Positions 1 to 64,000 are shown, numbered from the stretch's first letter. The stretch: 64,000 nt of DNA from Paramoeba atlantica (GCA_977017575.1 CDRNVI010000002.1:806001-870000), one strand, 5' to 3'. Program-made: numbers and translations. Notes: generated by a model from the sequence alone, not told the origin.

Positions 1-258
1 GGGGTCACGGCGATGGGTTCTGGGCTGGCGTGTGCGTCGGGGACTTTTTTTATGGGGACAGCGCAAGGGGAGGTGTGGACGTGGGGGAGTGGGAGTGGGG
101 AGGTTGCGCGGTTGGAAAAGGGAGTGGAGTTGGGGGGTAGGGAGGATCGGTCAGCGATTACCACCGTTGTGGTGCCCTCGATGGCGTGTGGGGGTGGGCA
201 GCACGTGATGACGTTCTCGGAGAGTACGCAGGCGACGGTGTATGAAGTGCGAACGTAG
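1..258 (+). CDS. 3' end of a gene entering from the left; RCC1/beta-propeller-like repeat
   Basis: Frame is open from base 1 (GVTA before the M at 13). GEVWTWGSG and ACGGGQHVM resemble RCC1-repeat motifs. Strongly G-rich strand. Confidence 0.4.
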   Translation, partial: GVTAMGSGLACASGTFFMGTAQGEVWTWGSGSGEVARLEKGVELGGREDRSAITTVVVPSMACGGGQHVMTFSESTQATVYEVRT

Positions 259-455
259 TATGAGGCGGAGATAAAACCAACCCCTACAGATGGAGTTAAA
301 AAAATATTGATAGAAAGCCGTTACAAAACATGGTTATAGGACGTACGATTTACATACGAAAAAGTGATTACTGACAGCAATAATGGTGTTTACAAGATGC
401 ATACACTATTCAAATCTCGTGTCAGTAGAACACTTTTTTCCTTGTATACCGTAGT

Positions 456-1100
456 ATGACTGATGTCAATTCTTCTTTATGTTCGTTCTGTGGTGCGCAG
501 GGCATTTTTTCATTTTGTTTGAAGTGTCCGGGGGGCGGATACTGCAGCACGGTATGTCTCACAATGCACGAAGAAAGGGTTCACTTCGTTGAAGAGGACG
601 ACCCCGAGCTAACTGATAGTGACAGTTTTGATGAAGTTGCCTCGGAAAGTAGCACCACGTGTAAATCCGAAGCCGGCCGAATACCATTAATTTCATCAAA
701 CGTGTCAGTGGAGTCAAGTTTGCACTCTTCAAAAGATTCTGATGATGATTCAGTAAAGGATTTATCACAACCCGAAGCAACGTGCGCGAAAATTGTCGAA
801 GAGGGATCTTATGTAACAGAAAAGGAGGTATGTGCTACGCCAGCGCCGAAAGAGGCGGAAACAAACAGCTTGACTTCTGGCAGGGAAATTGAGGGTTTAC
901 TGACACGTCGACAACTTCACGCTCTGGCTTCTGACTCAAGAATCCGAAATGAGGTTCGAACGCCAGAACTTCAGACTCTCTTAAAGACGATAGACTCCAG
1001 TCGCAGCCGCCTTGATGTGTTAGAAACTGCAGAATATAATATACCTGAGTTTTCAGAATTCTTGAGGCACGTTTCACAGGCAATATACATGCACCCATAG
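456..1100 (+). CDS. ZNHIT3: HIT-type zinc finger protein (Hit1/ZNHIT3-like, box C/D snoRNP assembly)
   Basis: N-terminal CxxC..CxxC..YCSxxC..H zf-HIT. C-terminal LQTLLKTIDSS...PEFSEF helix block is typical of Hit1/ZNHIT3. Confidence 0.65.
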   Translation: MTDVNSSLCSFCGAQGIFSFCLKCPGGGYCSTVCLTMHEERVHFVEEDDPELTDSDSFDEVASESSTTCKSEAGRIPLISSNVSVESSLHSSKDSDDDSVKDLSQPEATCAKIVEEGSYVTEKEVCATPAPKEAETNSLTSGREIEGLLTRRQLHALASDSRIRNEVRTPELQTLLKTIDSSRSRLDVLETAEYNIPEFSEFLRHVSQAIYMHP

Positions 1101-1315
1101 TGTTACCCCAAATTCGGAATTGTTGACTTCTTAATCTTGATTTTTCTGTATATAAGCGGAACAGTACACTTACGTAAATTCTAAATTCTAATTTAAGATT
1201 CGTGAGTAATTTTTACTTTTCTCATATCGAAATTGCCACATTTGCAGGATGTTGTTTTGAAAGGACGGGTGTTATGTATATTCGTATTAATCTATGAAAA
1301 AAATACAGCAAGCAC

Positions 1316-2002
1316 ATGATCCATCCTTTTTGCTTCTCTGACAACCAAAAATCGTCGGAAAAATGCTCAGGAGCTGTTCTTCCACTGGAATATGATTTAA
1401 TGAGACTCGTACAACACGTCGAAAATCCTCATATTTCTTGGCATACCGGTACACCTGGATGTGAGTGGCGAGGCATAAACTGTAACAACAAGAATAGCGT
1501 TCTCTATATTAAGTGGTCCTTCTTGAAACTGGGAGGAAAACTAAATTTGAAATACTTACCCCCACGACTGGTGAAGTTGGATGCTTCTTCGAACAACTTG
1601 TATGGCGAGTTTTTATTTGGGGACCTGCCTCCGAGTTTAGAATACCTTATGGTACCCCACAATAAATTTTCTGGAACTCCGATGCTTCATCTTTTGCCGC
1701 CATCTTTGAAGGCAATCGAAATTAACAACAACAATTTTGGTGGTCGTATCATTTTTAGTGTACTTCCTGTATCCTTATGCGAAGTGAATGTAAGCTACAA
1801 TAAGAACTTGGAGGGAACGCTAGATATCAAATGTCATGTGAAAGATTTGTGCTATAATGTTGAAGGGACACGAATCAAAGTATGCAACGGTCCAATGAGA
1901 ACTGCGTCGGTAGTCAACCCTGTACCGGATTCCGAAGCTATGAATGCAGAAATTGAATCCATGGAGAGGGAAATGGAACGTCTAAAATGGCTACTGATCT
2001 AA
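1316..2002 (+). CDS. Small leucine-rich repeat protein (dispersed family member 1)
   Basis: W..GTPGCEWRGINC cap followed by LP..L..L.. LRR repeats; paralogous to four other LRR ORFs in the window. Confidence 0.8.
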   Translation: MIHPFCFSDNQKSSEKCSGAVLPLEYDLMRLVQHVENPHISWHTGTPGCEWRGINCNNKNSVLYIKWSFLKLGGKLNLKYLPPRLVKLDASSNNLYGEFLFGDLPPSLEYLMVPHNKFSGTPMLHLLPPSLKAIEINNNNFGGRIIFSVLPVSLCEVNVSYNKNLEGTLDIKCHVKDLCYNVEGTRIKVCNGPMRTASVVNPVPDSEAMNAEIESMEREMERLKWLLI

Positions 2003-2264
2003 TCTGAATTACCAATTCGATCTAGTCTGGGAATTTGATTGAGTCGTTTTGACATTCATTTGTTTATTTACTCTAGCCTCCCCCTTATCCTAATGTTGCC
2101 CGGGTATCCCCTTTATTTATTCTGCCAAACCGTGTAGCTTTAGGTAAACTTTGGGGTAGAGAGGAGAACAACTAAAAAAGGGTGCCGGTTTAGAAAGCAG
2201 TATTAGTCAATTGTTCAAAACTAAGTTTAGAATTATTATTGTTGTTTTCCTATTATAATATTCA

Positions 2265-2852
2265 ATGTCCGATGCACAATCCGCGGACGAGAGCTCGATG
2301 GTCTTTATTGCTAATTTACCTATTCGAGAACGCAAAGAAGAAACTCGAGAAAATTTATATTTTCTCTTCTCAGCGTACGGCGCAATAAAAGAAGTCATCT
2401 ACAGACGCCTTCCCGGTCGTCAGTGCTATGCTCATATAGTTTTTTATACTCCACGATCTGCACGAGCCGCTATTCGCGACCTGCAGGGATTTTCTTTTTT
2501 TGGTCAACAAATCAGAATAGAATTGTGTGGAAAAAGCAAATTTTCGGAACCACAAGGAATAGAGAGCAAAGGCGAAGAGGAGCAAGAGAACCCATTGCCT
2601 GTGAAAGAGAAAATGGAAGATGAATTTGCAGCTGAAAGTGGTGGTAAATTTGTGGTACATGTGACTTTTCCATCTTTACTTCAGCCTACGGATATTTTTA
2701 GCTCACTAAACGGATATCTAGGGATATTAGCGAGTAGGCAAATTGAACCTGCACTTTGCGAGGCTCGGGCAGAATTTCAAACATCCGAAAGTGCGCAAGA
2801 TGCCTTAATATTTCTTGAAGCAAATGAATTCAAGGCCTCTATAGTTCTATAA
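2265..2852 (+). CDS. U1A/U2B''-family snRNP protein with two RRMs
   Basis: VFIANL..RKEETRENLYFLFSAYGAI matches U1A/U2B'' RRM1; degenerate second RRM at the C-terminus. Confidence 0.7.
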   Translation: MSDAQSADESSMVFIANLPIRERKEETRENLYFLFSAYGAIKEVIYRRLPGRQCYAHIVFYTPRSARAAIRDLQGFSFFGQQIRIELCGKSKFSEPQGIESKGEEEQENPLPVKEKMEDEFAAESGGKFVVHVTFPSLLQPTDIFSSLNGYLGILASRQIEPALCEARAEFQTSESAQDALIFLEANEFKASIVL

Positions 2853-3039
2853 AACAAGAGGGTCCTTTTAAGTAAACTTTTTTTCTTGAGCTGCTAATCC
2901 TGGAAGAGGAGCCACCTAAACAATATGAAAAGTGCAACATACAAGTAGTTTATGCCTCAGAACACCCTTGATGTTTATACCTTAAACTTCTTGGTTATAC
3001 CTCAAACTATTACGATTCTACTATTAAAATTTATGCATC

Positions 3040-4173
3040 ATGATTCACCGAACCGCTTGTCAATGGATCAAAACCATTAAGCCAGCGAACATGCAGCGTC
3101 CCCGTCACTATGACGGACTTTCAAAGATGTGGGCTGGGCGAGATACAAACATGAAGTGGACCGAGTACTACGACGGCTACACAGACGACTACGGTACCTT
3201 TAAGGAAGGCGCACCTACCTCCCTACGTCTGGAGTACATTCGCTCTCCAGAGCATAAAACCTCAAACCTAGAGTTCCTTCGCTATCTATGGTCTCCGTTC
3301 GAGGTTGGTAGAGACAAAGCCAATTACTCTCCTCTTTTCTGGGACCGGCAAAGTTACGGCAACAGAGACATGGAAGGTCACGCACGAGGTCTAGCCCCCG
3401 GTGAGCCCAAGCGCAACTGTGTCGGAATGAAAACCAAACGAGAGGTACCCATGGGAGGCAGTCGATACTCTGTGAACTACAAGCCGCTGCATCGAATTCC
3501 GAAGTGGCTTGCGTACATTGTACACGACCGCGAACGAAAACGTTTGCTGGGATTCTTTCTGTACAGCAACGGGTGTTACGTTGCGGAGCTACTGACGTAC
3601 AAACAGATTCCCCGGCTTGTGTACAACAAGTATTTTCAAAAGTACATCCCGACTCTGGGGCAGACCGTCGAGCTCCGTCAAATTACCTATGGTAAGGAAT
3701 TCCACTCGCTGGAGTGGTACCCAGGGGGTGGAGCAAGCATGGTACGAGCGGCCGGGACCTCGGCTGTGATCCTACGCGGAACGGAACCAAATTTGGTACC
3801 TGTGCTGCTACCGAGCACGGAGGTTCGATTATTCGAGGATAACTGTCACTGCGTGTTTGGACGGCGTGCCGGGGTCATGCAGCGCTACACCCGTTTCGGG
3901 GGATTTCGCACTCGTATAGGAATTCGTATGGTGCGACCTCGGAGCAAGAAGAACCAAGTGAAAATGGACCAGCACCCCGCAGGAGGGGGGAATGGCTCCA
4001 AGTGGCATTTAATTTTTCCACTGGATTACCGCATTCACCCAGTGTCACAGAAAACGAAGCATTGGCTCTCGTCGTATATTTTGCGAGGACGATTGTACAA
4101 CAAGCATATGTCGATTGCTGAAATCAAGGAGAAAACGTACGGGTGGAAAAGTCGCGATCCAGTTTATCGATGA
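3040..4173 (+). CDS. MRPL2: Mitochondrial ribosomal protein uL2m (divergent)
   Basis: YIRSPEHK, VRAAGTSAVI and MDQHPAGGGNG correspond to L2 signature motifs (e.g. DHPHGGGEG). Confidence 0.8.
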   Translation: MIHRTACQWIKTIKPANMQRPRHYDGLSKMWAGRDTNMKWTEYYDGYTDDYGTFKEGAPTSLRLEYIRSPEHKTSNLEFLRYLWSPFEVGRDKANYSPLFWDRQSYGNRDMEGHARGLAPGEPKRNCVGMKTKREVPMGGSRYSVNYKPLHRIPKWLAYIVHDRERKRLLGFFLYSNGCYVAELLTYKQIPRLVYNKYFQKYIPTLGQTVELRQITYGKEFHSLEWYPGGGASMVRAAGTSAVILRGTEPNLVPVLLPSTEVRLFEDNCHCVFGRRAGVMQRYTRFGGFRTRIGIRMVRPRSKKNQVKMDQHPAGGGNGSKWHLIFPLDYRIHPVSQKTKHWLSSYILRGRLYNKHMSIAEIKEKTYGWKSRDPVYR

Positions 4174-4354
4174 ACTGCTTCTTTTCTAAGATTTCTTGTA
4201 GATAGTTTAGGTTTTTTAAATATTTCTGTTCTACATGTACGTGTGGTCTTCACATGCTCGACTGCGAAATGTCGAATATTTTTTGAAAGCATTTTTTCGT
4301 TTACCCCTTTTTAGGAAAGATTGCGATTCACATACTACAGCAATCACTTACATT

Positions 4355-6067
4355 ATGATGACTGCACCATCTCCCACTGTCGACAGTTCCCTGCTCGATG
4401 ACGCACTAAGCTCTGCGCTTCATAATTTATACCCCACCGGTCCACCCAAGCGCAATACCGAAAACTTACCCCCCAGCGAGCCCCCAGATAAAGCTATCCC
4501 TCGGGTTAAAATCGCCTCACGACCTCCCCCCAAGGAGGAACCTCCCCACACCTCGCCCCCCGAGACCTGTTGCCTCCACATCCCCACCCTGGAACCCGGA
4601 GTCACGGACCAAACCCTCTTCGAGGCCTTTGCCCCGTTCCACGCCCTTGACGCCTTTGTCATCCAAGACCCCGCACTCTACACCTTCCCCACCTCCACCA
4701 GTCCCCCCACCTCCCCTCCCCCTCCCACCCCCACCCCACCCGCCGGCATCCTCCTCTTCCGTGACCCCACCACCGCCGCCGCCGCCGCCGAACGCGTCTC
4801 CCTCACCGGCCTCGTCCCCTCCCCCCCCTCCTCCCCCCCTCCCCCCCTCCCCGAGCTCGCGCGCTCCCCCCCCGCCTCCGCCCTCCGCACCCCCCTCGGT
4901 TGCGCCCACCGCGGCTGCCGCACCCTCCTCTGCATCCTGCTCCACTCCCCGCACCACACCCAGGGCGCCACCGCGGAGGTGCTCTCCGCGCTCGAGGACC
5001 CCCGCCACGCCGCGGCCATCCTCGCCCACCCGCGGTTCGTCTCCCCCGGGCTCGGCTCCGTCGTCGCGCGCGCCCGCCCCGAGCTCCGCCCCCACCTCAC
5101 CCGCGAGCTCCTCACCACGCTGCTCCGCGAGGACAGCGCCGAGGGCTACGTCGCGGAGGCCATGGCGCTCTGGGGGGAGCTCTTCGCCCGGGGGTGCTTC
5201 CGCGGGGTCAGCACCCCCGGGCGCGTGCTCGAGGCCGTGCTGGAGTCCGGGGTGGGGCTCACCCGGAAACGGGTAAAGGGGTTGTGTGGGTTGGTGGCCC
5301 GCACGACACGGGAGGGGTGGGAGGGGGAGGCTGTGGAGGGGGTGCTGCGGAGGTTAAGGGGGCGGAGTGTGGAGCCGGAGGGGAAGGAGGCGTTGGTGGA
5401 GCTGTGTAGGTTGTTGCGGGAGAGGGGGAGGGGGGAGAGGGGGGAGGGATCGAGGGGGGGTGGGAGGGGAACGCATGGGGGTCAAAAGCAAGGGGGGTCG
5501 GGGGAGGGGAAGGAGGGAGGGGGGGTTCATACGCAGCGGAAGCCCTCGTCCTCGTCGTCTTCCTCCTCTGCGGGTGGTGCAACGCCTCTTGCAGCCTCGC
5601 TCGGTACCCCTGCGGTGGTTGTGCTCACGAACAACACAAAGCTCACCTGCGCGCTGTGCTCCGCAAGGGCAAAGGTACGGTGCACGGAATGTGAAAAGAA
5701 TTTCTGTGCGGAATGCCAGAAGTACGACGTCCAGATTCATGATTGCCTGTCCCGTACCGTGTACGTTAGCAAGCTGGACCCCTCCGTAACGGCCTCGGAG
5801 TTTCGAGAAATTCTTGATCGATTTGGCACGGTCGCAAAAGTACGACTCTGTGGTGACCCCACGCAACGCAGCTTGTATGCTTTCATAGAGTTTACAACTG
5901 CGGCAGCAGCGCGTAAACTTCTTCAAGCTGACAAACAAATGATACGGAGCCTTAGTTGGCGGTGTTTACCCGCTCGTCAGCCTATCCATGACCACAACGA
6001 AGAAGATCAATCCGGTAAGTCACGGATCTGCACCTTTGGACTTTCTTCTGAAGCAGCCGCTCAATGA
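4355..6067 (+). CDS. Multi-domain RNA-binding protein: degenerate RRM, helical (MIF4G-like) region, Cys-rich zinc finger, C-terminal RRM
   Basis: C-terminal RTVYVSKLD...VRLCGDP..YAFIEF RRM; CxxC-x5-CxxC-x3-FCxxC finger; N-terminal LEPGVTDQTLFEAFAPF RRM-like. First plausible ATG is 4355 (ORF track starts at 4235). Confidence 0.65.
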   Translation: MMTAPSPTVDSSLLDDALSSALHNLYPTGPPKRNTENLPPSEPPDKAIPRVKIASRPPPKEEPPHTSPPETCCLHIPTLEPGVTDQTLFEAFAPFHALDAFVIQDPALYTFPTSTSPPTSPPPPTPTPPAGILLFRDPTTAAAAAERVSLTGLVPSPPSSPPPPLPELARSPPASALRTPLGCAHRGCRTLLCILLHSPHHTQGATAEVLSALEDPRHAAAILAHPRFVSPGLGSVVARARPELRPHLTRELLTTLLREDSAEGYVAEAMALWGELFARGCFRGVSTPGRVLEAVLESGVGLTRKRVKGLCGLVARTTREGWEGEAVEGVLRRLRGRSVEPEGKEALVELCRLLRERGRGERGEGSRGGGRGTHGGQKQGGSGEGKEGGGVHTQRKPSSSSSSSSAGGATPLAASLGTPAVVVLTNNTKLTCALCSARAKVRCTECEKNFCAECQKYDVQIHDCLSRTVYVSKLDPSVTASEFREILDRFGTVAKVRLCGDPTQRSLYAFIEFTTAAAARKLLQADKQMIRSLSWRCLPARQPIHDHNEEDQSGKSRICTFGLSSEAAAQ

Positions 6068-6431
6068 TTCTTGCTGCTACTCAACCTGTGCGAAAGGAAA
6101 AAAAACGAATAGAACACGGCGGGTAGTACATTCGATCATTTTAATTATCAACGTGAATGATTTTGCCAACAGAGATACAATGATTGGTTATCATCTAAGT
6201 TTGGACTCTCTTGTATTGTTTATGGAATATATTCTACGTATTGATGCATTCATATGCATTTAGTAAAAAAAATAGTAATGCCATTAATACATTATGAACC
6301 TTGATCTTCTGAAAGTTTTTTTCTCACCACTGTGATAGGACTAATCCTTTCACCAGTACATTAGCTAGTCTTTTACGTTAGTGAATTTTATTTGTCTTCA
6401 GACACACTTTAAGTCTTACACTTTTTTACAC

Positions 6432-6842
6432 ATGACTGCGCAGCATACCACTATGAGTAAATCTTCTAGGGGGAGACCTCGCATGCCCAAAACTCCACCA
6501 ACGACAATGGATGATGATCCTCCAAAGCAAGAAGAGGAGCAATTAGAGGAATCTACAAAACCTGCGCCCAAAAAGCGCTTTGAAATTGTCAAATGGAATG
6601 CCGTAGCACTATGGTCGTGGGATATTACCGTCGACACCTGTGCCATATGTCGCAATCACATTATGGATTTATGCATTGACTGTCAGGCTAAAGCACAACC
6701 CACGACGCATAACGAGTGTACCGTGGCGTGGGGCAAGTGCAACCATGCTTACCACTTTCACTGCATCTCTAGGTGGCTACGAACCCGCAATGTATGTCCT
6801 TTGGATAATCGAGACTGGGAATTTAAGAAATACGGCAGGTAA
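6432..6842 (+). CDS. RBX1: RING-box protein 1 (cullin-RING ligase subunit)
   Basis: [60 protein letters not shown] is canonical RBX1. Confidence 0.95.
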
Positions 6843-7226
6843 AGATCGTCTGAATCATAGCAGTGTGTTTAAAAGTGGTTCCCAGTTTTCTAATTATTCA
6901 CTTATCAATAGTTCTCTAGGGTTAGAGCATCGGATGATATTCAATGTAAGGGTAGACGTTCTCATGTACATGTAAATTGAGGTTATTCCCCTTTTTGGTG
7001 AACTTTTAAGCATTTGCGGCTTTATTTATTCTTGTTGATTCAAAAGCTTTATACTTTTGAAGTGGATTGTCTTGAAGTTTTATTTGCATTCGAACTTATA
7101 GTGGAAATTTTTCGATGTCCGGTCTTTCGGTATTCACCTTCAGGTCTAGGAAAGCGATTCAGGAACGCTTCCTGCATATACATCACGGTATAGGGAAATA
7201 GTAATTCATTGGGCTCCTCCGCACTT

Positions 7227-9926
7227 ATGCTCCGTCTTGCGACTATTTTGTGCTCGTTGTGCTTTTTATCCATCGGTTTATTTACCAGAGGTTTCTTGCT
7301 AAGCAGAGAAACTCTCTTAGGATATAATCAATCTAGCCCTTCCGTTCCACGACTTGTGGATCGAGTTGTGATTATTCTGGTAGATGCACTTCGTCCTGAC
7401 TTTATTTTCCCTAATATTCGATCTCATCCCCCTGGGGCTTCAGTTCGTCCTCACTCCCTTTCCTACATTTCCGATGCTCTACGTTCGAAGTCCAACGTCG
7501 CCGGGTTTGCTTTTGTTGCGGACCCGCCCACCACCACAGCCCAGCGACTTAAATCCCTCACGTCCGGAACGTTTCCTACGTTTATTGAGGCCGGTCAGAA
7601 TTTTGATTCTGCTGTGCTCCGCGAAGACAACATCATCGCTCAACTTAAGCAACAGAATATTTCACGTGCGGTTTTGGGGGATGACACTTGGTTGAATTTA
7701 TTCCCCGAACCCATGTGGAATCGCACCCATGTGTATCCCAGTCTGGACGTCTACGATCTGCATACGGTAGATCGCGGAATTCTCTCCCATCTTTATCCAT
7801 TGTTGCAAAATGATCAACATGAATTTGTGGTGGCTCATTTTTTGGGTGTCGATCATGTAGGGCATCGATACGATGCGCGTCATCCAGAAATGTCATCAAA
7901 GTTGGCAGAAATTAATGAGTGTATTGAGAAAACGAGTGCCGTATTACAACAGGGTGAACAGGATTCTCTTTTGCTCGTGTTTGGAGATCATGGTATTACG
8001 GATAGTGGAGATCATGGAGGAGGCAGTGAAGACGAAGTCACTTCCTTTCTCTTTGCTGAATACTTTTTTAATACCAAAACGACGGAAACAGAAGTCCATA
8101 ACTCTATGAAAGGCAAGGATAATTCCGATAGCTCGAGAAATAAGACAGTCACACGTGCTAACAATAATTCTCCTCTTCATGAAAGTACAGCACCAAAGCT
8201 AGAGACATTTCTAAGACAGATGCAACAACAGCGTCATACATATTACGACCCAGAAAACAGAACCTGGGATTATGAGGGTCGCGCGTTGAAGGGCACTGAG
8301 GTGTGTATTAACGGCACTATACCGTATGTGTACCAGGTAGATCTTGTTCCTACACTTGCCATGCTTTTCGGAATTCCTATACCTCAAAATAACATGGGTA
8401 GAATTATTCCAGAAATTTTAGCTTTCCCCATTTTTGCTCAATACACAGATGGCGTTGAAGTACTAGAAAATGCCTATCTGGATAACATCCATCAAGTATC
8501 GGAATGTTTGCGAAATTCTCATCATGCGGATGAGAAGTTAGAGTATTTATCTCAAAAATTATCTAACAATTCTGCTTTGCACGCAGAAAAATATGTTAAG
8601 CAGTCTAAAGATACGGAGTCCCTGTCTTTTTTGTTTGCTTGTGATTCTGCTTTACGAGAGGCATCCAGTCGTCTTCGACTTGAGTGGACTCATTATGATG
8701 AGAACCTGATGATTATAAGTCTTTCTGGGCTTGCAATTTGCTGGGCGGCCTCTTTTTTATGTTTGCTCCAAGTTTTACTACCAGACCATGATTTACGCGA
8801 CATACGAAACGTGAAAAGTGTTCGACTAAAAGGCTTTGCTCACACCATCATACTTGTTTCTCTATTGGTTTTTAAGTGCTTTTCCGCGTTGAGTAGTAGC
8901 CTCATAATAGAAGAATCGGCAGTGGTCTGGGCAGGAATGCAGTTAACATTGGTTGTTCTTGCTGCACACTGTTCTGTCCAAAGGAGTAAGGCGCTTACTG
9001 TTACTTTTGTTGCGCTATACTTGTTGCACTACGGAGTACCCGTGAGAACACACAGTCTGGCGCTGGCATCATCTGTTGTTAAACACGTAGAATACTTTTC
9101 ACCGCTTTTTCTTGCATGCAGCGGATATTTAACTTACTCTTTCTTGCACGACAAACATACCAAATTCTTGAACATTGTATGTGTCTGTATGCTTGGTTGT
9201 TATCGCTATTTCCGCTCCGAACCCGGATGCCAGGTGGCAATACTAAGTTCTAGAACTGCTCTGCTCCTTATAGTGATTTTGTTTTCCTTGTCGTTGCGTA
9301 ATCTTCGTAAAGGCTCGCAAGCCGCGTACGTCATTGTGAGTTCATGCATATATTTCGGAATCTTGGTATCTCAGCCCAAATATATTTTTTCGTACGCGCT
9401 CTACATTGTTTTTTTGAAATCTGTTCGAGAATGGAGCAAAGACTTTAGTGAAGTGAAGTTACGAAAAGATGATAAGAACTTGTTCCTTCTTGCCACTCCA
9501 ATACTCGCAGTCTATGTGAGCCACTATGGACTGTTTTTCGCAACAGGTCACCACACTGTTTTATCTACTTTGGACTGGACGTCTGCATATACAGCCATGG
9601 GGGAGTACAATTGGTACACGGGAATGTTTTTTGTGAGCAGCGAATCTTTTTTGGCTTATTTTGTCGGACCGATAGCAGCGACTGTCTTAGTTAGCGGCGT
9701 TTTTGAGTCATCTTATAGCAAAAAAATAGTGTCTCCATTTAGGATAGTAAGCCAAGTATTGTTGTTCAACTCTCTAGGATCTATATTCGGTGCAGCTCTC
9801 ACAATATGGTTACATCGTAGGCATCTGATGTTATGGGAAATTTTTACACCTTACTACATATACACCGTGATTGGAAATATCATGAGCATCGTCGTGACGC
9901 TTTTCTTCTTTGCGATTACAAGATGA
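7227..9926 (+). CDS. PIGO: GPI ethanolamine-phosphate transferase (PIG-O/GPI13 type)
   Basis: RGFLLSR, LVDALRPDF, ADPPTTTAQRLKSLTSGTFPTFIEAG, HFLGVDHVGH, GDHG motifs; multi-TM C-terminus with RRHLMLWEIFTP. Confidence 0.85.
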   Translation: MLRLATILCSLCFLSIGLFTRGFLLSRETLLGYNQSSPSVPRLVDRVVIILVDALRPDFIFPNIRSHPPGASVRPHSLSYISDALRSKSNVAGFAFVADPPTTTAQRLKSLTSGTFPTFIEAGQNFDSAVLREDNIIAQLKQQNISRAVLGDDTWLNLFPEPMWNRTHVYPSLDVYDLHTVDRGILSHLYPLLQNDQHEFVVAHFLGVDHVGHRYDARHPEMSSKLAEINECIEKTSAVLQQGEQDSLLLVFGDHGITDSGDHGGGSEDEVTSFLFAEYFFNTKTTETEVHNSMKGKDNSDSSRNKTVTRANNNSPLHESTAPKLETFLRQMQQQRHTYYDPENRTWDYEGRALKGTEVCINGTIPYVYQVDLVPTLAMLFGIPIPQNNMGRIIPEILAFPIFAQYTDGVEVLENAYLDNIHQVSECLRNSHHADEKLEYLSQKLSNNSALHAEKYVKQSKDTESLSFLFACDSALREASSRLRLEWTHYDENLMIISLSGLAICWAASFLCLLQVLLPDHDLRDIRNVKSVRLKGFAHTIILVSLLVFKCFSALSSSLIIEESAVVWAGMQLTLVVLAAHCSVQRSKALTVTFVALYLLHYGVPVRTHSLALASSVVKHVEYFSPLFLACSGYLTYSFLHDKHTKFLNIVCVCMLGCYRYFRSEPGCQVAILSSRTALLLIVILFSLSLRNLRKGSQAAYVIVSSCIYFGILVSQPKYIFSYALYIVFLKSVREWSKDFSEVKLRKDDKNLFLLATPILAVYVSHYGLFFATGHHTVLSTLDWTSAYTAMGEYNWYTGMFFVSSESFLAYFVGPIAATVLVSGVFESSYSKKIVSPFRIVSQVLLFNSLGSIFGAALTIWLHRRHLMLWEIFTPYYIYTVIGNIMSIVVTLFFFAITR

Positions 9927-10002
9927 AAGATTTTATCTAGACCTCTCCGCAGGATATCTTCTTGTTGATTCTTTGGATATATTTTTATTTCTGGTTTCTA
10001 TA

Positions 10003-10936
10003 CACCCCTGTACAGCTTCATTTACCCCCCCCTACAGGTCTTGTATTTTGTTCGATTTTGGAAATGTTTGGTATAGGACTGTTTTTCGACGCGATCGTCT
10101 CGAATCCGCTGTCCTTTTCATGATTGGAATAAAAAAATTACTAAAATGACCAGACGATTTTTGAGCTTTTTCCATATTTTTGAACTTTTTTATGTTTATA
10201 AAAGTATACAATTTTAATAAAATTAAAAGTATATTAATCGTGTGTAGAGAACGTAAAAATGACGCTAGATAGGTATTCAATATCCAATATGATACCTTTT
10301 CTATCACCAATTGAAGTCTTTTGCAATAGTTTTTAAAAGGATTTCTTAATTCGTCAACATGTTCTCCCGTTTTAATGATGGCATCTTGTAATTCGTGTCT
10401 ATTCTTAGGTTTTATTACTGTTTGGATGTGATAATCCATCCAAGACCACACCTTCTCTACAGGGTTTAAATCAGGGGATAAGGGGGGCCAATCTACTGCT
10501 CCCTTTTTCAGCTTTTAAATGCGAGCCAATGAGTTGGGGCATTATCCAACTGAAGAATTACCCGGCTGTTCTTTCGTAAAGAAGAAACGAAACCGCTTTC
10601 CACCATAGCTTTCCACACATCTTTTAGTTCCTTGTACCGTGCTATGATCAGCGTTCGCCTTTCCGGTGGAATGCGCTGATTTGGGAGAGAGGAAGCCCGA
10701 TATCTTTTGACCATTAAGGAAAAAATGTCAAAAAATGGTTTTTTTTTTAGAGTGGGCAAATGAAAAACGAGTTTTTCGACGAAATTTTTAAACTCTCGGA
10801 AGAAAAAAAGGTCGCTCAAGTGAAAAGGACAGCGGATTCGAGACAATTGTGTCGAAAAACAGTCCCACACCAAATATCTCCAAAGTCGAACAAAATGCAA
10901 GATCTGTGCGGGGGTAAATGAAGCTGGACAGGGGTG
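10003..10936 (-). mobile_element. Internally deleted Tc1/mariner (ITm) element, ~118-bp imperfect TIRs, TA target duplication
   Basis: TA|CACCCCTGTACAGCTTCATTTACCCC.. at 10003 mirrors ..GGGGTAAATGAAGCTGGACAGGGGTG|TA at 10936 (TIRs ~10003-10120 and ~10821-10936). Minus strand encodes LQLDNAPTH and, after a frameshift, WPPLSPDLNPVEKVW. Confidence 0.9.
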
Positions 10937-10963
10937 TATCTACAGTAAGTTGGTTTCTACCTA

Positions 10964-11310
10964 CTGCCCTCCCACTTAAACGCAGCCGGGTTTTGGCCGA
11001 AAATTGCGCGCAAGTAGCCGGGTCAAAAATAACACAAGGGGGAAATTAAGCTGAAGGTGGAGAGAGAAACATACAGTAGTGGAAAAAACCAAAGAATTAA
11101 AGAAAAAAATCAGAGAATGAAAGAAAGCTAACCAGAGTGTAATGAGTCGATCAATAGGAAATCGTGCATGCGATAAAAAAAAATAAGCGATATAAACGAT
11201 AAAAAAAATCCTCTAAATAAATCGCCCCGCTTCGCGTGCGGTTTTGGTCGTGCCTCAAAATTGTGCTTAAGTAGTCTTATCAAACGGTTGCGCATAAGTG
11301 GGGGGGGCAG
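10964..11310. mobile_element. MITE-like element, TA-flanked
   Basis: TA|CTGCCCTCCCACTTAAACGCAGCCG ... CGGTTGCGCATAAGTGGGGGGGGCAG|TA imperfect TIRs; non-coding interior. Confidence 0.7.
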
Positions 11311-11426
11311 TATGTAACTGATATTTCATTTGTGATTCCGTATATTTTACGAAACTTTAATTGTGAAGATTTATTACTACAATAGTAGTATCTTTTGTAT
11401 TTCAATTTGGAAATCTTACTATCCAC

Positions 11427-12359
11427 ATGCCTGCAGCTGAGAAAAGAATTAAGTCACCCGACGACTTAACACATTTTCTACATTGCGAAACTCGTCAAGA
11501 GTTGCTTCGGTTTATTGAGGAACTAGCCACCAGTGTCCGGGGACTTCAAAGAACCGAAGTAGCCGTTCCAAAGCCAGAATCTTTGGCCCAGCGCATAATA
11601 GACATGCTGCGAATCCTTCAAAAATGGGTTGTAGATATACCTCTACAAAGCAGCAGCACTCAACGATACGGAAATAGGGCGTTTCGAGATTGGTATGCCC
11701 GGTTGCGAGAGCAGTGCAACAGTCTGGTACACGAGATGCTTTCAGAAGACTCGACTACGTTGTTATATCTAGACGAAATAGTGAGTTACCTGTTGGATGC
11801 TTTTGGAAATGCCACCAGATTGGATTACGGTACGGGTCATGAACTTCATTTTCTCGTCTTCCTGTATTGTCTCCACAAAATTGGGCTTATCTCCAAAGAT
11901 GCATTTCGTGGCATTACAATGTATGTGTTTTGGGAATACATAGCTCTGGTACGTGCCTTGCAATCTCGATATCATCTCGAACCTGCAGGTTCACACGGAG
12001 TTTGGGGGCTCGACGATTTTCACCATCTTCCATTTATTTTTGGTTCCTCACAGCTTATAACATCTGCACAGACAAATTCGTATCCCCCTTCGGTAATCAC
12101 AGACACTTCACTAATACAAAGTCGGCGAGCAGAAAATTTTTACTTCGACGCTGTCGCATGGGTCTTGGATAATAAACGGGGTCCATTTCATGAGCATAGC
12201 TCGATGTTGTATAGCATCAGCGGAATGAACAGCTGGGAGAAAATATTTGAAGGCATGTCACGCATGTATGATGGAGAAGTATTGGGAAAATTCCCTATTA
12301 TGCAACACTTTTTGTTTGGGACACTTTGTCCATACGACGGTTCCCACGAGGCTTTATGA
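11427..12359 (+). CDS. PTPA: Phosphotyrosyl phosphatase activator (PP2A activator)
   Basis: QRYGNRAFRDW, AFGNATRLDYGTGHELHF, LEPAGSHGVWGLDDFHHLPFIFGSSQL, EVLGKFPIMQHFLFG. Confidence 0.95.
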   Translation: MPAAEKRIKSPDDLTHFLHCETRQELLRFIEELATSVRGLQRTEVAVPKPESLAQRIIDMLRILQKWVVDIPLQSSSTQRYGNRAFRDWYARLREQCNSLVHEMLSEDSTTLLYLDEIVSYLLDAFGNATRLDYGTGHELHFLVFLYCLHKIGLISKDAFRGITMYVFWEYIALVRALQSRYHLEPAGSHGVWGLDDFHHLPFIFGSSQLITSAQTNSYPPSVITDTSLIQSRRAENFYFDAVAWVLDNKRGPFHEHSSMLYSISGMNSWEKIFEGMSRMYDGEVLGKFPIMQHFLFGTLCPYDGSHEAL

Positions 12360-13137
12360 TAACAAAAAAAACATACATGTGAACGTATGGATCAAAGTAA
12401 GGAGAGGCGTCACCTATAACGCACCCCTAAAAGGAGTACTGCTAGCTCAACGTATTTTCAGTTCAACGCATCTTATTGAGTACGTTATTGAGTGTGTATA
12501 GTTTTAGGTGAAGTTCAGGAACCACAGTATCTTTCGCTAACAGTCAGACCTCTCGAAACTACCCCCTCAACTGCGCCACATTATCAATGGCACCGATCTT
12601 ACGCTACTGTTGCCTTGAAACAAAGATGACCTGTACTATTGCTTGTAGCTGAATGCGTCTGTAGCTCCATGCATGTTTGTAACTGTATGACGTCGTGGTT
12701 TTTGTAAAAAAAAAGTAAAATATCTGCCCTAAAAATACTTCTTGTGGCATGCTTTTTCGTTTTATAGACACCTCCCTGAACACGGGCGCCCTCAGTGTGA
12801 AAGGAATTCATACCTAATTTATCATATCCGGGGAATACATATCGGGGGAATCACATCGGGGTATGTATTATTGTGTGGGATCTACAGTCCCATTTCGAAT
12901 CCTTGCAACAAACTTTTAGAAAGCATAAAATGAGCTTTTTAGATGCGGTTTTTTCTAGGTTTCTCGTATTCTTATAAGGTATAGTGCAAAATTACGCAAA
13001 GCTTTTGGTTTTTACGCATCACGTGCTTATTCCATTAATAATACGTAATTTAGCTCTGCTTTGCTGCTTAATCACATTTTTTTATAGATTTTTTTTCATT
13101 TTAGCCAACCTTCCACCTCCTGAGTATTAGCTTTAAG

Positions 13138-15172
13138 CTGGATAGTGAGTCGGATTTCTCGACTAGGGGATCATCGGAACATTCTTGCTCAAGCGAAACT
13201 GAAGGAACATTTGCTACTTCAGACATCACCACGGGCTCAGAGGGTGATGATTCTGATTGGGACCCGGACGATGAAGTTTCTTGCTCGTCCGGTTATAAAC
13301 GGTTTAGCACCGACCAAAGTGACACCAGTGAAGATGTATCATCTCTCATTACCGGCTGGTCCTAAGAAACTGCTCAGGCCGGTCAAAATCCTCCATCACC
13401 GCCTCGTTCCACGTCTGATTCCGCTTCTGGTCTCAAGGTGCACCCTGTTATCTACGAAGGACAGCTTATGGATCTGTTAGAGGGAACGGCCACAGAATAC
13501 GAAGTCACTGACGAGATTATCGCAGAAACCAAAAACGAGATGGTTTTGGAGGAAATTATTAGTGTTGAGCCCATTGAGCTCTCTAACCCCTTGCCCGGAA
13601 TCGAGCATTATGAGCGTGAGATTGACAGCCTGGAAAGTAACCTCTCTTTAAAAAATACAAGCATCCAAACACTTCGGCGAAAGCAGCAGAACCTCAAAGC
13701 TCAGGTAAAAAGGTTAAAGAGCAAAGTAGACGAGAAAAGTACGCTTTTGAGTGATGCGAGTAAGCGCGAGCGTGAGCTGACAATAGAACTGACTCTTTTA
13801 AAAGGAGAATTAAATAAAAGTAACGAGCTCTGTGAATATTATAAAGAACAGTGCGAAATTCTAAAAAAGGACGAGACCAGATTGATACTTTCTATAGCTC
13901 GTCCAAGGGAGGAGAACTTTTTATTCAGGGAAAATGAAGGGGGAGGAGAAGCGACGAAAAAAGTAGGTCGTCCGAAGAGCCAACGGAAAAGAAATCGGAG
14001 AGGTCTACCGCGTATCTGGTTTGGAAAAGGTGGTTTGACAGAAACAGGTATCATCACCGTCAAAATTCTTTACAGAACAGGGATGTTTACTCAAGCTGAT
14101 TTGTGTCATATGCTTTCGCTGACTCGCAGCACGTGTAGCAGAATCTTACAACGTCCAGAAGGTGACGCGCGAATGAATCAGCTTTCATCTACACGAAACA
14201 CTTTGCAGAGTTGGTCAGGGTATCAGAATGCCAAAGACTACCCAAAGTTTTGGCTGTTACCTCAACTCAAAGAACTCTTACCAATCTTCGTTGTACCATG
14301 ATGGAACTCAGCACAGTGCCTTTGTTAGTTTCTAGACGAAGAATGAGAGCTCTACTTTACTATCATGGATATCGTTTCCGCTCTAAGGAACACACACTTC
14401 ATTTAACGGAGGCTAAGCGCAAGGCTCGTGTGGACTTTTGTCATGCCATGCTAAAAGAAAATAACATGTCCAATGACACATTTTTCAGTCATCTAGTTTT
14501 CACGGATGAGGTGAATGTTCACGCTGGTGACCTATCACGCGGGGCTTGGCAGAGTCCTGAAGATAGAGTTCCAAAAGGCCGTTCCCATCATCCAACAAAG
14601 GTTATGCTATGATGGGCTATTGACGCTGAAGGCCGGGTAATTTATCATTGGTGTGATGACTTCCGTCGGTTCTACGCTGATGAAAATATCCGTCGTACGG
14701 TGTTTAACGAAATTGGTGAAATGCCACTTCAAAATAAGCAAATTGGGTCAGTACATTACAGAAAGCAAATCCTCGAGGCAAATATTCTCGTTCACAGCCA
14801 TCAGCAATACTTGTTGATGACGGTGCACCTCCCCATACTGCAAAACGAACAACTGAATGGTGGTCGACGTACGTAGGCTCAGAAAGTGTTGAGGCGCCTC
14901 TCCGACAATATCACTCTTCGTTCGATGAGAAAAAAGTACTTCCAAAATGGCCAGCGGATTCTCCCGACCTAAATCCAATAGAGAATCTGTGGAGAAAAAT
15001 AAAAATCGAAAAGAATAAGAGAAATCCATCAACCGTTTCTCAAATTAAAGCGGTATGTGAAGAGTATTTGGAGTCGGAATCATGCGTAGGTTATTGTCAG
15101 TTACTTCATGCATCATTCAAAAAAAGGTTAGAGCTCTGCATTCGGAAAGAAGGTAAAAAAATTCCTTACTAG
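13138..15172 (+). pseudogene. Degenerate large ITm-superfamily transposase
   Basis: Reconstructed across TAA 13363, a frameshift near 14290, TGA 14610 and a frameshift near 14790. Contains an HTH (TQADLCHMLSLTRSTCSRIL), VFTDE, VDDGAPPH and WPADSPDLNPIENLW; stop at 15170-15172. The 5' limit is inferred. Confidence 0.85.
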
Positions 15173-15711
15173 ACGCTTGTTGATGAAAATTTGAAAATTT
15201 GGGGTGGAAAAAATACGATAGATCTTTCTGTCAACTCATCAATCGTTTTTCAAATGCGTTCTGCCTTAGTGGGCAATTATGTAGTGTCGTTCGTAAATTT
15301 TTTACAGGAGATTTTCGACAAAAATTGGGTTCTAAAATTACTTCCCGCCCAACATTTTGACTCAAAAGCAAATTGAAAAATCCTAAAACTGTTTCAACAA
15401 ACTAATTTTGCACTAAAGTCCTGACCCTAAATGATGCGTTTCCACCACTTATTTTTTCAGACGCACCCCCTCTCCACTAAACTTTCCACGCGTATTCTCA
15501 AAGAGCCATTCCTTTTCCTCGGTGGTAAGATCATAGTTTTCCCGATCATCCTGGGTTAAAATCACAAGGGCCTTCAACCGCAACATCCTCCCCCACATCG
15601 TTGCTTTCGTCAAGTCAAAATATATAATATTCATTAAGAAAATTTTAATACGCATAAATATATACCCATGTAATATAAGTGACAAATATTCGCATTCTGC
15701 AGTGAAACCTC

Positions 15712-16623
15712 ATGAGGCAGAAAGTCTCTTTTGTGCGATGCATTAAGCCTTTGCGCGACCTCAATGAATGGATTTCTAAAGGTTGTGATGGAGGTCCAAC
15801 GGAAATAGACAAAGCTTCTTTAGAAAGATTGATCAAAGAATCTGAGCCTTACTTGTACAGTCCGGAGTACAACTTGCCTTGGAATACCTTAGAAAACTTT
15901 TGCAGAATAAGGTCAGTGACACCAGAAGCGGTCCGAGTTATGCGACGTCTTACAGTGAAAATGGCACTGCGATCTCAAGAACGACACCCATCACATTACG
16001 GAAATGCACATCGCATCTCACAAAAGAACTGTCACACTCTTCTACGCTTCCTAGCCTATGCGATGGAAACAGACAAGGAATCTGGACAACTATCTGTCGG
16101 TTTTTTGAATGAATTTCAGTGTGTGTTGCACTACATTGAAAGTTATGCCAGTAGTGTAACTCATCTACTCTCTTCTGTAGCAAATGAAAGCGTCAGAAAA
16201 AGACAAAGAATATTTGTTCCGTTTCGAAAATCTCTCTCGAACCACCATTTTCCACTTGGGAGTGTTCCGCAGACTGTGCACTCGGAACGAAAGGCAAAGT
16301 TCATTTTGCGAGATAATGTCTCCAGTAGGAATCTTTTATGGCAGTTAAATCAGTTTTCGGAAACGTTACTAACGGTGACAGGAGTTAAATATCCAGTAGA
16401 GAGAGACGTTTCGTTTTTTCAATCCTTATTTCGGGTCTTATGTCTTATAGTTCAATGCCTTGATCACCGTTCCAAGAAGTGTACTTATAAACAGCTTATG
16501 AATGTAGCCTCACATGATCTACGCACTTGCTTATTTTGTCTGCGACGAAGAGAACATGAGTGGGATAGCATCTCAGAAGTATCTTTATTAAGCGGTTTAC
16601 TGGTCCACGTGCTAGACGCTTGA
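15712..16623 (+). CDS. Hypothetical protein (303 aa)
   Basis: Long ATG-initiated ORF on the coding strand; no motif recognised. Confidence 0.55.
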   Translation: MRQKVSFVRCIKPLRDLNEWISKGCDGGPTEIDKASLERLIKESEPYLYSPEYNLPWNTLENFCRIRSVTPEAVRVMRRLTVKMALRSQERHPSHYGNAHRISQKNCHTLLRFLAYAMETDKESGQLSVGFLNEFQCVLHYIESYASSVTHLLSSVANESVRKRQRIFVPFRKSLSNHHFPLGSVPQTVHSERKAKFILRDNVSSRNLLWQLNQFSETLLTVTGVKYPVERDVSFFQSLFRVLCLIVQCLDHRSKKCTYKQLMNVASHDLRTCLFCLRRREHEWDSISEVSLLSGLLVHVLDA

Positions 16624-16787
16624 AAGCAGTTTCGGCACATTATTAGGCTCACTCAATGTAGCCTTGTACTAATCCAATTTCGAACGAGTGAGTATCCCCA
16701 TCCGAAATTTAATGGCAACGTTTCTCTAGTACCTGTATTGCTACCTGCACTCCGATGCGGGATTTTTGTTGTGACGAAAGGTTCTTT

Positions 16788-17177
16788 TTATCGAGTACCC
16801 GAAGTGTCGTACATTTCCACTACAAACGTGTATAAACTACTGTATAAAGTAGTGGTATCTCTGCAAGGAGAAAGCATTGAGGTTTTAGAGTTTCGATTGA
16901 AAATTGTGGTTTCATGAGAATGGTAAAGGGGGCCCTGATATCCTGTCCGTCCCATGATCCCCCCTATGGAAATCTTAGTTACTTCATGCGTTTTTTGTCC
17001 ATTTTGGTCGAGAGCCCATAAATGACGAACAAAAAAATACGAAGCGTGTTCGCCTTTAAGCTCCGATGCTATTTTTAAACGTTTTGGAACCGGATTAATG
17101 TATATCAAGGCCTTCCTATCACTGGTTCCGCTTTGTACATACCCCTCTAGAGTGGTCTTGTTTTTGTCCTCACTCAT
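16788..17177 (-). pseudogene. Possible ITm transposase remnant inside a MITE-type terminus
   Basis: Antisense ORF starting ~250 bp inside the TIR at 17430. RLKIASELK and GGIMGRTGYQGPL weakly echo Tc1 motifs. Confidence 0.25.
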
Positions 17178-17379
17178 AGCCTCTCAAAATTCTTTTGAGA
17201 AAAGGTCTTTTAAAAGTAGACTTTTTTCAGCTTTTCATTTTTAGCGTTCAAATCGAGTTGCACACTAACATGAGAAGTCGGTGCCGCATTCTTATTTTTC
17301 AAGCTGTGTTCTCATTTTCCCGTTTAAGTCATTTACATTTTTAAGTAAATTTTAGTTATGTTCCGGTTTAATGTACCTA

Positions 17380-17430
17380 GAACCTATAAAGGGGGGAGGG
17401 GTCGAGGCTATTATAAACGGGTGGGTACAG
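17380..17430 (-). mobile_element. Solo terminus of the 39982-40288 MITE family
   Basis: Reverse complement CTGTACCCACCCGTTTATAATAGCCTCGACCCCTCCCCCCTTTATAGGTTC matches the left end at 39982; followed by TA. Confidence 0.8.
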
Positions 17431-17983
17431 TACTATACGTGGCTGAAGTACAGTTGTAGTGAGTACCACGAATGCCTACCCCTGCATATTTACGCCCTTC
17501 ATTAAGACTTTCTCAAAGAGTTTTATGTGGGTACGCCGCGAAGCGGCGCGAAATTTTTTTTTCATTTTTTATTACGCGGTAACGTTCTATACCTGGTAGT
17601 TATACAGTGGTTTCAATTGAACTTCCTCCCCCCGCGGAATTTTGAGTTTTTTTGTCCGTTTTTGCTCATTTTTGTTGCAAACGAGAGTTCTCGTTCCCCT
17701 AGTGAAGCGCTTTGGCACCTTTTTTTCATAGGGACCCTCTAGTGCTCATATGATGACCCGAAAAACAGCCAAAACAAGATTCTTGATAAATACGAATCTT
17801 GGAAGGAAGTCTAAAACCATGTGATTTGGACCCAGGGGGTACCAGGGGGTTCCTTCAAAAAAAGGGCAGCAAAGCGCTTCGTCAGAGAAACGAGATCTAT
17901 CCAATGCTGCGAAAATGAAAAAACACAGATAAAAACAGGGTTCGCAGAAACTATAAAACTATCAATATAGTACTATATAGTTA

Positions 17984-18307
17984 CTATACCCCCCCCCCTG
18001 CTTATGAGTTCCCCCAATTCTGGTACGCTTATGAGTTCCTTTTTCTAAGGCGAATGTTTTTGTACCCACTTTTCGAGAAGCGATTTTTTTTTGAACAGAA
18101 CAAAAATTCACAATTTTACCAACTACTGTACGTCAGGCTGCTGTACAGACTTGCATACTAAGCGGACAATCTTTTTAGTGCCAGTACCATTGTAAAGGAG
18201 AACCCGCGGCGCCTATTTTCGCTTTTTTATAGCTCGATTTCTGGTCTGGTACGCTTATGAGTTCCTTTTTCTCAAAACGAGGGAACTCATAAGCAGGGGG
18301 GGTATAG
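17984..18307. mobile_element. MITE, ~28-bp TIRs, TA duplication
   Basis: TA|CTATAC(C)nTGCTTATGAGTTCCC ... GGGAACTCATAAGCAGGGGGGGTATAG|TA; internal direct repeat TGGTACGCTTATGAGTTCCTTTTT near both ends. Confidence 0.85.
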
Positions 18308-19327
18308 TAATATAAACTTTTTTTAAAAACTATAAAAAACTATATTTTTTTGTTTCACGTTTTAAGCACTCCTAAGCTCACCAACACGCCATAAATACAC
18401 AGATAATTCTTTTGTGTACGATTTTTCTTATTTTTAAACCCGGAAATTGATGCCCGAAATTAAAGGTACGAGGGGTACTTCCTGCAAAGATTATATTATT
18501 GAAGTGTTGCGCACGGAGAGAACTAAACAAGCGGTTGAATGTAACTTGTGTCAGGAGGGGTCGTACCCCAGTCCCAACGAGTGGCCTTGACAGATTGTCT
18601 TGTGCGAATCTTGCGTCCCAAACATCTTCTCACTGCATCGCTGTCGCCGTACATTGGCTGGAGCCACCGACGTTATGACTTGGGACTGAATAACTGCTGC
18701 TCACAATTCTATGAGTTTGAATAAATACAATCTTATGAGTTTGAATAAATTACGCGGTGTGTTGTCCGGTGGAGAGTGCGTGTTTCCTATCGTCACTCCT
18801 TTCGCATGCGTTTCATTGCTATTTCCGATTGCTATTTTTCATTGCTATTTCCGAGGAGATGACGCACTAGTCGATGATATTTTTCGGCGGTGATGGAACC
18901 GCGGGGAAGAGGGAACATGTTTCGATAACCACCATAAAAATCGAAGGGTATCTCCCCGTTTGTAAAGGATTCCCATATAACAAAAGAATCTTTAAGGGAC
19001 ATGCCCTTCCATTTTTGTGGTGGTTTGCCAAAGGTGCTTTTAGTATCTCCCTCGTCCACTTTAGCTTGGGTTACATTTTTTTCAGAATTTCTTGTCATAT
19101 CATACGTACGTAAGCGTATAAGAACGCGTGTAGAGGCGTGTGTATGTCCTTCACAAGCGGAGAGGACTCAAAAAATATCACTTGTAAAGTGAAAAATACT
19201 TTATACTTTTCGCATAGTTTTATAGTAAAATATAGTAAATGTAGTACTATACTAATGTATAGTAACTATATTCCATGAAAAAACTATATTTTACTATATT
19301 ATACAAACAACAAAGGGGGGGGTACAT

Positions 19328-19711
19328 CTATTGTTGGCATTCATCTATTGTTGGCAAACTAATAAAATCACCTATTGTTGGCAATCGGTTATTGTTGACA
19401 TTTAATTAATTTTGATTTTTTTGACCCATTGCCATGTGTAACGGATAAAATCCTGGAATCTGCTAAGGTCAAAATTTCCACTTTTTTCGAAAATTTTCGA
19501 AAATTTCCTCTTTTTCGAGGATACGTATAAGTATCCTCGTGTATGTGAGGGGGGCGACGGTAGTGTAAGTGATAAAAGTAGCGCAAGTTACCTTGATAGC
19601 CAACAATAGATGATTTTATTGCCGTTCCATCTATTGTTGGTTAAGGGGGGTATTGTATCATCTATTGTTGGCAATCGGCTATTGTTGGCAAAAAAAAGTT
19701 GCCAACAATAG
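19328..19711. repeat. Cluster of CTATTGTTGGC motifs in both orientations
   Basis: Exact copies at 19328, 19345, 19372, 19662 and 19679 (+) and 19599, 19701 (-); variants at 19389 and 19631. Confidence 0.85.
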
Positions 19712-20209
19712 ACAAGCCCCCCTGGATAAAAAAAACTCAAAATTCCGCGGGGGGAAGATACATGTATCTTGAAACCACTGTATTAACCCGGAACACGGTA
19801 CAAATTAAATCATTTACAATGCCGATACCTCAGTTCTTATTTTTTGCTATTCTCACAACAGGTTCGTCTCATTATTTTTCTTCTAAACTGTATGATGACA
19901 ATTTTAACGTGATTGCTGTTCTGTGCAGGAAGAAATGATAACGTATACCCACAATTCGCTGAGTTATTTTTTATTTTGTGTACACAGAACATTCACATTC
20001 ACAAAATCACGTTCATAAAATCAACATAATAAATGTAGCCTGCGCCTACGCCGTCTCACCAATTCTTTTTATTTGCATGAGAATATATTTCTAAGGCTTC
20101 GTGAGGATGGATCTCTTATGAATGTATGACAGTGTATTGTAAGTCCCTTGATCGTAGCACGTATGCTGTATGATAGTATTCGGACTGTTTCACGTAGACG
20201 GCTGCGCCT

Positions 20210-23200
20210 ATGTTTCCTTCGAGAGAAGCGGGCACCTGCCCACTAATGAAGCTTCGCTGTCAACTATTTGTACTGGATCATGTATACGAGACAGATTTTG
20301 CAGACCAAAAAAGCCATGGAACTACTATACTTAACCGTGTGTCTAGGAAACACGAAATCAGTTCATTGTCCTCTAGCTATCCTGGAAGCGTTTCAGCCCA
20401 ACAGGCTCGAGTTCCGGTGCTCAGGTGTTTCGGAAGAACATTGAAAGGGGAAAGCGTATGCGCTCGAATTCACGGAGTTTTTCCTTACATTATGCTTTAC
20501 TCACCTCTTCAGCACTCGAGAGAGAATGGTTTAGGTGTCTGGGATGACACTCTTCCCCGTAGGTTTAGCTGCACATTGGAAGATGCTATTAGAGAGCAAT
20601 ACCACATGCCACGAAATAGAAACATTATTCATTCCGTATGTCTTGTAAAGGGAATGCCTTGCTATGGTTATCATCCTGATTCTGCTATCTTTTTTAAAGT
20701 GGAATTCTATCACACCGCATACGTAAAGCGTGCGGTAAATGTTTGCACTCAAAGCACAGCTGTCGGTGGTATCAAATGGCTCCCACATGAAGCTCACTTG
20801 AGTTTTGAGTTACAATTCTTAGTTGACTTTGACCTTGGCGGCATGTCATGGCTGGACCTGTCTGATTGTAAATCTGCGCAACACAAAACGACTACAGTTG
20901 AAATTGAAGTAGACGTGGAGTGTAGAAACGTACAACCCGCTGACACAACTGTGACACAAGGTCATCGCTTTCAGTCGGTGTCATCTATGAAGTATGTTAC
21001 GATGGAATTGGAAGAATTCTATAAGAATACTAACGCCACAGATATGTTCTTATCGGAGCTGAAAGAAACTGAATCCGCATATCACACAAACAATACTGAA
21101 GCATCTTTGATATTATGTGACAACAAGAAGAATCCTGTCAATCGTAACATGGAGAACATGTTCGAAGAACTCTATTCAGTTTCACATAAAGAAGCAGAAG
21201 TCGTGCATTCAACTCCTTCATTATCATCAACGGGTGCCTTCAGTGACAAAGAGGCTACACCAGAGCCATTAACTTTGGATCTCATTCGCGAGATCGGGCG
21301 CACCGGATACAGTCCTGAAGCCATATGTTTTTTAGATGATGATAATAATTCAATCAAGCGCAATAGTAGTTCATGCTTAGAGCATTCCTCTACGAGCACC
21401 GAATTTTACAAACAAGAAAGCGAAGATGTTTCTTTAAGCCCACGTGAAAATGTCAATGTACGTCGGGAGCTTGACTTTGAAACTCCACGAAAGGCTCGGA
21501 ACTCAGGTCGTAAAAAGACAAAGGATACATCAGCTCGCCGTCTACAGCATGACATTCTGAACTACAACGCTTTTTCTCAGGCAGAGGCTGCAAGTTATTC
21601 CATCTCGTGCAGTGGTAAAACGCAAGATTCTCTTGATTCTGTTGAAAGATCAGAAAGTTCCATTGAATTGTTCTCAGATCGTCCCACTGTGTCTATCGGT
21701 CATACCAGTGAATCATATTTCCTTCCAAGGAGAAATGGACAGGACGAAGTGAGTCATATCGAAAAGCCTGGTACTCCATTACATAGTCCCATGCGCGCTC
21801 AAGGAGAGTCAGAGGATTTTATTCTTACTCCAAAACGCTGTGTGCGCTTTGACAACTCTTCAAAATCAGCTGGGTTGGGTTCAGTCTCTGAAAAAGAAAC
21901 ATGTTTAAGAACTGACGGCAGTTCAGCCGGACATTACAAGTCTATGCCCAAGTCTATTTGCGGTCCTATGAATGTTGGTGTCCCGAAAAGGTGGAAACGC
22001 GTCGTTTTTCGTACTTCCGCTCCATCTTGGAAATCTGTTGAAAGTACCCCAGATTCCATAAACAATCGGCAAGATCCTTTTCCTAGAAATGCATTGCCTA
22101 CTTCCCTTTCTACTCGATCATCCCAAGCATACAGGGAGTTTCAAGAGATATTCAAAAAACAGACTTATTATCCTGAGCATTATGATGTATCATTGAAGAC
22201 TGAAATTAATTTGACCATATCTGCAAGAAATTTGTCCCCCAGCTGGGCAGAAATCAAGTCCTCCTATGACACCTGTTCCAGAAGTGCAGAAATGGCTATC
22301 CGAGATAGAATACGAACACCAAGTGGAGAAAAGGGAATATATACAGCAATTTCTGGGATAAAAAATGTGCGCAGCCCTGAGGCTTTTCGGTTGGAAAATT
22401 CACGTAGGCATCTTGTTCAATTACGCTGCCTTTATTTCGAGATTATGATAGGCGCACGAGGTGTCTTACGTGCTGCATGTCTAATCTTTTATAACGCTCA
22501 ATCGGAGAATATTACCGACTCCGAGATGCATATAATTGGTGCTGGGGCCCGAAGGTTGCGCACGAAAGGCCAATCACAGTGTCACGTGTGCTGCATTTAT
22601 CACCATACAGAATTTTTACTTCTGCGTGCCGTGGAGAAAAAGTTGGTCAATAGTGACCCCGACCTCATTGCAGGGTGGGAAATACAAAAACGAAGTTTAG
22701 GATACTTTATATCAAGATATAAACATGTCATCGGGAGTGAACCTGTACTCGGAAGATCGATTAGTAATATTACTGATAAAGATGCGGGTTCAGCTGCACC
22801 GGATTCAAGGCCAAAATCTAAGGAAATCAAATCAGACGATGACCAGAGTGACATAAACCAAATTGATAGAGATGAAAACCGAAAGAAACATAGAGAACAT
22901 GAAAATTTTCTGTCCGTTTTCGGTTCTGTTTTGAATGCAGCCGAGAAAGATGAGTCAAGTGTGTCGTTGGAACACGTATCAGCAGACACGTATAAATCTT
23001 CGCGAACTCTACATTTACATGGAAGAATACTAATAAACTTATGGAAAGTCTACCGGAGCGAACAGAAATCCAAATCATACACACTTCAAAACGCAGCATG
23101 GCATTTACTGCGTCGTAGACTTCCTGAACATTCAGACCTAAGTTTGGAGCAATACCTAACTAATGGATCTGTTTCCCAATCCTACTATGCTCTACATCGC

Positions 23201-25381
23201 CTTTGGGACTACACAATGTGCAGTCTTGAAGTTTGTTTGAAGCTAGATTTCCTTGTTCGCACCGCTGAAATGGCTAGAATCTACGGTATACAATTCTTTG
23301 AAGTCCTCTCCAGAGGATCTCAGTTTCGTGTGGAATCTATCCTGTTGCGAATAGCCCGGCGTCAAAACTATGTCGTGCTTTCACCATCAACAGAAGAAGT
23401 AGCCAGGCAAAACGATCAAGAGGCGGTACCCTTGGTAATGGAACCTGCCAGTGGATATTACCGCGACCCCGTTCTTGTGCTAGACTTTCGGTCCCTGTAC
23501 CCTTCCATAATAATCGCATATAATTTGTGTTACACTACTTGCCTTGGAAAATTATCCCGATTGGAAAGTAAAAAATTGGGAGTTTTATCAGGATATCAGA
23601 CTCCTGTTGATGTTGTTAGATCTATCAAATCTCACATTAGGATTGCACCCAACACTACGATGTTTGTCAGTGAGGACCTTCGTAAAGGCATTATTCCAAC
23701 AGCACTGCGTTCAATACTGGGTACAAGACAGCTTGTCATCAAGGCAAGAAAAAAAGCTGAAGCTGAGAGCGATCTCATAGGCAGCCGGGTTCTTGAAGCA
23801 CGTCAACTGGCTCTCAAGCTGCTAGCAAATGTTATTTATGGATATACGGCCGCGACATGGACAGGGAGGATGCCGTGTTCGGACCTCGCCGACGCAATTG
23901 TGCTACTTGCGAGAAACGTGTTGGAACAAACTATTCACAGTGTGAACCAGAATGCGGAATGGGGAGCTTCCGTTGTGAGCGGGGACACGGATTCACTGTT
24001 CGTACATATAAAAGGGGCAACCCTACCTCGAGCTTTTCAAGTTGCGCACGAAATAATAGACTTTGTGCAGAATCGCTTTCCTTCTCCAATTGCGTTAAAG
24101 CTGGAGAAGGTGTATCTGCCATGTGTCTTGGTCGCTAAGAAGCGTTACGCCGGATATGCTTACGAATCACTTTCAAGCACTCCGAAACTGGATGTTAAAG
24201 GTTTGGAATGCATTCGTCGTGATCAAACCGATGCGACAGCGAATATGCTGACTAAAATGTTGCATCTTCTTTTCGAAAATTCGGATATTCAAGCTTTGGA
24301 AAGTTACTTTACTAGACAATGCGAAAAACTTTTAAGTGGAAGCGTGACACCTTGTGATTTGATTCTACGTCAAGAAGTTAAGTTTGGTACCTACCAAGCA
24401 GCCAATTTGCCTCCTGCAGCCGAAATTGCCGTACAAGAAGTGAAGAAAGGAGAAGGAGTTCCAATGTACGGAGAACGGGTGCCATATCTAATTACTCACA
24501 CCGCGCAGTTTGCCAAACGACTCCGTGACATGTTGGTACATCCGCGCGTATATTTTTCTAGTATAATCAGCAAACCTGATTCCGGACAATTTTTTAGTAT
24601 CAATATGTTTGACAATCCAGAGACGCAACGACCACCGAATATTCATGTAGAATACTATCTGGATAGACAAATCGTACCTGCACTGCAACGCGTTTTTGGC
24701 CTAATCAACGTGCACCTTGGCGAATGGCTCTCTAGAGTGCGAAGGTCAGTTTCTTCTATCCCTTCTATGAAAGCTACTCGTGACACATTAGATGGTTTTT
24801 TGCGGCAAGCGAATTGTGTTTCGTGTTCAAAACCGGCCGGTTCTACGGCAGTACCAATACGGACTGAAGAATTTCCCAAGCGAAGTAAAAAAGTGGTGGC
24901 CAAAAAAGCAAATGAGAAAATTGTGAATGAATCCAATGCCTTATGTCAACAATGCTTTCAGGATTCTCAGACGACTCTACTAGGCCTCCGTATGCGCCTC
25001 AACGCAGTGCAGAAGAGACTTCACAATCAATACATCATTTGCCACCGTTGTACAGGGGAAGTCGGGGGACCAGACGAAGTCTCGACGTGTGTGAACACTG
25101 AATGTCCAATATCATTTGAGCGTGTTAAATTGCAAGGAAGGTTAAGTTATCTTCATGAAACTGTTATAGATATAGAGGATCTGTTTAATCCTATAAGATT
25201 GAACAACTCTGATGAAACTCATTCAAACTTTAAGGTCGATGCGTTCTATAGAAAACCTTTTAATAAATTGTCCAACCGGGAGCCCTGCGAAACACTTAGC
25301 TCAGTCGAATCCTCAGAGTACATTGATCTTCTTACCCCGCGAGCCTCATCTCGAGATATAAACGAGATTTATGTCGAATAA
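20210..25381 (+). CDS. REV3: DNA polymerase zeta catalytic subunit
   Basis: ARIHGVFPY, PHEAHLSFELQFLVDFDL, VLSRGSQFRVES, VLDFRSLYPSIIIAYNLCYTT, LKLLANVIYGYTAA, SGDTDSLFV; C-terminal CysA/CysB clusters. Confidence 0.95.
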   Translation: MFPSREAGTCPLMKLRCQLFVLDHVYETDFADQKSHGTTILNRVSRKHEISSLSSSYPGSVSAQQARVPVLRCFGRTLKGESVCARIHGVFPYIMLYSPLQHSRENGLGVWDDTLPRRFSCTLEDAIREQYHMPRNRNIIHSVCLVKGMPCYGYHPDSAIFFKVEFYHTAYVKRAVNVCTQSTAVGGIKWLPHEAHLSFELQFLVDFDLGGMSWLDLSDCKSAQHKTTTVEIEVDVECRNVQPADTTVTQGHRFQSVSSMKYVTMELEEFYKNTNATDMFLSELKETESAYHTNNTEASLILCDNKKNPVNRNMENMFEELYSVSHKEAEVVHSTPSLSSTGAFSDKEATPEPLTLDLIREIGRTGYSPEAICFLDDDNNSIKRNSSSCLEHSSTSTEFYKQESEDVSLSPRENVNVRRELDFETPRKARNSGRKKTKDTSARRLQHDILNYNAFSQAEAASYSISCSGKTQDSLDSVERSESSIELFSDRPTVSIGHTSESYFLPRRNGQDEVSHIEKPGTPLHSPMRAQGESEDFILTPKRCVRFDNSSKSAGLGSVSEKETCLRTDGSSAGHYKSMPKSICGPMNVGVPKRWKRVVFRTSAPSWKSVESTPDSINNRQDPFPRNALPTSLSTRSSQAYREFQEIFKKQTYYPEHYDVSLKTEINLTISARNLSPSWAEIKSSYDTCSRSAEMAIRDRIRTPSGEKGIYTAISGIKNVRSPEAFRLENSRRHLVQLRCLYFEIMIGARGVLRAACLIFYNAQSENITDSEMHIIGAGARRLRTKGQSQCHVCCIYHHTEFLLLRAVEKKLVNSDPDLIAGWEIQKRSLGYFISRYKHVIGSEPVLGRSISNITDKDAGSAAPDSRPKSKEIKSDDDQSDINQIDRDENRKKHREHENFLSVFGSVLNAAEKDESSVSLEHVSADTYKSSRTLHLHGRILINLWKVYRSEQKSKSYTLQNAAWHLLRRRLPEHSDLSLEQYLTNGSVSQSYYALHRLWDYTMCSLEVCLKLDFLVRTAEMARIYGIQFFEVLSRGSQFRVESILLRIARRQNYVVLSPSTEEVARQNDQEAVPLVMEPASGYYRDPVLVLDFRSLYPSIIIAYNLCYTTCLGKLSRLESKKLGVLSGYQTPVDVVRSIKSHIRIAPNTTMFVSEDLRKGIIPTALRSILGTRQLVIKARKKAEAESDLIGSRVLEARQLALKLLANVIYGYTAATWTGRMPCSDLADAIVLLARNVLEQTIHSVNQNAEWGASVVSGDTDSLFVHIKGATLPRAFQVAHEIIDFVQNRFPSPIALKLEKVYLPCVLVAKKRYAGYAYESLSSTPKLDVKGLECIRRDQTDATANMLTKMLHLLFENSDIQALESYFTRQCEKLLSGSVTPCDLILRQEVKFGTYQAANLPPAAEIAVQEVKKGEGVPMYGERVPYLITHTAQFAKRLRDMLVHPRVYFSSIISKPDSGQFFSINMFDNPETQRPPNIHVEYYLDRQIVPALQRVFGLINVHLGEWLSRVRRSVSSIPSMKATRDTLDGFLRQANCVSCSKPAGSTAVPIRTEEFPKRSKKVVAKKANEKIVNESNALCQQCFQDSQTTLLGLRMRLNAVQKRLHNQYIICHRCTGEVGGPDEVSTCVNTECPISFERVKLQGRLSYLHETVIDIEDLFNPIRLNNSDETHSNFKVDAFYRKPFNKLSNREPCETLSSVESSEYIDLLTPRASSRDINEIYVE

Positions 25382-25861
25382 ACATTTTGGTTGAATACCT
25401 TTGTTTGACCTTACAGTAAGGGTAATAGGCGGCTTCGGAGCAGTTTTGCTGCAGCCTTGGTAACATTTGTTGCTAATCGAGGATGTTGTGATGGTTGCGC
25501 AACCACTATCAATAGCAACATAAAAGCCAAGTAGAGTGTATTCCCGGTCAATGTCCATTATTCCTATCAATGTCCATTATTCCCACCGTGATTGGCACTT
25601 CATCCGGATTAGTTTCAAATTATTCTTTGTTGAACGACGCACTGCAGTTTTGATGTGATTCGTGTCCACACCCATCTGCAATTCTTCGAATACACATCAA
25701 GTACTTTCCCTGTACAATAAGGACGCTTAAAAGCAGAATTTCATCTCTCATCATAGCGATTCGTGTTGAGCACACTTTCACGTGTTTTTACTGTCATTTT
25801 ATTCTTCGTTTTCTATTTTCTCAACTTGTATATTACATGTCCTGATCCTCCCGTGCTTCAG

Positions 25862-26638
25862 ATGGCACCTCACCGTCCTCACCTAACCTCCTTCTACCTC
25901 CCTCTCACCCTCCTCACCTGCCTTGTGCTGTGTGTCGAAGCCCTCACCGTCCGCACCTTCTTCCCCGGCTCCCTCTCCTCCCCCACTCTCCTCCTCTTCT
26001 TCCTCACCACCTTTGCCACCGTGGTCCTCCTCCTCCTCTTCGGGGTTTTCACCCCACGAAAAGACATCTTCCACACGTTAGCCCAACACGACATGGACCA
26101 CACCAATACACATAGGCCTGGTTTCTCGAACGTTGCGGAGGATCCCGGCATGTTGGACCCCGATAGCGTCCCCCCCGCCCCTCCCACGGTGGCCGATCGG
26201 GTCCCCGGCGCCACCTACTCCTGTGAGCGCTACACCCGGGACGCTCTCGCGGAGCTCCTCGGGTCCCAGCCCTACCGCCGCTGGCTGGAGCGCTCCATCC
26301 TCCAGGCCAACGTGCAGCGCACGGTGGCGGGACTCCGACACGCCCTGGTGCGTACCCTCCTGGGGTGCGTGCTCTCGGCCTGGGTGATCCGCGAGGGGGT
26401 GGGGAGGGGAGGGGGGGCGGTGGGGGTGGAGGCCGTGGCAGCGTTACTCACGGCGTTTCTGGTGGCGCTGCCCCCCCGGGAGGGGGTGGTGGCGGGGTGT
26501 GTGGTGGCGGCGAGCGGGGTGTGTTATCTAAGTGAGGGGGAGGAGGCGAGCTCGCTGCCGATTGTGACCTGTACCACCGTTATATTGCGTATATTGGCGG
26601 AGGAGACCTTGGGTGGGTGGAGTTCGTGTGTCGTTTAA
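25862..26638 (+). CDS. Hypothetical multi-pass membrane protein
   Basis: Hydrophobic segments at both ends; first in-frame ATG at 25862; C-rich 5' half and G-rich 3' half. Confidence 0.55.
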   Translation: MAPHRPHLTSFYLPLTLLTCLVLCVEALTVRTFFPGSLSSPTLLLFFLTTFATVVLLLLFGVFTPRKDIFHTLAQHDMDHTNTHRPGFSNVAEDPGMLDPDSVPPAPPTVADRVPGATYSCERYTRDALAELLGSQPYRRWLERSILQANVQRTVAGLRHALVRTLLGCVLSAWVIREGVGRGGGAVGVEAVAALLTAFLVALPPREGVVAGCVVAASGVCYLSEGEEASSLPIVTCTTVILRILAEETLGGWSSCVV

Positions 26639-26903
26639 GGGCGTGTGTTTAATTAGGGTGGGGACGGGATGGTTGACCTGGTTTGAAGTGCGGGTTTGTC
26701 ATTCTGTTCTTTTGAAAGGGATAGTACGGAGCTCATAAGAATTTTCTTTTTTAAAATAGGTACGATATACGCTCTTACGATAGCCACAAACAATCTTTTT
26801 TAAGTAATCTTTTTTTCCTGTCGGCAATACTTTTTCCCGAATGTCAAGCCTTCGAAAGGCATGCTCATGCGATTTTTCACCTTTTTGAAGGAACTGTTGC
26901 CTG

Positions 26904-27914
26904 ATGAGTTCTTCATTTGAACTTTCGCACATCTTTGTATTGGATTGCGGGCGTCAACCACTACGTCGCCTACAGGGACCGAGTGAAAATACACGAAGGA
27001 CATCCGACGGGAAAGACAATCTCTTCGTTGAATCGCCGACAAACAGTAAGGTGCTCTACGTTGCACCAAAGGTAAGTCGTCGTATGGATTTGACTTATCC
27101 TACTATCTTTACTTCCGGCGAAGAATTTGTTCCGGTGGAACAGTGGTTGGGTGAGACTCTTAAGGGTGTGACTAGTTTTCAGCTTCTCCGACGAATTTTC
27201 ATGCCCTCTGAGACCGTAATAGTTGTATGTCAGAGTCAAATACACGCCTCACGCGCTATAAACCGAATTCGGCGACACCGTCCTGTTGGTTTGCAAGCTG
27301 TACTAAACTCAGAGAATGAGTGCAACAATCAAAGTGGTGGGAATTCGAATGATCAAAATGCTGAACCGTGGCGCCGTTCCGATCATCTCGAAATGACACC
27401 ACTTACTTTCGACAGACTTGAGATACTCTGTATGTCAGCGCCGCAGTCCATCCATGGATTGATCGCGGAGCTTTCGGAAATGTCCCGCAATATTCTTCGC
27501 AGGCCCTCCGTGGTGAATACCAAAGTGTTTCACAGAATGGTGACCACTGTAGTGCGTGGCAATGTTAGAAAAGACCTTTTCCAAGCGCGTGTGAGTACAG
27601 GCGCGCCGAAATCGAGTTTGCAAGGAAACCCAAATGGGAGTACATCCATTGTGAAGAGTGATTTGCATGTATCTGACGTCATTGAGAGTAAAGAACAGAC
27701 AAATCAAACAAGTAATACTGCAACAGATGCCTTGCAATCGTCAGCGCCAGTACACGATGCTCCCTGCTCACTCTCTCTGCTTCGTTCAGTGAGATCGAGA
27801 AGTGCTCCGCATGTGTCAAGCACCAAAATAAAGAAGCACAACATTGTGCGTTCACGTTCACTCTCACCCTGCGGGTCGACAACCACACATAAGACTTGTG
27901 ACCATCTAGTCTAG
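26904..27914 (+). CDS. Hypothetical protein (336 aa)
   Basis: Long ATG ORF on the coding strand; no motif recognised. Confidence 0.55.
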   Translation: MSSSFELSHIFVLDCGRQPLRRLQGPSENTRRTSDGKDNLFVESPTNSKVLYVAPKVSRRMDLTYPTIFTSGEEFVPVEQWLGETLKGVTSFQLLRRIFMPSETVIVVCQSQIHASRAINRIRRHRPVGLQAVLNSENECNNQSGGNSNDQNAEPWRRSDHLEMTPLTFDRLEILCMSAPQSIHGLIAELSEMSRNILRRPSVVNTKVFHRMVTTVVRGNVRKDLFQARVSTGAPKSSLQGNPNGSTSIVKSDLHVSDVIESKEQTNQTSNTATDALQSSAPVHDAPCSLSLLRSVRSRSAPHVSSTKIKKHNIVRSRSLSPCGSTTTHKTCDHLV

Positions 27915-28403
27915 ATGCACGTTTTGCTTTTTTCTGTGGTAGCAAAACAGGCCTATGCGCCTCTACCCTTAGGAACAATAAGTTCCATAAAAATTGTAGT
28001 ACTTGATCTGATTTACTCTGTTCATTTCAGAAGATGCTGAGAAGATGTTCCAGTGACGGAGCGCTCCTCACGTTCGTCAAGCGCTGCATATTAAATCTCC
28101 TAGGGATTTTGGAAAGTCTTTCCTTTTCCGCTCCGTTGGTTTCAAGCTTCCGATTCCGTTGGTTCAAGCTTTCCCACTCCTCGTTTGTTTTACTGCAGGC
28201 GTCGAAAAATACTCCACTTACTAACTCTATTGCAGCTTCAGATGCGGTCATACTATCATACCGTTTAGGCAAACGTACCTTTCAATTATCCACTTATCTG
28301 CTGTAGTGCTCTTAACCTTACTGTATATAGAGAATGTCGCGCGAATAAAGGAAGCTGTCAAGTAATTTCGACTCTTTCTGTGATTTATAATTCTACCAAT
28401 AAC

Positions 28404-28982
28404 ATGGCCGATTATGTGCGTCCCGCTAAAGTCCATGGAAGTGCGTTGCCTCAGGAGTACTTATTAGAAAAAATACTGCAAGACGTGAAGGTAGTACCAC
28501 TCAAAATACCAGTAAGAAACACTTTTTGTTGGAGTACCGAGACACCTGCGTGTAAATGGCGTGGTGTGACTTGTGACGCACAGGGTATAGTGACAAAAAT
28601 CTACTGGGGCTGCTGTAACTTAAACGGTGAATTGCACTGGGAGTTCTTGCCTAAAACGCTCATTACATTCAACGCGCGTTCTAATGAGCTCCGCGGTATC
28701 GTAGAGCTCATCGATCTGCCTCCTGGATTAGAAAGCTTCAGTGCCTCTTATAACTTACATGGAGGAACGCCTGATTTACGTGAACTGCCTCTCACCATGA
28801 AGGAATTGTGGCTAGAATACAACTGCTTTGAGGGGCGAGTGGATCTGGGCGCCCTTCCCAAATCTATGAAGGCTTTACATCTTGAAGGAAATCAAGATCT
28901 GAGTGGTCAAATTGATGCCTCAAAACTTCCTCCAAAACTGTATTACAACATACGTAGCACGAATATTACGATGTTGCATTGA
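28404..28982 (+). CDS. Small LRR protein (family member 2)
   Basis: RPAKVHGSALPQEY N-motif, TPACKWRGVTC cap, LP..L..L LRRs. Confidence 0.8.
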   Translation: MADYVRPAKVHGSALPQEYLLEKILQDVKVVPLKIPVRNTFCWSTETPACKWRGVTCDAQGIVTKIYWGCCNLNGELHWEFLPKTLITFNARSNELRGIVELIDLPPGLESFSASYNLHGGTPDLRELPLTMKELWLEYNCFEGRVDLGALPKSMKALHLEGNQDLSGQIDASKLPPKLYYNIRSTNITMLH

Positions 28983-29100
28983 GACAACGACGCAGTGCAT
29001 TATTGTTAAATCATACATTACATTCAATAAATACGAATTCAATGTGCATAGATTGTATATGAATACAATATGTATTGGTCTTCAAAAATCTTTTTTGAAA

Positions 29101-29143
29101 ATTCTATTTATGCCGCCATTTTAAATGGCGGCATAAATAGAAT
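29101..29143. repeat. Perfect 43-bp palindrome (21-bp arms, 1-nt centre)
   Basis: ATTCTATTTATGCCGCCATTT-T-AAATGGCGGCATAAATAGAAT. Confidence 0.9.
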
Positions 29144-29296
29144 AATAAATTAGAATAACTTGAATGTAGCGAGGTCAAAGCACTCTCCTCCGAGGATCCG
29201 GATCTTCCCTAATTTCATACATTGGTTTTGTTTTTTGCGCTAACAGTCCTTTACAAGTGTTTTTATAAGGAAATTCTGTTGCGTTCAAGATTTTTT

Positions 29297-30379
29297 ATGA
29301 GTGCACTTGAAAACGTCCGCGAATCGCTTCTTTTTGCATTTTGTCGTATCAAACACTCTGACGGCGCTCACATAAAATCTATGGTAGAAACAACCTTACA
29401 ATGGGTAAGAGAAGCACGTCTTTTGATGCCGGATATCGTCACCGGGATGTCGCTTCACCTACAAGGGGTCGAACACCTGCAAGGGAACGATGATTATAAA
29501 GTGGAGTCCATTCTAACAGTCTCGTATTTTTTGGATTGCCTTATTTCCAAGCTTGGTGAAGACTCTGATCAAGCGTCATTAGAAAACCTATGTTACTACC
29601 TCGACAAAGCTGGCTTAGTAACCTTACTTCTAAATACGTCTCAAAAGCTTCCGGAAGGCCAACGGAAGCAAATGGAGCGCTTGGTTTCACATTGGAAACT
29701 ATGTTCCGCACTTAGACCGGAAAATAAAGATTTTAATTCGTCTGTGAATGATCTATTTCTGGGGCTTTCCGCTCAATTGTCGGACGATGCGCTTCAGAGT
29801 CGAACAGAAGTGTTACAAAATATTTATAACGCACTTACCAATGTATCGGAATGGAGACTACAACAGGTATTACATCTACTCCCATCCTACCTTGGTGAAA
29901 TACACACGCGAGCGGGTTTCGAAAGGCTGAAAACATTACACAATATCTTGAAACAAGAAAATGAGTCCGGTCGTACGTCTGACTCCGCGCAAACAATTGC
30001 ACACTACATCGAGGCCTATCAACCTCATAAATCAACTTCACATCGACTCAGGCTCCTTGCGAATCACCACAAATATGGTTCGGCTGCAAAAAGAACAACT
30101 AGAAGAGATGGACCCATAGTTGTTGAGCCGTTCGTTTCTCCGCCGTCGCGTTTGGAGATGCCATCTCTTATGTCCTTTCAATACCATCCGCCCCGTGCCG
30201 ACACACTTCACATTCCAACTGCTAGCGACGTGATGTCATACGCATTTTCTTCAATGGAGCGTTTCGATTCCAAGTGCGTCTACAGGCGGCCATGGCTTCC
30301 TTCCACAAAAGAGTGGTTTAACGTGCGTGATAATCGTAGCACTGTTGTGTCAAGCAGTAGAAAAATGGACGACTTTTAA
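29297..30379 (+). CDS. Hypothetical protein; possible CID-domain (PCF11-like) protein
   Basis: N-terminal helical domain with SYFLDCLIS and QRKQMERLVSHWK resembling CID helices; C-terminal RRPWLPSTKEWF. Confidence 0.5.
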   Translation: MSALENVRESLLFAFCRIKHSDGAHIKSMVETTLQWVREARLLMPDIVTGMSLHLQGVEHLQGNDDYKVESILTVSYFLDCLISKLGEDSDQASLENLCYYLDKAGLVTLLLNTSQKLPEGQRKQMERLVSHWKLCSALRPENKDFNSSVNDLFLGLSAQLSDDALQSRTEVLQNIYNALTNVSEWRLQQVLHLLPSYLGEIHTRAGFERLKTLHNILKQENESGRTSDSAQTIAHYIEAYQPHKSTSHRLRLLANHHKYGSAAKRTTRRDGPIVVEPFVSPPSRLEMPSLMSFQYHPPRADTLHIPTASDVMSYAFSSMERFDSKCVYRRPWLPSTKEWFNVRDNRSTVVSSSRKMDDF

Positions 30380-30602
30380 CAATGTGAGATACCGTATCTC
30401 AACGTTTGATCAACAAGGAAATGAAAGGGTGAAATTCACTTCGAATTGGCAACGGTTTGTCTACAGAACAATATTTCGAAAAGAGTATCTCGTCCATTAT
30501 GCCAATCTTATGTCGTGCGCTTCGCAATTTGGAACATTGAAATTTTAGAAATATTCTATTTTAAACGCTTTAGCAAATGGGAGAACGGTAAAGAGTCACT
30601 TT

Positions 30603-31172
30603 ATGAGTAAAGCATACAGCAAGGTAGCAGTTCGCCGGAAAAGAAAACCCGTTTGTTCGTTACACCATCTTGGATATGGTTCTTGGTTTGCGCTCTTAGT
30701 GTTCATCGTTTCTTGGGGTTTGTTCGTGCCCAGTGAATTGCAGTTCGGTTCACTTTTTCTCTCGTGTGGTTTCAGTGTTATCGAATGGCTTTACTACAGA
30801 CACAGTAGTGAACGCTCTGACGGCACGGTATCGCTCTCTCTTCAACCTGTGCGCGGAGGCCACACCACCGTTGAGCAGTGGCTAATGAATCTGCTCTTTA
30901 TTCCTGTTTTTGTTTTTGGCTATCGCGCGTGCATCAAAGGAACTCTTCTTCGTTGCCTTCTGTCTCCATTGAATATTTGGATGCTGGAAATTGTTGAAGG
31001 AAGTGTTCTAGGGTCTTTATACGGGTATAACCCTGCATGGGATTACTCAGGTCAACCAGGCAGTGCATTCCGAGGTCTTATCCAATTATCCTATTGGAAA
31101 CTCTGGATGGGTCTTCAAATCCTTATTGAATTGACGCTTCTTGTGTTCATAAACTCCAAGTCTGGGGTGTAG
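30603..31172 (+). CDS. Membrane protein, TMEM229-like
   Basis: Several TM helices; NIWMLEIVEG..L..AWDYS resembles the TMEM229/CmpB family motif. Confidence 0.5.
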   Translation: MSKAYSKVAVRRKRKPVCSLHHLGYGSWFALLVFIVSWGLFVPSELQFGSLFLSCGFSVIEWLYYRHSSERSDGTVSLSLQPVRGGHTTVEQWLMNLLFIPVFVFGYRACIKGTLLRCLLSPLNIWMLEIVEGSVLGSLYGYNPAWDYSGQPGSAFRGLIQLSYWKLWMGLQILIELTLLVFINSKSGV

Positions 31173-31435
31173 AAAAGCAAAGTGAAGCACACTTGTGGGA
31201 GCAACTCGTTATTGTGTATATGCACACTGTACATTTCTTTTGGCAGGTGGGTTGGGTTCTGTATATCACCACCCTCTAGCCTAGAATGTGGGCGGTATCT
31301 AGACTAGATACTCATGCACGGCACTATTGATATAAAAAAAACAACACAAAACCGTTCCAAAGCTTTCTTTCTCCTTCCTCCTTTTTTCCTTTTCCTTTTC
31401 TTCCTCTCTCCCTCACCACCACCCCCTTCACCACC

Positions 31436-32065
31436 ATGCTTCTTCTCGCCCTCTCCCTCGACTCCACCACGCCCTCCCCCTCCCACCCCCTCCGCCCCTC
31501 CAAACTCCACACCTCCACCCTCCCCCCCGCCCACCACCTTGCCCGTTTCACGGCCAACCTCTCCCACCCCCACCCCTCCTGGGACCCCGCCCTCCCGCTG
31601 TGGCAGTGGCACCACGTGCTCTGTGGGCGTGCGGGCCAGCCCGTGGCCCTGGCCTGGGCCTCCCTCGGCCTCCGCGGCACCCCGCGCTGGGCCGCCCTCC
31701 CCCTGCTCCCCTCCCTCCAGGGCGTGGAGCTCACCCACAATGCGCTACGGGGAGAGATCCCCTGGGGGGAACTCCCGGAGTCCCTCCACACGTTACTGCT
31801 CGCCCACAACCGGTTTACCGGGCCGTTGTGGTGCCCGGGGGCAGGAGGGGGAAGACTCCCGGGCAAGCTGCAGATGCTTGATCTCGCCCATAATGGGTTT
31901 AGTGGGGAGGTGGATCTCTGTGGGGATGCCCTTCCGGGGTCTCTGCAGGAGATGGATTTAAGTGGGAATAGCGGGTTGTGGGGGAAAGTGGTGGTGTATG
32001 CACTGCCGCCGAGGTTGAGGAATTATGATTGGGAGGGGACAGGGATTGTGGAGTGTTATGATTGA
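31436..32065 (+). CDS. Small LRR protein (family member 3, GC-rich)
   Basis: HPHPSW...QWHHVLC cap, WAALPLLPSL, WGELPESL, LPGSLQEMDLSGN. Confidence 0.8.
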   Translation: MLLLALSLDSTTPSPSHPLRPSKLHTSTLPPAHHLARFTANLSHPHPSWDPALPLWQWHHVLCGRAGQPVALAWASLGLRGTPRWAALPLLPSLQGVELTHNALRGEIPWGELPESLHTLLLAHNRFTGPLWCPGAGGGRLPGKLQMLDLAHNGFSGEVDLCGDALPGSLQEMDLSGNSGLWGKVVVYALPPRLRNYDWEGTGIVECYD

Positions 32066-32317
32066 ACAAGGGGAGTCTTTGGGTAGCGGATCAAAGGCTT
32101 GTAAAATATCGTTTGTATGATAGAATGCCCGATCGAACGCTTGTAATGTATAAAGATTAAAGATTTGAATCAACAGTTTGTGTCATACAAGAAGGTTCAT
32201 CACATGGGGTCAGTACGTTAACCGGCTTTTTCATACGCGTACATGAATAACTTTGTTGCAAAAAGTATTTTTTGTGTTAGAAGAATTTTAGGATTAGTAC
32301 ATTCTATTGAAGAACAC

Positions 32318-32728
32318 ATGGGCAAACCAGAGACTGCTCGATTCGGGCTACAAACCCGAAAATTCTCTTACAACCCTCTGCTCAGTCGCAAACAAATGGT
32401 TCTGGAGATCACCATGCCACCCAACAAAGGAACAATCCCTCGCAAGGACGTCCGCCAGAAAGTACGCGAGCTTTTTAAAGTAGCGGACGAAAATCTTGTC
32501 TCCATTTACGGTTTTAAAAACGCATTCGGGGGCGGGAAGGTCACGGGTTTCTGTCTCATCTACGACAACCTTGATTCCTTGAAAAAGTACGAGCCAAATT
32601 ACCGCCTGCTTCGCATTGGAATGGGTAAGAAGAGAGGTCCCGCGCGCAAGGGTGTGAAGGAGAAGAAGAACAAGCGCAAGAAGCTCCGTGGCAAGAATAA
32701 GGTCAAGCAGGTCAGCAAGAAGAAGTAA
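32318..32728 (+). CDS. RPS24: 40S ribosomal protein eS24
   Basis: TRKFSYNPLLSRKQMVL, YGFKNAFGGGKVTGFCLIYDN, KKYEPNYRLLRIG. Confidence 0.95.
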   Translation: MGKPETARFGLQTRKFSYNPLLSRKQMVLEITMPPNKGTIPRKDVRQKVRELFKVADENLVSIYGFKNAFGGGKVTGFCLIYDNLDSLKKYEPNYRLLRIGMGKKRGPARKGVKEKKNKRKKLRGKNKVKQVSKKK

Positions 32729-32976
32729 CAAACCAAAATCGGTGCTGCCTAATGGTGATGCTAAGCTAGTGCAAGTTTTTTAGCCGACTATCTGTAGGTG
32801 CAGATGTCTGTGTAAGATAAAGAAACTAAAAACTTTTTTCGCCATGTCCTTTGTTTTAATTTCGTAATGCTATTGTTATAAAAACAAAATAATATAAAAC
32901 GGTCGACGTATCGCCCGCTCTATGGCAGCTTACTACATAAAGTACATCTAGCTTTTACAGTTTTTTTAGGAGCCTC

Positions 32977-34860
32977 ATGCTTTTTCACTACACTCGAGGA
33001 CTTCTCCGCTGGAAGTGGGCCAAACGACTCCCCCGGGTGCCCAACCCGAAACGATTTCTTCTCAAACTAAAACCTCCAATCCCAGTGGCACGGCGAGACC
33101 CGCGGGTGTGGTCCTCCGACAAGACCACACCAAAATCTTTTGCCGCCCCTATGTGGGACAACTGGGCGTACCGTGCCCGAAGTGAGGACACCGATGAAGC
33201 CCTGCAGCCGATCATGGATATGCCCGACTCCCTCAAGCAGCGTATGTTTGAGGTCCCCTGGTGGGCTAACCCCTTCGGGAGCTGGTACTTAAACAACATA
33301 CTAAGCTTGGAGCTGCTTCGTATTCAATACCGCAAGCAGGATGTCAAGCCGGATAGTCAACCCGGCACAATTCAACCCGAGGCGCAGCAAACCTTTCTCG
33401 GGCCGAACACACGTTCTCTAGAAGAAAAAATTCGAATTTACCGAAAGTTTCGTCTAGAGGTGAATGCAGGCACTACTCTTTCCGAAGATGACGACAACGC
33501 GATTAAAAAACTTATCCAGCGCCGCTGGGCCTCACTTCAATTTGGGGAACGAACGAAGGGGTATCCTTGTACCTACGCGGACTATATTCTTTTTCTTAAT
33601 GAGTGGTTCCGTTCAATGGATGAGGAGGGACGGACACGATTACGTGAGCACTTCGATAAGAACATACGCCCTCTTCTCTCCGTAATGTCTCACAGTGACG
33701 TGCAGTACTTGGAGGCGAAAACCCAAAACTCAATGACACCGGAACTGGAGAAGCGGGTAGCTATCTACTCCAATGTCGGCACCCCCGAGTTCTTAGAAAT
33801 GTCTCAGAGATTGAAATATGAGATCAATGAAGACTACAAAGTCCGCGATGAACTCGGCCCGGAGATGTTTGCGTTGTGGACCAAAGCTCCGGAGCGCTGG
33901 CCTCCAGAACGCCTTGCAAAAATGTACAGCCTGGACTTTACTACAGTACGTAAGATACTGGTGTGGCATCATTTCAAGGCTTGCTATGATAGCTGCGTGG
34001 AACCCGACTGGTCTCTCCCCAAACGATTGTTCGCCTTGGAGTGGATTCGCGATGCCCGCGCTCGGCAAGCTGGGAAATTCTACGGACGTATGCGGTTCGC
34101 GGAGAATAAAATCAATTTCATGAATGATCGACAACTGTTCAGTGACTTCTTACGTAGACGAGAGGCGAGTTATGAACATGTATGGGATATGGACGACCCG
34201 TATCGATTTCTGCAAACGGAACGCGATCTCGAGGACTACTTTGGTGACAACTATGATCTGTACCGTCGTCTGTTTCCGGAGATGATTGGGAGAACCGGGG
34301 AGCCTGTAATGAAGTACGCAAGCATGCCCTACTGGGCAGGAGATCATCAGGAGCCGTTTCGAAAATCTCCATACAACTGGTTGTTCGCTGAAATTGGAAT
34401 TAACGTTGGATACGACGCCACGAAAAAACTTGAACTTGATCCTACCAATGAGAAGCGGCGTCGTTTTATTGTGCAGCAACCGGACGGCACCTTGCGCTCG
34501 GCGAAGATGTCTGAGATGCGAGCATGGTACTGGAAAGAGAACTGGGCGGATTTCCGTTTTTGGACACCTCATATGGAGTGGGGGCAGCAGGACTCCCCCT
34601 CTCATGAGTCCTACCAGGATTTACACCGCAACACTTCTGATGCGGACTATCGAAAAGGGAAGCGTCTCTCCTCGAACCCGACAAAGTGGTTTTATGAGTC
34701 GCACTACACCCGTACTGGTCGAATTAATTTTGACAGCACTCGATTGAAAGACACACAGCGAAAACGCCCCGTGATTTACCCACAGGTCGTGAATCCTCCC
34801 TCGGTGCAGCTAAGAAGTAAGGCAAAGTTTAAATTGTTCCAAATGGTTCCTGAGGTGTAG
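32977..34860 (+). CDS. Probable mitochondrial protein, possibly mitoribosomal small subunit (Bot1/mS45-like motif)
   Basis: Arg/Trp-rich presequence-like N-terminus; PERWPPERLAKMYSLDFTTVRKIL resembles the Bot1p helix-turn-helix; basic, aromatic-rich composition. Confidence 0.5.
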   Translation: MLFHYTRGLLRWKWAKRLPRVPNPKRFLLKLKPPIPVARRDPRVWSSDKTTPKSFAAPMWDNWAYRARSEDTDEALQPIMDMPDSLKQRMFEVPWWANPFGSWYLNNILSLELLRIQYRKQDVKPDSQPGTIQPEAQQTFLGPNTRSLEEKIRIYRKFRLEVNAGTTLSEDDDNAIKKLIQRRWASLQFGERTKGYPCTYADYILFLNEWFRSMDEEGRTRLREHFDKNIRPLLSVMSHSDVQYLEAKTQNSMTPELEKRVAIYSNVGTPEFLEMSQRLKYEINEDYKVRDELGPEMFALWTKAPERWPPERLAKMYSLDFTTVRKILVWHHFKACYDSCVEPDWSLPKRLFALEWIRDARARQAGKFYGRMRFAENKINFMNDRQLFSDFLRRREASYEHVWDMDDPYRFLQTERDLEDYFGDNYDLYRRLFPEMIGRTGEPVMKYASMPYWAGDHQEPFRKSPYNWLFAEIGINVGYDATKKLELDPTNEKRRRFIVQQPDGTLRSAKMSEMRAWYWKENWADFRFWTPHMEWGQQDSPSHESYQDLHRNTSDADYRKGKRLSSNPTKWFYESHYTRTGRINFDSTRLKDTQRKRPVIYPQVVNPPSVQLRSKAKFKLFQMVPEV

Positions 34861-35236
34861 TCCTGCACGTACACAGGTGTAAGACCCTGCAAAGTTTGAT
34901 TTTTCGAGACGCTGGTTGGATCAATCGATATTGATCTTCCATCAGCAAAAGCAGTTGAGACTGATTGGTCTCTACAGTGTATGTAGAACTCAAGAGAAGG
35001 TAGTGAAGAGGAAATGATTCGATGGCTTGCACATAGTGGTAAACCTAAAGTACAGATTGGAGCGTCCCTGAAACGCGTTGAAAAATGTTTTGTGGTTTTC
35101 CTATCTCATGAAGTTGATGTACACAACTTCTTCATATTCGTATGGCCTTATATTCTGTCAAACTACACTAGTAATAAAATATTGAGCCAGCCTCTCGATC
35201 TCTTTGATTACATTTTCCTCTTCAAACCACATCACT

Positions 35237-35950
35237 ATGTACCGCATTTCACGCTACTGGTTTGCTGCCACCTCCGCCGTACATGCCACACAAAACCGAA
35301 AAGTTCACAAACCCCAAACTCCCCCGGAAGCCGAATCCGCAAGCCAACACGGCCCTTCCCCCCACCCCAACCCCAACGCCAAAACACCGGCCGGAACCGA
35401 AAGCGGTCTGCAGGCCCCGAAGAAGCCTCGGCGGTTTACGATTATGACCACAACCACCAAGGCAGTTCATGTGCACTACCGGAATATGCTCTCCCTGTGG
35501 TGGTGGTACGTGGCCCGGGGCCCACGCTACCTGGCCGTCGCGACATTTACCTTTATTGCCAGCGCACTTATCTACCGTGCAAAAAAGGGACAGCAGAAAT
35601 CCGCCGAGTGTGTAATGCTCGGGGAGAACTTACTCGATGAACGCACAAAGGAGCTGCTCGGGGATATTGAGAAACTTCGTGAGAAAGACCCGGTGAGACT
35701 GGAGAAGGAGGCGAACACATTTCACGAACAGTTTTGGAAGACCCGGGCGCTTGCCGTGACGGAGGATCGCCACCACCGACGGTCGCTCGAGAAGAAACAA
35801 ATCCAGGCGATCTCCGCGAGTACCGGTACGGATATGTCGGAATGGATGGAGGCAAAGGTGAAGGACACAAAGGAGAAGGAGGTGGCACGACGTACGCATG
35901 ACTATATTCAAGGCTTTCATACCCACCTGAAGGTGCGGAGATTGATTTAG
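35237..35950 (+). CDS. Hypothetical single-TM protein, probably mitochondrial
   Basis: MYRISRYWFAA presequence-like start; one hydrophobic helix (YLAVATFTFIASALIY); helical C-terminus. Confidence 0.55.
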   Translation: MYRISRYWFAATSAVHATQNRKVHKPQTPPEAESASQHGPSPHPNPNAKTPAGTESGLQAPKKPRRFTIMTTTTKAVHVHYRNMLSLWWWYVARGPRYLAVATFTFIASALIYRAKKGQQKSAECVMLGENLLDERTKELLGDIEKLREKDPVRLEKEANTFHEQFWKTRALAVTEDRHHRRSLEKKQIQAISASTGTDMSEWMEAKVKDTKEKEVARRTHDYIQGFHTHLKVRRLI

Positions 35951-36270
35951 TAATGACTGGAAATCCTGACTTTCAGTGCAGTGTACATGTGTATACTGCA
36001 CTGCGCTAGTTTCATGTTTTTAGAACCTTTGCTCCTGGATGCGGAATGTCTTCTTGGATGTGGTGGTAAACCGCATGAGTGGACCAATGCGTTTGGCTTT
36101 CGTCGAATATCCTTTGGGACTCCTAAATCATTCATATTTTTAAGTCGCGTGTATATTCTACCACAATGGAAAAAAACCACAATACAATGTATGTACACGT
36201 ATCGTATCCTTTTTAGCATATTATACTACACTTAGGAATTAGAAAATAAGATAGTTCGAATCGGCAAACA

Positions 36271-37149
36271 ATGCCACTTCTTCTAATAGGACTCGGACTA
36301 GGCGATGAAAGTGATATCACACAGAGGGGTCGAACGCTACTCCGTAGTGCCGAGAAGGTATATCTCGAGTACTATACCTCTCTGCTCTGCAACGCAGACT
36401 CTCTACAAAGTGTTACCAACTCTACCACGCACGACTTTGAGAAACCCGTAATGCTTTGTGGACGATCGGCTTCGATTGCGGGCAGGGAGTTTATTGAGGA
36501 CGGCACTCAATTGCTTTGCGAGGCAAAAACTCAGTCCGTGGCTTTACTTGTAGTCGGTGATCCCTTTGGTGCCACAACACACAGTGATCTTTACGTAAGG
36601 TGTGTACGGAGCCAAATCCCTGTAGAGGTCGTGCACAACGCCAGTATAATCAACGCCATCGGATGTACCGGATTGCAGCTCTACCGTTTCGGATCCACCA
36701 TTACTCTGTGTCTGTGGACAGAGTCTTGGAAACCGGAGAGTTGGTATTCTGCTCTGGAGGGCAACCTGAGCCGTGGCTTACACACCCTTGTGCTACTTGA
36801 TATAAAAATACGTGAGCAAACCGAGGACAGTTTAGCCAGAGGAAGTTTATCCCAACGTCAGTACTTATCCCCACGCTTTATGACGTCAAGGGAGGGCGCG
36901 GACCAACTATTGGAAGTGTCACAGCGTCAACCGCACAGTTTGATATCGGCGTCGTCCAAGATTGTGGCAGTTGCTAGAATCGGTTCTTCCTCACAGGCCA
37001 TAGCGTACTGTACACTGGGGGAGCTTGCGGAAGGTGCTGCGGATGAGGTCCTAGGAGGACCTTTGCACTCTCTTGTGGTCCCGGCGCCCGAGCTTCACGA
37101 ATGTGAAATGAGTCATTTGCAGTGTATTGCATGGACCTCATCTGGATAA
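36271..37149 (+). CDS. DPH5: Diphthine methyl ester synthase
   Basis: LIGLGLGDESDIT.RG, VYLEYYTS, LLVVGDPFGATTHSDL, HNASIINAIGCTGLQLYRFG, GLHTLVLLDIK. Confidence 0.95.
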   Translation: MPLLLIGLGLGDESDITQRGRTLLRSAEKVYLEYYTSLLCNADSLQSVTNSTTHDFEKPVMLCGRSASIAGREFIEDGTQLLCEAKTQSVALLVVGDPFGATTHSDLYVRCVRSQIPVEVVHNASIINAIGCTGLQLYRFGSTITLCLWTESWKPESWYSALEGNLSRGLHTLVLLDIKIREQTEDSLARGSLSQRQYLSPRFMTSREGADQLLEVSQRQPHSLISASSKIVAVARIGSSSQAIAYCTLGELAEGAADEVLGGPLHSLVVPAPELHECEMSHLQCIAWTSSG

Positions 37150-37402
37150 TATGGATGAACCAGAGGGATGCTCTAAGCCTTTGTACGTGAGTGCAGTTAG
37201 TGATCGTCCAAGCAAAAGAGCATGGAAGAGGTGATGTTTATTTGCGGACACAGACTGGGTGATTTTTAACTTTGGAAACGAAGTATTGTGGTTGACCTGA
37301 AAAACAAGTAAGAGTAATATCGAAATTCTTTTTTCAAATAGGCAAATTTTTTTGTCTACTTTTCCAAAGCATTTCTTATTTCTTTGCTATACGTCGTATT
37401 CG

Positions 37403-38476
37403 ATGAATGTTTTTCTCTCATTGGTGACCCTCTTGGCCCTGTCGAGCAGCCCAAGGTCTGGATCTTCCGGATTTTCTTCTTTTCCTCTTGTTGCACTGCC
37501 TTGTTTCAGTCAGCTTAGTCTTATGTGCCACAGCGCTGAAGAAGAGGAACAAATTACTATTGAAGACTCATCAGAAGTTGAACAAAGAAATAAGAAACGC
37601 CGACGCCAGGAAAATTCTAGAACTCCCAATGTGCGTGATCCTCCTCCACGGGTCGAAGAGCCAGAGGCTAAGTCACTTGATGAGGCACATGCAAAACTTT
37701 CGACGATTCTAAACACTCTCAAAGATTCTCTGAAGCAAGGTAAAGGCTTTGTCGATGGTCAAATTCTAGAAAATCTACACGCGCAGCACGAGCAGCACCA
37801 GTTCACAGTGGCATTACTACAACGAAAACACCGTATGATGACGGAGGGTCAACGCCTAGGGACCTCACCCGATCAATTTCTTATGCTCTTCCAAACCCTC
37901 CCTGGTAAGTTGAAAGAATTTACCGAACTTGTGAACACGCAAAAAGAGCGACATGCTCGCGTGCTGGAATCCACCCTGGAGGTCTTGCGATCTCACAACA
38001 GTCCCATCGACACTTCTCTTCTCGCCTACTGTGAGCAGAAGTGGAAAGACAAGGCGTACGCCTCGCTGAGTAAAATCAACGAAATGTTACGACGACACTC
38101 CGCGATACGTTCCCGCTGGTGGGCCGGACTTACCCCATTTGAGTGGGTATGGATCACACAGCACATTGCGGTGTATTACGTACTTTATATTTTACTACGT
38201 GCCGCAGTCTACTATGCCGTGGGAAACCGGCACGGGGGGTTCATTCAATGTACCTACCGCTACATGTTACCTCTGTTCTCCTTTGTTATCTTTGGCGTGC
38301 TACACACTGAATCTAAAAGCCTACTGACGCTGTCCCTCACACGATGGCGAGTGTTGGTGATTTATGCTATCTTGCTTTGGGTGGTATATCTTTGTGAGTA
38401 CGTGCGCAGCGTACTGCGCGCATTGTACTTGTTACGCAGGCGTCGTGGCACAAAATCTGTTATACGGAAGGAGTGA
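37403..38476 (+). CDS. Hypothetical protein, coiled-coil centre with C-terminal TM helices
   Basis: Long ORF on the coding strand with three hydrophobic segments near the C-terminus; start codon uncertain. Confidence 0.55.
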   Translation: MNVFLSLVTLLALSSSPRSGSSGFSSFPLVALPCFSQLSLMCHSAEEEEQITIEDSSEVEQRNKKRRRQENSRTPNVRDPPPRVEEPEAKSLDEAHAKLSTILNTLKDSLKQGKGFVDGQILENLHAQHEQHQFTVALLQRKHRMMTEGQRLGTSPDQFLMLFQTLPGKLKEFTELVNTQKERHARVLESTLEVLRSHNSPIDTSLLAYCEQKWKDKAYASLSKINEMLRRHSAIRSRWWAGLTPFEWVWITQHIAVYYVLYILLRAAVYYAVGNRHGGFIQCTYRYMLPLFSFVIFGVLHTESKSLLTLSLTRWRVLVIYAILLWVVYLCEYVRSVLRALYLLRRRRGTKSVIRKE

Positions 38477-38851
38477 TGCTCCGCGTGGTATGTCTTTTTA
38501 GTTGGACCACTGCCTAATGTAGGAGCATGCGTACGGAGCAAACACAGGGTACTGTATCTTGACCTTGTTCAAGAGATTCATTTTGTTTTCCTTTTTAACT
38601 TTCGCATAAGAATCGTTTAATTCTGTGATCTTTTTTCCATACTTAGAGGATCACTTAAAAAGTTAGCCTACTTTGTTAATTCCTCGAAACGAAAACATTT
38701 TTAGAGCTTAGTGGTGCTTCCGTATTCTATAAATTACGGAGGTATGTACATGTATACGGAGGTACGTTGGCGGGAACTCTATACACTGTACTTTGACATT
38801 TGAGTCATAGTGCTGAGCGTGTTTCGTGAGTTACTACTGATTTGATCGCCA

Positions 38852-38907
38852 TCTTGTTTGTTTCTCTTTTCCTTACTGTTTTCTACCAATTCATATTTTC
38901 TTATGAG
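38852..38907 (+). promoter_or_regulatory. Polypyrimidine tract plus AG: candidate trans-splice acceptor
   Basis: TCTTGTTTGTTTCTCTTTTCCTTACTGTTTTCT... then AG at 38906-38907, 11 nt before ATG 38919. Interpretation assumes kinetoplastid SL trans-splicing. Confidence 0.35.
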
Positions 38908-38918
38908 CTTACTTGGCG

Positions 38919-39098
38919 ATGGATCTAGGTAACAATGAAAAATTACTAGGAGACGTCCAATACATCATGAACTATGACATAGCTCATCACATGCAAAAGG
39001 TACTCAAGCAAATAACTTGTAAACTTCCTACAGATCCAATTGAGTTTATGATTCGATACTTCGAGGCATTAGAAGAAATTGGCGCTAAAAGCACCTGA
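38919..39098 (+). CDS. Small Dpy-30/RIIa-like dimerisation-domain protein
   Basis: YIMNYDIAHHMQKVLKQITCKLPTDPIEFMIRYF fits the Y-L-x-x-x-x-I...P.DPI.F..YF docking fold. Confidence 0.6.
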   Translation: MDLGNNEKLLGDVQYIMNYDIAHHMQKVLKQITCKLPTDPIEFMIRYFEALEEIGAKST

Positions 39099-39660
39099 AA
39101 TGCATGTACTACCAAGATTCTGACATAACATTTTCTACGTGTGCACTTTGCGCACTTTTGGCGCAAATTTACCACCGGCCTACGGTGCAAATCTCAGCTC
39201 CTATTTATCGAGTCTTCTCGTGTGTGACCTAATGAAAAAACAGAGCAAGTGGGAAGTAGGTTCTCGTGATCCTAGAAGCAGGCCGTGAAGTAAAAGGCAC
39301 TGTTTCAAAAATGATGGTTTACCTTTAAGATTGGTCACGCAAAAAAATCTGATTGTGAAAATTAAAAGAAAATTAAAACTCAGTGTTAAACCTCTGAAAA
39401 TGAATGAAAGGTTTTGTATCTATCATACACGAATTATACGTGCATCATACAGGATGCATCATACATGTATACATGTACGTGCATCAAACAATCATACGTT
39501 CATTTCGATACATACGACTGTCCATCTTGTACGTTTTTGTGTAAATTCTTGTACAAAAATATCACCGGCTTCTGTTCGTACTTTAATTTATTGAAAGTGC
39601 TTTGAATTTGTTTATCCTTTTACTTCTCTTTCTTCATAACATATCTTTGATAATTCGGTA

Positions 39661-39831
39661 ATGACATCTCCTGATCACAATTCGAATTCATCGGCATCTG
39701 ATATTTCCCACAATGAGAATTTTGATCCGAAAATGTGGACTATTCCGAAAGTGGATAACTTGTCTGATGAAATCGACGATAAACTAGCAGAGTTTATTCA
39801 AAAAAGGGAGCAAGAGTTCGAAAAAGCTTAA
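39661..39831 (+). CDS. Small acidic ORF (56 aa), unverified
   Basis: MTSPDHNS...DDKLAEFIQKREQEFEKA*, preceded by a pyrimidine tract; below the ORF-track cutoff. Confidence 0.2.
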   Translation: MTSPDHNSNSSASDISHNENFDPKMWTIPKVDNLSDEIDDKLAEFIQKREQEFEKA

Positions 39832-39981
39832 CCTGTAAGGACGGAACGAATCTTTGATCTTTGTGATCTTCCATACGACAGTACCGTTTCTAATGTGCTC
39901 TTTGAAACGCCTTATCATACATGTATAATTAATTTTACATCTTGATCTTTCCTGCACATTTGTTTGTGTTTCTTGCACATA

Positions 39982-40288
39982 CTGTACCCCCCTGTTTATA
40001 ATAGCCTCGACCCCTCCCCCCCTTTATAGGTTCTTTTTTTTGGCGAACCACGGAAAATGTTTTTAATTTTCTTGCACCGTCTTAACTATTTTGATATTTT
40101 CACGTGGTTCTTCGAGGTATGGCGCGGGGTGGTGCTGGACATTTTACTTTGGCAGAGCACCGGGGCCCACTTTGCGATTGAATAATCGCCCAAATGTAGG
40201 GCGATTTCTGTGCGAACTTTTAATCGCCCTCCCCCCTTTATAGGTTCATTCGGGCCAAAGCGAGGCTATTATAAACGGGGGGGTACAG
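39982..40288. mobile_element. MITE, 28-bp TIRs, TA duplication
   Basis: TA|CTGTACCCCCCTGTTTATAATAGCCTCG ... CGAGGCTATTATAAACGGGGGGGTACAG|TA. Confidence 0.9.
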
Positions 40289-40542
40289 TATATTTATTTC
40301 GGAGTGATGTGACCCCCACCTAGTTTAGTGCCGCGGGGTACCCTCCCTCACCTACCTAGTGCCGTTTTTCTACATTTTTGGTTTCAGCTTTTTTGGAGGG
40401 TGGGAAGAAAATTTGGAGGATACAGTATGTATCTTTTGCTTGACTCACGTGAAACGAATAGCATACTTACAGGCCTAGAAGTTTCTATCAATTGTAATTC
40501 AATTTACTGTGCCCCCCCCCACTTATAGTGCCGCGGGGTACT

Positions 40543-41116
40543 CCCCCACTTATAGTGCCGTTTTGACAAAAATGTTCGAAAAATGACTAATTGTTTTTGT
40601 CCAAAAAGTACAGTAAACATGGTGGAAATTTCTAACATTGAGTGGCTTAGTTAAACGTGGTGGCTGTTTTCAACTTTGAAGCCACTCACGCTGCGCGCTT
40701 AGCGTTGAAAACTACCTCCGCGTTTAACGAAGCCACTAAAACCAGGGCAAAGTGGATGAGGGAGATGCCAATAGTTTAGATGCGGCATTTTCCACAGAAA
40801 AAACGGCATCTCTACCTTTTTAGGCGCTTGTCTTCATGCCATAAGGGAGATACCGTTTTTCCTGTGGAAAATGCCGCATCTAAACTATTGGCATCTCCCT
40901 CATCCACTTTGCCCTGGTTTTAGTGGCTTCGTTAAACGCGGAGGTAGTTTTCAACGCTAAGCGCGCAGCGTGAGTGGCTTCAAAGTTGAAAACAGCCACC
41001 ACGTTTAACTATGCCACTCAATGTTAGAAATTTCCACCATGTTTACTGTACTTTTTGGATAAAAACAATTAGTCATTTTTCGAACATTTTCGTCAAAACG
41101 GCACTATAAGTGGGGG
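40543..41116. repeat. Long inverted repeat: 270-bp arms, 34-nt loop
   Basis: 40543-40812 pairs with 40847-41116 with about 5 mismatches by eye. Confidence 0.95.
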
Positions 41117-41134
41117 GGGCTATAAGAATAACCG

Positions 41135-41304
41135 AGGGCAAAGTGGACGAGGGAGTACCATTAGTTTAGGTGCGGCATTTTCCACAGAAAAAACGGCATC
41201 TCTACCTTTTTAGGCGCTTGTCTTCATGCCATAAGGGAGATACCGTTTTTCCTGCGGAAACTGCCGCACCTAAACTATTGGTACTCCCTCGTCCACTTTG
41301 CCCT
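41135..41304. repeat. Second copy of the hairpin tip: 68-bp arms, same 34-nt loop
   Basis: Loop TACCTTTTTAGGCGCTTGTCTTCATGCCATAAGG is identical at 40813 and 41203. Confidence 0.9.
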
Positions 41305-42295
41305 GGGTTACATAAGAAAAACATGTTCCCTAGGACTCCTTACAGCTTCCCACGCGAGGAAGTCGTCGTCGCTGCGGCAAAAAGTCAAAAGGCTCCGCCA
41401 TCTTCTTTTTGCATTGTGCCTCCTCCTTCCTCTAAGGTCTTGCGTATCCCAAACCTGAAGTTGAAGAAAGCATATGTGGCGAATTGGGGTTTGCAAATCG
41501 CTTCCAAAGAAGGGGGTCCCGAGTGGTCGAAAAGGCGCGTTTTTTTACCTAAAACTATCAATTTATGCTGCTGCCTTTGGTTCTTTGCGAAAAAAAACTT
41601 TTTCAGGAAAATTTTTCGCCGGGCCAAATTTATTAATATAGGATAGCGAGGGAGTAGTATCTCCCTCAATACGTTTTAGGAGTCGATTTATCAATCACGC
41701 ATCAATCGCGGTCTCAAAGGAAGAAAGCGCCAGAGAAGCTTTAACAAAGAGCGAAAGGCAATTTTAAGGAAGGTGCACCTTAAATTGCTCCAAGAAATTA
41801 ATGGTAAGCATGCAGTGACGAAGGTATTTATCTTTTCCGTTATGGAAACATACTGAATACGGTTAGTCATTTCGAAACTTGTTTACGAATTAATATTTCA
41901 TAATTTTTTATTTTAGGGCATCTTTATTTCACAATTTTTTACGACCATTCCATTTACAGCGCTTATGCACTCAAAACCACATGATAGAAAGATTTGCGCC
42001 GCGAAGCGGCGCGCTTTTTTTTTTTTGAGGGTGGAAAAATTTTCACCCTCGATCTGAAACATACTACCCCCCCACTTATACTGCCGTTTGGTCGAAAACC
42101 GCGGCACTATAAGTGGGGGGGGCACAGTAATAATTCTTGAGAACATTTTAATTATTTGTGTATCCCCACTCATAGTGCCGCTTGGCCAAAACCCGCGGCC
42201 CTATGAGTGGAGGAGGACGCAATAACTATCGATTTCCTTTTTTTCATCATTTTTCTACTATCAACTATTTTTCTACTATATCCCGCATACTAGAT

Positions 42296-42979
42296 ATGGT
42301 ACTTTCTGTACGGACCGTATTGGTCCACTCCGCGGACAGCCCATCGGCGAGTACGTCAGTGATGAAGCCGGCTAAAGCACGGGGCATTGCACTTCCTCAA
42401 GAGTATCAATTGGTTCGTATGTTCGAAAATGTCAAAGATCTCCCTTCTACATGGAATATAGACACCCCGGCCTGTGAGTGGGAAGGCATTTTATGTATAG
42501 AAAAACGTGCTAGTTTTTTTCATTTGACAGGAAATGTGCGGTTTCTTGATGGGCACCCCCAGTGGGAGTATCTTCCAAGCAGTGTGACATGCCTCCATCT
42601 CCCTGAAAACCGACTGTGCGGCGAGATCAATACAAGTTCATTACCAAATGCTTTGACAGAACTTAACGTGCGAAACAATGTGAAACTATCCGGCGAAGTC
42701 AACCTTGGAACTTTGCCCTCCGCACTGACCCTCTTCCTGATTTCATGCAATTCCTTTTCTGGAGAACTAGACTTTGGAAATTTGCCGGCGACCATCAAGC
42801 AGCTTTGGATGCAAAATAACAAGTTCAGCCATGCGATCGGGCTCCGCTCCCTCCCGGTTTCGCTTAGAGTGCTGTACTTGCATGATAATCCCGAGTTAGT
42901 GGGAGAAATAAATGTTACTCTTTTACCTGAGTTTTTAGCTTTAAAAACATGGACAAATACTCAAATTCGAGTGCTGTGA
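42296..42979 (+). CDS. Small LRR protein (family member 4)
   Basis: KPAKARGIALPQEYQL, TPACEWEGILC cap, LRRs. Confidence 0.8.
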   Translation: MVLSVRTVLVHSADSPSASTSVMKPAKARGIALPQEYQLVRMFENVKDLPSTWNIDTPACEWEGILCIEKRASFFHLTGNVRFLDGHPQWEYLPSSVTCLHLPENRLCGEINTSSLPNALTELNVRNNVKLSGEVNLGTLPSALTLFLISCNSFSGELDFGNLPATIKQLWMQNNKFSHAIGLRSLPVSLRVLYLHDNPELVGEINVTLLPEFLALKTWTNTQIRVL

Positions 42980-43131
42980 AATAAGGGCTTTTACTCTCGT
43001 GTACGTGTTTCCTCTCACCATCATTAGATTCCTCTTAGTTTTAAGGAATGGAGACACTCTTGGAGCAATACTGTTTATTCGATGACATATTTTTCTAACC
43101 CACTGTCACAAAACTATTATTTATTGTAACA

Positions 43132-44121
43132 ATGAGCACAGCGCTAATTCCTTCAAAAAATTCTCTGGTGAGCCGTCAAGTCTCGGATACTGATCACAGA
43201 ACTGTTTTCTGGAATGCTCATGGACAAGAAATCTCAGCAGTACGTTTCTCTCCCTCTGGGGGTTTGCTTGCTACCTCAGCATTGGAGAGTGACGTTCAGT
43301 TGTGGAGAGGGGCAGAGAAATATGAATCCGTGGCGCTGCTAAAAAGGCATCGGTTTCCCGTTCGTGATGTTGCCTGGTGTAGCGACTTGTTTCTATTTTC
43401 CGCGTCCTCCGATGGTTTTGTCAATCTCTGGGACATTGAAACGGAGCAATGCATTTGTGGATCCCAAACCGACTCACGAGCCATTATTAACTCCATCCAC
43501 GTACTCCCATCAACTACGCTGGTACTGATGGCAAGTGATGATCGAACCGTGCAATGTTCTGACATTCGAATAAAAAATGGCACCGTACGGGTTTTTGAGA
43601 ACAATATACCATGCACTACGGTGGTCAGCAGTTCGTGTGGGTCAAATCTTTATGTTGGTGACATTGCGGGGAGGATTCATCGTTATGATTTTGCCTCCAC
43701 AGATCGACTTGACACCACCCAGGCCCACAGTAGCGTCATCACATCACTGTCTTGTCAAAAAGAGCAACTGCTGAGCACTGCCTTGGAGGGGCAGAGTAAG
43801 GTGTGGGATATTCGCCCCTACGTGGAGGTGGGAAAAGAATTGCTATGGGAGACTCAGGGGCAAGAGTATCCTGGGGAACAGATTCTTTACCGCAGCGCGT
43901 GGCTGGTAACTAAAAAGGATACGATACTAGTTCCCTCCGCGAAGTCACCATATGAGATCATATTGTGGAGTATGGAAGGACACAGTGAGGCTCCGCACAG
44001 AGAAGTCATGTCAACGGCGCATACAAGCTTGATTACCGTGGTTGAAGCGCACCCAACCGAAACTGTTGTTGCATCGGCTACCCTTGGGGGAACTGTGGAG
44101 TGTAGGCAACTCCCTGCTTAA
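43132..44121 (+). CDS. SNRNP40: WD40 protein, U5 snRNP 40-kDa-like
   Basis: AHGQEISAVRFSPSGGLLAT, LFSASSDGFVNLWDIET, MASDDRTV; repeat order resembles U5-40K. Confidence 0.6.
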   Translation: MSTALIPSKNSLVSRQVSDTDHRTVFWNAHGQEISAVRFSPSGGLLATSALESDVQLWRGAEKYESVALLKRHRFPVRDVAWCSDLFLFSASSDGFVNLWDIETEQCICGSQTDSRAIINSIHVLPSTTLVLMASDDRTVQCSDIRIKNGTVRVFENNIPCTTVVSSSCGSNLYVGDIAGRIHRYDFASTDRLDTTQAHSSVITSLSCQKEQLLSTALEGQSKVWDIRPYVEVGKELLWETQGQEYPGEQILYRSAWLVTKKDTILVPSAKSPYEIILWSMEGHSEAPHREVMSTAHTSLITVVEAHPTETVVASATLGGTVECRQLPA

Positions 44122-44528
44122 TGTTGGCAGTACCTTACGATTCATGCAAAGGCTCAATGAACAGATCACCGGACGCCTGATAAAAAGCTTGAGTACTTCT
44201 ACAACATCTACACATGCATGTATTATTCGCAGATTTCACTTCGAGCTACACAAGCTGCGCATTCTATTTTTTATTGAGAATAGAGTGCTGCAGTAGTAGA
44301 GTGACCGAATCCTGAAATTTAACTGTATCTTGACCGATACCACCGTCATTGTCTACATTTCAACAAAAGGAGGGAGGTGCTACACAGGGGTGTTAATAAC
44401 TGAGGCCCACTAATTAAAGGCCGTTGTCCCGGCGGTTTAAAGGTAATGATTAAAGCAACAACTTTTTAGTTCGTTTAGTAGACTCTTTTTATGCCCTACT
44501 TACTTTCGTATTGTCCAAAGCTACTAGC

Positions 44529-45155
44529 ATGATACTAAAAGCAGCTGATATTCGAACTTCACGTGCTGGTAAAGTTAGAGGGCATTATTGTTCACCCGAA
44601 GTAAGGCTTTCTCAATTCATACGTTTGGTCGAAAATCCGCATCCATCTTGGAAAGCAGAAAATCCAATCAGTGAATGGGTCGAGGTGAAATCCACAGATT
44701 CAGGATTGGTCATATATTGGGGCGGCTTTGGTCTAAAAGGACAAGTGGAATGGAAACATCTGCCCGAGTCCGTGAACTCGCTTTACATTGGAAAAGGTAT
44801 CCGGAAGGGCAAGTTAAGGCCTAATTTACTTAACGGATCAATTGAATTCTCGACACTACCGCGTGGGGTGGAAGAATTTTCTGTAGAGGGTCACATCAGA
44901 GGCGAGTTTTCGGGGACATTAGATTTTACACAGCTTCCCATTGCACTCCGAGGGCTTAACATTGAAAAAAACAGATTTTGCGGTAACGTCGATTTTACGA
45001 TGCTTCCGGTTAATCTTGAGTACGCATGGCTCGCCAATAATTTTTTCTCCGGCCGTGTTGATTTTTCGAAGCTTCCCCCAAAATTACTTCTGCTAACTAT
45101 GAACTCTGGTATTGTATATCATGGTCAGCTGCCAAAATTCGTTGAAATATACTGA
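44529..45155 (+). CDS. Small LRR protein (family member 5)
   Basis: LVENPHPSW..EW cap, WKHLPESV, FSTLPRGV, FTQLPIAL, FTMLPVNL repeats. Confidence 0.8.
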   Translation: MILKAADIRTSRAGKVRGHYCSPEVRLSQFIRLVENPHPSWKAENPISEWVEVKSTDSGLVIYWGGFGLKGQVEWKHLPESVNSLYIGKGIRKGKLRPNLLNGSIEFSTLPRGVEEFSVEGHIRGEFSGTLDFTQLPIALRGLNIEKNRFCGNVDFTMLPVNLEYAWLANNFFSGRVDFSKLPPKLLLLTMNSGIVYHGQLPKFVEIY

Positions 45156-45555
45156 GAAATACACAACGTGGTGTGATATTCTTTTTGATACATTTTTATA
45201 AACATTTTTATAACTCGGTTATACAACAACAGTCATACTGTTATATTTTTTGGGAAGAAACGAAATATCGAAAATTAGGTCACAACAAGACCAATCTGTT
45301 GGTTTCTTGCTTTTTATTCTTCCTTCCCGGTAAGTGAATAGTGACTCTCTACTGTCTTCTAGGATCAAAAGAAGAGGTGATCGAAAGAAAGATAACTTAA
45401 ATAAATAGTCGTGGTGCAAATTGGCGATCGTAAAAGTGTTTATAAGAAAATTCTTTGTTGGACAAAAAGAATTTTTAGGTTGTTTTCCTCCCATTATTTT
45501 CAAGAATGATTTAGGGTAAAAAAATGCAAAGCTTGCAGTTTTATTTATTGATAAG

Positions 45556-47373
45556 ATGAAGAGAAAGCTGTTCAAGCCCCTTAAAAGAGGAAATGGTTCA
45601 GTCGCTACACCTCGTATTCAAACTATACCTACGGATGCAGTTGAATCCACATCCTTCGATAAACCGGATAATGGCATCCAAAAAACTATAAACGGTATAC
45701 TGAATAAAATTACCGTTTCATCAGCATCAAATCTCATTAACCAAATTCTGGAACTTTATCAGCATAACGCATCGAACGTTGTGACCACTGCAGTAGCATC
45801 AAGTATAGTGAACAGCCTTGTATACAATACCGGCGTTCGCTATCATAACTCTACAATTCTTCCACTGTGTTTAATTGTTAAAGCAATTCAAAATCGTGCT
45901 GGAAATTTACAGCTTATTCAGTTGCTCCGTGTTATCATGGAACCTTTGACCTTGTTTGTACGTGAACTCGCTGTTATTTCTGAACATAGCAGGCCTATTT
46001 CAACAGTATGTAGTAACGGAATCAGAAACCTTGTCCTTTTTCTGTCGCTTTTATACAATCTTAACGTTGTGTCCCAGTTGTTAGTAAGTGATCTGGCATT
46101 AATTTTGTCTGGCAGTAGTCTCCTTGTCGATTCCAATACACAGATCATCTCCAATCCTGGGCAATGCGATACACTCTTGATATTGTTGCAGCATTGCGGG
46201 TCACTACTTCGGAGTGAGAACCCTGGTGTCGTGGAAAAAATATTTTCTTCAATTCAAAATTCTAGTAAAAAGAATTCTACGTCTCAGAACACTGAGAGCT
46301 ACGGAGCACATGTGAAAGAAGCCCTAGAACAGGATGAACAATCTCTTTCTCGTACACATCACGAGATTCTTTTGGGCTTTCTGCAAGAACTACGCTTTTA
46401 TCGAAAGAGCAAGGCAAAAAGGAGGGAGGCTTCACTTTCTCCTGAGGAACTAAAACAAAGCCGACAAATCATGCGACAAACGGTAGGAGAAAGCAGTGAC
46501 CATGTGCTTACATTATCGTGGCAAGATTTATGGAACGAGAACCCGGTGCAGACTTTGATGACAACTCAATTTCTTGATGTTTCGGATCAGGATTCGAAAA
46601 TACGAACGTCTTGTGCAACCGATCACTTGATTTTTTCTTCAGAGCGAAGTTTTCTAGAGGATTCAAAGAGTGATTCTACGTGGTCCTGGTTGAGAGGAAC
46701 TAACGCTAACACTCAGTTGCGAAGGGACTATTGGGGTCTATTTACACGAACTCCTCAACTTTCATACGACAACATTCTTTGTGCTGCTGTAGCACTTGAC
46801 CCTAAAAGGAAGCACTGTGAAGACTTAGCGGCTATAATGGTGAAGTATCTGAGCTCGAACCTTTCTAAAGATCAGTTTACGGAAACTAGTTCTACATTTC
46901 GTGTCTTCAACCACATGTGCTCAACTCGACGTAACTTTCGTTTTCACATGCAGAAGTACATTGAAGCATTCTGCAAAGCTTTAGATCCTGTGAAGGACAA
47001 TGAACTTCCTTTATCGCTGATACTAAGAATGGCTCGATGTGCTGCCTGCTGCTCGCGTTGCTCACTAAATAATTCAAAAAGATTGCAACAGCGTATCCCG
47101 GAAAATTTTGGTGCACTGCACTCAGATTTGTGGAGCTATTGCATTCTCTTCTTTTCCATGGGAATGTTGTACTGCTCGAGTGATGAATCATCGGTAGAAT
47201 GGATTTCCAGCGTGGCTCAACGTAAGTCTGTAAAAGATTTTATTCGCCAATATTTTCGAGACGCAGAGTATTACAGCATATTTTATCCGCTATTTCAAGC
47301 CGTACCTCACGCGGAGAAGATTTTAATGTCACGTTTTCGTGGTATTCTTTCACCGAGATTGGAATCATCTTAA
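45556..47373 (+). CDS. NOM1: MIF4G-domain nucleolar protein (NOM1/Sgd1-like)
   Basis: IQKTINGILNKIT..I..LYQHNASNVV, FLSLLYNLNVV, ILLQHCGSLLRSENP match the NOM1/Sgd1 MIF4G region. Confidence 0.65.
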   Translation: MKRKLFKPLKRGNGSVATPRIQTIPTDAVESTSFDKPDNGIQKTINGILNKITVSSASNLINQILELYQHNASNVVTTAVASSIVNSLVYNTGVRYHNSTILPLCLIVKAIQNRAGNLQLIQLLRVIMEPLTLFVRELAVISEHSRPISTVCSNGIRNLVLFLSLLYNLNVVSQLLVSDLALILSGSSLLVDSNTQIISNPGQCDTLLILLQHCGSLLRSENPGVVEKIFSSIQNSSKKNSTSQNTESYGAHVKEALEQDEQSLSRTHHEILLGFLQELRFYRKSKAKRREASLSPEELKQSRQIMRQTVGESSDHVLTLSWQDLWNENPVQTLMTTQFLDVSDQDSKIRTSCATDHLIFSSERSFLEDSKSDSTWSWLRGTNANTQLRRDYWGLFTRTPQLSYDNILCAAVALDPKRKHCEDLAAIMVKYLSSNLSKDQFTETSSTFRVFNHMCSTRRNFRFHMQKYIEAFCKALDPVKDNELPLSLILRMARCAACCSRCSLNNSKRLQQRIPENFGALHSDLWSYCILFFSMGMLYCSSDESSVEWISSVAQRKSVKDFIRQYFRDAEYYSIFYPLFQAVPHAEKILMSRFRGILSPRLESS

Positions 47374-47616
47374 ATCGTATTCGGGCTTCTACGTCATTAT
47401 AGCTTACTACTACCCCGCTTAGGACATGTTACAGTTGTAATGAAACTGGGATAATTTAGAGGGCTGAAACCACCTTGGTTTGCCTAGGTTTGCCTGGGTT
47501 TGCTAATTTTCAATATTGTATTAGGTAACTCAGTTTCTTCCTTGGCGAAAAGCACAGTATATTATTTAATGCTCTTTTCGCACAATAACCTATTTTTCTT
47601 GGATTCACCCAAAAAA

Positions 47617-47787
47617 AATATTATTCATGATCTTTTGGCGGTTTTTCTTTTTTAGGCTCTTCGTTAAACGCGGTGGTTGTTTTCAACTTAGAAGTCACTC
47701 ATGCTGCGCGCTTCGCGTTGAAAACTACCTTCGCGTTTAACGAAGAGCCTAAAAAAGAAAAATCGCCAAAAGATCATGAATAATATT
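47617..47787. repeat. Inverted repeat: 71-bp arms, 29-nt loop, sharing its core with 40641-40737
   Basis: 47617-47687 pairs with 47717-47787 (4 mismatches); loop TTAGAAGTCACTCATGCTGCGCGCTTCGC. Confidence 0.9.
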
Positions 47788-47982
47788 GCTGTGACCTTTT
47801 ACAGCGGAAAAAAATCTAACCCCCCCCCCTCCTTATACTTCGTTACTGCTCAAAATGGGCGAAGTATAAATGGGAGGTTGCAGTAATATTAAACGGGGGT
47901 ACGACTTAATGTACCGGGTATCCTTTTATATACCGGGGAGGTGTATATATAATCGCTACCCAATATACCCCCCCTGGGCAAT

Positions 47983-48059
47983 GTGGAAAACAAGGGGATG
48001 GGGTTATGAACGCTCAAAACAAATAGAGCGTTTATACCCCCCACCCCCTTGTTTTTCAC
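47983..48059. repeat. Imperfect hairpin, ~33-bp arms, 10-nt loop
   Basis: GTGGAAAACAAGGGGATGGGGTTATGAACGCTC-AAAACAAATA-GAGCGTTTATACCCCCCACCCCCTTGTTTTTCAC. Confidence 0.7.
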
Positions 48060-48217
48060 GGTGCCATCATGTATTTCCCCTTTTAACCTCCTTGGTTACC
48101 GCAAAAAAACAGGCCCTCCTTGGTTTACCGCAAAAAAACATTGGGGCTAATATGCCCCCACCCCCCGGCATTATGCCCCCATTACGGTGAGCGAATGTAC
48201 CCCCCCTTAATAAATAT

Positions 48218-48296
48218 ACATAGGGTACATTAGGAACATATAGGGTACTATAGGGAACATATAGGGTACATATAGGGTACTATTTATATAGGGTAC
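48218..48296 (+). repeat. Tandem (A)TAGGG(T/A)AC array
   Basis: Six TAGGGWAC units plus one TAGGAAC; bracketed by GTACCCCCCCTTA / TAAGAGGGGGTGC. Confidence 0.8.
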
Positions 48297-48831
48297 ACTA
48301 CCCCCCCTATACATTAAGAGGGGGTGCTTTTTGGGTGAGAAAGGACCTTTTTTGTTCATGAGTACGTTGACTTTCAGCACATCCAACCCCGAAACCACGC
48401 CATTCGCTCCCTCGCAACCGCCTTCACCTCGCCCAGCCACCCCCACCCTCCCAAACACCCCCTCCCTCCTCCGACGACCCTCCCGAGCCAATTCTTTGTT
48501 ACTGGGGGTCAGCCAAAAAAGGGTCAAATCCTTGTTACTGGGGGGGTCTAAGGTAGTCTCCGCACTCTCTCCCTACACACTTCCTGTACCCCCTGTACCC
48601 CCCACCTGGACCCGAGTTGCACCCTCTGGAACCCCCACCCGGATCCTCCAGCGAACTCCATAGCCGAAAAAACTCCAAGTATCATTGCCATTGGTTTCTC
48701 TTGGGACCTGACTGGGTTTGCATTTTACTGGTTTCAGCCCTCTTACACTGCTACCAGAGGATGTCAAACAGAACACGCGGAAATGTTCTCTCGATGCGAG
48801 CCATAAATATTATAGCGATGTGAGTTGTATT

Positions 48832-48910
48832 GGCACTATGGGCAAAGGCACTATGGGCAAAGGCACTACGGGCAAAGGCACTATGGGCAAAGGCACTATG
48901 GGCAAAGGCA
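48832..48910 (+). repeat. 15-bp tandem repeat x5
   Basis: GGCACTATGGGCAAA repeated five times (third copy has TACG), then GGCA. Confidence 0.95.
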
Positions 48911-49182
48911 TTCAAAATGCGGTCAAAAGGGCATATTTTTGTACCAATTTTCATTTTCAATGAAATTTCTACCCGATGAGTCGAAAGAAATTCTTAAACT
49001 TACGGAAACATTTTATCGTTCCTCATTAATAATGTACAGAAATATTACAAATGCTTGGGTTAAATTAAAGCAAAATTCGCCTTTTTTTAAAAAAAAGTTT
49101 TTTTTTGCGGTTTTCAAAAATTTTGTGCAATGAAATCAACACTTTCCGCTTCTAGTTTTCTACTTAAATACTTGGACAAGAC

Positions 49183-50152
49183 TTATAAATGAATATAATG
49201 ACAATGATCTTGTAGATTCTGTAGGATGCGCAGCATTACATCGCCGCCATTGTACCGTAGGCTGCCGTTGCATTTTTCAGCATTGGCTTGCACACGATCT
49301 GCCCGTTTATCCTTTTTCCTTCCTAATACGTTTCCTTCTCGATTAAGTCTCTTCTTCGCCACCGAATTCGCGCACTCCACAGTGTTCGTGTGGACACCCT
49401 CTTCTGTTATCCATTCTCGGCGGTGGTTCACGCTATTCCACTTATAGCGTCCACCAAGGCGGATATTGTGACGCGCCCCGTCGGTCCAAGTTCGTGTCCT
49501 CCCCCCGCTCGCCAGATCTTCAATTCGAGGAAGTAACGTGCTCGCCTTACGATCAGGTACAACTTCCATGAACATTTCAGATAATTTGTTCGCTCGAGTA
49601 GTCACAGCAATTGTCTGTGCAACTTCTGTACCATCATCTCGCACCCGTCTTGCACCATGAGAACCTCGGTGACGTTTCCGTACAGAAAAATATGTCTCAT
49701 CGCATTGCATTGAACCAACGCTGCCGCGATTCCTGATACGTCGGCGAACATGAGCTGTGGCCATCATGCCATCCATCCATTGCCTTAGAGACACAATGGT
49801 CTGCTGACTAAGTTCTGTCTCCGCTGCCGAATCCGCATGTCGTCCACCACGAGCGTACAAAATTATGTACTTTAATGTTTGCTTTGCACTTCTTTGTGCC
49901 CTTCCAGGTACGAGAGGTCCTAAGGTGGCGTACATTCCTTTGCATTTTTTAGTACACCTCCATTTCCCGTCAGTTCTATAGTAGAGTCATAGTATAGGGC
50001 GCCTTGTGTAGTCTTTTATAACATACAACCTTCTGAGCCACCAACTTATGGGTTCTTAACCACTCCCTGCATTTCGATTCGCTCCACACAGAAACTTTGC
50101 TCAAAGTGAGATTTCCTCGGCAAGCGAAGCCGTTGCATCCTTTACAGGGCAT
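49183..50152 (-). mobile_element. Merlin/IS1016-IS1595-like DDE transposase with one frameshift
   Basis: QCDETYF, WTDG, VNHRREW and GVHTNTVEC motifs. The N-terminal zinc-ribbon part (KCREWLRTHKL..C..MTL / DGKWRC..C, ATG at 50152) is out of frame by one base near 49980. Confidence 0.9.
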
Positions 50153-50982
50153 GTGTTGGAGTTGAGGAGTCTGAATCTAAAAAATGAATCTGAAAAATAA
50201 AGGAAAAAGTGGAAATACGTGATACGATACAAAAAAAGATATAATTATTTTTAGTGGGGACGACTTTCCTTTTTTTTTCAAAAAATGCGAATTTTGCTTT
50301 AATTTCACCAATGCTTGCATTGCGGAATTGCAATCACCTTTCACCTTCGCATGGCGCTGAAAAGTTTTCGGAAATGCTAGGAAGGAATGTTCATCCGGTA
50401 AGCAAATCGTAGGGTTTTACTCACTCAAATATATCACACCCTTCGCAGTAGAAGCTCATATTGTTGCGCGAAATAGAATTTTAAAGGTGATGCTAACTTT
50501 CTTTTAAAAACGGTTCCTTTGTAATGAAGGATTCGAATAAATTATTTAAATTTATTCAAATATTGCAAAAATCGATTTCGGTCAATCCGAAGAGTTGGTA
50601 CAAAAATATGCCCTTTTCACCCAAAATGCAATGTTGCAGATGCAACACTTTTCTGGAAAACGTGTGGCAGGAACTGTTGCCGAATGAACCTTCTGCCTAG
50701 AACGTGTGGAATGCGTAGTTCGATTCTTTCATTGCTATGGAACTACAAACTCCTTTTTTTCTGTAGATGAGAATATGTGAGAAGTGGAATGAAAGTTTAA
50801 AAACTTTTAAGGCATGTAATTCTGTATATTACATAACATATAGATTTTTTGGTTTCCCATGAGCAGAAACATATAGGCTCATGCAAAGCGAATTAATTTC
50901 AAAGGATTGAGATTGGTGTTATTAAGGCCACTCTTTTTGGTGTTTTATCAAGCCTTTTGTTTTTAGAGCTTAGTTCTGACCT

Positions 50983-51789
50983 ATGGTTTCCAAAACAAAG
51001 TCTTCTCAACCGACGAAGTCAAGCAAAAAGACCGCCGCCAGCTCATCAAAGGGAAGCTCCAAGGTAGCCGCCACGAAGGCAAAGAACCCACTTTTCGTGG
51101 ACCGCCCCAAAACTTTTGGACTTGGGGGAAATGTTCTTCCGCCACGAGATGTCACCCGGCAAGTTCGGTGGCCACTGTATGTCGTGCGTCAGCGTCGCCG
51201 TCGGGTCCTGGAGCGTCGCATGAAGGTCCCCCCCGCCGTACACCAGTTCCGTAACGCACTCGACAAGAGCACTAAGAAAGAGCTTCTCGGGTTCCTCCAA
51301 GGCTATGCCCCTGAGGTCGCCAAGAAGGCACTAGCGGTGAAACAGGCCGCCAAGGCAAAGAGCTCCCGGGTGCCGGCGAAACCCGCCCAGCTGTCCTATG
51401 GAATCCAGGAGGTCACACGCACGGTGGAGTCCAAGCGCGCTCGTCTGGTTGTGATTGCCCACGACGTGGATCCGCTTGAATTAGTGCTGTGGCTCCCTCA
51501 GCTGTGTGTTGCGCAGGGTGTGCCCTACTGTATTGTAAAGTCGAAATCTGAACTGGGAAAACTAGTTGGGCACAAGACGTGCACTGCTATCGCGTTGACA
51601 GAGGTGCGCTCCCAGGACCAGGCGATGCTGGAAAAGCTCTTGACTACTATTAACGCGAAATTCACCGAGCGTTTTGAGGAAATACGACGTGCCTGGGGTG
51701 GTAACCAACAGAGCACGCAGGCCCAGATTCGTGCGAAAAAGCGGGAGAAGGCACTTGCTGGGTTAAAGGCCTCCGACGTTGCAAAGTGA
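50983..51789 (+). CDS. RPL7A: 60S ribosomal protein eL8
   Basis: NPLFVDRPKTFGLG, RDVTRQVRWPLYV, KVPPAVHQF, LVVIAHDVDPLELVLWLPQLC, YCIVKSKSELGKLV. Confidence 0.95.
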   Translation: MVSKTKSSQPTKSSKKTAASSSKGSSKVAATKAKNPLFVDRPKTFGLGGNVLPPRDVTRQVRWPLYVVRQRRRRVLERRMKVPPAVHQFRNALDKSTKKELLGFLQGYAPEVAKKALAVKQAAKAKSSRVPAKPAQLSYGIQEVTRTVESKRARLVVIAHDVDPLELVLWLPQLCVAQGVPYCIVKSKSELGKLVGHKTCTAIALTEVRSQDQAMLEKLLTTINAKFTERFEEIRRAWGGNQQSTQAQIRAKKREKALAGLKASDVAK

Positions 51790-52067
51790 TGAAGAAAAAA
51801 TATCTCTAGAAGATTGAAAAATAGGACGGTAAAGCTGCAGAAGTCGTTGCAAAACAAAATACAAGTGTTTTGTTTTGCCCCTTAAGAATTTTGTAGAATA
51901 TTAAGAAACAAACTTTTGGTATAAATTATAACTTTTTCATTTTATAAATGCAACACTCTTATCCATTATCACTCTAACACAACTTTTTCTTGTCTTGATC
52001 AACTACACACAATCTGTTACTCTGATCCCTCTCTCCTTGCTTATCTTCCTTTTTCTCTCTTCTATCC

Positions 52068-53543
52068 ATGAGCCACACCCCTTCCCCCCAACACTCCCCC
52101 AGTACCCAACCCACCACCTCTCCCACTCTCTCCCCCACCCTCCTTCACCCCCCACCCCGCACCCCCACCGCCCCAGTCCCCGGCTTTCCCCATCCCCCTT
52201 CCTTCTTTCACCACCACCACCCCACCCTCCCCGAACTCCCCGGCCACCCTCCACCCCCTCCTCGTGATCCCCCACCCCCTCCACGTCCCCCCACCCTCGG
52301 CGGCACCGACCCGATGAAATACAAAACCGCAATGTGCCGCAACTGGGAGACCACCGGACAGTGCCACTTCCGCGGGTGTACCTTCGCCCATGGCCGCGCG
52401 GAGCTCCGACCCCTACCCCCACGTCCCGGCGTAGTCGACACAACGCCCCACAGCCTCCCCACCGATACCCCGTTAACCCACCTCCCTACTCCCCCCTCCC
52501 ACTCTACCCCATTTGTGGAGTGTGGGCCCTTTCCCCCCTCTACCGTACATCTCATCGACACACTCCCTACCACCCGGACCCACTCCCCCACAACCGTACC
52601 CAGTACCAGGAGTAGTCCCAGTCACAGTAGCAGTAACAGCAACCGTACCGCAGTCCACAGTAGTGCCGCCACAGCTCCAGCAACAGCCACAACAACAACA
52701 ACAACCGGCCTGGGATCGACCACCCTATGGGGAAGGCCTACCGTACCCGCGGGCTCGACGCCTGCTGTAGTCGGGGTCCTCGGGGTCCCACGTAGTGGAC
52801 CTCACGTCGTGCCGTTACAACCGACGAACTACCCCCACACACAAACAACAAACGAACGGGGGCGTACTACGCCTCGAGGAGTAGCGGGAGCCATGGGGTA
52901 TGGGGTAGGGGGAACGACAGGGGGAGTGGTGTCCCGGTCCCCGACCCCTACGCCTACGTTGGTGGCCCCGGTTTATTCGTCGGGGGGAGCGGGAGGAGGG
53001 GTTGCTCCAGGGGGTAGTGGTGTGCCTCGGAGTCGAGGAGGGGGGATGAACGCAACAGAGGAGTTGCTGCGGGAACTTGCGAACGCGATCCACCGGGATC
53101 ATGAGACCTTGCGTGGGGTCCAGGACACCGCACGTGGTTTGGAGAAGGTGTTGCAGGCGGAGAGGGTGGAGAGGGCGGCGCAGCGAGTGGAGGCGGAGAG
53201 GAGTGCGATGGAGCTCGCACGGGTGAAACAAAGGGTGGTGGAGTTGGAGCAGAGGTTGGTGGGGGTGACGGAGGGGGAGGAGGCAGACGGGTCGGGGGTG
53301 AAGTTGCCGGGTACGGAACGGCACAGCCCTGTGGAGGGGCGCTCGGGTACTCCGACGAGTCGGGATACGATGCGACCTGGGGATAAGTCCACTCCGCTGT
53401 TTTCCGAGACTATGAGCATGCAGGAGGGGGCACTCACGCCGCGTGAAATATCTCCGTCAGATGAAACGGCGGCAGAGTGTGCGTCCAGCGAGGATCAAAA
53501 ACTCCGGGAATTGCTAAGCGTCCTGCAGGTAGGCTCCTTGTAG
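52068..53543 (+). CDS. CCCH zinc-finger RNA-binding protein with C-terminal coiled coil
   Basis: KYKTAMCRNWETTGQCHFRGCTFAHG: C-x7-C-x4-C-x3-H with a TIS11-type KYKT lead-in. Confidence 0.85.
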   Translation: MSHTPSPQHSPSTQPTTSPTLSPTLLHPPPRTPTAPVPGFPHPPSFFHHHHPTLPELPGHPPPPPRDPPPPPRPPTLGGTDPMKYKTAMCRNWETTGQCHFRGCTFAHGRAELRPLPPRPGVVDTTPHSLPTDTPLTHLPTPPSHSTPFVECGPFPPSTVHLIDTLPTTRTHSPTTVPSTRSSPSHSSSNSNRTAVHSSAATAPATATTTTTTGLGSTTLWGRPTVPAGSTPAVVGVLGVPRSGPHVVPLQPTNYPHTQTTNERGRTTPRGVAGAMGYGVGGTTGGVVSRSPTPTPTLVAPVYSSGGAGGGVAPGGSGVPRSRGGGMNATEELLRELANAIHRDHETLRGVQDTARGLEKVLQAERVERAAQRVEAERSAMELARVKQRVVELEQRLVGVTEGEEADGSGVKLPGTERHSPVEGRSGTPTSRDTMRPGDKSTPLFSETMSMQEGALTPREISPSDETAAECASSEDQKLRELLSVLQVGSL

Positions 53544-54224
53544 ACGCCACGCATCTTCATAATCTTTGCATATTGATAGATCTGCGATAGGATAGTTATG
53601 TCTTGCTGGCTTGGTGCAAGTTGCCAATCATGAGATGTGCGGCATGATTAGGTTTGACGGCTCAAAGTCTTTATTTCTCCATGTGTTTATAGTTCAGTTT
53701 TTTAGAAACATAATAATCAACAAAGTAGTACTTGTTTCGCTGCTCTTAAAAGTCTAGAATTGCTCTTTTTGTCTTATGCGTATTATTCTTATTCGATTTA
53801 ACCGAATCTATTTTTGAAGTTTTAATCCCCTTTAATCTGTCAAACTCACATTTAATCGCCGCATCTTAATGTAGATTTTAATTTACGTTGCTGTTTTATC
53901 TAATTGGGACGTGTCAGAGTCTTGTTAAAGCCACCAATCTGTACGTCTTTGGGCTAGATGCCAATAGGCAATGAATCTCATTCTCTAACTCACTAAGTGT
54001 AATAGGTATATCAACCTGAACGAATACAAGTCCTTGGAAGTAAAGCAGGTGTAGTGTATCGCTTTCCTATTTCTTATAATCTGTTGCGTATTTCTAGATT
54101 TTAGTTTGAAACCCGAGTTGTTGAGTGACACGCTACAGATTTATCGTTGTCACACGTGCATCGCGGAGTATTTAATTTGTTATTGTAGAATAAGAAGTCA
54201 TCATTTTAATTTTTCTTTATCAAT

Positions 54225-54626
54225 ATGGGGCTTTGTGCCTCCAAAGTAAACACCAGCAGTCCTGTAGCAGCACAATTTGACGCCGATTGGATTCCTTTTA
54301 TCGATGGAAAGAGAGGTGCAGATTTTCACCGAGTAGTGAGGGCCTGTTCCCCTTTTGCAAGCCATGAGTTGGGAGAGCGATGGGCAGAAGGGGTCCTTAA
54401 GCGAATGCACATCGGTTTGGAGAAACGCAATCTTGCAGGAGTGTACAAATATGATATTAAGGGAATTGGGAACAATGGCATCATTGAGGTTTGTTGTAAC
54501 GTGACAAATCCGAGTGGGCTTCCTGGTCCACACGTTAACCGAAATTTTCATTATGTCTTGCAATATTTTACAGAACAGTCTTCAGATAAAATAGACAGGG
54601 AAAAGGGGCAAGTGATGGATTCCTAG
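54225..54626 (+). CDS. Hypothetical protein with N-terminal acylation motif
   Basis: MGLCASK (Gly2, Cys4, Ser6, Lys7); 133 aa. Confidence 0.55.
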   Translation: MGLCASKVNTSSPVAAQFDADWIPFIDGKRGADFHRVVRACSPFASHELGERWAEGVLKRMHIGLEKRNLAGVYKYDIKGIGNNGIIEVCCNVTNPSGLPGPHVNRNFHYVLQYFTEQSSDKIDREKGQVMDS

Positions 54627-54947
54627 TGTTCTTTGGAGTATCTATTCGCGATACAGACTCCGAGCATGTTTTGTACAAAGAGAGGCATACAGTATGTGAT
54701 CAGTGCTTTCCCATCTTTCCAGATACGGATTTCAGATCAGTATTGCGCAACGTAATAAACGAAAAAACGTATTTGTCATTTTGAAAAGTGGTCATGTTTT
54801 TAAGAATGATCCATCTGTGTTACTTCACACTTCAAGACTACTTGAGCATACAATTTATGTAGAATAATCTAGAAATAATCTGCACGAAACATTTGTTGAA
54901 AATGGACATTTGAAGGTTGTTTCATTACTGAGTTCTACTGCTATAAA

Positions 54948-56180
54948 ATGAAACTCAAAGTGCGACTTGTCACAGGTGAATTTAAAGATGCGGAGATTCC
55001 GGATAAGGGTACCGTTGGGGAATTAAAGACGGCCGTTGCGCAGGAGTATGAATCCGAATCCGTCAAATTTTGCTTTAAAGGTTCTGTCCTAACAGATAGT
55101 GAGAAGGTGCTTCACGACGCCGGCGTATGTGAGAACGATACCCTTGTCATGGTTGGAAAAAAGAAAAAAATTGTTGCAGAGGTCCCAAAAACTTCTGCTG
55201 CTCTAGGTAATGCCGAGTCGGGCACCACTCAGAGCGCCCCTGTACCATACATTCCCTCTGATTCTTCTTCCGCTGTGAACCCCTCCGCACCTGCCTCCAC
55301 GCCCACCCGTGCCGCCACGTCCACCTTACTTGCGCCGAACGAACAAGATATCACCAATCTCACCTCCATGGGGTTCTCACGAGAGCTGGTCCTTCGGGCA
55401 CTCCGGGCAGCGTACAACAACCCCGAACGTGCGGTGGAGTACTGTCTCAGCGGAATCCCCGCCAATACGGAGCGTGGTTACAGCGCCCCCGTGCCTATGC
55501 CCTCTTTTCCTGCTCCTGGTACCGCGTCGGAAACTCCAGCCGAGAGTACAAACCCGAGTAGTGCTACAGTACCGGAGACAGCTCACCATGGTGCGTTAAA
55601 TGAGTCAGCGGGGACGACCTCCACCGCTACAACACCCGACATCGACGAAGCACAGCGCCAGCTACGTGAGTTGCTCGGGGGGGCTCCCGAGCCCTCCGCT
55701 CTGGCCCAGGAACTACAAAGCCTGCCGAACTTCGATGCTATACGGGATCTGATTCTTCGTAACCCGGAGTCGATGTTACCGATGGCCATGCAGCAGTTAC
55801 AGCAATCCCACCCCGCGCTGCACACGCTGATACAGCAAAGTCCGCAGGAGTTTATGAGCCTATTAAGCCGTGGTCTCGGGGGCAACGCTGAGTTAGGGGG
55901 TGAGGCTGGGTCTGTACCTCAAGTCGTCACGCTCGGCGCCGAAGACGCGGAGCCAATTCAGCGTTTAATGGCACTCGGAGGGTTCACCCAGGAGCAGGCC
56001 GCACGGGCCTACGTCCTGGGTCGACGTAATGAGGAGATCGCCGCCGCGATTCTTTTTGAAAGTATGGAACAAGGCGGCGATGGGGGCATCGGGGATTTGT
56101 TGCCCTCGATGGAAGGATCCACCAATGAGGCGAGTGACAGCGACTCAAAAGATGAAAATGGGGACACAAACGAAGAGTAA
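54948..56180 (+). CDS. RAD23: UV excision repair / proteasome shuttle RAD23
   Basis: N-terminal UBL, UBA1 ([32 protein letters not shown]), XPC-binding region, UBA2 ([10 protein letters not shown]). Confidence 0.95.
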
Positions 56181-56423
56181 CGTGGGCTAGATCATTTTAT
56201 TGAAAAGAAATTGTTCGGCATAACATGATGTAGGTGAATATGATATTTTTTAGAAGAAAATGCTTGCTTTGAGGTTATAGGCTATGTGTTTCATTAGAAT
56301 GTTGCTGTTGTGTAACGCATTGGTTATTGTTTTTTGAACGCGATACACCAGTCTTAGAATCATACGAGTATGTATGTAGATACACTAAAAGGGTTCTAAG
56401 AACGATCTCTTCAAAATTTTATT

Positions 56424-57746
56424 ATGTTTGAACTCCCACAAAAACTAAAAGCTTACTTCTTGGGCACGCAATCGCAATCAGAGCTTGCTGCCGCTGTGGA
56501 GGCCTGCCAGAGTTGGAGCAGCGCCCTTCCTATTCGACTCATCGATATTTACTGTGCCGTCCGGTATGAAATAGAATCCAACCAAAGCCCCGCCTCGGTC
56601 CCCAGTCTCGGTGATTTTCTTCGTTCCATGCATGTTCTTCTTCGACAATCCGCCGAACACTACCCGGAACTCAAGCTGCGAACTCTCGACTTTAGCTACT
56701 TCGCGCTTTCCTCAAGCTGCCCCTACATGACCCACGCCCTCGTCCTTCTCCGTGAGGTACCCTGTGGGGTGATGGATCTCCGAGAGGGGAATCAAGCACT
56801 GCGGCAGGACCCGCTGGCGGTGGCGGACATTATCACAGCCACGAAACAAAACTCCAGTGTGCGTCTTGTGTTCCTCCCAGAAGAGCTCACGCAGTATCCC
56901 ACCACAGGCAGTATGGGTTGTAAGGCGTTGGTACTGGTTGCTCCGGAGGACCTCGGGAAAATCTCGATCGGAGGGGAGCTGCAATTTTTCGGATCCGACG
57001 AGAGGAACATAGGGCTGCCCCTTCCGAATTTGGGTAACACCGCACATCATCATGTGCGTGCAACAGTAGTTTACGATAGCACGATTCGCCAAAAGCCTAG
57101 ATTTCCTACTTTGGAAGGGATCTCACGATATATAAAAAGTCGAGTCCCGCATCACACGGAGATAATTCGATCACAGCAGATAGACGAGAATTGTGTATGT
57201 AGCATGCGAGAACGCCTCAAAGTTTTGCAGAACCCAGGGATGGCCATCTCCGACAAGGAACGGCTGGTCGAGGCTATGCATTACTTGAGCTGGAATACTT
57301 CTCTCGAGATCTTGCAGAGGCAAAGTCTTACCCTCACGCAATGCATGGTACAAGGCACCCCAGCCTTACTCTCTTCACTGTTGAAGCGTGATCACAACGA
57401 CAAGTCTCCACAAAAGGAGGAGGACATGCTAAGCGCAGTGCTTGAAACTGTACGCTATCATGTAGATGCATTCCAGAGCTACCATCAGCGTAAATCGCAG
57501 CAAAACGATAAATCATCAGAGATGGAATACGAAGCCGGAAATCTTTTCTACGCTGTGGACGTGTTACGTCGCCACGGAATTGATTGGCGACGCTTACATA
57601 GTGAGGAGAGTGCCGTTGAGGGATACATAGAGCAACTTTATCTGAACCGCGAGAGAGAGTATGCCAGGGAAGTGCAAAATGCGGTGACGTGGGTCTCCCA
57701 AAATCTTGCCAAAATGCGCAAAGATGCCTTGTTTGATGAAGCGTAA
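56424..57746 (+). CDS. Hypothetical protein (440 aa)
   Basis: Long ATG ORF on the coding strand; no motif recognised. Confidence 0.6.
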   Translation: MFELPQKLKAYFLGTQSQSELAAAVEACQSWSSALPIRLIDIYCAVRYEIESNQSPASVPSLGDFLRSMHVLLRQSAEHYPELKLRTLDFSYFALSSSCPYMTHALVLLREVPCGVMDLREGNQALRQDPLAVADIITATKQNSSVRLVFLPEELTQYPTTGSMGCKALVLVAPEDLGKISIGGELQFFGSDERNIGLPLPNLGNTAHHHVRATVVYDSTIRQKPRFPTLEGISRYIKSRVPHHTEIIRSQQIDENCVCSMRERLKVLQNPGMAISDKERLVEAMHYLSWNTSLEILQRQSLTLTQCMVQGTPALLSSLLKRDHNDKSPQKEEDMLSAVLETVRYHVDAFQSYHQRKSQQNDKSSEMEYEAGNLFYAVDVLRRHGIDWRRLHSEESAVEGYIEQLYLNREREYAREVQNAVTWVSQNLAKMRKDALFDEA

Positions 57747-57963
57747 AAACTATTCGTCAATCACAACCGCATTATAACTACTGTTGTTTTCTTTGTCGTA
57801 GTCAACGGCTTCACGCTTTTCCTAAAATCAGATTACCATTTTAACGTAATTTTGATATAAACTTAACAGAAAGACATGTTAAGGAGATACGATCACACAT
57901 TATAGCACCTTTTCTTTCCGATCAAGTACTACCTTACTTACAGTCGTATTTTCGAACTCTTCA

Positions 57964-58416
57964 ATGCTTCTTCGCAGCACGCGCTCTCTCGTACGCCGGG
58001 CTGCTATTGTTATTCCTTTTCGTATTTGTAGTACGTCTAGTTTATCACACATAGCTCCTCGTCTTTCTGTGTCATCCATTATTTCCGCCACTCCTCGTCG
58101 TTGTTATTGCACAGGCAAGGATTCAGAGAATACTGCAGCATCTGAAAAGTCTGATGCAAGTACCCTACTTGACCGTGATATTGTTAAACAGCGCGTTATG
58201 GACGTAGTAAAAAACTTTGAAAAGGTGGACGCATCAAAGGTATCCGAGAATTCTCATTTTGTTCAAGATTTGGGACTTGACTCCCTAGATGTGGTGGAAG
58301 TTGTAATGGCGTTGGAGCAAGAATTCGTGGTGGACATTCCAGACAACGACGCAGAGAAAATACAAAGTATTGAAGAAGCGATCGACTATATTGCGGCGAA
58401 TCCCTCTGCAAAGTAA
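57964..58416 (+). CDS. ACP: Mitochondrial acyl carrier protein
   Basis: Presequence MLLRSTRSLVRR; DLGLDSLDVVEVVMALEQEF phosphopantetheine motif. Confidence 0.95.
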   Translation: MLLRSTRSLVRRAAIVIPFRICSTSSLSHIAPRLSVSSIISATPRRCYCTGKDSENTAASEKSDASTLLDRDIVKQRVMDVVKNFEKVDASKVSENSHFVQDLGLDSLDVVEVVMALEQEFVVDIPDNDAEKIQSIEEAIDYIAANPSAK

Positions 58417-58866
58417 CTTCAAGTTCTACGACGCATGCACAACGTCATTGTAGGTAGAGCGCCCCTTTTTCAAAAGACTACCAGTCTATACATGAATATT
58501 TTGCGTTGAGTTATTGGGAAAAACTAAGAAAAATATAATCTGCTTAATCAATGTCATTTCTTTTTACTTTTAAGTCGTCGATCATTCAGACATTTGACTT
58601 TTGGGGGATCTAAAAATACTAGCCGTGTGTTTTCGAGTATTATGCTGCAGATGAGACAACGAATACTTTTACTTACTTCGATAGTAAAAACATCTTGCTT
58701 AATGACATCTAGACATCTTGTCTTTTTTCGGAAACAACGGATTTTTTGAAACAAAGGCACTGACACGGGTGGCATTTTTTGTTGCATTTCGAATTTTCTT
58801 TCATTCTACACACTTCTACATACTTCGATGTTGCACATTATTTAAGGTCCTTTTCTGTCACGAAGC

Positions 58867-60003
58867 ATGAGATCACAAAGCACAAAAAGACAAGCCCTTG
58901 ACTACATTCTCGATGAGACCTCAGCTGACCACTTCCATTTCCACCCAAATGCTAAACTACGTTATATTCGCTCCATCTTTCGAGCCACAACGCTTCTTGT
59001 GGTTCTTGTCTCGTGCATTCAACTTGGGATCGAATCTCTACCACGTTACTATCTAACACTTCGTTCACCTCCCACTTTCTGGTTTAGTATTGAGTGTTTT
59101 TGTGTTGCCTACTTAACCATAGAATACCTCACTCGTTGGTGGGCCCACCTCGGAAATCGAGTACGATTTCCTCTTCAATTTCTCAACATCCTTGATTTAC
59201 TCGCAGTGATCCCGTTCTACATCGAAAGAATCCTTGATGCCTGCGGTGGCATCCCCACATATCACCTCATGGACTTACGTGTGCTGCGGTTGTTTCGTGT
59301 CACCCGCGCCGTGCGCTTCTTCCCTGGGGGATCACTTGTGCTCCGCGCGTTCACAGACACTGCCCCCACACTCGGGAGCTGTCTGGTTGCATTCGTTCTG
59401 CTTCTATTTTTCTGGTCCTCGTTGCTTTATACCGTAGAGCGCGCGCACAGTCGGTTTGATCCCGGACGCTCCTTGTGGGTACGTCCTCGATACAAAGGGC
59501 TGGTGCTCGCCGAGGAGGTCTCACCGTTTCAATCCGTCTACCACACCCTGTGGTGGGCAGCTACCTCGATGTGTACAGTGGGGTATGGCGACGCCGTCCC
59601 CCTGAGTGCGATGGGAAAAATCATCGCCACACTCACTATGCTGTCCGGGATTTTTATGCTAGCTCTGCCAACCTCTGTGGTGGGCTCGCGGTTCTTACAT
59701 TTGTACCGAAATTCTCACCGAAAAGCGGAGTTTAATTGTTTGCGTAAGCCAGTGGATCATAGAAAAGTGTGTATTGCCTCTGAACTTGGGTCCCTAGCAG
59801 AGGATGCTCTCCTTACCGACGATGAGTCTCATCGCCTGCATCAAGTGCTGTGGGATAAGAAGTATGAGAGAGCATTGCAACAAATTTATCAAGCATCGCT
59901 TTTGACGCAAAATTATGATCTTCGTCGACGCCGTTTTGTAGAAAATTTACATGGTCTCCTTGCTCATGACCACCAGGGTTGTGCATGTTATGGTTACATT
60001 TAA
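58867..60003 (+). CDS. 6-TM voltage-gated potassium channel
   Basis: S4 LRVLRLFRVTR, pore WWAATSMCTVGYGD, S6 LALPTSVV; no T1 domain seen. Confidence 0.9.
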   Translation: MRSQSTKRQALDYILDETSADHFHFHPNAKLRYIRSIFRATTLLVVLVSCIQLGIESLPRYYLTLRSPPTFWFSIECFCVAYLTIEYLTRWWAHLGNRVRFPLQFLNILDLLAVIPFYIERILDACGGIPTYHLMDLRVLRLFRVTRAVRFFPGGSLVLRAFTDTAPTLGSCLVAFVLLLFFWSSLLYTVERAHSRFDPGRSLWVRPRYKGLVLAEEVSPFQSVYHTLWWAATSMCTVGYGDAVPLSAMGKIIATLTMLSGIFMLALPTSVVGSRFLHLYRNSHRKAEFNCLRKPVDHRKVCIASELGSLAEDALLTDDESHRLHQVLWDKKYERALQQIYQASLLTQNYDLRRRRFVENLHGLLAHDHQGCACYGYI

Positions 60004-60409
60004 ATCATCTAAAGAAGTGTTGTAGAATGGTGGCTGAGATCCCAAATTGAATTTAAGATTCCTACGTTAGGTGACGCGCACTCATAAAGATGACCCCGTC
60101 GGATGTTTTCGTCATTTTGTGATGAACGTGCGGGCAACCATTCAAAGAGGCCATGCACCGATGGTGCAGGTCGCCGTCCAGGGATGGTGGTCTAATGGGA
60201 TTGGATAATTTGTGTCTGAGTAGAAAAAAAGGTCCGAAATCTACGAGAATCATTTAAGGATGACCAATTTGTTTCCTCTTTTCGACCTCCCCGAAAAGCA
60301 ATATTAAGTAAGGGAAATAAACAATAAGTGGGAAAAGAGTCTAAGGAAAAGTTGAAACGTTTTCTAGCTTGCTTCTTTATGAAGTATATAATCATATAGA
60401 GTAGTTTTA

Positions 60410-60732
60410 AACCACTGTCCAGCTTACCCCCCCCCCGGTAGATTACGAAGGTATAGGTATATTAAAAAATCTAAAGAATCCACAAAAACGCCTAAAAAAC
60501 ATTTCTCCCCAAAATGCGTTTAAAAATTCTTTGAAAAGTCCTGTTTAGGGACTGAAAATGTAAAAAAAAGTACTTTATCTTCTGTAAATGCTCTTTTGCG
60601 CCAGTCCTTTTCTGAACCTTGTGTTGTGAAAGCCTTGTGTTGGAGGGGGGGTATATTAAAGCAGAGTAGACACTGTAATATACCTCCCCGGTATATTATG
60701 GGGGTATAGGTATGGTAAACTGGACAGTGGTT
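60410..60732. mobile_element. MITE, TA-flanked, related to the 10003-10936 TIRs
   Basis: TA|AACCACTGTCCAGCTTACC ... GGTAAACTGGACAGTGGTT|TA (1 mismatch); shares CTGTCCAGCTT and a C-run with the Tc1-like TIR. Confidence 0.75.
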
Positions 60733-60840
60733 TATTGTAGAGAGAAATATAGGGGCGATACCGCGTTTGAAATGCATTTATCCAGATATAACAGTAAAGT
60801 ACAATTGAACGCTTGATAAAGTACAATTGAACGCTTCGAT

Positions 60841-61371
60841 ATGGACGGCGAAACCTTCACAACCAAGTTGGCCAAAGCCCTTCGCCTCGGTACAGACGAA
60901 CCGTTTGCAACAATACACGCGAAGGACCCGATGCATGGCGACTTGTCGACAACTGCTATTGATAGCTATATCGAAATTAAGCAAATCATGAGTTTGCTCA
61001 ATTTTGGTGAGAAAGCTTATCTTGCGTACGATCTTGTGGCTCAATTTATAAGTTTGAATACATGTGAAGAGCTTCACGAAAAGTTCCGCGAACAAAAAAG
61101 CATTGTTTATGCAAAGTCACGCAATCTAGAGTCACGTAACACGTCGTCTGACTCATTTCGCTCTGAATTATGTCTAAATACTCTTTCCAAGGTCATCCAG
61201 CAAATGAGCTCTCTCAGCTCGGAAGATTGTAGAGGTACATCCCGTCTCATCGCTTGTTCCTTCCTACGCGGGCGTGTTCGATCGTATCTTGCGGAGAGAA
61301 AGGATTGTACTTCGTCAGATGTAGATGAATGGTACGCTGCGCAACGTATCATCCGAAGGTCATTGCGATGA
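60841..61371 (+). CDS. Hypothetical protein, paralog A
   Basis: EKAYLAYDLV..FRSELC..LIACSFLRGRVRSY aligns with 62028-62594. Confidence 0.65.
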   Translation: MDGETFTTKLAKALRLGTDEPFATIHAKDPMHGDLSTTAIDSYIEIKQIMSLLNFGEKAYLAYDLVAQFISLNTCEELHEKFREQKSIVYAKSRNLESRNTSSDSFRSELCLNTLSKVIQQMSSLSSEDCRGTSRLIACSFLRGRVRSYLAERKDCTSSDVDEWYAAQRIIRRSLR

Positions 61372-62027
61372 AATTATAAATCAAAATGTTTTTAGAATCC
61401 ATACAAATATAATTAACAAGGTCAAAAAGTGATGTGATACGACGGCATTAAGATTGATAGCGGAAAGTCCACCCACCTCAATTCTTCAACGGAGGCCAAG
61501 CGGTAACAAGTGAAAAACAAATGGGAAGATCTCTTTTCTGTTTTTTAAGTCGTTATTTAAGGTGTCTATATTTCCGAAAATTGTAAGTCTATTTACAGTA
61601 TTCAGATTCTTGCTCCCGAAGTTAGTATGCGATACTGAAAATACAAAGTGCTACTCTTGCCACTACATCATGCGTTTATACATCTTACTTTACTTACTCC
61701 TTTACTATCTGTGCTATCTCATCTAAAATAGGAGGTAGCCAAAATATAAAGTATCCAGGTAGTATTAAAATACATACATGTACATTTGATTCGAATCCCT
61801 TGCTTCATAAATTATATTTATTGTCTGTAGAGACTTCCCCCCGGTCGCGACATTGATTACAAAAAAGAGTTTGCATAATAGTGACCATAAAATTGGAAAA
61901 AAATCAAGTATTTTCTCAAAATAATTTTTAATGCATTTCTTAGAAATACATCGTAGAAATTCTACAAGCATTTTTTATAGCATTTTCAAGCATTCCACCA
62001 AACTCATCAGATACATCGCTCCGTAAT

Positions 62028-62594
62028 ATGGATTTTTCGCTGGCTGGTGACGACCCAAATTCTAATGATGATCCTTTTCTGGAATTCCAAACGAAGTACT
62101 CATTGAAAAGAATGGAAAAACTTGAAGGCATTTACTCTGATACGGAAGAAGGTCATGTTCCTACGTGCCACGATTCAGTGAGAGCGAAGGAGCGTTTAGA
62201 CCTACCAGAAATTTGTTCTCATTATAAAGTATTATCGCGTTACGCTTCCATTGTTGCTCTTGTTTCCAAGCTTGATCAGGGTGAACGAGCATACGTGGCA
62301 TACGAACTAGTGGGATCTTACGTTGGCGAAGAACATTTACTAGGCCTAAAAGAAGCATCGCCATCAGAATGGAAATCGCAACTGCAAAACCAAGGAAAAA
62401 ATTCGAAAAAACCTTTTCGATACGAGTTGTGCAACGAAATTTTGCGTCTCATAAATCGGCGTGTCTCGGATCTCACACCTCGTGAGTGCTTTTGCGTCAG
62501 CTGTCGTGTGGCCTGCTTACTTTTACGAGCCCGTGTCGTTCGGTATTGCCAAAAACATCCAGCGCCTCGCATGAACCCTGACTGGACTTGGTAA
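62028..62594 (+). CDS. Hypothetical protein, paralog B
   Basis: ERAYVAYELV..FRYELC..RVACLLLRARVVRY aligns with 60841-61371. Confidence 0.65.
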   Translation: MDFSLAGDDPNSNDDPFLEFQTKYSLKRMEKLEGIYSDTEEGHVPTCHDSVRAKERLDLPEICSHYKVLSRYASIVALVSKLDQGERAYVAYELVGSYVGEEHLLGLKEASPSEWKSQLQNQGKNSKKPFRYELCNEILRLINRRVSDLTPRECFCVSCRVACLLLRARVVRYCQKHPAPRMNPDWTW

Positions 62595-63142
62595 ACGCTT
62601 GTTCTACAGTGCATATGAAAAAAAAGTAAAAATTCATTACTTGCTCAGTCAATAATTATTTTTTTTTGTTTTAACAGCCTACATCAGAATTGTTCAAAGA
62701 TTATATTCTAAATACATGTAATTTGGAAAGGTTAATGCACGGGATTTACAATATCGCGCACTAATCTATTTTGTGTATATCGCAGATAGTAAGCTTCCTT
62801 TATACTTAGAATGTTTTTTTCAAAGGAATTATGCTATTAGGTGCACCTTGCTTCATTATTGTTTAAGATTATCTTAAGAATGTTAAGTGTTTTATTAAGA
62901 ATTATGCTTCTTACTGAGCTACTTACTTGAACTAGTTACAGTAAGATTAGCTTGCGTATTCCTTCCTTGCAATGCAAAGTACAAATGAGTATGTGTTCAG
63001 AAACAAATCTCTCAATTGCAATATTTTTTTATTCCAGTTCATTTGGATATCCTATTTCGGTATCATACCATCATTCATGTATCTGTGCACAAAGTGTCAA
63101 AAGGAAAATTGTTTCTTTTTTATTCTTCACATCACTTTTCTT

Positions 63143-63403
63143 ATGGCTGCTCCTAGCAAACCGATCAAGAAGGTTGTCAAAAAGATTTCCGCATCGAAGA
63201 AGAGCGTTAAAAAGGTACAGGCCACGCGTGTTGTCAAACCGAAAAAGTCGAGCCCCGCAAAACGTAAGGCAAGTCCGGCCAAAAAATCTACTGCTAAGAA
63301 AGCCTCTAAAAAGGTCGTGAAGAAGCCTGCAAAATCTGCTGGCAAGCGTTCTTCTAAAAGCAAAGCAAACACCAGCAAAGCGAAGAAGCCCGCGAAAAAA
63401 TAA
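63143..63403 (+). CDS. H1: Lys/Ala-rich linker histone H1 lacking a globular domain (86 aa)
   Basis: MAAPSKPIKKVVKK..KSSPAKRKASPAKK..KKPAKK; this form is typical of kinetoplastids. Confidence 0.7.
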   Translation: MAAPSKPIKKVVKKISASKKSVKKVQATRVVKPKKSSPAKRKASPAKKSTAKKASKKVVKKPAKSAGKRSSKSKANTSKAKKPAKK

Positions 63404-64000
63404 AGAAGAATTGATGCATACCTCGTATCTCAGAATATGCGCAACATGTATGTTAATTTGAGCTGCTCGTATTAGATAACCTTCACACAGACATAGCATT
63501 TCTTTTCTGGTTATGCCGTGTGAAAAGTCTTTTTTACCAAGCTCCACGAAGCGACATAAGTGTTTTATATCCTGATTGATATATTTATCGTAATCCAATA
63601 ATAGTTCGGAGAAATTTTTATCAAAAAATGTTTATACGGCACAGCGTGTTATAAAACATAATTGCTTAGCATTCCTTCACCACGTTGACCCGCTTCATTT
63701 AATTTTTTTACTTGCCTTTGACCGGTATTACCATGACAACATCTTTTAAAACTTGTGAGGAACAAACCAGATGGCATGAGTATGGGAAGTGCAACCTTTT
63801 TTTCAAGAAGAATCTCGGGACGAAGATGGCTGAGAAATGTGGATAAGAAATTAGAGCCTGAGTTTCTATGGAACTACACTCAGAATCTTGTGCAAGTTTC
63901 GCGCACCGAGCTGTCGCAGCAGATGTTATAAAACGTGCGAGTGGCAGAAGGGCAGTGATTATACCCCGAGCATTGGCTTTGATCCCCAGAGCTGCCGTTT

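Follow-up and report, generated by a model that had tools for sequence, protein, structure and literature searches.

A long nested palindrome in two transposon families: its probable origin by a local inverted duplication and its partial loss in a partner copy

How did a hairpin with 270-nucleotide arms, each containing a smaller hairpin, come to lie inside a transposon-like element, and does it have a function there? We analyzed such a palindrome in a stretch of 64,000 nucleotides (the window; positions 806001-870000 of contig C2) from a eukaryotic genome assembly of 45.7 Mb in 248 contigs. Positions below are those of the window unless a contig is named.

The palindrome and its setting

We found that the palindrome has the structure described in an earlier note on this DNA. 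A repeat search placed the arms at 40543-40812 and 40847-41116. They are 270 nt each, 98% complementary (mismatched at 5 of 270 positions) and separated by a 34-nt spacer, for 574 bases overall. The note had also claimed that each arm holds a smaller hairpin, that the right arm closes in the terminal motif of an enclosing element, and that this element is flanked by TA, and all three claims were confirmed. The two inner hairpins (40638-40674/40704-40740, 84% complementary, and 40919-40955/40985-41021, 81% complementary) both have 37-nt arms and 29-nt loops. The 22 nt at the end of the right arm (41099-41120) are identical to 42102-42123 in the terminal motif of the outer element, and TA is present at both ends of that element (Table 1). 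Folded as ssDNA, the region 40505-41135 gave -350 kcal/mol, compared to -75 ± 4 kcal/mol for shuffled sequences (z = -63). A chance origin of the palindrome is excluded.

The palindrome lies in a 3.7-kb gap between large open reading frames (ORFs); the preceding ORF ends at 38476 and the next one starts at 42182. Nearly all large ORFs in the window are on the + strand, forming a one-strand gene array. Among their products are a family-B DNA polymerase, WD40 and leucine-rich-repeat proteins, and a protein with a TP_methylase domain, which we take to be diphthine synthase. On grounds that include the one-strand array, we provisionally label the genome kinetoplastid-like. An Rfam scan of the window gave no family match. 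The gap is full of short repeats whose ends carry TA, CTGT(G/A), and a C-run. Elsewhere in the window, 49058-50310 is a 1.25-kb transposon with at least 11 near-full genome copies (91-99% identity), and its 250-aa minus-strand ORF matches an ISXO2-like/IS1595 DDE domain (Merlin-type).

The locus has a partner on contig C12. C12:964000-970500 is collinear with 38401-43000 at 99.5-99.8% identity, and C12:945547-954570 matches 20001-29020 at 99%. Near-identical locus pairs on separate contigs are common in the assembly (C2/C12, C67/C100, C60/C51, C8/C52). These pairs are consistent with separately assembled haplotypes, so copy counts from this assembly should be halved. Because many other repeats are also found on contig pairs, C12 is most simply the other haplotype.

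Table 1. Features of the palindrome locus, in window coordinates
Feature	Position	Strand	Remarks
TA flanks of E1	40505-40506, 42129-42130		TA precedes every E1 end examined
Outer composite element (E1 + E2 + local inverted duplication)	40507-42128, ~1.6 kb	+	terminal repeats 40507-40536, 42099-42128
U1, E1 terminal repeat with first motif copy	40507-40542	+	second, direct motif copy starts A
A, E1 left subterminal region (outer 196 nt of left arm)	40543-40738	+	87-93% identical in 10 other E1 copies
h, E1 subterminal hairpin (left-arm "inner doll")	40638-40740	+	37-nt arms, 29-nt loop
Stretch missing from C12	40649-40980, 332 bp		bounded by 10-nt direct repeat 40639-40648 / 40971-40980
B, first copy of 182-nt E2 hairpin module, palindrome center	40739-40920	+	chimeric right arm
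B loop (spacer of the long palindrome), 34 nt, non-palindromic	40813-40846	+	conserved, same orientation in all B copies
J1, switch point in B right arm, from R arm to left-arm copy	40861-40865		position 15 R-type, 19 L-type; homology-guided
A', inverted copy of A	40921-41116	-	contains h' 40919-41021; 3/196 mismatches to A
J2/x, non-homologous junction A'/B2	41117-41130		G-run remainder plus ~10 nt filler
E2 (B2 + I), hairpin-headed, Helitron2-like, non-autonomous	41131-41667, 537 nt	-	no target duplication
B2, second hairpin copy	~41129-41310	within E2 (-)	mirror-chimeric left arm
J3, switch point in B2 left arm	41170-41178		position 25 L-type, 33 R-type; homology-guided
I	41311-41667, 357 nt	within E2 (-)	follows B in family
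R, right part of E1	41668-42128	+	terminal hairpin of two inverted motif copies 42067-42121
Mini-hairpin in R, GC-clamped, GAA loop	41995-42013	within R (+)	~115 bp inside E1 right end

Two nested transposon families

The outer element, E1, is a dispersed repeat. In unit maps of 15 loci, the layout U1-A-R was present in at least nine loci other than that of the palindrome, with A of 196 nt and R of about 463 nt. In C37, C69, C25, C54, and C99, E1 has no E2 and A joins R directly; this empty form is ~0.7 kb. The double motif of U1 and A is kept in C37, C25, C99, C40, C29, and C19. The terminal motif had 178 matches in the genome and 0 in the reversed control, and the terminal inverted repeats are common to dispersed copies on at least nine contigs. 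TA was directly outside 13 of the 13 E1 ends listed. We saw no 8-bp duplication at the window copy of E1; its TA flanks may represent a duplicated target.

With its shared terminal inverted repeats and TA immediately outside the ends, E1 resembles a Tc1/mariner-like MITE. The genome has at least 150 DDE_3 (Tc1-type) matches, and E1 ends were found at none of the 12 such loci inspected. The only long copies with E1 ends were C63:226900-231900 and C20:189400-195200, elements of ~4.4-5.1 kb with ORFs of 450 and 352 aa. These ORFs matched no Pfam family besides a weak hAT C-terminal dimerization match (E = 0.057), and they may be cargo or an unrecognized E1-family transposase.

Other pieces of E1-type sequence were found nearby and on another contig. 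A separate 313-bp TA-flanked miniature element (39979-40291) belongs to the superfamily with E1-type ends. Its 31-nt terminal inverted repeats (97%) start with CTGTA and a C-run, and it contains internal direct repeats (40017-40036 / 40231-40250). A degenerate additional E1 left end at 40308-40368, 80% identical to 40508-40547 and carrying a second motif, is probably the stump of an older E1 insertion directly upstream. At C19:302124-306367, three E1 left ends are spaced 2,021-2,027 bp apart, which suggests a tandem array containing an E1 fragment.

The smaller hairpins within the palindrome arms belong to E1. A self-complementary match within A, the hairpin h, was present in every E1 copy examined. 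The "inner dolls" are therefore E1's own hairpin, once in A and once in A'. The core of h also recurs at 47617-47787 in a different multi-copy repeat that has other outer arms (71 nt, 94% self-complementary), and unrelated repeat families appear to have hairpin modules in common.

The center of the palindrome belongs to a second repeat, E2, which is headed by the hairpin B (182 nt, with 74-nt arms and a 34-nt loop). In 17 copies of B, compensatory double changes were seen at 8 of the 73 pairs formed by the arms, and the orientation of the loop is constant. Among B-I copies, the left flanks of B are unrelated and I is always on the right, so B marks one terminus of E2. In one comparison of a filled and an empty site, the four A's of the empty A|R junction were split 2+2 around E2, indicating insertion with no target duplication. 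E2 lies between two A's as read here, or two T's in its own orientation. Inspection of a few copies by eye showed that the final 20 nt of I make up a mini-palindrome in which 11 nt of the B arm recur.

We describe E2 as Helitron2-like, based on the lack of a target duplication and a terminal palindrome at a sharp boundary. It also resembles Helitron2/Helentron (HINE-like) elements in inserting between identical bases, in having the palindrome at one terminus and perhaps in the repeat of 11 nt of its arm at the other, and in the presence of Rep-type genes in the genome. There were 29 Helitron_like_N (Rep-type) matches, some in open frames of 2,000-3,000 aa. Rep-like ORFs 11 kb from a B-I element on C67 are fragmented, with no common ends with E2 demonstrated. 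Helitron2 3' hairpins are generally short. In contrast, the terminal palindrome of E2 is 182 nt.

Chimeric junctions and the origin of the palindrome

We found that the arrangement at this locus is unique to the locus and its partner. In a search of the genome with 40507-41120, query positions 1-235 (U1 and A) matched ~20 places and positions 233-414 (B) matched more than 30 others. Only C49 joins U1 and A with B, and there in A-B order only. This sister copy reads A-B-I-R, and the window locus reads U1-A-B-A'-x-B2-I-R. The extra DNA, ~390 bp, comprises an inverted A and a second B. The A'|x|B2 junction had two matches in the genome, at the window locus and in its C12 partner.

The earlier note had proposed a fold-back element. 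In one form of that idea, A-B-A' would itself be mobile: a miniature transposon of fold-back type, bounded by 270-nt terminal inverted repeats, whose insertion target was a TA within E1. The E1 terminal motif at both ends of the palindrome and the TA beside each (40539-40540 and 41120-41121) fit this notion. Foldback (FB-type) transposons and long-TIR MITEs likewise have long inverted arms ending in a transposon terminal motif, with TA flanks. However, the U1|A double motif that would form the left "boundary" is conserved in the interior of at least six other E1 copies, and the A|B junction is shared with C49, which has no A'. No second copy of the A-B-A' architecture was found in 45.7 Mb (~20 E1 copies and more than 25 B copies), and the chimeric arm of B2 would be unaccounted for. 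Unlike the known elements, the structure here occupies one locus, lacks a target duplication of its own, has a left end internal to its host element, and has arms that copy one end of a conventional element rather than arrays of subrepeats. The proposal of a fold-back element was not borne out, and a mobile A-B-A' has next to no probability.

The inverted copy A' shares every lineage-specific state of A; other copies are at most 93% identical. A' was probably templated by the adjacent local sequence and not by another dispersed copy, with a very recent sibling copy as a possible source.

To locate the switches between templates, we aligned the hairpin arms outward from the loop and scored diagnostic positions at which the left (L) and right (R) arms of the B family differ. 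The right arm of B is R-type at positions 6 and 15 and mirrors the L arm at 19, 25, 33, 46, 48, and 56. Two mismatches of the long palindrome, 40852 and 40861, are these family L/R differences, retained near the loop. Positions 19-74 of the B right arm mirror the left arm exactly, down to substitutions specific to this lineage, and the mirror runs unbroken into A'. The left arm of B2 is L-type at 6, 15, 19, and 25 and is identical to the B left arm up to position 25. From position 33 outward it mirrors the B2 right arm, including a 1-nt deletion that in C49 is present in the right arm only. The filler x had no local template beyond chance.

These junctions bear on whether the palindrome is an artefact, that is, a fold-back chimera of assembly or amplification or a mis-collapsed repeat. 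Sequencing of long palindromes is error-prone, and the palindrome center, including J1, is supported by a single contig. On the other hand, the palindrome lies in the interior of a 1.1-Mb contig and has collinear flanks, arm mismatches exist and three of them are compatible with a simple mutational history, and the switch point follows arm differences already present in the B family. The independent contig C12 has the same J2, J3, and B2. Because this separately assembled contig agrees in the arms and in the junctions on their right, we consider an artefact very improbable.

Our preferred reading, held with moderate confidence, is that the palindrome arose as a locus-specific, single inverted duplication within nested non-autonomous transposons, by a fold-back or template-switch route seeded at B. 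Comparison of copies shows the first step, in which a ~0.7-kb E1 (U1-A-R) received the 537-nt E2 (B-I) between A and R with no target duplication. In the second step, which we infer from the same insertion point and shared substitutions, the E1::E2 composite would have spread, leaving the sister copy on C49. The three junctions of the third step are mapped, and its mechanism we infer as follows. A strand would have been copied through A, then through the left arm and loop of B, and on for 15-18 nt into its right arm. It would then have folded back on the left arm of B, or switched to a complementary template there, so that the rest of the left arm and all of A were copied backwards to give A'. 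Return to the original track, via the non-homologous x and a second switch in the hairpin arm, would have produced B2 with its mirror-chimeric left arm.

The loop-proximal mismatches were kept and a perfect mirror follows, as predicted if an inverted repeat that already existed was the site of fold-back priming or of a strand switch. Inverted duplications are known to arise by fold-back priming at natural inverted repeats (PMC10622511) and also when synthesis switches template between the leading and the lagging strand at short ones (PMC4689423, PMC10766183). The palindrome resembles fold-back inversions at yeast double-strand breaks (PMC10622511) and the products of ODIRA (PMC4689423, PMC10766183) in that the pre-existing B, with its 74-nt arms, became the center and its loop the spacer, the new arm exactly copies adjacent sequence, and the junction lies within a repeat arm. 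In contrast to those systems, the product here is interstitial, ~390 bp, and back on the original track. It is not hairpin-capped, dicentric, or triplicated, it includes a mirror-chimeric second hairpin (B2), and it lacks a third forward A. The suggestion in the earlier note of growth by snap-back or template-switch replication is thus supported for a single event, with a switch 15-19 nt from the B loop and a mirror beyond it, but not for a family of fold-back elements.

Several observations count against a single event. No intermediate haplotype was seen (A-B-I-R at the locus, or a tandem A-B-A-B), so the order and number of events are our reconstruction. Three switches are needed, and no template or microhomology was found for x (about 10-14 nt). 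In addition, J1 and J3 are near mirror images, 15-19 and 25-33 nt from the loop, a symmetry more readily expected if two hairpin arms had exchanged reciprocally than if each switch were independent. The 8-G run at the end of A' resembles that of a true E1 terminus with one motif, in contrast to the 5-base run in the inner motif of A, and could hint that A' was derived from a sibling element.

A two-step route would account for some of these features. A tandem duplication of ~390 bp of A-B, or a sibling E1::E2 alongside in the same orientation, would come first. Since B is itself palindromic, the right arm of one B and the left arm of the next would then be inverted repeats, and one crossover between them would invert the intervening segment. 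The second A would become A', and both chimeric arms would form together. This route fits the reciprocal nature of the chimeras (the B right arm is L-mirror distally and the B2 left arm R-mirror distally), the nearly equal distances of the switch points from the loop, and the resemblance of the end of A' to a genuine single-motif E1 terminus followed by TA; one non-homologous junction (x) would suffice. However, the switch windows do not overlap, and positions 19 and 25 are L-type in both products, which requires an extra conversion tract. The tandem intermediate was not found, since the junction search gave the window locus and its partner only. The filler, placed in its pre-inversion orientation, is unlike an E1 terminus (the first four bases are absent) and unlike the sequence that usually follows B. 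We regard the two-step route as unlikely, but as a serious candidate.

Four other routes were considered and rejected. An ODIRA-type inverted triplication was ruled out by the absence of a third forward A. Cruciform resolution or hairpin-capped ends would yield chromosome-scale palindromes rather than an interstitial one of 390 bp. Insertion of a sibling element in inverted orientation, whether at A|B or where I starts, predicts junctions and a loop orientation that do not match those found. Arm-to-arm gene conversion as the sole cause makes no A'.

Decay of the palindrome and the question of function

We found that the C12 partner has lost the center of the palindrome (Table 1). C12 retains a shorter palindrome, whose 106-nt arms are 99% complementary and lie 30 nt apart. 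Since its A is truncated relative to the family consensus, C12 represents the derived, deleted state. The central loss is as expected from slippage across a hairpin between direct repeats. Deletion over a hairpin between short direct repeats is the classical outcome of slippage (PMC4134008), and the deletion here is of the type seen in the hairpin/direct-repeat assays, bounded by a 10-nt direct repeat.

The arm mismatches indicate that the palindrome is young. Of the five, two beside the loop were pre-existing, two are private to C2, and one is common to C12. The private ones, 41012 and 41060, are new substitutions in the right arm of C2, since at both positions the left-arm base is also the one found in C12 and in the family. 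Because two of the three distal mismatches are new in C2, the copied region would have had ~1 difference per ~250 nt when C2 and C12 split. The age of the palindrome is thus estimated as about, or only slightly above, the divergence of the haplotypes. As far as the two copies tell, change since the split is decay only: the 332-bp central loss in C12 and the two arm substitutions in C2. The earlier note had explained the persistence of the palindrome by recent or repeated regeneration. Repeated regeneration was not borne out, since all three junctions predate the split from C12 and later change is decay alone.

The two forms resemble alleles at human palindromic AT-rich repeats (PATRRs), where both long and short palindromes are known (PMC1851657). 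As at PATRR11 and PATRR17, a long, nearly perfect palindrome exists beside a shorter deletion derivative, with a central spacer and near-center mismatches (PMC1851657). In PATRRs, a short central spacer and mismatches near the center reduce or abolish cruciform extrusion and instability (PMC1851657). By that work, survival of a palindrome with a 34-nt spacer is unsurprising. Unlike the PATRRs, the palindrome here is not AT-rich, is made of transposon parts, and has a 34-nt spacer, and its short form is still a good palindrome (106-nt arms, 99%).

We found no evidence that the palindrome is a conserved cruciform site, origin, or centromere; the build is unique and the center is dispensable in C12. 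The suggestion of an origin or centromere was dropped for the latter reason and because the locus lies within a one-strand gene array. Judged from its sequence, the palindrome is repeat DNA of recent origin that is already in decay, and not a functional site.

A role as a source of double-stranded RNA is possible, as a side effect. A stronger form of this proposal is that the locus is a hairpin-RNA gene, in which read-through transcription gives a 270-bp dsRNA that is diced to siRNAs against the E1 and E2 families, and for which the palindrome is maintained. The surrounding large ORFs are all on the + strand, which makes read-through plausible. The genome encodes Piwi-domain (Argonaute-type) proteins (7 matches, 5 at ~118 bits), more than 40 dispersed copies share 87-93% identity with the arms, and large inverted repeats are documented sources of siRNA in Trypanosoma brucei (PMC3447711). 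But 60% of the arm length is gone from the C12 partner, the palindrome is very young with no compensatory changes in its arms, and accident fully explains its existence. We consider maintenance as a hairpin-RNA gene improbable. The locus resembles models for the origin of plant miRNA loci (PMC3237417, PMC10004981) and the T. brucei loci (PMC3447711) in being a transposon inverted duplication with a potentially transcribed long hairpin, and differs in that its arms would target transposons, not genes.

Several Argonaute-type (Piwi) genes of ~975 aa were found close together, three copies 11-13 kb apart at C29:781160-806353 and two at C49:216883-238621, which suggests a tandemly amplified Argonaute locus on two contig versions.

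A broader proposal is that the unusually long terminal hairpins of the Helitron2-like and TA-type transposons in this genome are built-in fold-back hotspots, and that one nested in another element can seed a long inverted duplication. Where genes are read as one-strand polycistrons and Argonaute is present, that duplication would immediately serve as a hairpin-RNA source of siRNA against both families. We regard this as doubtful. If it is true, the long and short forms would capture the birth and turnover of a self-generated silencing locus.

Based on these results, an exotic-looking palindrome can be struck off the list of candidate functional elements, and it is a new example of an already known kind of rearrangement. 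It provides a natural case, followed base by base and with all junctions mapped, of a long palindrome arising from a transposon hairpin and then decaying. The full and center-deleted forms are present in one assembly, and such pairs are rare beyond engineered yeast and E. coli systems or the human PATRR loci. Two transposon families of a little-studied genome bear conserved, covarying hairpin modules, which bears on how these elements move and on how they destabilize nearby DNA.
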